Shown piece after piece: positions 1-32,000 of a stretch of 32,000 bases of DNA. A program made the position numbers and the translations under genes. Source of the DNA: Candidatus Heimdallarchaeota archaeon. Its GTDB lineage: Archaea > Asgardarchaeota > Heimdallarchaeia > Heimdallarchaeales > Heimdallarchaeaceae. The notes below the pieces were generated by a model. That model was not told the origin of the DNA and did not search any database. It saw nothing but the letters and a program-made list of their open reading frames with translations. The stretch's first letter is position 1, and every line of letters begins with the position of its first letter. The stretch is taken from the NCBI GenBank assembly GCA_030668875.1, contig DAOVER010000013.1:1-32000 (forward strand). The letters run 5' to 3'.

Positions 1-1
1 A

Positions 2-352
2 ACCACCCAGATGTTCGTCACCATCCCCTTCCTGAAAATCATTGAGATCCTAAAGTACAAAGGAGCAGAACAAGGGATAAAGGTGGAGACCATTCCTGAA
101 CAATACACCTCCAAGAGCAGTTTCCTGGATAATGAATTCCCCAAAGAACGGAAAAGGTACAAGGGAAAAAGGATCCACCGAGGGTTGTTTCGTTCTGCTC
201 AAGACCACTTGATCAATGCTGATGTTAATGCTGCGTATAATATTCTGATAAAAAGCGATCCGAAAGCTTTGTCTAAACGCAAGGTGAACGGGGTAGGAGG
301 ATACGTGATGTATCCACAGAGAGTGAGTATAGAGTATCTTCGCTCTACATGA
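2..352 (+). mobile_element. tnpB: 3' part of IS200/IS605-family TnpB (RNA-guided endonuclease, IS605 OrfB-like); truncated by window start
   Basis: Frame is open from position 2 (TTQMFVTIPF...). Contains the TnpB C-terminal signatures E-x-YTSKxSFLD, GKRIHRGLFRS and INADVNAAYNI (RuvC-III Asp). A 6-bp hairpin GGATAC/GTATCC lies at 299-315 near the 3' end. Confidence 0.85.
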
Positions 353-645
353 TGACCTCTAAGCATGACATGTACCTAGCTTTGTCTAATAAGACAAGAA
401 GACAAATGAACATCATGATGAAATTGGTTTTTATTCTTAAAATTAAGAAAGATTTCACTTCAAATCTAATGATTCTATTGATTCTTGAGTACTGCAAGCG
501 ATGAAAGTCGGCATTAAAATAATGAAACAACTATATATTTCTTTGCACAGAATAGTAAACGAATAAGCAATTTCTATTTTAACCAACCACTAGTTTTATA
601 TAATAATATGAATGTCCAAGTATGCATTAAACTTGGGGTGGTATA

Positions 646-927
646 ATGACTGAGATATTAGAATTAAGTGATGAAGAACCAATAATAGGATTAGCAAAAG
701 CTTTATCCTCGCCAACTAGATACAAGATCGTCAAATTATTACTTGACAAAGAAATGGATATTTCCAGTATTGCTAAAAGAATGAAGCAGACAGAAGCTAA
801 TACATCAGCTCAAATAAAGTATTTAGAGCGTGCTGGAGTATTAGATAGCAGATACGAACCCGGTGCACATGGGGTCAGGAAAGTTTGTAAAACAAGAGTG
901 AAGAAAATCATTCTAAATATTGTGTGA
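646..927 (+). CDS. ArsR/SmtB-family winged-helix transcriptional regulator
   Basis: 93 aa; AKALSSPTRYKIVKLL followed by an HTH and beta-wing (ANTSAQIKYLERAGVL...VRKVC). Confidence 0.8.
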   Translation: MTEILELSDEEPIIGLAKALSSPTRYKIVKLLLDKEMDISSIAKRMKQTEANTSAQIKYLERAGVLDSRYEPGAHGVRKVCKTRVKKIILNIV

Positions 928-938
928 TTTTGTACATA

Positions 939-1484
939 TTAACCTTCATTCTTTTTAGCTATAACAGAGATATCTTCGATAGTTAATTGCCAAAGCTTGA
1001 GTATAGAGAATCTTGCTTTGTGCATCATTTCTTTTATTTTTGTATCCGAAAACAATTTAGTTAAGGCAGTTAATATAATGATGCCCTCACATCTAAGAGA
1101 AGAATATATCTCTTGTAGTGTTATTTGAGGATCAGGAACGTTTTGTATTACAGATACACAAATAATTTTGTTAAATCTATTTTCCTTGAATGGTAGATGA
1201 TCGCTATCAGCACATATGAAATGGTTTGCCTTATGTTTATTTTTACCTTCTTTTAACATCTTAAATGAGATATCACAACAAAAAATATTTGATGTTTGAT
1301 TCTCCATAAAATCAAGCAACAAACCTGTTCCTCCACCGACGTCCAATATAATCTCCGAATTATCTACATCTATTTCAGAGAATATTTCATTATATTTCTT
1401 CATTTGAATGTCAAAATATCTCTTATCATAATGTGTAGCTGTTGCATCGTATCTTCTTCTGACCTCATATTTTTTGTCTTTCAT
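939..1484 (-). CDS. Class I SAM-dependent methyltransferase (UbiE/Methyltransf_11-like)
   Basis: Motif I ILDVGGGTG, acidic CDIS, ADSDHLPF; 181 aa. Confidence 0.85.
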   Translation of the reverse strand: MKDKKYEVRRRYDATATHYDKRYFDIQMKKYNEIFSEIDVDNSEIILDVGGGTGLLLDFMENQTSNIFCCDISFKMLKEGKNKHKANHFICADSDHLPFKENRFNKIICVSVIQNVPDPQITLQEIYSSLRCEGIIILTALTKLFSDTKIKEMMHKARFSILKLWQLTIEDISVIAKKNEG

Positions 1485-1537
1485 TAAATAACAATAAGAA
1501 AGAAAAGAATTTTAAGTTATCCCATTATTGGTAACTA

Positions 1538-2431
1538 ATGTCTATAACTCTATATGGGGCAAGGATACTAAAGGACCTTACAAATCAAGAATTAAGAGTT
1601 CTTAATATGGTTGAAACTCTTCTAAAGAAGGGTGAGTATGCTCCAGTAGAGAAAATTACTATATATTCAGGTTACACTGAAAAAGAAGTAAGTTATATTG
1701 TTTCTAAACTCAATAAGAAGAAATTACTTAGAAGGTGGACGGGTCAATTTGTGGGTTACACTCTTACTTTTGCAGGATTTGATGCTTTAGCTTTAAACTC
1801 TCTCTATAACAAAAAGGTAGTTGCTGGAGTTGGACGTGCAAAAGGAGTAGGAAAGGAGAGTGACATTTATTACGCTATAGATTTTGAAGAAAATGAGATT
1901 ATGCTAAAAATTAATCGAACAGGGAGAGCTAGTTTTCAACAAGTAAAGAAAAGGAGAGACTTGTTGAAAGGAAAATTTCATTATTCTGTTTTTTCTTTAG
2001 CGGAATTATCTTCAAAGCGAGAATATGAAGTGCTGTTAAAACTTCAAGAATCAAAACTACCTATTCCCAAAATGCTTGGTCGTAATCGTCATATTATTGC
2101 AATGAACGTAATTGAGGGAATAGAATTGGTGAAAGTTCAAAATCTGAAAAATCCTCTTAAAATACTTGAAAAAGTGATTGAGTACGCTAAAATATTATAT
2201 AATAAATACAATATCGTTCACGCAGATCTAACGGAATACAACATTCTATACGATAAAGATAAAGATTCTATAGCAATAATCGATTTTCCCCAAGCAATTT
2301 CAACAGACCATCCAGACGCGGATTTGATTCTGGAGAGAGATTTCAGCCATCTCTTCGATTACTTTGGGAAAAAATGGTTTATTAGTCCTGAAGTTGAAGA
2401 TGTTGTTGAGTATATTGTTGGAAAGAAATGA
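1538..2431 (+). CDS. rio2: RIO2-type serine/threonine kinase/ATPase (small-subunit ribosome maturation)
   Basis: N-terminal winged helix (GYTLTFAGFDALAL), GVGKESDIY, catalytic HADLTEYNIL, IIDFPQ. Confidence 0.9.
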   Translation: MSITLYGARILKDLTNQELRVLNMVETLLKKGEYAPVEKITIYSGYTEKEVSYIVSKLNKKKLLRRWTGQFVGYTLTFAGFDALALNSLYNKKVVAGVGRAKGVGKESDIYYAIDFEENEIMLKINRTGRASFQQVKKRRDLLKGKFHYSVFSLAELSSKREYEVLLKLQESKLPIPKMLGRNRHIIAMNVIEGIELVKVQNLKNPLKILEKVIEYAKILYNKYNIVHADLTEYNILYDKDKDSIAIIDFPQAISTDHPDADLILERDFSHLFDYFGKKWFISPEVEDVVEYIVGKK

Positions 2432-4566
2432 AGGTGGTAGGTATATCAAAAGAAGATTCTGATTTCATAATCATAGGTGTAGATATTCTTCCTCAGAGCA
2501 TTCCATCAAAAACAACTCACTATTCAGTTTGTGTTTATGATGGAAATAAAGAAGAAATAATCAAGAATTATAAGAAAGTAAATCTTCAAAAAATAATTGG
2601 TTTAGCACAAAGCTCCCAGGCTTCATATGTAGCAACCGATAATGTCTATGAATTAGTCAAAAACCCTTCACAGATACCTCAATTATGCATTCAATTATTA
2701 CCCAAAACAAAATTAGTTCAAGTAACTGGTTCACCTGTTCATGGCTTTACATCTTTATCTAAGCTCATGCGACAAAATGGGATGAACATACCTAGTAAGC
2801 TTACACCAATTGCTGCCGCAGAAGCATGTAGTATCCTGTCAAGCAAAAAACTTGGATATGTCATAGAACCTTTTGAGGACGAAACAAAAATCATTGTTTC
2901 TCGATCTAGAGTAAAGGGTCCTGGTGGCTGGAGTCAGAAACGATATGGACGATTGCTTGATACTTCTGTAGGTCAAGAAGCTAAGAAAATAGAAGCACAG
3001 CTCATTGAATTAAGATTAGATTATGATAAAAGAACTGCAAGAAGTAAATTTGGTGCAAAACGAGTGGTATTTAACGTTTATGCTCCTCTTTCGGAAGTTA
3101 CTAAGACTTTTAGAAGAAAACGAGGAGAAACATGTCAAATTCAGATTCATCCCGTTAACAAGGAAAGAGTTGAATTCATTCCTTTATCTCAACAAGTTCA
3201 GATTAAATCTACTCTCAGAAGGTTAATTGTAGGTCTAGATCCTGGTTTAACTATTGGTCTCTCAATTATGGACTTGAATGGGAAAATTTTGAAAATTGCT
3301 AGTTTCAGGGAGGCTAGCAGAGGGCAAATTATCAGAGAGATTACAAAATATGGTAAACCCACACTGATATGTGTTGATGTATATCCTTATCCTGCATATG
3401 TCGAAAAAGTAGCTGCAACACTTAACTCTCGTACTTATACACCAAGAAGTGTTATGACAGTCTCCGAAAAAAATGAAATCTCAAGAAAACTTGCTATGCA
3501 ACATGGTGTTCTAGTCAAAAATGCTCATCAGAGAGATTCCCTTGCTTCTGCATATAAAGGCTATACTAAATTTAAAAATGAATTCGAAAAAATCGACCGA
3601 AAATACTATAACCAGTTTGACCGGTCAATAAGAGATGAGATTAAAGATTTAATTGTAAAAGGAAAATCTCCAATTGAAGCTGAAAACATAATAAATCAAT
3701 CATTAGTTGAAGAGAAATTTAAACCTACTGCAAAAACTAAAGAAAAAGTCCATCCTACTCCAATCACCACTGATGACCTAAATTCTAAGATAGTAATGCT
3801 ACAGGAACAGCTAGATTGGGAACGAAGAAAAAACAGTGAGTTGTATATAGAATATCAGTCTTTGGAAGAAAAAATGGAGTATTTAGAGAACAAGTTGCTA
3901 GAAGGAAAAACAGAATATATGGAGACTCTTCAAAGAGAAAAGGCCTTTATAGTTAAAGAAAATGAGATATCCTTCCTAAGAGAGAAGATGAATAATATTG
4001 AACAAGAACTTGAAAGGTATGCGGATAGGGTTGATGAACTCAAGAAAGTTTCTTTGTTGCGAGGCATTGAAGGCTGGGTTCCATTAAAAGTTATAAGAAA
4101 GTTTTCTCAAGAGGAAATTGACAATACTACAAAAACTTATGGTTTGGGTCCAGGAGATGTTGTTTTAATCTTAGATAGCACTGGTGGGGGAGGAAAAACA
4201 GCAGAACAACTGCTATCATATAGAATCAAGGGTATGATTTGCAATGTTGACCAACTATCTTACAATGCTAAACTGAAATTGTTAGAAGAAGAAATACCTA
4301 TGGCAAAACCAACTGATGTTGAGATAATTAGAATTGACGAAATAGCTGTAATTAAGGAAGAAGATCTCCAAAAGATGTTAGAATCTGCAAAAAAGGAAAT
4401 GGATATCAAAATAACTGAGAAGAAAGAGGAAATCTTAGATAGCTTACTAGATGAGTATAGAGATGAACGTAAAAAGGAAATTAAAGAACACGATGAGCGA
4501 TTAAGGATTGAGAGAAACCGCAGGTTACATCCATCTGAGGATGATGTAGAAGATGAATTAAATTGA
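2428..4566 (+). CDS. DUF460-family protein (RNase H-like fold plus long coiled coil)
   Basis: GVDI at the N-terminus, GPGGWSQKRY, IVGLDPGLTIGLS, NAHQRDSLASAY and a C-terminal coiled coil; ATGA overlap with rio2. Confidence 0.75.
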   Translation: MKVVGISKEDSDFIIIGVDILPQSIPSKTTHYSVCVYDGNKEEIIKNYKKVNLQKIIGLAQSSQASYVATDNVYELVKNPSQIPQLCIQLLPKTKLVQVTGSPVHGFTSLSKLMRQNGMNIPSKLTPIAAAEACSILSSKKLGYVIEPFEDETKIIVSRSRVKGPGGWSQKRYGRLLDTSVGQEAKKIEAQLIELRLDYDKRTARSKFGAKRVVFNVYAPLSEVTKTFRRKRGETCQIQIHPVNKERVEFIPLSQQVQIKSTLRRLIVGLDPGLTIGLSIMDLNGKILKIASFREASRGQIIREITKYGKPTLICVDVYPYPAYVEKVAATLNSRTYTPRSVMTVSEKNEISRKLAMQHGVLVKNAHQRDSLASAYKGYTKFKNEFEKIDRKYYNQFDRSIRDEIKDLIVKGKSPIEAENIINQSLVEEKFKPTAKTKEKVHPTPITTDDLNSKIVMLQEQLDWERRKNSELYIEYQSLEEKMEYLENKLLEGKTEYMETLQREKAFIVKENEISFLREKMNNIEQELERYADRVDELKKVSLLRGIEGWVPLKVIRKFSQEEIDNTTKTYGLGPGDVVLILDSTGGGGKTAEQLLSYRIKGMICNVDQLSYNAKLKLLEEEIPMAKPTDVEIIRIDEIAVIKEEDLQKMLESAKKEMDIKITEKKEEILDSLLDEYRDERKKEIKEHDERLRIERNRRLHPSEDDVEDELN

Positions 4567-4568
4567 AT

Positions 4569-4811
4569 TTAAAGATCATCTGCTGATAGTTGTACAAGAA
4601 GTATGTTATTCCCTCTAACAAATATGTTTCCATAATTTGAAACTTCTTCATCATCAATAATTTCTATTGCGTCATTCAAATGACAGTTCATGTATTGATC
4701 AAAACTTTGAAGTTTTCCTTTATATTTCACATTGTCTTTTAATCTGATTATAATATATTGTCCAATAACCTTTCGTAGAGTATTGATGGGAATGCTGTGA
4801 ACGTTGCTCAT
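4569..4811 (-). CDS. lsm: Sm-like archaeal protein (Lsm/SmAP)
   Basis: Sm1 motif GKLQSFDQYMNCHL and Sm2 motif FVRGNNILL; 80 aa. Confidence 0.9.
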   Translation of the reverse strand: MSNVHSIPINTLRKVIGQYIIIRLKDNVKYKGKLQSFDQYMNCHLNDAIEIIDDEEVSNYGNIFVRGNNILLVQLSADDL

Positions 4812-4856
4812 ATTTACACCAAGTAGTAAGAGTTACTGAATCGGGGGATTGCCCAA

Positions 4857-4866
4857 TATTTAAAAA
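4857..4866 (-). promoter_or_regulatory. Candidate archaeal TATA box for lsm
   Basis: TTTTTAAATA on the minus strand about 45-55 nt upstream of the lsm ATG, followed by a small GGG-CAAT-CCC hairpin. Position is plausible but unverified. Confidence 0.3.
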
Positions 4867-4891
4867 GATTTTGATTAACGAACTCAATGCT

Positions 4892-6385
4892 CTATTTCTC
4901 AAAGCTTTTTGCTGATTCTTCAAGATTTTTTGTTTCCATCGTAGTTGTCTTACGTCTTCGAATTTTTACTGAAATAGGATGATTAACAGCATTACCCACT
5001 ATAACTGCTTCACCAACACCAAGTGAAGTAATCGAACTCAAAGTAGCTCTGTCTATTCCTTCTGATGATTTTCCTATGTAATCAAGGTCATAAGGATTAA
5101 GAATTTTCATAATTATGTGAGTGTTACATTGACTAAGAGCAGTGGTTGACAATTTTACTGGACGTTGACTAACTAGTATTAAAGAAGTGAAAAACTTTCT
5201 TCCTTCACGTGCTATTGTTTCTATAATAGGTCGAGCGATTGCCATTTCTAGTCTTGATTCACTTGCAAATTGATGTGCTTCCTCTAATATGATAGTAGTA
5301 GGAGGGACCAATTGTTTTTTGCGTAGATTGAAAATCCTGAAAAGAATATAGCTAACAATCATCTGTTTAAGTTTTAGACTTGTAAACTCACTGAGATCAA
5401 AAATTACCAGTTTGCCTGGTTTTAATATCTCTTCAAGATTTGGGTTTTCAATTTGCCCAAATAACCGCGTTCCATTCAACGAGTAGAGCCATCCTATTAG
5501 TGCTTCTTTGCTCCTTGGGTTTATCTGATCATCTTTTTCGAGTTCTTTCAAAATATCATCAATAGAATAACTTATTCCTTGTTTTGTTTTCTCTTTGTAT
5601 AGCTTGGAAGTAATCTTTGATAGTTCCCTAGTTTGAACTGAGGACATTTTGGGTTCATAGATAGCAAATTGTCTCCCGCTCAAAGAGTTGGTCGCAAATT
5701 GGATTAAAGCAGCAGGAAATACTTCTATTGAATTTGCAAATGGAGACTTGTCCTCTGTCATTCCCTTGTATTCTCCATGGACATCAAAGAGTACCATAGC
5801 TACTCTCCCTTCTTCTTTTGTTCTTAACAATAGCTCTTCAATAACCACTGAAACTGTATAAGATTTACCTGCACCTGAAATAGCTAGAATTGCTGCGTGT
5901 TTCTGCAGGAATCTTGTTAAATTCAACCTAACCTCTAATTCGTGTTGTCCAATAACCCCAATATTCAATCCCTTTTCACTCTGTAAGCCTAGGAATTTAG
6001 TTAGAATTTGCTTATCTGGTGAGTATACAGTTTCACCTGGAGATACTGGATACATTAATCTTTGAATACCTGTTTCAGTTATAATCCCCAAAGGTTTTGC
6101 TTTGGCAATAATATATTCCCATCTATCAGCTGGAAAAATAGACGCCAAAGTTTTTCCACTAGTTTCATAAGCTCTTACAGCTGATGGAGAGGAGAAATAT
6201 CTGTTTGTCTTATAAACTTCGTTAACAACCGAAATCACTTCTCCTTCTTCAGAAGGAACAACTATAAACATCCCCTTTTGCAATCTAAATTCATCTTCAG
6301 CTTTGGTTAAAACAAAACTGAATTGTGTTGGATTAGGTGAATGATCTTCATCAACTATAATTGTACCTATGCTTTTTTTTGCCAT
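4892..6385 (-). CDS. herA: HerA bipolar DNA helicase/translocase
   Basis: N-terminal HAS barrel, Walker A ISGAGKS, Walker B ILEEAHQF, AREGRKF, SQRP; directly downstream of nurA. Confidence 0.9.
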   Translation of the reverse strand: MAKKSIGTIIVDEDHSPNPTQFSFVLTKAEDEFRLQKGMFIVVPSEEGEVISVVNEVYKTNRYFSSPSAVRAYETSGKTLASIFPADRWEYIIAKAKPLGIITETGIQRLMYPVSPGETVYSPDKQILTKFLGLQSEKGLNIGVIGQHELEVRLNLTRFLQKHAAILAISGAGKSYTVSVVIEELLLRTKEEGRVAMVLFDVHGEYKGMTEDKSPFANSIEVFPAALIQFATNSLSGRQFAIYEPKMSSVQTRELSKITSKLYKEKTKQGISYSIDDILKELEKDDQINPRSKEALIGWLYSLNGTRLFGQIENPNLEEILKPGKLVIFDLSEFTSLKLKQMIVSYILFRIFNLRKKQLVPPTTIILEEAHQFASESRLEMAIARPIIETIAREGRKFFTSLILVSQRPVKLSTTALSQCNTHIIMKILNPYDLDYIGKSSEGIDRATLSSITSLGVGEAVIVGNAVNHPISVKIRRRKTTTMETKNLEESAKSFEK

Positions 6386-7552
6386 TTAGACACCTGTTTT
6401 AAATGGTAACCTACTTCTTCGTTTTTGTAATGAGAAGCTTGAGTAACCAATCTTTGCTGCTATTTCATCTACTAGGATATCAGCATCAGTCTCCTGTATT
6501 CGTGCTCTAGCATCTGCTTCTATAATAACATTTGGCAGTCCATACTCAGGATTATATTTAGATACTGCATTAACTAAAGATGAGATTTTCTCTACTACAT
6601 TACCATCTTCAATATTTAATACTGGGAATTCAATTCTTAAAGGCGTATCAAATTCAGCTGTTTTTTGATAGAAGCAATGGATTTCAAAATCTGGTAAGTT
6701 TTTATCTGTTTCATCATTGAACTTTGTGAGTAGAAACTCAAATGTTCGTTCATTTGTGTCTAGAACTTGAAACAGTAAATCTGTATCTCGAAGTTGTCTG
6801 ACAATAGGACGATAGTTTATTTCTATTAATTGTTCAAACCCCTTTAATCTGCTTAAATGAGGAAGAATAGCTGCCAACTTGTTTGTAAGAATAGCAGAAC
6901 GAGAATCCTTAACAACTCCACATAATGCTACTCGGTTTCTTTGGCACTTTGAATAAAGTTTCCGATAAAGCGCTTTTAGATTTAGATACTGTTGCAAAAG
7001 AAACTCACTTTGTTTGACTTCCCTGCTATCTAAAACAGGAAGAACAGATCCATCTAACATTATTATATCAGGTTGATCTTCTTCTAAAAGAGATAATCCA
7101 CAACGAATCTCTTTCTGCATACGCCAGATAGAAATCAGTGTTTCAAGCTCATTCTGGGATAAAGGTTCAATACTAGTAAGTATATCAGGAAAGGGTTGCT
7201 CTTTAGGAAAATATCGAACCAGTGGATTATCGTCTTGACGATGGTAAAAAAGAACACCCACAGCTCGGATGAGTGCGATATCAAAAAAATTGAGCGATCT
7301 GTGAATAACTCCACCATCTACACCAGCTATTTTCAAACCATCTATATTTGTAGAAGGTACTTTTTTTGTAAATGTGGTATCTGTTGTAACGATACCAAAG
7401 TTCACTGGAAATTTAGAAGGATTCAAAGTTTGTTTTGCTTGTTTGAACAGATTCTGAAAGAGTTTTCTATGTTCATTATATTTCTGAATTTTTTTTGAGA
7501 TATCATCAATTACTTTGTCGATTTTATCATGAACTCCCATATTGCTGGTCAC
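6386..7552 (-). CDS. nurA: NurA 5'-3' nuclease
   Basis: IAGVDGG, MLDGS, GVVKDS, YGLPNVIIEADARARI; abuts herA with no gap. Confidence 0.88.
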   Translation of the reverse strand: MTSNMGVHDKIDKVIDDISKKIQKYNEHRKLFQNLFKQAKQTLNPSKFPVNFGIVTTDTTFTKKVPSTNIDGLKIAGVDGGVIHRSLNFFDIALIRAVGVLFYHRQDDNPLVRYFPKEQPFPDILTSIEPLSQNELETLISIWRMQKEIRCGLSLLEEDQPDIIMLDGSVLPVLDSREVKQSEFLLQQYLNLKALYRKLYSKCQRNRVALCGVVKDSRSAILTNKLAAILPHLSRLKGFEQLIEINYRPIVRQLRDTDLLFQVLDTNERTFEFLLTKFNDETDKNLPDFEIHCFYQKTAEFDTPLRIEFPVLNIEDGNVVEKISSLVNAVSKYNPEYGLPNVIIEADARARIQETDADILVDEIAAKIGYSSFSLQKRRSRLPFKTGV

Positions 7553-7599
7553 TAATAGTTATGTAAACATTATCCTATATTAAGTAAATGTGTTTTTCA

Positions 7600-9222
7600 C
7601 TATCTTTGTGTAGATCTTTCTGTTGCTGAAGTAACAAATTGCATGAATGGTGGAGCTGGTTTCTGTGGTCGTGATTGAAATTCAGGATGATATTGTGTAG
7701 CAATAAAACACGGGTGATTATCCAATTCAAGTGTTTCCATCCTTTTCCCATCTTCAGACCGACCAGAGAAAATTAAACCTTTCTGCTTAAGCAGTTCAAT
7801 ATATTCTGGGTTTACCTCATATCTATGTCTATGTCTTTCTACTATGACGTTTGATTCATATAGTTTCTCGAAAAGGGTTCCTTTTTCAATGAGAATTATG
7901 TGCTTCCCAAGCCTCATAGTTCCACCTAAATCACTAATTTCCTTCTGTTCAGGTAGGATGTCAATTACAGGGTGAGGTGTTTCGAAATCGATTTCAGAGG
8001 TATTTGCATTATCGAGATTACAGCTATTTCTAGCGAATTCAATAACGGCAAGCTGAAATCCATAACAAATGCCCAAGAAAGGGATTTTGTTTTCTCTACA
8101 ATAGGCTATCACAGAAATTTTACCTTCAGCTCCTCTTGCTCCAAATCCTCCTGGGACTAGGATACCATCAAATTTGTTTAATTCATGAATCCTTTCTGGA
8201 TTCTCTTCATAATCTTCGGTTGAGATAAATTCGATACTAGCTTGAACATTATTATGAGCTGCAGAATGTCGGATAGCTTCCTTTACACTAATGTAAGAAT
8301 CAGCTAGTTCAGTATATTTTCCAATGATGGCTATGTGTACATTCTTATCTTTCTTAGAGAATTTTTCAAGCAATCTCTCTTCTTCTGACCAATCAGCTGT
8401 AATGTCCTCAAATCTAATTTTAAGATTCAGAGTTGAACCAAATCCTTGTTTATCCAAATATCGTGGTGCTGATAAAACATTGTCTAAATCAGGCAATGAA
8501 AATACCGCATTAGCAGGCACATCACAGAACATAACAATTTTTTCTTTTGATTTCTGTGTCAGGTCATTAGCTCCACGAGCAACCATTATATCTGGTTTAA
8601 GTCCCATGGCCTGCAAGTCTCTTACTGCATGTTGGATGGGTTTTGTTTTCTGCTCTTTCAGATTCGGCGGTTCTAAAATATAGGTGACTAGTGCCAAAAG
8701 AGTGTCTTCTTGAGGCATTTCTCTTCGAAGTTGTCTGATTGCTTCTAAGAAATGCTGACTCTCAATATCACCAATTGTGCCCCCCACTTCTATGATTAGG
8801 GCATCCAAATTTGGTTCTCTTTCAGCAATATGCTTTATTCTGTGTTTGATTTCATCTGTTATATGGGGAATTACTTGAACTGTTTTCCCCAGAAAATCTC
8901 CTTTTCTCTCTTTTTCTATTACAGATTGGTAAACTTGACCAGTTGTTATATTTTGATCTCCACACATCTCCAAATTTAGTATGCGTTCATAATGACCAAA
9001 ATCAACATCAATTTCTGAACCATCAGCTGTTACATATGTTTCCCCATGTTCATAAGGATTCATAGTTCCCGCATCAATGTTAAGATAAGGGTCGATTTTG
9101 ATAACATTAACCTTTTTCCCACGTACTTGGAGATTCTTCCCTATTGAAGATGTTACAACTCCTTTCCCTAATCCAGAAATTAAAGCTCCACAAACAAAGA
9201 TATACTTCGGCACATAAAGCAA
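7600..9222 (-). CDS. pyrG: CTP synthase
   Basis: SGLGKG, DPYLNIDAGTMNPYEHGE, GGTIGDIE, glutaminase GICYGFQ, HRHRYE, QYHPEF. Confidence 0.97.
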   Translation of the reverse strand: MLYVPKYIFVCGALISGLGKGVVTSSIGKNLQVRGKKVNVIKIDPYLNIDAGTMNPYEHGETYVTADGSEIDVDFGHYERILNLEMCGDQNITTGQVYQSVIEKERKGDFLGKTVQVIPHITDEIKHRIKHIAEREPNLDALIIEVGGTIGDIESQHFLEAIRQLRREMPQEDTLLALVTYILEPPNLKEQKTKPIQHAVRDLQAMGLKPDIMVARGANDLTQKSKEKIVMFCDVPANAVFSLPDLDNVLSAPRYLDKQGFGSTLNLKIRFEDITADWSEEERLLEKFSKKDKNVHIAIIGKYTELADSYISVKEAIRHSAAHNNVQASIEFISTEDYEENPERIHELNKFDGILVPGGFGARGAEGKISVIAYCRENKIPFLGICYGFQLAVIEFARNSCNLDNANTSEIDFETPHPVIDILPEQKEISDLGGTMRLGKHIILIEKGTLFEKLYESNVIVERHRHRYEVNPEYIELLKQKGLIFSGRSEDGKRMETLELDNHPCFIATQYHPEFQSRPQKPAPPFMQFVTSATERSTQR

Positions 9223-9262
9223 AAGGAAAACTATGATATAAATTTTGTTACTAATATCAAAT

Positions 9263-9880
9263 TCATTCTACATTTGAAACATTAACAATAGCCTTCCACT
9301 TTTCTATTGCTTCTGAAACAAATTCAAATAGCCATCGTTCTTCTGGTGTAAAGTTACGCGTTTTAGTGGTAATATTTCTCCCTTTTTCAGCAATTTTTAT
9401 GATCTTGGAAAGTCTCATTGTCATGAGTTCTCTTAATTTCATGTCAATAGCTTCAATTTGACGATAAGGAATGGATTTTTTCTTTTCCTTAAACTCTTCG
9501 TAAGTCTTCCTCATAGCAATATAAAAGTAGGAATTTAGTTTTTGTAAAGCAATGTTTTCCCCTTCTTTTTCTGCCATGTTATATAGTTTGGGAAAATTAA
9601 TTTCATTAATTTCTTCAAACTCGATATAGCCGTCTTTTTCCAGGGAAATAGCAAGCCAAAAGGGAATCTTTATTCTAACTCCTTTCAACAATTTTATTTT
9701 TCTGTCTCCCATATCGAATTCTTCTAAATTCTTTAAACATTTGACAGAAATATCCTTATTTTCAAAATCAAATTGAATTCTTTCAAGCTCTTTTAATACT
9801 AATTCCTCTGAACTCACAATTACCAACTTGACAGTATTTCTAATATTTTTAAAGTATTGCTCATTTGGAGAAAAATTCAT
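9263..9880 (-). CDS. gins23: GINS complex subunit, Gins23 (Psf2/Psf3-like, B-A domain order)
   Basis: N-terminal beta domain ending in KIPFWLAISL, helical domain with LMTMRLSKI and NFTPEERWLF; near mcm. The true start may be downstream of the annotated Met. Confidence 0.75.
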   Translation of the reverse strand: MNFSPNEQYFKNIRNTVKLVIVSSEELVLKELERIQFDFENKDISVKCLKNLEEFDMGDRKIKLLKGVRIKIPFWLAISLEKDGYIEFEEINEINFPKLYNMAEKEGENIALQKLNSYFYIAMRKTYEEFKEKKKSIPYRQIEAIDMKLRELMTMRLSKIIKIAEKGRNITTKTRNFTPEERWLFEFVSEAIEKWKAIVNVSNVE

Positions 9881-12110
9881 CTAGACTTTTCTGCGGGATT
9901 GAAGTTAAAATGTCTGAGTTAGCTTTCTCTTCTTCACTTGTTGGATCTATTTCTCTTTCAACAAACTTGTCTCCAAACAGATGAGAATAAATAGATTTGA
10001 CTAAATCTTTTCCAAATCCTGAGAGTTTTGTTATATCTGCAGGTTTGGTCTGTTTTAGTATCTCTTGTGTTTTGTAACCTTTATTAAAAAGTAATCTTGC
10101 TCTTACTCTGCCTACTCCTGGAATCTGGACAAGGTCAACTAACTCCCCTTTTATTCCGTTGACAATTCTATTGTGCAAAATTTTTGTGTGCCCTGCAATC
10201 TCATTATGACCCAATAATTTGGCTATTTCAGTAGTGGCATATAACAACCATTCTGAATTTGCTACAACTGAATATATGTCCCCACTACCAATTTTATATC
10301 GGTCTAACATGGTATCTTCTGGTGTTTCAGAAATCCAATCTTTAAGAATTAAGGCAGTTTTCAATTGACTCATAAACAATTCTAAATCAAAAGATGTTGT
10401 AGGGAGTTCTAGTAAAAATTCATCTTCGTGATCGCTTACATAGTTAATTAATTTAAATTGATCATCTTTTTTTACAGTTGTGAATCTAACATCTGGTGTT
10501 GAACAGACTAAATGGAGAAAGCTGATGTCTGTTAGTAATCCTTTAGCCATTGTTTTTGCTCTCATCAATCCTTCTCTGATAGTTATCCCACTAAGAGGGT
10601 CAATGTATAATTGACTTACTCGCTTACCAAAACTTGTTGCAATTAGATAATCAGGATCTTTTGTAATAAGACCTTCTTCTCTCAAAAATCGGATGACTTT
10701 GAGAAGGATTGTGCTTAAACTTGTTGGATCTTGTTGATAGCCATAAAAAGTCTGACCAAAGAATTCATGCAATTCGTCCAAAGATTGAGTGTTATCAGTA
10801 GCAATTTGACCTAATACTATCCGACGTAGTGCAGGTTCTGCAGCTATTTTAGAATCAATGTCTTCAGTATCAGCTGTGATATACATCTCTCTAAGGTTTT
10901 GTGCATCGTACTCGTTTTTTGCTATAACTATGGCATCACCTTCTTTATCATATTGAGGTCTTCCAGCTCGTCCTGATTGCTGTTTAAATTCTAAAACAGG
11001 AATTGGGTAACTACCCAACGTGACATCATATCGATAGATGCTTTTTATTATAACATAACGGGCTGGTAAATTAATTCCACTTGCAAGAGTTGGTGTGGCG
11101 CTGAGAATCTTGATATAACCTTTTTTGAAATTATCCTCTACTATTCTTCTTTGAGTTGGACTTAATCCTGCATGATGAAATGAGACACCATTTTGAACCA
11201 ACTGTGCTAAGTTTTTTGATTGCTTAGTTTGTTCTCCAGATGTTGTAATTTTTCTCGCTGCTAGAAGTAGTTGTTCTTGTTCCTCTTTTGTAAGAGTCTT
11301 CTTCACATGGTTAATTAGATTCCTAGCAGTCGATTCTGCCATATTTCTTGTTGTAACAAAGACCAAAGCCTGTTTCTTCTTTTTCAAAATATGGGTAATT
11401 AGATTATTGAAACTGTTTTTGTAGATTAATGGTATAGAATCTGTGTGATCATCGTAGATTATTTGATTACCATTGAGAACCCCCTCATTCAACTTAACAG
11501 GTCGCCAATAACTTGAGACGAGTTCCGCTTCTAACCATCTAGCGATTTCATCAGCATTTCTTATTGTCGCACTGAGAGCTAAAATCTGTGCTTTTGTTAA
11601 TTTCCTGAGTTGTGCTAAAACAACTTCCAATGTAGGACCTCTTGAGGAGTCATTAATTAGATGAACCTCATCAGCCACAACTAAACCAATCTTAGAGATC
11701 CACTTTGCTTGATGTCGAATAGCTGAATCAATCTTTTCATTTGTTGCTACTATCACGTCAGCATGCTTTGCATTACTATCCTCTCCATCATAGTCACCAG
11801 TAAGTAAAACAGTTTTCTTCCCTATTAAATCCAGATAATTTTTGAATTCTACAAATTTCTCATAAGCAAGAGCTCTGAGAGGTGAAAGATATAGTGTTTT
11901 TAATCCTGAATCAGTAATGATTTTCAAGCTTGCTAATATTGCTAATAATGTTTTACCAGAAGCTGTAGGTATGGCGACAACAAGATTATTGCCCTCAAGT
12001 AGTTTCTTTTTTATAGCTTCTACTTGAGGTGGATAGAGAGAAACTATTCCTTCCTTCGCTAATTTATCTATTACTATTTGCGGGATGGGAAGATCTGCAA
12101 TATTCATCAA
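9861..12110 (-). CDS. hel308: Hel308 (Ski2-like SF2) DNA helicase
   Basis: LYPPQ, PTASGKT, DEVH, LSAT, TPTLASGINLPA, QQSGRAGRP and a C-terminal HhH (QIPGVGRVRA). Confidence 0.92.
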   Translation of the reverse strand: MMNIADLPIPQIVIDKLAKEGIVSLYPPQVEAIKKKLLEGNNLVVAIPTASGKTLLAILASLKIITDSGLKTLYLSPLRALAYEKFVEFKNYLDLIGKKTVLLTGDYDGEDSNAKHADVIVATNEKIDSAIRHQAKWISKIGLVVADEVHLINDSSRGPTLEVVLAQLRKLTKAQILALSATIRNADEIARWLEAELVSSYWRPVKLNEGVLNGNQIIYDDHTDSIPLIYKNSFNNLITHILKKKKQALVFVTTRNMAESTARNLINHVKKTLTKEEQEQLLLAARKITTSGEQTKQSKNLAQLVQNGVSFHHAGLSPTQRRIVEDNFKKGYIKILSATPTLASGINLPARYVIIKSIYRYDVTLGSYPIPVLEFKQQSGRAGRPQYDKEGDAIVIAKNEYDAQNLREMYITADTEDIDSKIAAEPALRRIVLGQIATDNTQSLDELHEFFGQTFYGYQQDPTSLSTILLKVIRFLREEGLITKDPDYLIATSFGKRVSQLYIDPLSGITIREGLMRAKTMAKGLLTDISFLHLVCSTPDVRFTTVKKDDQFKLINYVSDHEDEFLLELPTTSFDLELFMSQLKTALILKDWISETPEDTMLDRYKIGSGDIYSVVANSEWLLYATTEIAKLLGHNEIAGHTKILHNRIVNGIKGELVDLVQIPGVGRVRARLLFNKGYKTQEILKQTKPADITKLSGFGKDLVKSIYSHLFGDKFVEREIDPTSEEEKANSDILTSIPQKSLDEFFSK

Positions 12111-12121
12111 ACATCACAAAA

Positions 12122-15100
12122 TTATGCTAACTTAACGTAACCATCTCTTGGTGAATATATTTCACCATTACTTCGAAGTTGTTCTATAACTTTATCTACA
12201 AAGTCTTCTTCAACATTATTCTCTTTAGCAAGTTCTTTGATTTTTTTAACTGATACTATATCGACAGTTCCTTTTCGAGATTCCTCTTTAATCAAATCAA
12301 TAACAGTTTGCATTTTTGATCTGGATGCTTTGGTTGTTCCTGAAAGTAAGAAATCAATGTCAACTTTACCCGTAACGGGGTCTTTCCCTACCTGTTCCAG
12401 AGAAGATCTTAGAAGATTAATAGCGGCTTCAACATGATCTATTGTTACTTCATCCTTCAAAGCCATTCTAGCTTGAGATTCAGATAAACGGATGATTGCT
12501 TCAAGATATCTGGGTGTTATAGCTATAGCTGTATTATCATCCGAAGTTTTCCTTAAATCTAAATAATAAGCTTCAATTCTTTCCATAGCTTCATCTGTCA
12601 AAGCTGGTTCAACTTGTTGTTTTGCATAACTGATATATTTTCGAAGTAAATCCATTGGAATGACAGGTTCTACAGCTTCAGTAATGTGTCCTCTTCTCAA
12701 TTCTAATATGTGTCTAGCCATTTTTTTGTCTTTATCTTCATCAGGTATATCTTTAATAACAAAAATCAAATCGAAACGAGATAGAATAGTAGGTGGAAGG
12801 TTGATATTTTCATTGGGAGGACGAGTGTCTTCATACCTACCAAAACGAGGATTAGCAGCGGCAATGATAGAGGTACGAGCATTCAGTGTGGCAACTATGC
12901 CTGCTTTCGCTATACTGATTGTATTATGTAACACTACACCATGACTTATGAAATTCTCAGTGGGTTCAACTGTTACATCATAAACCCAATCTGTCTTAAA
13001 CTCACCAGCATTTTCAACTTTTACAATATTTATTACGCTTAATTTATTTAATCTCAACAGGGAAGCACTTTTGTTATCATCTTCGACACCTGGAACGATT
13101 GTATTAATTTCTAGATTCTTTGCATTTACAATCCTTATTTCATCATTATTGTAAGTATAGATTGGGTGATTTGGTGTTACTACAATATCTATGCCATTAG
13201 AATAAGTTATTTTATAGAAATATTCAGGAGCTTTGTGTCTACTCACTCTGTTTATCTGTTTATCAAAAATCTCCTTAAAATTCGTTGTTAGAATATTATA
13301 ATGTAATCGTTCAGTTGAAAGAATTTCACAATTTTTACCTTCTATCTGGAATTCACTATGTTTAAGAAAAAGATTATCTACAAATGGTCCTATTTTGTGT
13401 TTCTTTCCATTGAAAAGGACAAACTCAAAATTTGGATGGTAAGAATGTTGTTCCATCGCTTCATGTATTGAGGAACGGTCGACTGGGTTCATCTTATCAA
13501 ATTCATCAATTAAACAAGTTCCCCTATCTGCTAATACTAATGCACCAGCTTCTAAAGTGAACTCACCTGAATCGGGATCACGAACTACAGCTGCTGTATT
13601 ATGTGTAACAAATCCATTTACAATGAAATTGTGTGTTTCTGGTATTGACAAGTCATAAACAAGCTTATCTGTATTCTCAAACTCTTTAATTTCTGCAATT
13701 TCATCCCATAAAATATCTGAATTTGCTAGTGCTTCTAGTAACTCATATCTTTTCTGTAAATATTGATGCTTTTCCTTTATCTTTTCAAGTATGTTTTCAA
13801 TGTAGTTTATCACATTCGATGGTAAAACTATATTTTCAAGTGTTTTTAATTGGACAATTATTCCAATTGGAATCGAGACAGCTCTGTTTTTTCTAATGAA
13901 GAAATCGTAAATATTATCAGAAGTGAGTCCTATTCTACTTTTAATCACGTTTCTTTCATATTTCTTATTTATTTCAGAAAATAGAGTGTTTCGTATAGAA
14001 TAGGGTAATTTTACCTTATGTCTTAACCAGTTTGTATCAATTTGATTTAAAACTTCACTCAAGCGTTTTTGAGATATAGATTTATTTAGTGCCCAACCAG
14101 TAAAAGCTCCTTGATAACCAGTCAGCTCTCTACTACTATGATCATAGAATTTTTGTTGCTCATTAATCAGTGCAATGATATGAGGTATGTTATCCAAATT
14201 TCGGTGCTTTTTTTTGGTTGTTTTACATATTTCTTCTAGCTTTTCTCTTTTCTTTACATGTCTAAAACCAACAAATTCTTTGAAGATCTTAAAATCTTCA
14301 TTATTGCTAAATATAATTGCATATTTATCTAACTTCCCAATAATCTTAAGGCCATCTTTTCTAATTGATTCCTTTGGTTTTCTTACTCGTCTAAATGAGA
14401 CAATACTGTATACTGCTAAAGCATCTTGAATAAAATTTGCTAAATCATTGCTTGTTGTAGATATACCGATGTGAGATGAACCGTTTTTTCTTGTTGATAT
14501 CCATCCATCTGAATCATAGATTCCTTGAAGGAAATTCTTTAAAAATGCTTCAGGATAAAATAGAATGTCCCAAATGGGTGCTATAGTACTTGACTTAGGT
14601 GCAGCAGTCAACCCAAAATAGTTGAAAATATGGTAAAGTAATTTAGACCATATTCTATATTCGGCAGGTCTAGACTGTGTTTTTTCAGTTTTACTTATAA
14701 CGAAACCTAACTTCTTGAAGAATCGTTCAAATGTATCCAATATTTCTTGTTGATTGTTAGATAATCCAATAGTAACACCACCATAACCTTCTGATCTTTT
14801 GTCAATTGATACTCGACCATCACCCATCAAAATACCCAATATGTAGAACCATTCATCGTCTAAGGTTTTCGGAAGAAAAATAGTTTGACCTTTTTTAATT
14901 TGTAATTCTAATAAACTTGGAAGTTCTTTAAGAAGATTTTTGTTTGCTAATTCGCATAAGTTACCAAAGTGTCTAAAACTTATAGAACCTCGTTTGTTTT
15001 TGTCTTGCCAGCAAGCAATTGTACTCTCAGTAACCTTGAGAATTTTCGCTATATCCTTGGTAGTATACGTGGTACTATTCTTCAATTCCCCAATAATTGT

Positions 15101-17218
15101 TTTTACTTTTTCCTCTATAGAAGAAAGAGTGATTTTACCTTCAAAATTACTAATAATTTCATATGATGAAGGCACTTCTTTTCTTTCTAAAATAGGTATC
15201 TTTTTTGCAGTAGCTATCCTATCCCCTTGAGCAAGTATTTTTGCATGTTTCCAAACAACTCCTTCACCCTTTGTTATCGAGAGTAAACTAGTCTGAGGAG
15301 TAACAGTAAGTTTTTTTCCTGTTCGAGATGTAATTCCAATTAACCTTTTAGGAGGTTGAATCTTCCAAAATCGTGAAATAAGTTGTTTGTCTAATTGTAA
15401 ATTTTTGGAATGAACAACTGATTTTTCGTCGTTATTATTCTTAACATATTTCATCCGGTTATTATATTCGAAGATCTCACTAGATTGAAATTCATATTCA
15501 ACTATTTCAGAAATAGGTTTAATTTGATTGTCCAGAAGGATTCTACTATCACCCGTAACACAAAGACCTGCAGCGGTGCTTGCCTTACCTGAAGTTAAAA
15601 GTCCTCTAGGTGCTAATCTTGCTATATATTGCAACATTTGACTATTGTGAACAAATATACCGTTAGCAACAAAGTTGTGTGTTTCCGGTACTTGGAGATC
15701 ATAAACCCATTCGAAATTTGGTTTTATTTCTTCAATTTCTTCAATTTGATCCCAGAATATATCTGATACCACAAGATTTGCATTAGTTTTACCACGTTCT
15801 ATTGTTTCATTTATCTTTGGATTTGGTTTGATTTTATGTTCTCTTGGAGTAGCAATGTACTCTCCCTTTGATATGCATTGAGTTTCTTTTGAATAAATTA
15901 GACCATCTTTTTGTATAAATAATGGATGTGTTGGTGTTACCGTGAGTTCTTTTCCTGATGAGGTTTTAACCTTGTACATAATTTTTGGTGCTTTCCTTTT
16001 CCAAAAGATATTTGCATTGGAAATCTCGATTTTTCCTTTGCTGTTCATTGTATGAATTTGTACATCACCTTCAGAATAGTAACCATCATCAATTTCATGC
16101 ATGTTATCCTTTAGTTTTTCATCTACCAAATCTTCTATTTTGATCAATTCTCCGTTACCAAGAACTACCTCAGTTCCTGGTCTCACACATTTAGCTACAC
16201 CAGGATCGCCTACTAAAAGAACATTTGAATCTCCTCTTTGTTTCATCCCATCAGGTGCAACTCTTGATACGCCTCCAAACAATACTGAAGCCAGTGCTTC
16301 CTTTATTGTTTCCATTCCATAAATTGAAGGAGCAATTGAACGCACTATCCTTCTATGAATGTTAAGGTCTTTGGAGAGTTTAATTATTTCTGCCTCTGTT
16401 TCAGGGTCAATTTCGATTTCTTCATATTCTTTTTCTCTTGAAGAAATAAAATTCACATCTAACCATGGGTCAAAAGTAGCTGTTTTGCCTTTCCTTTTAT
16501 CGAAAATTGATTTCATCTTGAGGATGCCCGAAGCTATAGCTCTATCTCCAGCTCTGACTGTATCTACCAAATCTCCTACCAATCTTGAAGGCAGTGCTCT
16601 TGGGATTTGTCCTGGAGGTAATGTTTCAGGTTTCTCTTGAACAGTAACAGTTTGTAAATCAGTGTAGGTTGATTCCTCAGTTAATAGTTTGAAAGGTCCT
16701 TTCTTTCCACAATTGGGATTTGCACATCTATTGGGTTCGGCATATATTCCGTCCACTTGGTTGATATAATGTACTTCTCCACATATCGCACATTGAAAAA
16801 CACCTTGAACTAAAAGCGGTTTGACAACACTTTGTCTAATAATAATCCCTTCAACAGAGATGAATTGACCAAGATGAACAGACCTTAATCTTCTTAGATC
16901 CACCTGATCTGGAATACTGATAAAGCGTGCATGAAAAACTTCTCCACTTGAAGCATAAATAGGATCTTCAACACGAAGAACTTCAACTAAAGCATCATCA
17001 GCTGATTTGATAGTTTCCTCAGGATTCTCTCTGAGAAGTCTTGCAAGTTCTGGGTCGTATCTTAGCAAATCATCATAATTGAGAATTATTGAAGTAAGCC
17101 CCTCAAGTGACATTTTCTGAACTTGTTCAATGTAAATATGCTTTCCATTCTCATCTTGGTAGCCTTGATAGAATTCGCGGAATCTCTCAACTGGAGTAGA
17201 TGTCATATCAACATGCAT
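12122..17218 (-). CDS. mcm: MCM replicative helicase precursor with three inteins (1698 aa; 687 aa after splicing)
   Basis: C4 zinc finger CAIC...CANPNC, Walker A GDPGVAK|S, IDEFDKM, AAANP, LSRFDL. Removing 182+655+174 aa of inteins leaves 687 aa. Confidence 0.96.
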   Translation of the reverse strand: MHVDMTSTPVERFREFYQGYQDENGKHIYIEQVQKMSLEGLTSIILNYDDLLRYDPELARLLRENPEETIKSADDALVEVLRVEDPIYASSGEVFHARFISIPDQVDLRRLRSVHLGQFISVEGIIIRQSVVKPLLVQGVFQCAICGEVHYINQVDGIYAEPNRCANPNCGKKGPFKLLTEESTYTDLQTVTVQEKPETLPPGQIPRALPSRLVGDLVDTVRAGDRAIASGILKMKSIFDKRKGKTATFDPWLDVNFISSREKEYEEIEIDPETEAEIIKLSKDLNIHRRIVRSIAPSIYGMETIKEALASVLFGGVSRVAPDGMKQRGDSNVLLVGDPGVAKCVRPGTEVVLGNGELIKIEDLVDEKLKDNMHEIDDGYYSEGDVQIHTMNSKGKIEISNANIFWKRKAPKIMYKVKTSSGKELTVTPTHPLFIQKDGLIYSKETQCISKGEYIATPREHKIKPNPKINETIERGKTNANLVVSDIFWDQIEEIEEIKPNFEWVYDLQVPETHNFVANGIFVHNSQMLQYIARLAPRGLLTSGKASTAAGLCVTGDSRILLDNQIKPISEIVEYEFQSSEIFEYNNRMKYVKNNNDEKSVVHSKNLQLDKQLISRFWKIQPPKRLIGITSRTGKKLTVTPQTSLLSITKGEGVVWKHAKILAQGDRIATAKKIPILERKEVPSSYEIISNFEGKITLSSIEEKVKTIIGELKNSTTYTTKDIAKILKVTESTIACWQDKNKRGSISFRHFGNLCELANKNLLKELPSLLELQIKKGQTIFLPKTLDDEWFYILGILMGDGRVSIDKRSEGYGGVTIGLSNNQQEILDTFERFFKKLGFVISKTEKTQSRPAEYRIWSKLLYHIFNYFGLTAAPKSSTIAPIWDILFYPEAFLKNFLQGIYDSDGWISTRKNGSSHIGISTTSNDLANFIQDALAVYSIVSFRRVRKPKESIRKDGLKIIGKLDKYAIIFSNNEDFKIFKEFVGFRHVKKREKLEEICKTTKKKHRNLDNIPHIIALINEQQKFYDHSSRELTGYQGAFTGWALNKSISQKRLSEVLNQIDTNWLRHKVKLPYSIRNTLFSEINKKYERNVIKSRIGLTSDNIYDFFIRKNRAVSIPIGIIVQLKTLENIVLPSNVINYIENILEKIKEKHQYLQKRYELLEALANSDILWDEIAEIKEFENTDKLVYDLSIPETHNFIVNGFVTHNTAAVVRDPDSGEFTLEAGALVLADRGTCLIDEFDKMNPVDRSSIHEAMEQHSYHPNFEFVLFNGKKHKIGPFVDNLFLKHSEFQIEGKNCEILSTERLHYNILTTNFKEIFDKQINRVSRHKAPEYFYKITYSNGIDIVVTPNHPIYTYNNDEIRIVNAKNLEINTIVPGVEDDNKSASLLRLNKLSVINIVKVENAGEFKTDWVYDVTVEPTENFISHGVVLHNTISIAKAGIVATLNARTSIIAAANPRFGRYEDTRPPNENINLPPTILSRFDLIFVIKDIPDEDKDKKMARHILELRRGHITEAVEPVIPMDLLRKYISYAKQQVEPALTDEAMERIEAYYLDLRKTSDDNTAIAITPRYLEAIIRLSESQARMALKDEVTIDHVEAAINLLRSSLEQVGKDPVTGKVDIDFLLSGTTKASRSKMQTVIDLIKEESRKGTVDIVSVKKIKELAKENNVEEDFVDKVIEQLRSNGEIYSPRDGYVKLA
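12923..13444 (-). mobile_element. MCM intein 3: 174-aa Ser-initiated mini-intein
   Basis: HEAMEQH|SYHPNF...ENFISHGVVLHN|TISIAKAG; block B TPNH. Confidence 0.9.
13598..15562 (-). mobile_element. MCM intein 2: 655-aa intein with LAGLIDADG homing endonuclease
   Basis: STAAGL|CVTGDS...HNFIVNGFVTHN|TAAV; LAGLIDADG-type motifs LGILMGDG and LQGIYDSDG. Confidence 0.93.
15644..16189 (-). mobile_element. MCM intein 1: 182-aa mini-intein in Walker A
   Basis: GDPGVAK|CVRPGT...HNFVANGIFVHN|SQML; block B TPTH; no endonuclease motifs. Confidence 0.93.
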
Positions 17219-17448
17219 TTTGTCAACCTTACTACTTACAGACTCATTTCTTTCAGTATAATAAGTCTTACTTCAAAAAGCCAAAATATTGCTTCCATTA
17301 ATCTAATGAACTTTGAGTATATAAAGTAATAATCTTTTTAACTAGCTATGTTATATGGTATTCAAGGAAATTTTTGTGCAAATTGTGAAAATAAGAAACT
17401 ACTTAACACATAATGCACTCTAAATTTTAAGAAAAAACGAGTGGTAGA

Positions 17449-18798
17449 ATGACTTATACTTTCACACACCTAACATTGCAAGGTCTTATTGTTTGGCTAT
17501 TGTTGTCAAAGGAAAATAGAGAATACTATAAGGAACATAGATGGGAATTTCTCCTGATAAACGTCTTTGCTATTCTCCCAGATATAGATTTGCTTATTGG
17601 GACACACAGGTCGTATACGCATAGTATAATCCCACCAGCATTTGTTTTGTTAAGTTTTATTGTAATAGGTTTAATCAATAAACGAACAAATTCTTTTGAT
17701 GAAAGAGGTAAGAGAATTGTCCGATTCTTTAAACTTGCTGCAATTATGTGGTTGTTACACATTGCTCTAGATATAGGTTGGGATCCAATCCTTCTATTCT
17801 GGCCTATAAACACAAATTTCTATGAATTATCAGTGTATCTAAGATTTGAAAACCAACCATGGCTGTTCTTCCCCTTATCATTCCTTGGAATTATTCCAGA
17901 TTGGAGGATTTACTCTTTTCAAGAAGGAGCAGGTATGTTTTTTGTGGATTTAACACAAGCAGAGAGAAGTCAGATTGTGGGCAATTACTGGGATTTACCC
18001 ATTGAGCAATTTGGGCTTCATCTTACTATCATGATTACTTGGTTGGTTGTAATAGTGCTACCAGTCTTTAAGAGGAAAAAAAAGAAGAAGAAAAGTGAAT
18101 CAAGCAAAACTGGAAGGGTATTGAAGATTACATGGAAAAGGATTACTAAACAATTAACTTTAATTGGGTTATTCTTCATTGGAGTAGGTTTGTTACTTGG
18201 ACCAGTGATTGGAAAGGAAAGAATAGTTAATTATCAAGTTTCTTCTGATTATGTTAATACACAGAATTATTTTGATCCAACCTTGGGTCTTGTTTTTACA
18301 AATAGACCTCAATCTTCCACAGAAATCATTTTTCAAGGTGAGTATGGTCTTACTCCATATAACACCACTGTTGTATTAACAAATAATAACACTTTCTTTG
18401 ATTTCTTCAATGCTTTTGAGAATCTAACTTTACAGTATTATGGTCAGAATATAACCTACGCAGACATGATTGTTGGTTATAACTCTTTGATTATTCCCAT
18501 AATAGAGGAAAGTTACTTTGTTGAACAATTAATTCACGAGGAAAATTCTGTAGGGCTCAGTATAGTACTTAATGAAACAACAGCTGTTGAGAATAACTAC
18601 GTTATTGCTTTTGTTAGTCAATGGAACATTTCTGATACATTCTATTATGAAGCAACAATAGCGATTGAATATACTTTCTTGCGAAATGAAGCACAAATTG
18701 AAGGACTTGTAATCGGATTGATTGGTTTAACACTAATCGCTGTGGATCAGCTTATAGATTTACCTAAGAAGAAAGAAGTGATACAAAAAAATGATTAA
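17449..18798 (+). CDS. Membrane-bound metal-dependent hydrolase (YdjM-like) with C-terminal extension
   Basis: THL, ILPDIDL, HRSYTHS and HIALD motifs in a multi-TM N-terminus; extra C-terminal domain between two hydrophobic helices. Confidence 0.7.
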   Translation: MTYTFTHLTLQGLIVWLLLSKENREYYKEHRWEFLLINVFAILPDIDLLIGTHRSYTHSIIPPAFVLLSFIVIGLINKRTNSFDERGKRIVRFFKLAAIMWLLHIALDIGWDPILLFWPINTNFYELSVYLRFENQPWLFFPLSFLGIIPDWRIYSFQEGAGMFFVDLTQAERSQIVGNYWDLPIEQFGLHLTIMITWLVVIVLPVFKRKKKKKKSESSKTGRVLKITWKRITKQLTLIGLFFIGVGLLLGPVIGKERIVNYQVSSDYVNTQNYFDPTLGLVFTNRPQSSTEIIFQGEYGLTPYNTTVVLTNNNTFFDFFNAFENLTLQYYGQNITYADMIVGYNSLIIPIIEESYFVEQLIHEENSVGLSIVLNETTAVENNYVIAFVSQWNISDTFYYEATIAIEYTFLRNEAQIEGLVIGLIGLTLIAVDQLIDLPKKKEVIQKND

Positions 18799-19781
18799 GA
18801 AATCAGCTTTGTAGTTATTTCAACTAAGTCACTATCAACGTTTAATTCTATTAAAGAAACATTAGAGAGCGATATAACTTCGTCTACAAAAGAAACCCTG
18901 CGATAGGTTCGGGCATAAATTACTCTTAAATCTTCTATGTTTTGAATAATAGGGAGAGGGTTACCTCCAATCGTTCTCTCAAGGTCACTTATCATATAAA
19001 CAATTTTCTCTCTGGAAGAACTCTGTTTGAGTTGATCCAAAGCAAGTTTGAGTGCATCTTCAAGATTGGTTTTTCCACCACTTTCAATATTCAAAATAAG
19101 TTCAACTAGTTCATCCGGATTGGTGTATTTGTGCATAGGTTTCAGAACAGTTGATTCAGAATCAAATACAATAATAGAGAAATTTTCTTTCTTGACCGAT
19201 AGGGATAGAACTGATGCCATCAGAACGATTTGATGAATAAGTTGCAAGACACTCAAACTTTTGTCAATACAAACAACAATACTCCTCTTCTTCTTAGTAG
19301 GTTCCTTTGAGACAATACTATCATGATCAAGCGATTGTTTGCCATTACTCATCATTTTTTCAATAGTCATCTCAAGTTCCCAATCAAGACCAGGTTCGTA
19401 ATTAATGTATTTTGAGACTGATGCAGAAACTCCTTTCCGGTAAATAGCTTTTGCCTGTTCTGTAATGAAGGGAATAAGCTTATCTAACGTCTTTTTTCGA
19501 AGCTGGTAATTTAGATGTTTCTTCGTTCTCGAATATAATTGAATAAGATCTTCACCTCGAAGTTGTTCCAAAACTATGTCACTAATTTCCATGTCATTCA
19601 TGATTTTTGCAGCTATCATTGGATAGTTAGTGGCAATTAATCTAAGAGCATCCAAATTTTTATTTTCAGCAGCTTGTTTAGCTAATTCAATAATTTTAGC
19701 CATATCTTCTTGTTTTCTACCTAATTCCATCTGTATCTCGTTAATTATCATACGACCAGCATCTTTGGAAGGAAAGGTCAA
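18795..19781 (-). CDS. VWA-domain protein (CoxE-like MoxR partner); start uncertain
   Basis: MIDAS DKSLS, GGKT, ISD; directly downstream of the MoxR ATPase. Frame stays open 22 codons upstream of the TTG. Confidence 0.8.
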   Translation of the reverse strand: MTFPSKDAGRMIINEIQMELGRKQEDMAKIIELAKQAAENKNLDALRLIATNYPMIAAKIMNDMEISDIVLEQLRGEDLIQLYSRTKKHLNYQLRKKTLDKLIPFITEQAKAIYRKGVSASVSKYINYEPGLDWELEMTIEKMMSNGKQSLDHDSIVSKEPTKKKRSIVVCIDKSLSVLQLIHQIVLMASVLSLSVKKENFSIIVFDSESTVLKPMHKYTNPDELVELILNIESGGKTNLEDALKLALDQLKQSSSREKIVYMISDLERTIGGNPLPIIQNIEDLRVIYARTYRRVSFVDEVISLSNVSLIELNVDSDLVEITTKLIS

Positions 19782-19822
19782 GAATGGCTCATCCCCTATA
19801 ATACTGAAGGTAGGGTCACCAA

Positions 19823-20710
19823 TTACTCTTTTTTTCGGATTATCCGGTCATCTTCATATCTAGACAGAACTTTCGAAACAATTTCCTCGATAATTTCACT
19901 TTCTGTTTTACTACTTGTTGTTTTACATCTAATTTTTCGAGAATGTACTGCTATTACTCTTTCAATCAGAGTTTGTTCCTCAATTATCTCTTGATTTTCA
20001 TAGAGCTCAACTAAATGAATAGCTCCTCTTACTGTAGAACTCATTTCCAATTCTGGGTGATTAATTGTAGCTTGAACAATTTCACATGAAATAGCAATTA
20101 TTAATCTGTCTGAGGAATTTGTTCTTAGAAATACGATTTCTTTCATCTCTTCAAATGTTTGATGAGAAACATGAATCCAAATACAACGATCATAAAATGC
20201 TTTAGGTAGTGGGTTCGTAGCCACGGTGTCTTCAGGATTATATGTGAAAATTGAGATAAATCCATCTTTAGCGACAATTTCTCCAATTTGAGGAATGGTA
20301 ATTAATTTTTCGTCTAGTGCGGTTAGAACGGCATTTATCGTTTCAGAGGGAGCTCTATTAACTTCATTGTAAAAGAATATTCCTCCATTTTCCATAGCAT
20401 GAGTTAAGGGTCCAGGAATGAATGTTTCGCGGGAAAAACCCTTCTCTAGAACTAATGGGGGGTCGTACCAACCTTTTAACTTAATTGAGGTAAGGTTATC
20501 ATCGCCATCTACCCTAACAAAGGGTCTTTCAAGGGATTGAGCAAGAACTTTAGCCATTTCAGTTTTACCTGTCCCCACAGAACCTTCAATAATGATAGGT
20601 AAACCTTTGCTAATAGCTCTAATCATCAGCTGTAGTTCTTTTTTTCTACCTACAATCAGCTGTGAAATTCTATTTAGAACATTTTTCGAAACTTGATTCG
20701 TTTCAGACAT
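19823..20710 (-). CDS. MoxR-family AAA+ ATPase (CoxD-like)
   Basis: Walker A GSVGTGKT, FIPGPLTHAM, FYNEVNR, NPLPKAFYDR. Confidence 0.85.
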   Translation of the reverse strand: MSETNQVSKNVLNRISQLIVGRKKELQLMIRAISKGLPIIIEGSVGTGKTEMAKVLAQSLERPFVRVDGDDNLTSIKLKGWYDPPLVLEKGFSRETFIPGPLTHAMENGGIFFYNEVNRAPSETINAVLTALDEKLITIPQIGEIVAKDGFISIFTYNPEDTVATNPLPKAFYDRCIWIHVSHQTFEEMKEIVFLRTNSSDRLIIAISCEIVQATINHPELEMSSTVRGAIHLVELYENQEIIEEQTLIERVIAVHSRKIRCKTTSSKTESEIIEEIVSKVLSRYEDDRIIRKKE

Positions 20711-20777
20711 TAAATAGACATAAAGAAAGAGAAATTAAAACTCTTATTGTTTATGTTTTAGAGATAAAAGTTTAGAA

Positions 20778-22157
20778 TTATTTTACTTTGTGAAAACAAT
20801 TCCTTTCTATATATGCGTTAATTTTCCCATCTTCCTTCTCTTCAAATGTGACTGGAGTTTTATTTCCAATTGAGTAGATATAGAATTTATTATCAGTTAA
20901 TTTAGGTTCTTCTGGTATAAGGGCATATTTAACTTTATTTGGACCTGATTCTGTTTCAGCTATAAGCATACCATTCTCGATGAATACCTTGGCTTTTCCT
21001 AATCCTTTATAATTAGTATACTCACCAGAAAATTGTTCCATTTTACTTTGAATTTGGTAATATGGGATTTCTTCTTCAGGATTCTTATTCAAAAGCATAC
21101 TAAGTATTGTTTGGGATATTAAAACACCGGGATTATGACCTACATTTGCTTCTGACACTACTCCTATATTGAGTTCTGGAATAAAAGCGAAATGAGCACT
21201 TGACATTCCTGTCGACCCACCATGTGATATTAGTTTATATCCAAGAAAATCTTCAGAAATTGCTAGACCAAACCCATAACCACTTCTTCCCCAAAAAACA
21301 AGTGGGGTTTCTATCTGAATAGAGAACATCTCTTCAAGCGATTCAGAAGTGACAATTTGCTTTTCTGCAAATTTCCCTTTATTTAAGAACATAGACAGAA
21401 TTTTTGTGAATTCATTTACTGAACTTAGTAAACCTCCAGCAGCATAGATAAATGGATCAAATGGATGCTTTTTAACAATAGGTGTATCTTTTTCTGCAAA
21501 GTAAGCAGTCATTCTATTTTCATCTTTCTCAAAAACATCCCCGAGAAATGTTGATCTATTCATTCCAAGAGGTTTCAGAATATGTTCAGTGATATACTCC
21601 TCATACTTCAGACCACTAACAGCTTCAATAATCTCTCCAAGTAAAGTAAATCCAGAGTTAAAGTAGAAAAATCTTTTCGAAGGTTCATCTACAATCTCTT
21701 CTTTAGCTCCATTGATGAAGGTATAGAAGTCATCTTTGCTAGCAAAAGGTACCCATGTTTCAGTAATAGGAGCATGACGAAGGATTAAAACAGTTGCAGA
21801 TCCTAAATTTGGGATACCAGAGGAATGTGACATCAAATGACGAATATGTATTGGCTTATCATTTGAACCCAACTTGAAAGGGATGTAATTCTTTACTGGA
21901 TCATTAATAGATAATTTTCCTTTTTCTGCAAGTTGCATTATTGCTAAACAGGTAAAAACTTTAGTACATGAACCAACACCAAAAAGAGTATCGGGAGTTA
22001 CAGGTAGATTCTTGTGAATTTCTCTACTTCCAAAACCTTTGGAATAAATTACGTCTTGATCTTTGATAATAGCAAGACTTAAACCTGGAATCTTGTTTTT
22101 TTGCATTAAATTAGCGATTTTTTGTTCAAGTTCTTCCCACATTTCCTTATTAGTCAT
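20778..22157 (-). CDS. Serine hydrolase, beta-lactamase class C/AmpC-like family
   Basis: SxxK (SCTK), YxN (YFN), HGG, LMSHSSG; C-terminal accessory domain. Confidence 0.88.
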   Translation of the reverse strand: MTNKEMWEELEQKIANLMQKNKIPGLSLAIIKDQDVIYSKGFGSREIHKNLPVTPDTLFGVGSCTKVFTCLAIMQLAEKGKLSINDPVKNYIPFKLGSNDKPIHIRHLMSHSSGIPNLGSATVLILRHAPITETWVPFASKDDFYTFINGAKEEIVDEPSKRFFYFNSGFTLLGEIIEAVSGLKYEEYITEHILKPLGMNRSTFLGDVFEKDENRMTAYFAEKDTPIVKKHPFDPFIYAAGGLLSSVNEFTKILSMFLNKGKFAEKQIVTSESLEEMFSIQIETPLVFWGRSGYGFGLAISEDFLGYKLISHGGSTGMSSAHFAFIPELNIGVVSEANVGHNPGVLISQTILSMLLNKNPEEEIPYYQIQSKMEQFSGEYTNYKGLGKAKVFIENGMLIAETESGPNKVKYALIPEEPKLTDNKFYIYSIGNKTPVTFEEKEDGKINAYIERNCFHKVK

Positions 22158-23386
22158 ATAATCATTTTCCTTTTTCTATGTATAATCTGTAAAGACTTTT
22201 TGAAGGGATAATAAAAGTTTTTAGCTGACAATATATGAAAAACAGATAACCAACAACCTTTTAAGAGTTTTAAATCGGATATTTTTTCGAGTTATGATAT
22301 TCAAGAATAAGCGACAAAATACAACAAATTGGTATATGCTTCTAGTGGATACTGTCGCTTTTGGTCCTATTAGATGAACATCAGGATGACCTATCTCATA
22401 ACTCACTTATAATTCTGTCATCATTCTCCTTGGGGTCATTTCTGATATTCTATTCTGAGGTTTTATTCCATCTCTCCTATTGGAGACTCTCGAATTTTCA
22501 CCAATTAGTATCAACTTCTCTTAATAAAATGGAGAGAATATAGTATGAATTCGCAAGTTACACAAAAAGATAGTTCACAAGTGGATGTAGTTCGAAAGAA
22601 TAGTTTACTATTCATATTGTTACGACTAGATTTCATAGCTATGGTTATTCCTGTAAGTGTAAAAATATGGGAAGAAGTTGGTCTTGATTTCAGTCAAATG
22701 CTGTTCCTTCAAGGAATATTTGCTTTCTCAGTAGTTATCTTTGGAATACCAAGCGGAGCATTATCAGATACATTCAAACGCAGATATGTTCTTGCTGGAG
22801 GTTACTTGTTAATAGCAATAGCAAGTGTATGTTATGGATTAGGTAGAAGTTTTGCAGCATTTGCAATAAGTGAAGCAGTATTTGGAATGGGCTTAGCTGC
22901 AATATCAGGATCAGATACAGGATTACTGTATGACACTCTTGCATTTTATGGAAAAGAAAATAGATTTAAGGAGATTCTTGGAAAATCTTCAACTCTTGCA
23001 TTCATAGTTGCAATGGTTTCCTTACCAATTTCAGGTGTCATTGCTCTATACTCACTTAGATGGTCTCTGTTCATAATTGGTATAATCTCCGGAGTTAAAG
23101 TAGTGATAAGTTTACTAATGGTAGAGAAAGAAAGAGTGAAATCACAGAGTATTCAAAAGGCAACGAAGTCAGCACTGAAAACGTTGTACAAATCGAAATT
23201 CCTTATAGGAGTACTATTAGCTTTTATTGCTTTCTCAGTAGCTCAGAGAGTGGCTTTCTGGGCATATCAGCCAAGACTATATAGCAATGGACTAAATCCA
23301 CTGCATGTTGGATTAATCTTTGCTGGGATGAACTTAGTTGCTGCAATAGGCAGTTGGTTATTTGCAAAGATAAAGGAACACCATGA

Positions 23387-23738
23387 TTGTTTCTCCCCAT
23401 TTCTCCCACATTTCTGTTAGCTTTTTATAGGAAAGTCTAATAGAAGTACTGTCTTGAGCCAATGGCTACAGACAAAGCAGAGTCATCTGCTTACTCCCGG
23501 AGCTGGAGTGAGTACCTAAGGTCCTCAGGAACAATGTCTCCAGTAATGAGCCCCGGGGAGGAGATGAACCCGCTCACCTTCGCTAACACTGTGTGTTGGA
23601 GGTGTAATCCCAGAGCTTGAAAATCCCTTTGCTACTGCTTGTTACGATGTTACCTAAATACGTTCTTGGGTTGGGAAGAGTCCTCAAAATTATTTGCTAC
23701 TATCCTTAAGTGGGGAAAGTGGGAAAAATAACTCATGA
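23387..23738. mobile_element. 352-bp ORF-less MITE-like insertion A
   Basis: Direct repeat CATGA at 23382-23386 and 23734-23738. Imperfect 22-23 bp inverted repeats at 23387-23409 and 23710-23731. Removal restores the MFS frame. Confidence 0.85.
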
Positions 23739-23950
23739 AGAATTCTTGTTACTGGGATTCATGATCCTAGAAGTAGTGAGCATATTTGTTCTATGGTACT
23801 TTGATCCATTGATAATTCTAACTACCATGTTTGCAGTACAATTAGCATGAGGAGGAAGAGCACCAATCGTATCAACTGTGATACAGAGGAAAGCTACTTC
23901 GAATCTTAGAGCTACCATTGTCTCAATCTATTCATCAATAGGAAATCTAC

Positions 23951-24307
23951 CGTCGTCCACTGTGTGTCGAAAAGTTGACTAATCTTGCCATAGACGCTTT
24001 AACTGCCTTGGAGGAGATGTAGAGGGGAAAATCACAATATACTTTTTTTTCTACGGGTTTACATATGAATTTTAACATATAATGATAGAGATAGTGTGAT
24101 CTTCATCACTTACCTGTTTCGCAACTACACAAATGGTTGTTCCTCAGTAAACTCTCCATGAAACAGGAAGCCTAGCTAGCTCTGTGATGCTGATGCACTA
24201 ACTATAACGGAAACGTTCTTACGATTCCTTCCCCTCATCGCACGTGTAGGGGACCCACTTAAACGACGGTTAGAAAGCCTCTTGCAAGTTTAACCAAGTT
24301 TCATAAC
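23951..24307. mobile_element. 357-bp ORF-less insertion B, candidate non-autonomous IS110/IS1111-type element
   Basis: 2-nt core AC at 23949-23950 and 24306-24307. Subterminal imperfect IRs at 23969-23988 and 24284-24302 (15/19 matches with one gap). Removal restores the MFS frame. Family assignment is inference. Confidence 0.75.
24095..24302 (+). ncRNA. Putative ~200-nt structured RNA in insertion B (bridge/seek-RNA-like candidate)
   Basis: Stems GTGAT/ATCAC, CCTGTTTC/GAAACAGG, GCAACTA/TGGTTGT, CTAACT/GGTTAG and TCCCCT/AGGGGA. G-U wobbles favour the plus strand. Preceded by a T8 run (24043-24050) and an AT-rich stretch. Confidence 0.4.
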
Positions 24308-24505
24308 GTGCGTATTTCATAGTAAGTCTAGTATTTACTCTGTTCAATACTTCACTATCCGTCTCACTAATTTCAATGCTTATCCTGTCAATTGTAATAG
24401 TAATTGGCTTTGTAGTGCTAGTGTGGATAAATCACAATGGGCAACATAAAACTAAAGCATTAAATTAAAAAAAATTAAATAAAGAGGATTTATCCTCTAT
24501 TTTAC

Positions 24506-25954
24506 TTATTTTTCTGGTTCAATACCAACTTCTTTTAGTATTCTTTTCTCTGGGCGTACGAATAGAACCACAACAAGACCTGCAACCATCAACACACCAA
24601 TTGCAATCATGGCAACAGCATAAGTTTTGAAACCTATGCTAGAATAGAATATCAGAAATACTACTGCCCAAATAGCTGGTCCAATAGATGAGGATATTTT
24701 TCCGCTTAATTTTGAAAAACCAAAATATTCCCCAAATTTTTCTTTAGGAGCAAGTTCAATAATCATATATCTCTGAGCTACCCATGTTCCACCTAATGCT
24801 GGTCCTGTAAGGATGCCCATAAGAAGTACTAAAACAAACGGGAATGACCATTGAGAGAAGTCAAAGAGAGGATCAGGTACTACAACAGGTGCCCAGATGA
24901 ATATAACTAGAACAGCTATAAGCAAGGCAACAAACCATAAGGTACAAACCAAAATGAAGGTGTTTCTAGCTCCTTTTTTATCCGCAAATATACCTATAAA
25001 GTAAGTAAACATAACAGCTGATAATGTCCCAATGATGATGAATATCTGGGAGAATGCAGGATCCATGCCCATTCCATCTCTTACAAGTAAATACATTTGC
25101 ATAACAACAATATTAGCAACCTCGACAATTAAGAAATATCCAATGATAAATTTAAACATCTCTTTGTGACCTTTGATATCCCTGAAAGTCTCTCTAAGTT
25201 GTTTGAATGATCCTTTGATAAGTTCTCCAGCTGGGGGTATTTTGCTTTTTTTCTGCCTTTCTTTGACAAAGATAAATGGAATAGCAAAAACAAGGAATAT
25301 GCCCATTGCAATAAAGAATGTTTGCCACATACCGTAGTAACCATATCCTATGGGGTGGATTATCATATTTCCTGCATCTGTTCTTGAAACAGATATTTCA
25401 CTGTAAGGAGCTCCCCACATACCTTGTAGCATTAACATTACAATTAGACCTATGATGGTTCCAAAGTAACCAAAAGCTACGCCAAACCCTCCAACTTTAC
25501 CAGCATCTTTTGGAGCTGCAATAAAGGGTAACATAGGATCGTAGAATGCTAAACTCCATTGATATGCAATGTTCGCAATAACATAAAGTAACAATACCAG
25601 AGTTATACTATGAGTAAATCCTAAAAGACTAGCAAATAAAAGGATAACTCCTGTTAAGACAATAACAAATGGTTTTCTTCTGCCTGCTGTATCACTTAGA
25701 GCTCCAACTATTGGCATTCCTATCGCGATCAAGATCTGAGTAGCTGTTACAACCCACAAAAAGATAGAGTTAGCTACCGCGTATTCTAAACCTAGTTCCT
25801 TTTGACCAATAATTAGGATATACTGATTAATTATGAGGGAAACTATTACCATGGAATAAACTGTGTTTGCTAAATCATACAAACTCCATGCAAAAACATT
25901 CCATAATGAAGTTTTAGTTTCTAGTTCTACTTCTTCAGATTCTTTTGTAGACAT
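24506..25954 (-). CDS. MFS transporter, UMF1/Atg22-like family
   Basis: WSLYDLANTVYS, GALSDTAGRRKPF, FYDPMLP, GEYFGFSKLSGK; 12-TM pattern. Confidence 0.85.
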   Translation of the reverse strand: MSTKESEEVELETKTSLWNVFAWSLYDLANTVYSMVIVSLIINQYILIIGQKELGLEYAVANSIFLWVVTATQILIAIGMPIVGALSDTAGRRKPFVIVLTGVILLFASLLGFTHSITLVLLLYVIANIAYQWSLAFYDPMLPFIAAPKDAGKVGGFGVAFGYFGTIIGLIVMLMLQGMWGAPYSEISVSRTDAGNMIIHPIGYGYYGMWQTFFIAMGIFLVFAIPFIFVKERQKKSKIPPAGELIKGSFKQLRETFRDIKGHKEMFKFIIGYFLIVEVANIVVMQMYLLVRDGMGMDPAFSQIFIIIGTLSAVMFTYFIGIFADKKGARNTFILVCTLWFVALLIAVLVIFIWAPVVVPDPLFDFSQWSFPFVLVLLMGILTGPALGGTWVAQRYMIIELAPKEKFGEYFGFSKLSGKISSSIGPAIWAVVFLIFYSSIGFKTYAVAMIAIGVLMVAGLVVVLFVRPEKRILKEVGIEPEK

Positions 25955-26021
25955 GATAAATGATTTTTAAGTAGTAGTTTAAAAAAGTATTCCCTCAAAT
26001 AAATAGAATGCACACATCAAT

Positions 26022-27116
26022 TTAAACGTTCCAATATTTATTTAATGCTTTCTTAGTTTGGGCTATCATACTTTTCGATTGTTCAGTCATATCTGTATTC
26101 ATTATCTTGTTTAATTCTACTAAATTCTCTCCTATTAACCCTAAGATAAATTTCTTGCTCACGTCTTTTAGTTGATTCATCTTATATCCTCCTTCCAAAG
26201 TACAACTGATCTTCCCATTACAGAATTCTTCAGCAAATTGGTTGAGCAAGTGTCCAGCTCCCCAAAAAGCGTTCGGAGCTATGTTCATAATTCCAACAGG
26301 ATCCCCCCCTAAAGAATCAAAACCTACTGAAACTAAAATGATTTCAGGTTTAAATTGTTTTAGAATATCTAGACCAAATTGAAGTGAATGTAACCAATCA
26401 CTAGATGTAACTCCTGGAAGCAAAGCTACATTCGCATTGTATCCTTTTCCTTCAGAAACACCTATCTCTGTTGGATATCCAGAACCAGGGTACGAATACA
26501 TTGGATGTGCATGAATGGAAAGATAGAAGACATCTTTGCGATGATAAAAAATGTGAGATGTTCCATTCCCAAAATGGTGATCAATATCGATAATTGCAAC
26601 CTTTTTGTAACCCTTGTTGTTTACTAACCAATTAGCTGCTATAGCAATATTGTTAAAATAGCAGAAACCCCCCGCTGAGTTTGATTCTGCATGATGACCT
26701 GGGGGACGAACGATTGCAAAGCTTCTTTTTGCTTCCCCTTTATCTACTATCTCTGCAGCTTGTTTTGTTGCTCCTGCTGCTAATCGAGCAATATCATATG
26801 TGTGTGGATTGAGTGTTGTATCAATAGTTATCATTCCACCCCCTGCTTCCGATATAGCTTGAATCTTTCTTATTAAATCCACAACATGAACTGACACAAG
26901 CTCTTCTTCTGTTATATACTGTGGTTTATAGAATTTGATTTCTTTTTTACCCTCGTTCTGAATCTCTTTTACTCCTTTAATAATTTCATCTAATCTTGCG
27001 GGTGATTCAGGATGTTCTCGGTCCATTGAATGTTTTTTAAATAATTCAGAGTAGATAACAGCTAAATCAATCATTAGCTTACTGTAAACAGATTCTAAAA
27101 TTAATCTTTTTGTCAA
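26022..27116 (-). CDS. Histone deacetylase-family (Zn-dependent, AcuC/HDAC-like) protein
   Basis: HPESPARL, RPPGHHA, GFCYFNNIAIAA, DIDHHFGNGT, GFD, LEGGY; TTG start. Confidence 0.92.
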   Translation of the reverse strand: MTKRLILESVYSKLMIDLAVIYSELFKKHSMDREHPESPARLDEIIKGVKEIQNEGKKEIKFYKPQYITEEELVSVHVVDLIRKIQAISEAGGGMITIDTTLNPHTYDIARLAAGATKQAAEIVDKGEAKRSFAIVRPPGHHAESNSAGGFCYFNNIAIAANWLVNNKGYKKVAIIDIDHHFGNGTSHIFYHRKDVFYLSIHAHPMYSYPGSGYPTEIGVSEGKGYNANVALLPGVTSSDWLHSLQFGLDILKQFKPEIILVSVGFDSLGGDPVGIMNIAPNAFWGAGHLLNQFAEEFCNGKISCTLEGGYKMNQLKDVSKKFILGLIGENLVELNKIMNTDMTEQSKSMIAQTKKALNKYWNV

Positions 27117-27203
27117 CTTGCTAGAAATTGTGTTGTTTTCTTCGCGTCAAATGTTTTATATATAGGCAAATATGTTCAGTTTCTTATTCAGAAGGTAAGA
27201 CAA

Positions 27204-27731
27204 ATGGTCTTTATAACAGATGTTGGTGTTTCATTTCTTTTTGCTCTGCCGATTTTAGTTGCAAATGCAGTTCCATCAATTTTAGGTGGTGGATATCCTG
27301 TAGATGGATACAAAGTTCTAAAAGATGGTAAAAGAATGTTGGGTGATCATAAAACATTATGGGGATTATTCTATGGAATCTTATCAGGTTTTCTAATAGG
27401 TCTGATAATAAGTGTTTTAGCTAAAGACTTCTTTTGGGATAATTATGATATCCATTATCCCTTCTGGATAGGTGCTCTCATGGGTTTTGGGTGCAATTTT
27501 GGTGATATGTTTGGATCTTTTGTGAAACGAAGAATCAAAATAAAATCCGGTGGTAGTTTTCCCGTTTTTGATCAACTAGGGTATATCTTATTTGGATTAC
27601 TCTGGAGTTGGCCAGTATTTGGAACACTTCCATGGGAATTCTGGTTATCGTTACTTGTTTTCGCTCCATTATTGCATATAACAGCAAATGTTTTTGCGTA
27701 CTCGATAAAAGCAAAGGATGTCCCCTGGTAG
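27204..27731 (+). CDS. carS: CDP-archaeol synthase
   Basis: ANAVP, GDHKTLWG, GDMFGSFVKRR, PVFDQL and C-terminal KDVPW. Confidence 0.9.
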   Translation: MVFITDVGVSFLFALPILVANAVPSILGGGYPVDGYKVLKDGKRMLGDHKTLWGLFYGILSGFLIGLIISVLAKDFFWDNYDIHYPFWIGALMGFGCNFGDMFGSFVKRRIKIKSGGSFPVFDQLGYILFGLLWSWPVFGTLPWEFWLSLLVFAPLLHITANVFAYSIKAKDVPW

Positions 27732-27815
27732 AGATGATAAGGACATGAACTAAAGAGAAAACTTATAAGAAAATTTACTTTAATACTTTCATTCAAAACT
27801 GGTAAAGAAGTTAAA

Positions 27816-28142
27816 ATGATGACTCGTTCTGAAGATAGAATGTGTAAACTTACTTGTAAATCTTTTTCATGCAGTAAAAGAATGCTCAGAATTAAGCAAA
27901 AGAATGGAAACAAGAGTTTTATTTGTGGTTTAGATGATTCTGAATGTTTAGGTTATATGTGTATGTACGCAACGTGTAGAGAAGGCAAATTGAGTGATTC
28001 TGGTAAATGTCGTCGTCCTGTTAAACATGTTCAAAGACCTCAGTCTAAGAAACCAAAAGGACAATTTCCCAGTTATGTTTATCCTACACGTACTGATGTT
28101 GATGAAAAATTCAGAAAGAAACTAGATAGAAAGTCAAGGTGA
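27816..28142 (+). CDS. Small Cys-rich hypothetical protein, probably metal-binding
   Basis: 8 Cys in CKLTCKSFSC...ICGLDDSECLGYMCMYATC...GKC; basic C-terminal tail. Confidence 0.65.
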   Translation: MMTRSEDRMCKLTCKSFSCSKRMLRIKQKNGNKSFICGLDDSECLGYMCMYATCREGKLSDSGKCRRPVKHVQRPQSKKPKGQFPSYVYPTRTDVDEKFRKKLDRKSR

Positions 28143-28212
28143 CGTGCACTGCACGAAATCTTAAATATCTGTTTATACACAGAATCGTATAGAATAAATG
28201 AGATGATATATT

Positions 28213-28989
28213 ATGTTTAATGATAGTCCGCCTACTGAGAAAAGGCTATTTACTTTTGGTGTCCCAACACTTGATGAGATTCTAGGAGGAGGAGTCGTAG
28301 CTGGTTCTAATGTTTTAATTGAAGATGAAATTGGTGCAGAAGCTGATCCTTTTGTTTTGCAATTTTTAGCTGAAGGTTTGAAATCTGGGGAATATGGATA
28401 TATTTTCTCTACTGAGCATCCTTATGAATTCTATAATGAGATGATGAATGGACTTGGTGTGAATCCTGAAATGCTAGAAGCTACAGGACGTTTGAAATTC
28501 ATCGATGCTTTTAGTAATCCATTTGGTTATACAGATTTAAAGACAAACCATCAATATTCTGTCCAAGACCTTGCAAAACCAAGAGAAATAAATGAGACAA
28601 TAAGAAGGTCATTTTTACATGTGCAGAACCAACAAATCCTAAAAAGAGGAATTGTCATATCTTTGTCGTCAATCATTTATGCAGCAGATGAGAGCAAGAA
28701 AATAATATTCTCTTTCTTACAGAACAGATTAGCTGCAAATAAAAAAGATGGCTCAGTGACAGTCCTTACACTACATCAAGATGCACATGATCCAATATTA
28801 GTTAGAGCAATAGAACATAATTGTGATGTTACAATAAGAGTATCACAATCCAAAACCAAAGTAGATCGCCCAATTACCGAGGTTAGAGTAATTAATGTAA
28901 AAGGAAAACCAGAATTAACTGGAGAACCTGTCTTATTTGAGTTTATCAGTGGAAAGATTCTACCATATTATGAAGATGATGCATTTTAG
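28213..28989 (+). CDS. KaiC/RAD55-like RecA-superfamily protein with degenerate ATPase motifs
   Basis: TFGVPTLDEILGGGVVAGSNVLIE start typical of KaiC-like proteins, FIDAFS, EHNCDVTI; no GKT in the P-loop. Confidence 0.75.
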   Translation: MFNDSPPTEKRLFTFGVPTLDEILGGGVVAGSNVLIEDEIGAEADPFVLQFLAEGLKSGEYGYIFSTEHPYEFYNEMMNGLGVNPEMLEATGRLKFIDAFSNPFGYTDLKTNHQYSVQDLAKPREINETIRRSFLHVQNQQILKRGIVISLSSIIYAADESKKIIFSFLQNRLAANKKDGSVTVLTLHQDAHDPILVRAIEHNCDVTIRVSQSKTKVDRPITEVRVINVKGKPELTGEPVLFEFISGKILPYYEDDAF

Positions 28990-29570
28990 TTGAAATCAAA
29001 TTCATTTACAATTTTTTCTGCTGTTTCTTTTATAGATAGATTTGTGTTGACTATTTTTAAATAATTTTTCTGGTAATAGAATTCTTCATCAGTATTCATT
29101 TTATGTTTAGAACCCATTGCGATTAGTCGTTTTTCTGATAATTCAGTGTCGCGTTTAGAAGGTTTTTCTCTAAGACGAGTCTTAGTTCTGTTCCGTTTCA
29201 ATCGCTCTTCTAAAGATGACTCTAATTCCACATAATAAACTTCCCACTTATTTTTGTGAAAAAAACTACTGATGAACTCGACATAATCCTTCTCTTCTTC
29301 TTGATTGAAGTCCCAAACATATGTGAAAATTAACCCAGGTAAGTCACTAGTTGCTACTTCTTCAAATATTCTCCTTCGAAATTCAGAATTTAATTTGTGA
29401 AACTTTGCTGTACCATAATCAAAGATTTGAACTAGTAACTCAATGGTCATATGATTATGGAGAAGTTTGAAACCTGTTCTTTTAGAAATCTCCATACCTA
29501 CCGCCATTTTTCCAACTGCAGGAGGACCAAATATTAGTATAAACTTCACAAAACAACATGCAATTTTCAA
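28986..29570 (-). CDS. P-loop NTPase of nucleoside/shikimate-kinase-like fold
   Basis: LIFGPPAVGKM, HNHMTIE, ERLKRN; likely real start is the GTG at 29549 (MKFILIFG). Confidence 0.75.
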   Translation of the reverse strand: MKIACCFVKFILIFGPPAVGKMAVGMEISKRTGFKLLHNHMTIELLVQIFDYGTAKFHKLNSEFRRRIFEEVATSDLPGLIFTYVWDFNQEEEKDYVEFISSFFHKNKWEVYYVELESSLEERLKRNRTKTRLREKPSKRDTELSEKRLIAMGSKHKMNTDEEFYYQKNYLKIVNTNLSIKETAEKIVNEFDFN

Positions 29571-29705
29571 AATTTAAAGTTATCTGAAAATTGGTAGGTG
29601 TATGTGAAAGACGTTTAAAACGTTCTAGAAACAACTCTGATGATATTCATCTAGCAACAACTTTAGATAGGTTTAAGTAGAACGAGATAGAAAATAAATA
29701 AGTGA

Positions 29706-30266
29706 ATGCCCGTGCTTTTTGACTATCTATTCAAAACAATTATCGTTGGAAATCCTGGAGTAGGGAAAACTTCGATCACTTTAAGGTTCGCTACAGGTAT
29801 GTTCAGGGAAAGATATCTACCAACAATTGGAGTAGAATTCTCTGTTAAAGACATAGAAGTCGATGGGAGTAAAGTGAAGCTTCAAACATGGGATACTGGA
29901 TCACATGACCGTTTTTCATATGTACGACCTTTGTATTATAAAGGAAGTTATGGAGTGCTTGTTGTTTGTGATATTACCGATAGAACATCCTTTGAGCAAC
30001 TAGATAAATGGTTTAAAGAAGTATATGACACCTGTGAGGATATATTACCAGCTATTCTGATAGGAAATAAAACTGATGTTCCAGATGAAAGAGAAGTCGA
30101 GGAGCAAGAGGTTTTGGATTATGCAGAGAAGAAAAGGAAAGAATTCAAATTGAAGACTCTCCCTTATTATGAAGTTTCTGCAAAAAATGGTCAGAATATC
30201 AATGATATTTACTACGAACTTACAAGAATGATGATTGCAAGGTCTATTGAGACTGAATTATCTTAA
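29706..30266 (+). CDS. Rab-like Ras-superfamily small GTPase (eukaryotic signature protein)
   Basis: FDYLFK, G1 GNPGVGKT, G2 PTIGVEF, G3 variant WDTGSH, G4 NKTD, G5 SAK; no C-terminal Cys. Confidence 0.9.
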   Translation: MPVLFDYLFKTIIVGNPGVGKTSITLRFATGMFRERYLPTIGVEFSVKDIEVDGSKVKLQTWDTGSHDRFSYVRPLYYKGSYGVLVVCDITDRTSFEQLDKWFKEVYDTCEDILPAILIGNKTDVPDEREVEEQEVLDYAEKKRKEFKLKTLPYYEVSAKNGQNINDIYYELTRMMIARSIETELS

Positions 30267-30374
30267 CCTCTTTTTAAATTTTCATTACAATTCTTAGATA
30301 CATAGCATAAGATTTAATTTGTACATATATGTTTTGCATCATAGATATTTATTTATTTAAAGGAGTAATAGAAA

Positions 30375-30929
30375 TTGGCAGAAATTACTGATGTCCGACT
30401 GAATGGCAGGGGCGGACAAGGCGCTGTTACAGCTTCACGTCTTTTAGCCGAAGCAGCAATCTTAGAAAATCAACATGTTCACGCTTTTCCAAATTTTGGA
30501 CCAGAGAGAGCAGGAGCGCCTGTAACCTCGTATGCTCGTATATGTTCAGAATCTTTTACGGAAAAAACTGAAGTTTATGAACCTCATATTGTTGTGGTTA
30601 TTGATCCCACATTACTCGATGATGTTCCAGTGGCTGATGGTTTGAAAGAGGGAGGTACTATAGTGGTAAATTACGAAGGTCTGAAAGAATCATTGATGAA
30701 ATTCTTTGAAGGGTGTCATGCGAACATATACAAGGTTGCAGGTTCCAAAATAGCTATGGAAGAAATTGGTCGCAATGTTCCAAATCTCGTAATGTTAGGG
30801 GCATTACTTAAGGTTACCAATTTAGTCAAATTAGAAAGTTTACTCGAAGTTACAACTAAAAGATTTCCAGGTGTATTGGGAGAAAAGAATGTTGTTGCCA
30901 TTAAGCGAGCATATGAAGAGGTGGAATAG
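30375..30929 (+). CDS. porC: Pyruvate/2-oxoacid:ferredoxin oxidoreductase gamma subunit
   Basis: GRGGQGAVTA, FGPERAGAPV, NLVMLGAL; TTG start. Confidence 0.92.
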   Translation: MAEITDVRLNGRGGQGAVTASRLLAEAAILENQHVHAFPNFGPERAGAPVTSYARICSESFTEKTEVYEPHIVVVIDPTLLDDVPVADGLKEGGTIVVNYEGLKESLMKFFEGCHANIYKVAGSKIAMEEIGRNVPNLVMLGALLKVTNLVKLESLLEVTTKRFPGVLGEKNVVAIKRAYEEVE

Positions 30930-31250
30930 ATGGTTGAGAAAGAAGCTCCTAAAGAATTCAAGAAATGGATAAGTGAAAAATGGGGAACCAAAAATCTACC
31001 CCTTGGTGGAACGGTCCCTTTCCATAGTGCGTATGAATATAAAACAGGTGATTGGTCAGCTTTTAAAGCTATAATTGACAAATCAAAATGTATCAGTTGT
31101 ATGAATTGCTTCTATTATTGCCCTGATGCAGCGATAGAAATGGATGACGAGATGAAAGCGATGGTTGACATTAATTATTGTAAAGGCTGTGGTATTTGTA
31201 CAAAGCACTGCCCCGCAGATGCAATAGAGTTGAAAAGATTAACAAGGTGA
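30930..31250 (+). CDS. porD: Pyruvate/2-oxoacid:ferredoxin oxidoreductase delta subunit (2x[4Fe-4S])
   Basis: KTGDW; CISCMNCFYYCP and CKGCGICTKHCP. Confidence 0.92.
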   Translation: MVEKEAPKEFKKWISEKWGTKNLPLGGTVPFHSAYEYKTGDWSAFKAIIDKSKCISCMNCFYYCPDAAIEMDDEMKAMVDINYCKGCGICTKHCPADAIELKRLTR

Positions 31251-31252
31251 TT

Positions 31253-32000
31253 ATGATGATACGAGAAGTTAGAGGTATGACAGGTGATGAGGCAGTAGCT
31301 CATGCAGTAAAATTAGTTAATCCTGATGTATTAGCAGCGTATCCGATTACACCGCAGACAATAATCGTTGAAAGGTACAGTGATTTTGTCAATAATGGTG
31401 AAGTTGATACCAGCTTTATTCCTGTAGAGTCTGAACATTCCGCAATGTCAGCTTGTGTAGGCGCATCGATAACAGGTGCAAGAGTATTTACAGCAACTGC
31501 TTCTGCAGGACTTGCATTGATGTATGAAATTTTATATGTTGCATCTGGAATGAGGTGTCCAATCGTGCTTGCAGTTGCAAACAGAGCATTTAGTGCACCA
31601 ATTAATATTCATGGAGAATGTACCGATCAATTAGTATGTAGAGATGCTTCATGGGTTTCACTTTTTGGAGAATCAGCACAAGAAGCATATGATGAAACAA
31701 TAATGTCTTTCAAAATAGGCGAACATCCAGATGTTCAATTACCAACAATGTTTGGAATTGAAGGTTTCATCGTTACACATGCTCTGGAAAGAGTAGAAAC
31801 AATGAGCAAATCAGATGTTGAAGATTTTCTCCCAGCTGAAAGAGATACAAAGTATAAATTTGGTCCTGATGAAGTTATGACTTTTGGATCTCTAGTCTTA
31901 CAAGATTACTACATGGAAATAAAGAGACAACAAGAAGAAGCAATGCAAAATGCCTATAGAGTTACAAAAGAGGTTATGGCAGAATTCACTGAATTAACTG
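31253..32000 (+). CDS. porA: Pyruvate/2-oxoacid:ferredoxin oxidoreductase alpha subunit, truncated by window end (missing from ORF track)
   Basis: Manual translation: MMIREVRGMTGDEAVAHAVKLVNPDVLAAYPITPQT...ESEHSAMSAC...TATASAGL. Confidence 0.92.
   Translation, partial: MMIREVRGMTGDEAVAHAVKLVNPDVLAAYPITPQTIIVERYSDFVNNGEVDTSFIPVESEHSAMSACVGASITGARVFTATASAGLALMYEILYVASGMRCPIVLAVANRAFSAPINIHGECTDQLVCRDASWVSLFGESAQEAYDETIMSFKIGEHPDVQLPTMFGIEGFIVTHALERVETMSKSDVEDFLPAERDTKYKFGPDEVMTFGSLVLQDYYMEIKRQQEEAMQNAYRVTKEVMAEFTELT

Follow-up and report, generated by a model that had tools for sequence, protein, structure and literature searches.

The closest described systems are the IS607 elements that combine tnpB with an omega/reRNA, such as ISXfa1, the IS607 IStron of Clostridium botulinum and IS1535. 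They encode a MerR-HTH serine recombinase (TnpA), lack terminal inverted repeats and a classical target duplication, and use a short core in a 4-5-nt motif that is also located 5' of the flank matched by the guide. The core of IS607 is a dinucleotide, the TAM equals the target motif, the ends carry subterminal TnpA-binding motifs, and the pseudoknot between the nexus stem-loop and the 3' end of the scaffold is universal (10.1101/2023.11.20.567912). IS607 TnpB depends on the pseudoknot, and the IS607 reRNA scaffold includes the fixed nucleotide of the right flank (PMC10711439). The reRNAs of Fanzor2 and IS607 TnpB have several stem-loops besides the pseudoknot, and nucleotides imposed on the flank by the transposase have been absorbed in the scaffold. 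Protein-free elements were described in Geobacillus stearothermophilus (Meers et al.), where the PATEs, ORF-less derivatives of IS200/IS605, often encode omega RNAs (10.1101/2023.03.14.532601). PATEs keep both ends and the guide-RNA scaffold, need TnpA and TnpB in trans and are found in multiple copies, and they involve a Y1 HUH transposase, single-stranded DNA and subterminal hairpins. IS110 elements, finally, have a 2-nt core and circular intermediates. Together with IS1111 they lack classical terminal inverted repeats and encode a structured bridge RNA (seekRNA), whose loops pair with target and donor DNA.

The window that we analysed (32,000 nt of a Heimdallarchaeaceae genome, G000) contains at 23949..24313, on the plus strand, a conserved block of 365 nt that very probably represents a miniature, ORF-less IS607 derivative with an omega/reRNA scaffold. 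The block splits a host gene encoding an MFS transporter, a pseudogene at 22545..24468 (plus strand) that was delimited by three-frame translation and comparison with the intact orthologue in G019. In two genomes (G010 and G021) and in contigs of a co-occurring strain the empty MFS allele reads GGAAATCT-ACTGT-ATTTCATAG, and in G019, the most distant empty allele, ATTGT takes the place of ACTGT. The public runs listed for this DNA are four DNA runs of one marine-sediment study, with no RNA run among them, and their contigs, derived from a strain that is about 8% divergent, join 23950 to 24312 with a T between, so that 361 nt are skipped. As GTGCG is missing from the empty alleles, the net insertion amounts to 360 bp and GTGCG is element sequence. 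An earlier note on this DNA had recognised an ORF-less insertion in the MFS gene, and the empty alleles and the absence of any ORF longer than 43 aa (the longest lies on the minus strand) bear this out. The note had bounded the insertion by AC dinucleotides at 23949-23950 and 24306-24307; these are present, and removal of the 357 nt keeps the reading frame, but the boundaries, the AC core and a target continuing with GTGCG have to be abandoned, since copies end at the T at 24313 and empty alleles read ACTGT or ATTGT without GTGCG.

The boundaries are confirmed by full-length homologues of the window type, which were found at other sites in at least seven related genomes with the same ends (ACCGT...ACGTGCGT); the source genome itself has only one copy of this type. 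The right ends of all 26 copies in the source genome and of copies elsewhere read ...CATAACGTGCGT, with flank divergence starting past the T at 24313, and the flanks of more than 40 copies show no relation to one another. At the window site the right flank (ATTTCATAGTAAGT..., 24314..24333, plus strand) is identical to the sequence after ACTGT in the empty allele. Empty sites in the source genome for insertions of other genomes carry ACTGT, ACCGT/ACCAT or ACTCT immediately 5' of the flank, a comparison that comprises three usable sites, none of them from window-type copies, most of whose flanks are too divergent. The locus thus combines the features of MITE- or PATE-like elements: it lacks an ORF, has kept the two ends of an autonomous relative, and has copies elsewhere as well as empty sites.

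The left junction at 23949..23953 (plus strand) is ACCGT where empty alleles have ACTGT, with AC (23949-23950) matching the target, and ACCGT was found in 22 of the 23 left junctions in the source genome. Position 3 of the left end and position -3 of the right end covary: ACCGT goes with GTGCGT (n=12) and ACTGT with GTGTGT (4/4), and mixed C/T combinations do not occur. The one exception, copy C29, has ACAGT with GCGT, which brings the tally for this position to 12 C/C, 4 T/T and 1 A/C; the left end of a copy at a tRNA site in G012 is missing from the left-end comparison. Both junctions have just the three nucleotides YGT in common which, with the net gain of 360 bp, leaves YG or GT for the crossover. 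We take YG to be the likelier position, in which case CG at 23951-23952 would be the left copy of the exchanged core dinucleotide. From the junctions alone, ACYGT may be read as a target or TAM-like motif. An AC core would require ACTGT past the right end, where it was not seen, and copies C83 and C29 are at odds with a TA core and with flanking direct repeats of 2 nt. In the window the third position of the left junction is C, against T in all four empty alleles (ACTGT or ATTGT); as regards the pre-insertion allele of this lineage or an exact exchange, this mismatch counts against the IS607 reading.

The left end proper (ACCGTnnnCAACTG...AATCTTGCC, 23949..24003, plus strand) is, according to left-end alignments, common to elements with tnpA and tnpB and to MITE types A and B, and by analogy with IS607 ends (10.1101/2023.11.20.567912) is presumed to be the binding region of the serine recombinase TnpA. 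Short inverted motifs are shared by the left and right ends (ACCGT/ACGGT and AATCTTGCC/GGCAAGTTT), and a repeat search found an inverted match of 8 nt between ACCGTCGT (23949-23956) and ACGACGGT (24263-24270). The latter match shows no covariation: positions 6-8 of the left end are CGT, AGT, GCA, TAG or AAA, and ACGACGG stays fixed. The circle junction predicted in the earlier note, TTTCATA-AC-CGTCGT, was built on a wrong right boundary, and eight of its ten matched nucleotides are already present in the linear form as this inverted repeat.

The assignment to IS607 follows from the autonomous relatives. Elements in the same genome that have both ends in common with the miniature forms contain genes for a MerR-HTH serine recombinase and for a protein of 638 aa with a TnpB/Cas12 fold. 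The recombinase scores 163.8 bits against NF033518 (cut-off 110) and matches PF00239 (Resolvase) and PF00376 (MerR), and its gene is located 2.0-2.6 kb upstream of the right-end module on the same strand at no fewer than ten loci in two genera; intact tnpA genes are present on contigs C48 and C15 of the source genome. The longer parent that the earlier note expected, with the same ends and a DEDD recombinase of the IS110 type, was thus replaced by one of quite another kind. PF01548, the DEDD domain of IS110 transposases, was not found in the source genome (92% complete) and was found in only one of the 24 genomes of the genus.

The second protein of the parents has a Cas12f1-like TNB C-terminus, and all of the top 50 Foldseek hits of its AF2 model (pLDDT 86.5) were Cas12f, TnpB, Cas12 or Fanzor2 structures, whereas its scores against the TnpB sequence models of Pfam and NCBIfam were under the cut-offs. 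There is no variation in the RuvC-I Asp, the RuvC-II Glu or the Cys residues of the Zn ribbon, and the RuvC-III Asp is replaced by a His that is invariant as well. Judged by its sequence the protein is a putative nuclease, and the RuvC-III His counts against assuming activity; clades with the same Asp-to-His change are known and thought to be active (PMC10691335). All records in which the family was seen bear the label Heimdallarchaeota or Thorarchaeota. In the features compared, it differs from Fanzor2 and IS607 TnpB by its larger size and by the His in RuvC-III, while its RuvC-I and RuvC-II motifs are canonical.

Common to all autonomous and non-autonomous relatives is a right-end module of 95 nt (24219..24313, plus strand), which we read as the core of an omega/reRNA scaffold. 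In the autonomous relatives it begins at the stop codon of the tnpB-like gene and ends, flush with the right end, where the flanks diverge. There are 26 copies in the source genome, about 20 of which belong to ORF-less derivatives. The module was found in 23 of the 82 genomes of the class that were searched, all in two genera, where it occurs in 20 of the 23 other genomes of the genus (21/24 with the source genome) and in both genomes of the sister genus. Across subfamilies and species it is about 90-98% conserved, far above the left end.

The copies of the module support a common fold. Stem-loop 1, at 24230..24253 (plus strand) and nexus-like, is formed by TCCCCT(CA)/(TG)AGGGGA (helix 1, 96% paired), and its loop holds CGCACG (24239-24244), the 5' strand of a pseudoknot. 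The 3' strand is CGTGCGT at the very end of the element (24307..24313, plus strand), which takes in the right core copy, CG (24311-24312), and the T that is fixed as the last nucleotide (24313). In this pseudoknot (helix 2) the loop sequence ACGCACG pairs with the final CGUGCGU in seven pairs that are 92% paired, three of which show compensatory changes (G:C to A:U, A:U to U:A and C:G to U:A). Stem-loop 2 at 24261..24301 (plus strand) consists of AAAC/GTTT, GGTTAGAA/GTTTAACC and GCC/(T)GC, with compensatory changes in 6 of the 11 pairs of helix 4, including a U-A / U-G / C-G series. For the whole module 92.9% of the cells pair, and compensatory changes were found in 10 pairs against 3.1±1.4 in shuffles; none of 500 shuffles reached the observed value, and slid controls gave 0-2. 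The pairing of the loop with the 3' end, which was recovered independently by RNAalifold, is far above chance as shown by covariation across copies, although copies from the sister genus added no further covariation to the pseudoknot. G:U pairs are abundant and confined to one strand, which assigns the RNA to the plus strand. The fold matches the published pseudoknot between nexus or stem-loop 1 and the scaffold end of TnpB omega/reRNAs, with which it also shares the fixed last nucleotide and the position at the right end; two stem-loops lie within the 95 nt. An Rfam scan of 23000-25000 at E<=1 returned no family.

Upstream of the module the miniature elements carry two further conserved parts. 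An archaeal promoter-like box, TTTTTCTACGGGTTTAcATATGAA (24045..24069, plus strand; TATA-like part at 24058-24065), departs from the family consensus TTTATATA at one position, is almost invariant in all three MITE types and occurs 23 times in the source genome. The full-length element L001 has a comparable box upstream of tnpB, 26-33 nt before the start of the gene, and from its sequence the TATA-like box may function as a promoter. The box is followed by a structured domain of the putative transcript (24094..24222, plus strand), marked by an inverted repeat and by RNAalifold on eight MITEs, that comprises a hairpin GTGAT/ATCAC (24096-24109) and a long stem of CCTGTTTC (24113-24120) with GAAACAGG (24160-24167), enclosing GCAACTAC/TGGTTGT. 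In this alignment of eight MITEs compensatory changes were found in 13 pairs, mostly in stems of the 5' domain. The interior of the window type (24100-24222) showed no significant similarity to the last ~155 nt of tnpB (z 0.8, -0.4 and -0.3), and for MITE-A the corresponding value was just z 3.2. Because of these scores we do not claim that the 5' domain was derived from the tnpB 3' end, and only the 95-nt module is demonstrably common to the autonomous elements.

The reading given in the earlier note, a non-autonomous IS110/IS1111 element with an RNA that binds the target through one loop (CGCACGT with AC plus GTGCG) and the donor circle junction through another (ACGACGGTTA) and so guides a DEDD recombinase acting in trans, is attractive but fails the tests that the note itself had set, and we give it next to no chance. 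The letters on which it was built are all there: ACGACGGTTA is found at 24263-24272, CGCACGT at 24239-24245 in the loop between TCCCCT (24230-24235) and AGGGGA (24248-24253), the complementarities exist, covariation between the loop and the terminal 7 nt is real, and IS110 elements share the 2-nt core and the circular intermediate with what we propose. However, with GTGCG missing from all empty alleles, the covarying partner of the loop is inside the element, namely its own last seven nucleotides, and the flanks of the copies are unrelated to the loop. What had been taken for a donor loop turned out to be the 5' strand of stem-loop 2: ACGACGG, contained in ACGACGGTTA, is invariant and pairs with GTTTAACC in the covarying hairpin, and the left end varies uncompensated. 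The parents, moreover, have genes for an IS607 TnpA and for a TnpB-like protein, PF01548 was not found in the source genome, and no Rfam match was obtained. The two supposed guide matches are therefore accounted for by pairing within the RNA and by a single 8-nt inverted match to the left end that shows no covariation. What survives of the earlier proposal is a transposase-less mobile element with a guide-RNA gene, moved in trans and belonging to a family with a circular intermediate and a 2-nt crossover; the IS110/IS1111 bridge RNA does not, as no DEDD recombinase was found in the source genome, loop and target flank lack complementarity, and the partners of the loops are the 3' end of the RNA itself and the opposite strand of a hairpin instead of target and donor DNA.

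Two other explanations accept the IS607 descent. The element could be a dead deletion remnant whose right end was kept only as a double-stranded binding or recombination site for TnpA, with no functional RNA. The subterminal TnpA-binding motifs reported for IS607 ends (10.1101/2023.11.20.567912) and the short inverted motifs shared by the two ends speak for this, as does the window copy being single in its genome and slightly degenerate (C at position 5 of the TATA box, and T at 24283 where the consensus has a G that pairs in stem-loop 2). We nevertheless consider it unlikely, as the compensatory changes, the U-A / U-G / C-G series and the one-strand G:U pairs indicate selection on an RNA fold, the TATA-type box and the covarying upstream domain were retained in three MITE lineages, and the module is far more conserved than the left end. 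Still less probable, to the point of being a very minor option, is that the element makes a structured RNA with another task than guiding TnpB (regulatory, antisense or acting with TnpA). The 5' domain without demonstrable homology to the tnpB 3' region, the non-canonical RuvC-III His of the partner and the lack of an Rfam family would fit such an RNA, but the module is placed exactly as omega/reRNAs are, starting directly at the stop of the tnpB-like gene and reaching precisely to the right end, it has their hallmark pairing of the stem-loop 1 loop with the 3' end (PMC10711439), and Asp-to-His clades thought to be active have been described (PMC10691335).

As an IS607 derivative, the element retains the left end, the TATA-type box, a folded RNA domain and the module whose place in autonomous relatives is immediately after the TnpB-like gene. 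TnpA, acting in trans from the intact genes on C48 and C15, could excise it in the form of a double-stranded circle and insert it again, with a crossover at the YG dinucleotide within the ACYGT target; such a crossover would explain why the same Y is found at both ends. From the element's own promoter a transcript of about 225 nt would run past the right end and on into the flank, and following the TnpB paradigm this RNA would serve as omega/reRNA with flanking MFS sequence (24314..24333, placed relative to the scaffold end) as putative guide. A TnpB-like protein in trans might use it to recognise the empty allele (ACYGT plus flank), so that retention of the element is favoured as published for IS605 and IS607 TnpB; both expression of the element and use of its RNA by TnpB are proposed by analogy. 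With the described IS607 systems the element shares the recombinase type of its parents and probably also the absence of terminal inverted repeats and of a classical target duplication, and a short predicted core in a 4-5-nt motif that also precedes the flank matching the putative guide. It differs by lacking both genes, by the predicted core YG in ACYGT where theirs is GG in TGGG or GGG, by a partner of 638 aa with an enlarged helical lobe and the RuvC-III His, and by its host, a member of the Heimdallarchaeaceae. It resembles the PATEs in being protein-free and multi-copy, with both ends and scaffold kept and both proteins needed in trans, and departs from them by its serine-recombinase descent, implying a double-stranded circle, and its own TATA-type box. 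As in Fanzor2 and IS607 TnpB reRNAs, flanking nucleotides imposed by the transposase appear absorbed in the scaffold.

For the OMEGA/TnpB field a lineage-restricted archaeal IS607 family with ORF-less, promoter-bearing scaffold carriers is of moderate interest. It could offer a natural case in which omega RNAs act in trans within a transposon of the serine-recombinase type, it provides compensatory variants of the omega-RNA pseudoknot that arose in nature and a visible coupling of recombination core, target motif and RNA fold, and the large RuvC-III-His partner is a candidate RNA-guided enzyme from the archaea closest to eukaryotes. It also illustrates how a bridge-RNA assignment can be corrected by means of empty alleles, parent elements and covariation. 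We see even odds for a wider proposition: that an IS607 transposon occurs in one family of Heimdallarchaeia most often as a "guide-RNA transposon" of ~360-400 bp, made up of two ends, a promoter of its own and the scaffold of an omega RNA, which outnumbers its autonomous parents and borrows their serine recombinase and unusual 640-aa RuvC-III-His TnpB-like protein, with one nucleotide read three ways, as part of the left core, of the right core and of a pair in the guide-RNA pseudoknot. If this is true, recombinase specificity, TAM-like target motif and RNA structure would have to co-evolve.

The MFS pseudogene of the window carries other changes as well: a second MITE lies within it at 23382-23733, and it has a TGA at 23848, where the strain contigs show a T>A variant.

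The ORF-less insertion in the MFS transporter gene (23949-24313) could be tied to an IS607 serine recombinase (TnpA), a TnpB-like protein and an omega-RNA pseudoknot by the identity of its ends, its empty site, its parent elements and its RNA fold. An earlier note had read it as an IS110/IS1111-type bridge-RNA element, and the sequence features on which that reading was built are real: upon direct check of the sequence all strings were found in place, i.e. ACGACGGTTA (24263-24272), CGCACGT within the TCCCCT/AGGGGA hairpin (24239-24245) and AC at both 23949-23950 and 24306-24307. The longest ORF in the element region encodes 43 aa, in line with the description as ORF-less, and the interruption of the MFS gene is seen in the frame translations as three coding segments.

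The proposed target, GTGCG, turned out to be element sequence. In a BLAST search against the whole assembly of the genome holding the window (G000), the last ~90 nt of the element region gave 26 copies, frequently located at contig ends. All copies remain conserved up to and including ...CATAACGTGCGT, and similarity between their flanks is lost only past the final T (24313), so that GTGCG occurs in each of them. Seven further genomes of the genus carry full-length relatives of the window-type element at unrelated loci, and these likewise start with ACCGT and end with GCGT. The empty MFS site reads GGAAATCT-ACTGT-ATTTCATAG in two related genomes (G010 and G021) and ATTGT in the intact orthologue of G019, where it encodes ...GNLLYF..., and in contigs of a ~8%-divergent strain from these sediment samples only one T separates 23950 from 24312, giving ACTGT. 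The element thus adds a net 360 bp to a target that had no GTGCG, which refutes the bridge-RNA reading by a test that the earlier note had itself set.

The matches that had been taken for target and donor guides are the RNA structure of the right-end module (the last 95 nt, 24219-24313). This module folds into stem-loop 1 (UCCCCUCA/UGAGGGGA), stem-loop 2 (AAAC..GGUUAGAC..GCC/GGC..GUUUAACC..GUUU) and a pseudoknot of the stem-loop-1 loop, ACGCACG, with the last 7 nt, CGUGCGU. The partner of the CGCACGT loop is thus the end of the element itself, with compensatory changes. In stem-loop 2 the 5' strand is formed by ACGACGGTTA. Over 8 nt this string is also complementary to the left end, but without covariation, since ACGACGG is invariant and the left end varies. 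In an alignment of 33 distinct right-end modules 92.9% of cells pair in the tested fold, with compensatory changes in 10 pairs, against 3.1±1.4 in shuffles (0 of 500 reached the observed value) and 0-2 with slid partners. In the pseudoknot helix by itself the changes G:C→A:U, A:U→U:A and C:G→U:A occur along with G:U intermediates. Stem-loop 2 has a U-A/U-G/C-G series, and from the abundance of G:U pairs the RNA is assigned to the + strand. An independent RNAalifold prediction likewise joined the stem-loop-1 loop to the 3' end. The same architecture is known from TnpB omega/reRNAs, in which the nucleotides that directly precede the guide base-pair with the loop of the nexus, or stem-loop 1; all IS605 and IS607 systems have this pseudoknot (10.1101/2023.11.20.567912), and the IS607 TnpB ISXfa1 needs it for activity (PMC10711439). 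The modules of two sister-genus genomes (L062-L071 in G040 and G041) carry an extra small hairpin, GGGTGAAACCC, between the two stem-loops, with unchanged pseudoknot strands.

Three other kinds of element in G000 share the left end (ACCGTnnnCAACTG...AATCTTGCC) and the right end with the window element: two ORF-less repeat families of ~400 bp (MITE-A, at least 12 copies; MITE-B, at least 5), long elements of 2.2-2.75 kb on contigs C48, C87 and C37 that encode two proteins, and a tnpA-only element (L002, C15 30694-31483). Where the earlier note expected a parent with a DEDD/IS110 recombinase, the long relatives encode an IS607 transposase and a TnpB-like protein; a domain search found no DEDD/IS110 domain in G000 and one in 1 of the 24 genomes of the genus. 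The 196-aa protein of the long elements contains MerR and Resolvase domains and scores 163.8 bits against the curated IS607 transposase model NF033518 (cut-off 110). The right-end module occurs in 21 of the 24 genus genomes (G000 included), in both sister-genus genomes and in none of 59 other genomes of the class searched; among the class genomes searched, IS607 tnpA above cut-off is limited to the same two genera, where it recurrently lies on the strand of the module, 2.0-2.6 kb upstream of it. Names attached to homologues assign the lineage to Heimdallarchaeaceae. L002 has an intact 219-aa IS607 TnpA with the 95-nt module immediately behind it and no tnpB; it probably supplies recombinase in trans. 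A mini-derivative of ~85 nt in G000 (C88 71837-71921, minus strand) joins the first 47 nt of a MITE-B left end to the final 45 nt of the right end; stem-loop 1 is missing from it.

A characterised IS607 element has a GG core and a TGGG target/TAM (10.1101/2023.11.20.567912). Here the left junction is ACCGT in 22 of 23 G000 copies, and G000 empty sites for insertions in other genomes have ACTGT, ACCGT/ACCAT or ACTCT directly 5' of the right flank. A right end GTGTGT goes with a left end ACTGT in four of four independent insertions, and GTGCGT with ACCGT in 12 elements; three of the four GTGTGT elements have the matching A in the pseudoknot loop. By analogy with the characterised element, the simplest reading would be a YG core inside an ACYGT target, the last T being the fixed right-flanking nucleotide. 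The window copy has C at 23951 where the empty alleles of its relatives have T; either ACCGT was already present in this lineage, or a mismatch arose in the exchange and was repaired. A full-length tnpB-bearing copy in G012 (L041, C145 ~90646) lies inside an apparent tRNA gene, directly after ACTGT, and empty paralogues of this site in G000 (C15:20008) read ...CCACTGT|GTGAGAGTGG...

The TnpB-like protein (638 aa; L001:1045-2958 in the full-length element, i.e. C48 36844-38757 of G000) gave as sole sequence-model matches sub-threshold Cas12f1-like TNB and TnpB C-termini. Its N-terminal half is helical and enlarged, and the top 50 Foldseek matches of its AlphaFold2 model (pLDDT 86.5) were all Cas12f, TnpB, Cas12 or Fanzor2. 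The RuvC-I Asp and RuvC-II Glu are invariant, and RuvC-III reads VNTHxNAAxNI, with His for Asp, in 16 of 16 sampled homologues, down to 41% identity; their source names are Heimdallarchaeota, Heimdallarchaeaceae and one Thorarchaeota. Clades with this Asp-to-His change are known and presumed active (PMC10691335); the 638-aa protein is at most a candidate nuclease. A paralogue in G000 (C95 34089-35831; 39% identity), with a similar TATA-type box ahead of it (C95:33930), suggests that this genome has a second lineage of the family that has diverged.

The box TTTTTCTACGGGTTTATATA is nearly invariant in all three MITE types (24045-24065 in the window, with one TATA mismatch), and in the full-length element the tnpB-like start is preceded, at a distance of 26-33 nt, by a box that closely resembles it. 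The MITEs also have in common, downstream of their box, a hairpin and a long stem in which several changes are compensatory, which makes a putative transcript of ~225 nt plus guide plausible. Of the public sequencing runs listed as containing this sequence, none is an RNA run. The element interior showed no significant sequence similarity to the tnpB 3' end. TnpA from C48 or C15, both intact, may excise the window element and reinsert it as a circle; the promoter would drive an omega RNA with the MFS flank as guide, and the empty allele (ACYGT plus flank) would be recognised by the TnpB-like protein, in keeping with the retention model in the literature. Trans-acting omega RNAs have already been ascribed to ORF-less PATEs of IS200/IS605 (10.1101/2023.03.14.532601). 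In the searchable literature we found no description of IS607-derived miniature elements with omega RNA or of this Heimdallarchaeial family, which is no proof of absence.

The MFS gene also holds a second, unrelated MITE of ~352 bp (23382-23733), with imperfect terminal inverted repeats (TTGTTTCTCCCC... / ...GGGGAAAGTGGGAAAAATAA) and a duplicated CATGA; its empty allele is the 23381->23734 joint in contigs of sequencing runs X2-X4, and ~38 nt of its right end are also found elsewhere in the genus, in other genomes. At 23848 the frame has a TGA nonsense codon (QLA*GGRAP), at which Arg is encoded both in the co-occurring strain (A at this position, AGA) and in the G019 orthologue. With the two insertions and this codon, the MFS gene is a triple-hit pseudogene.
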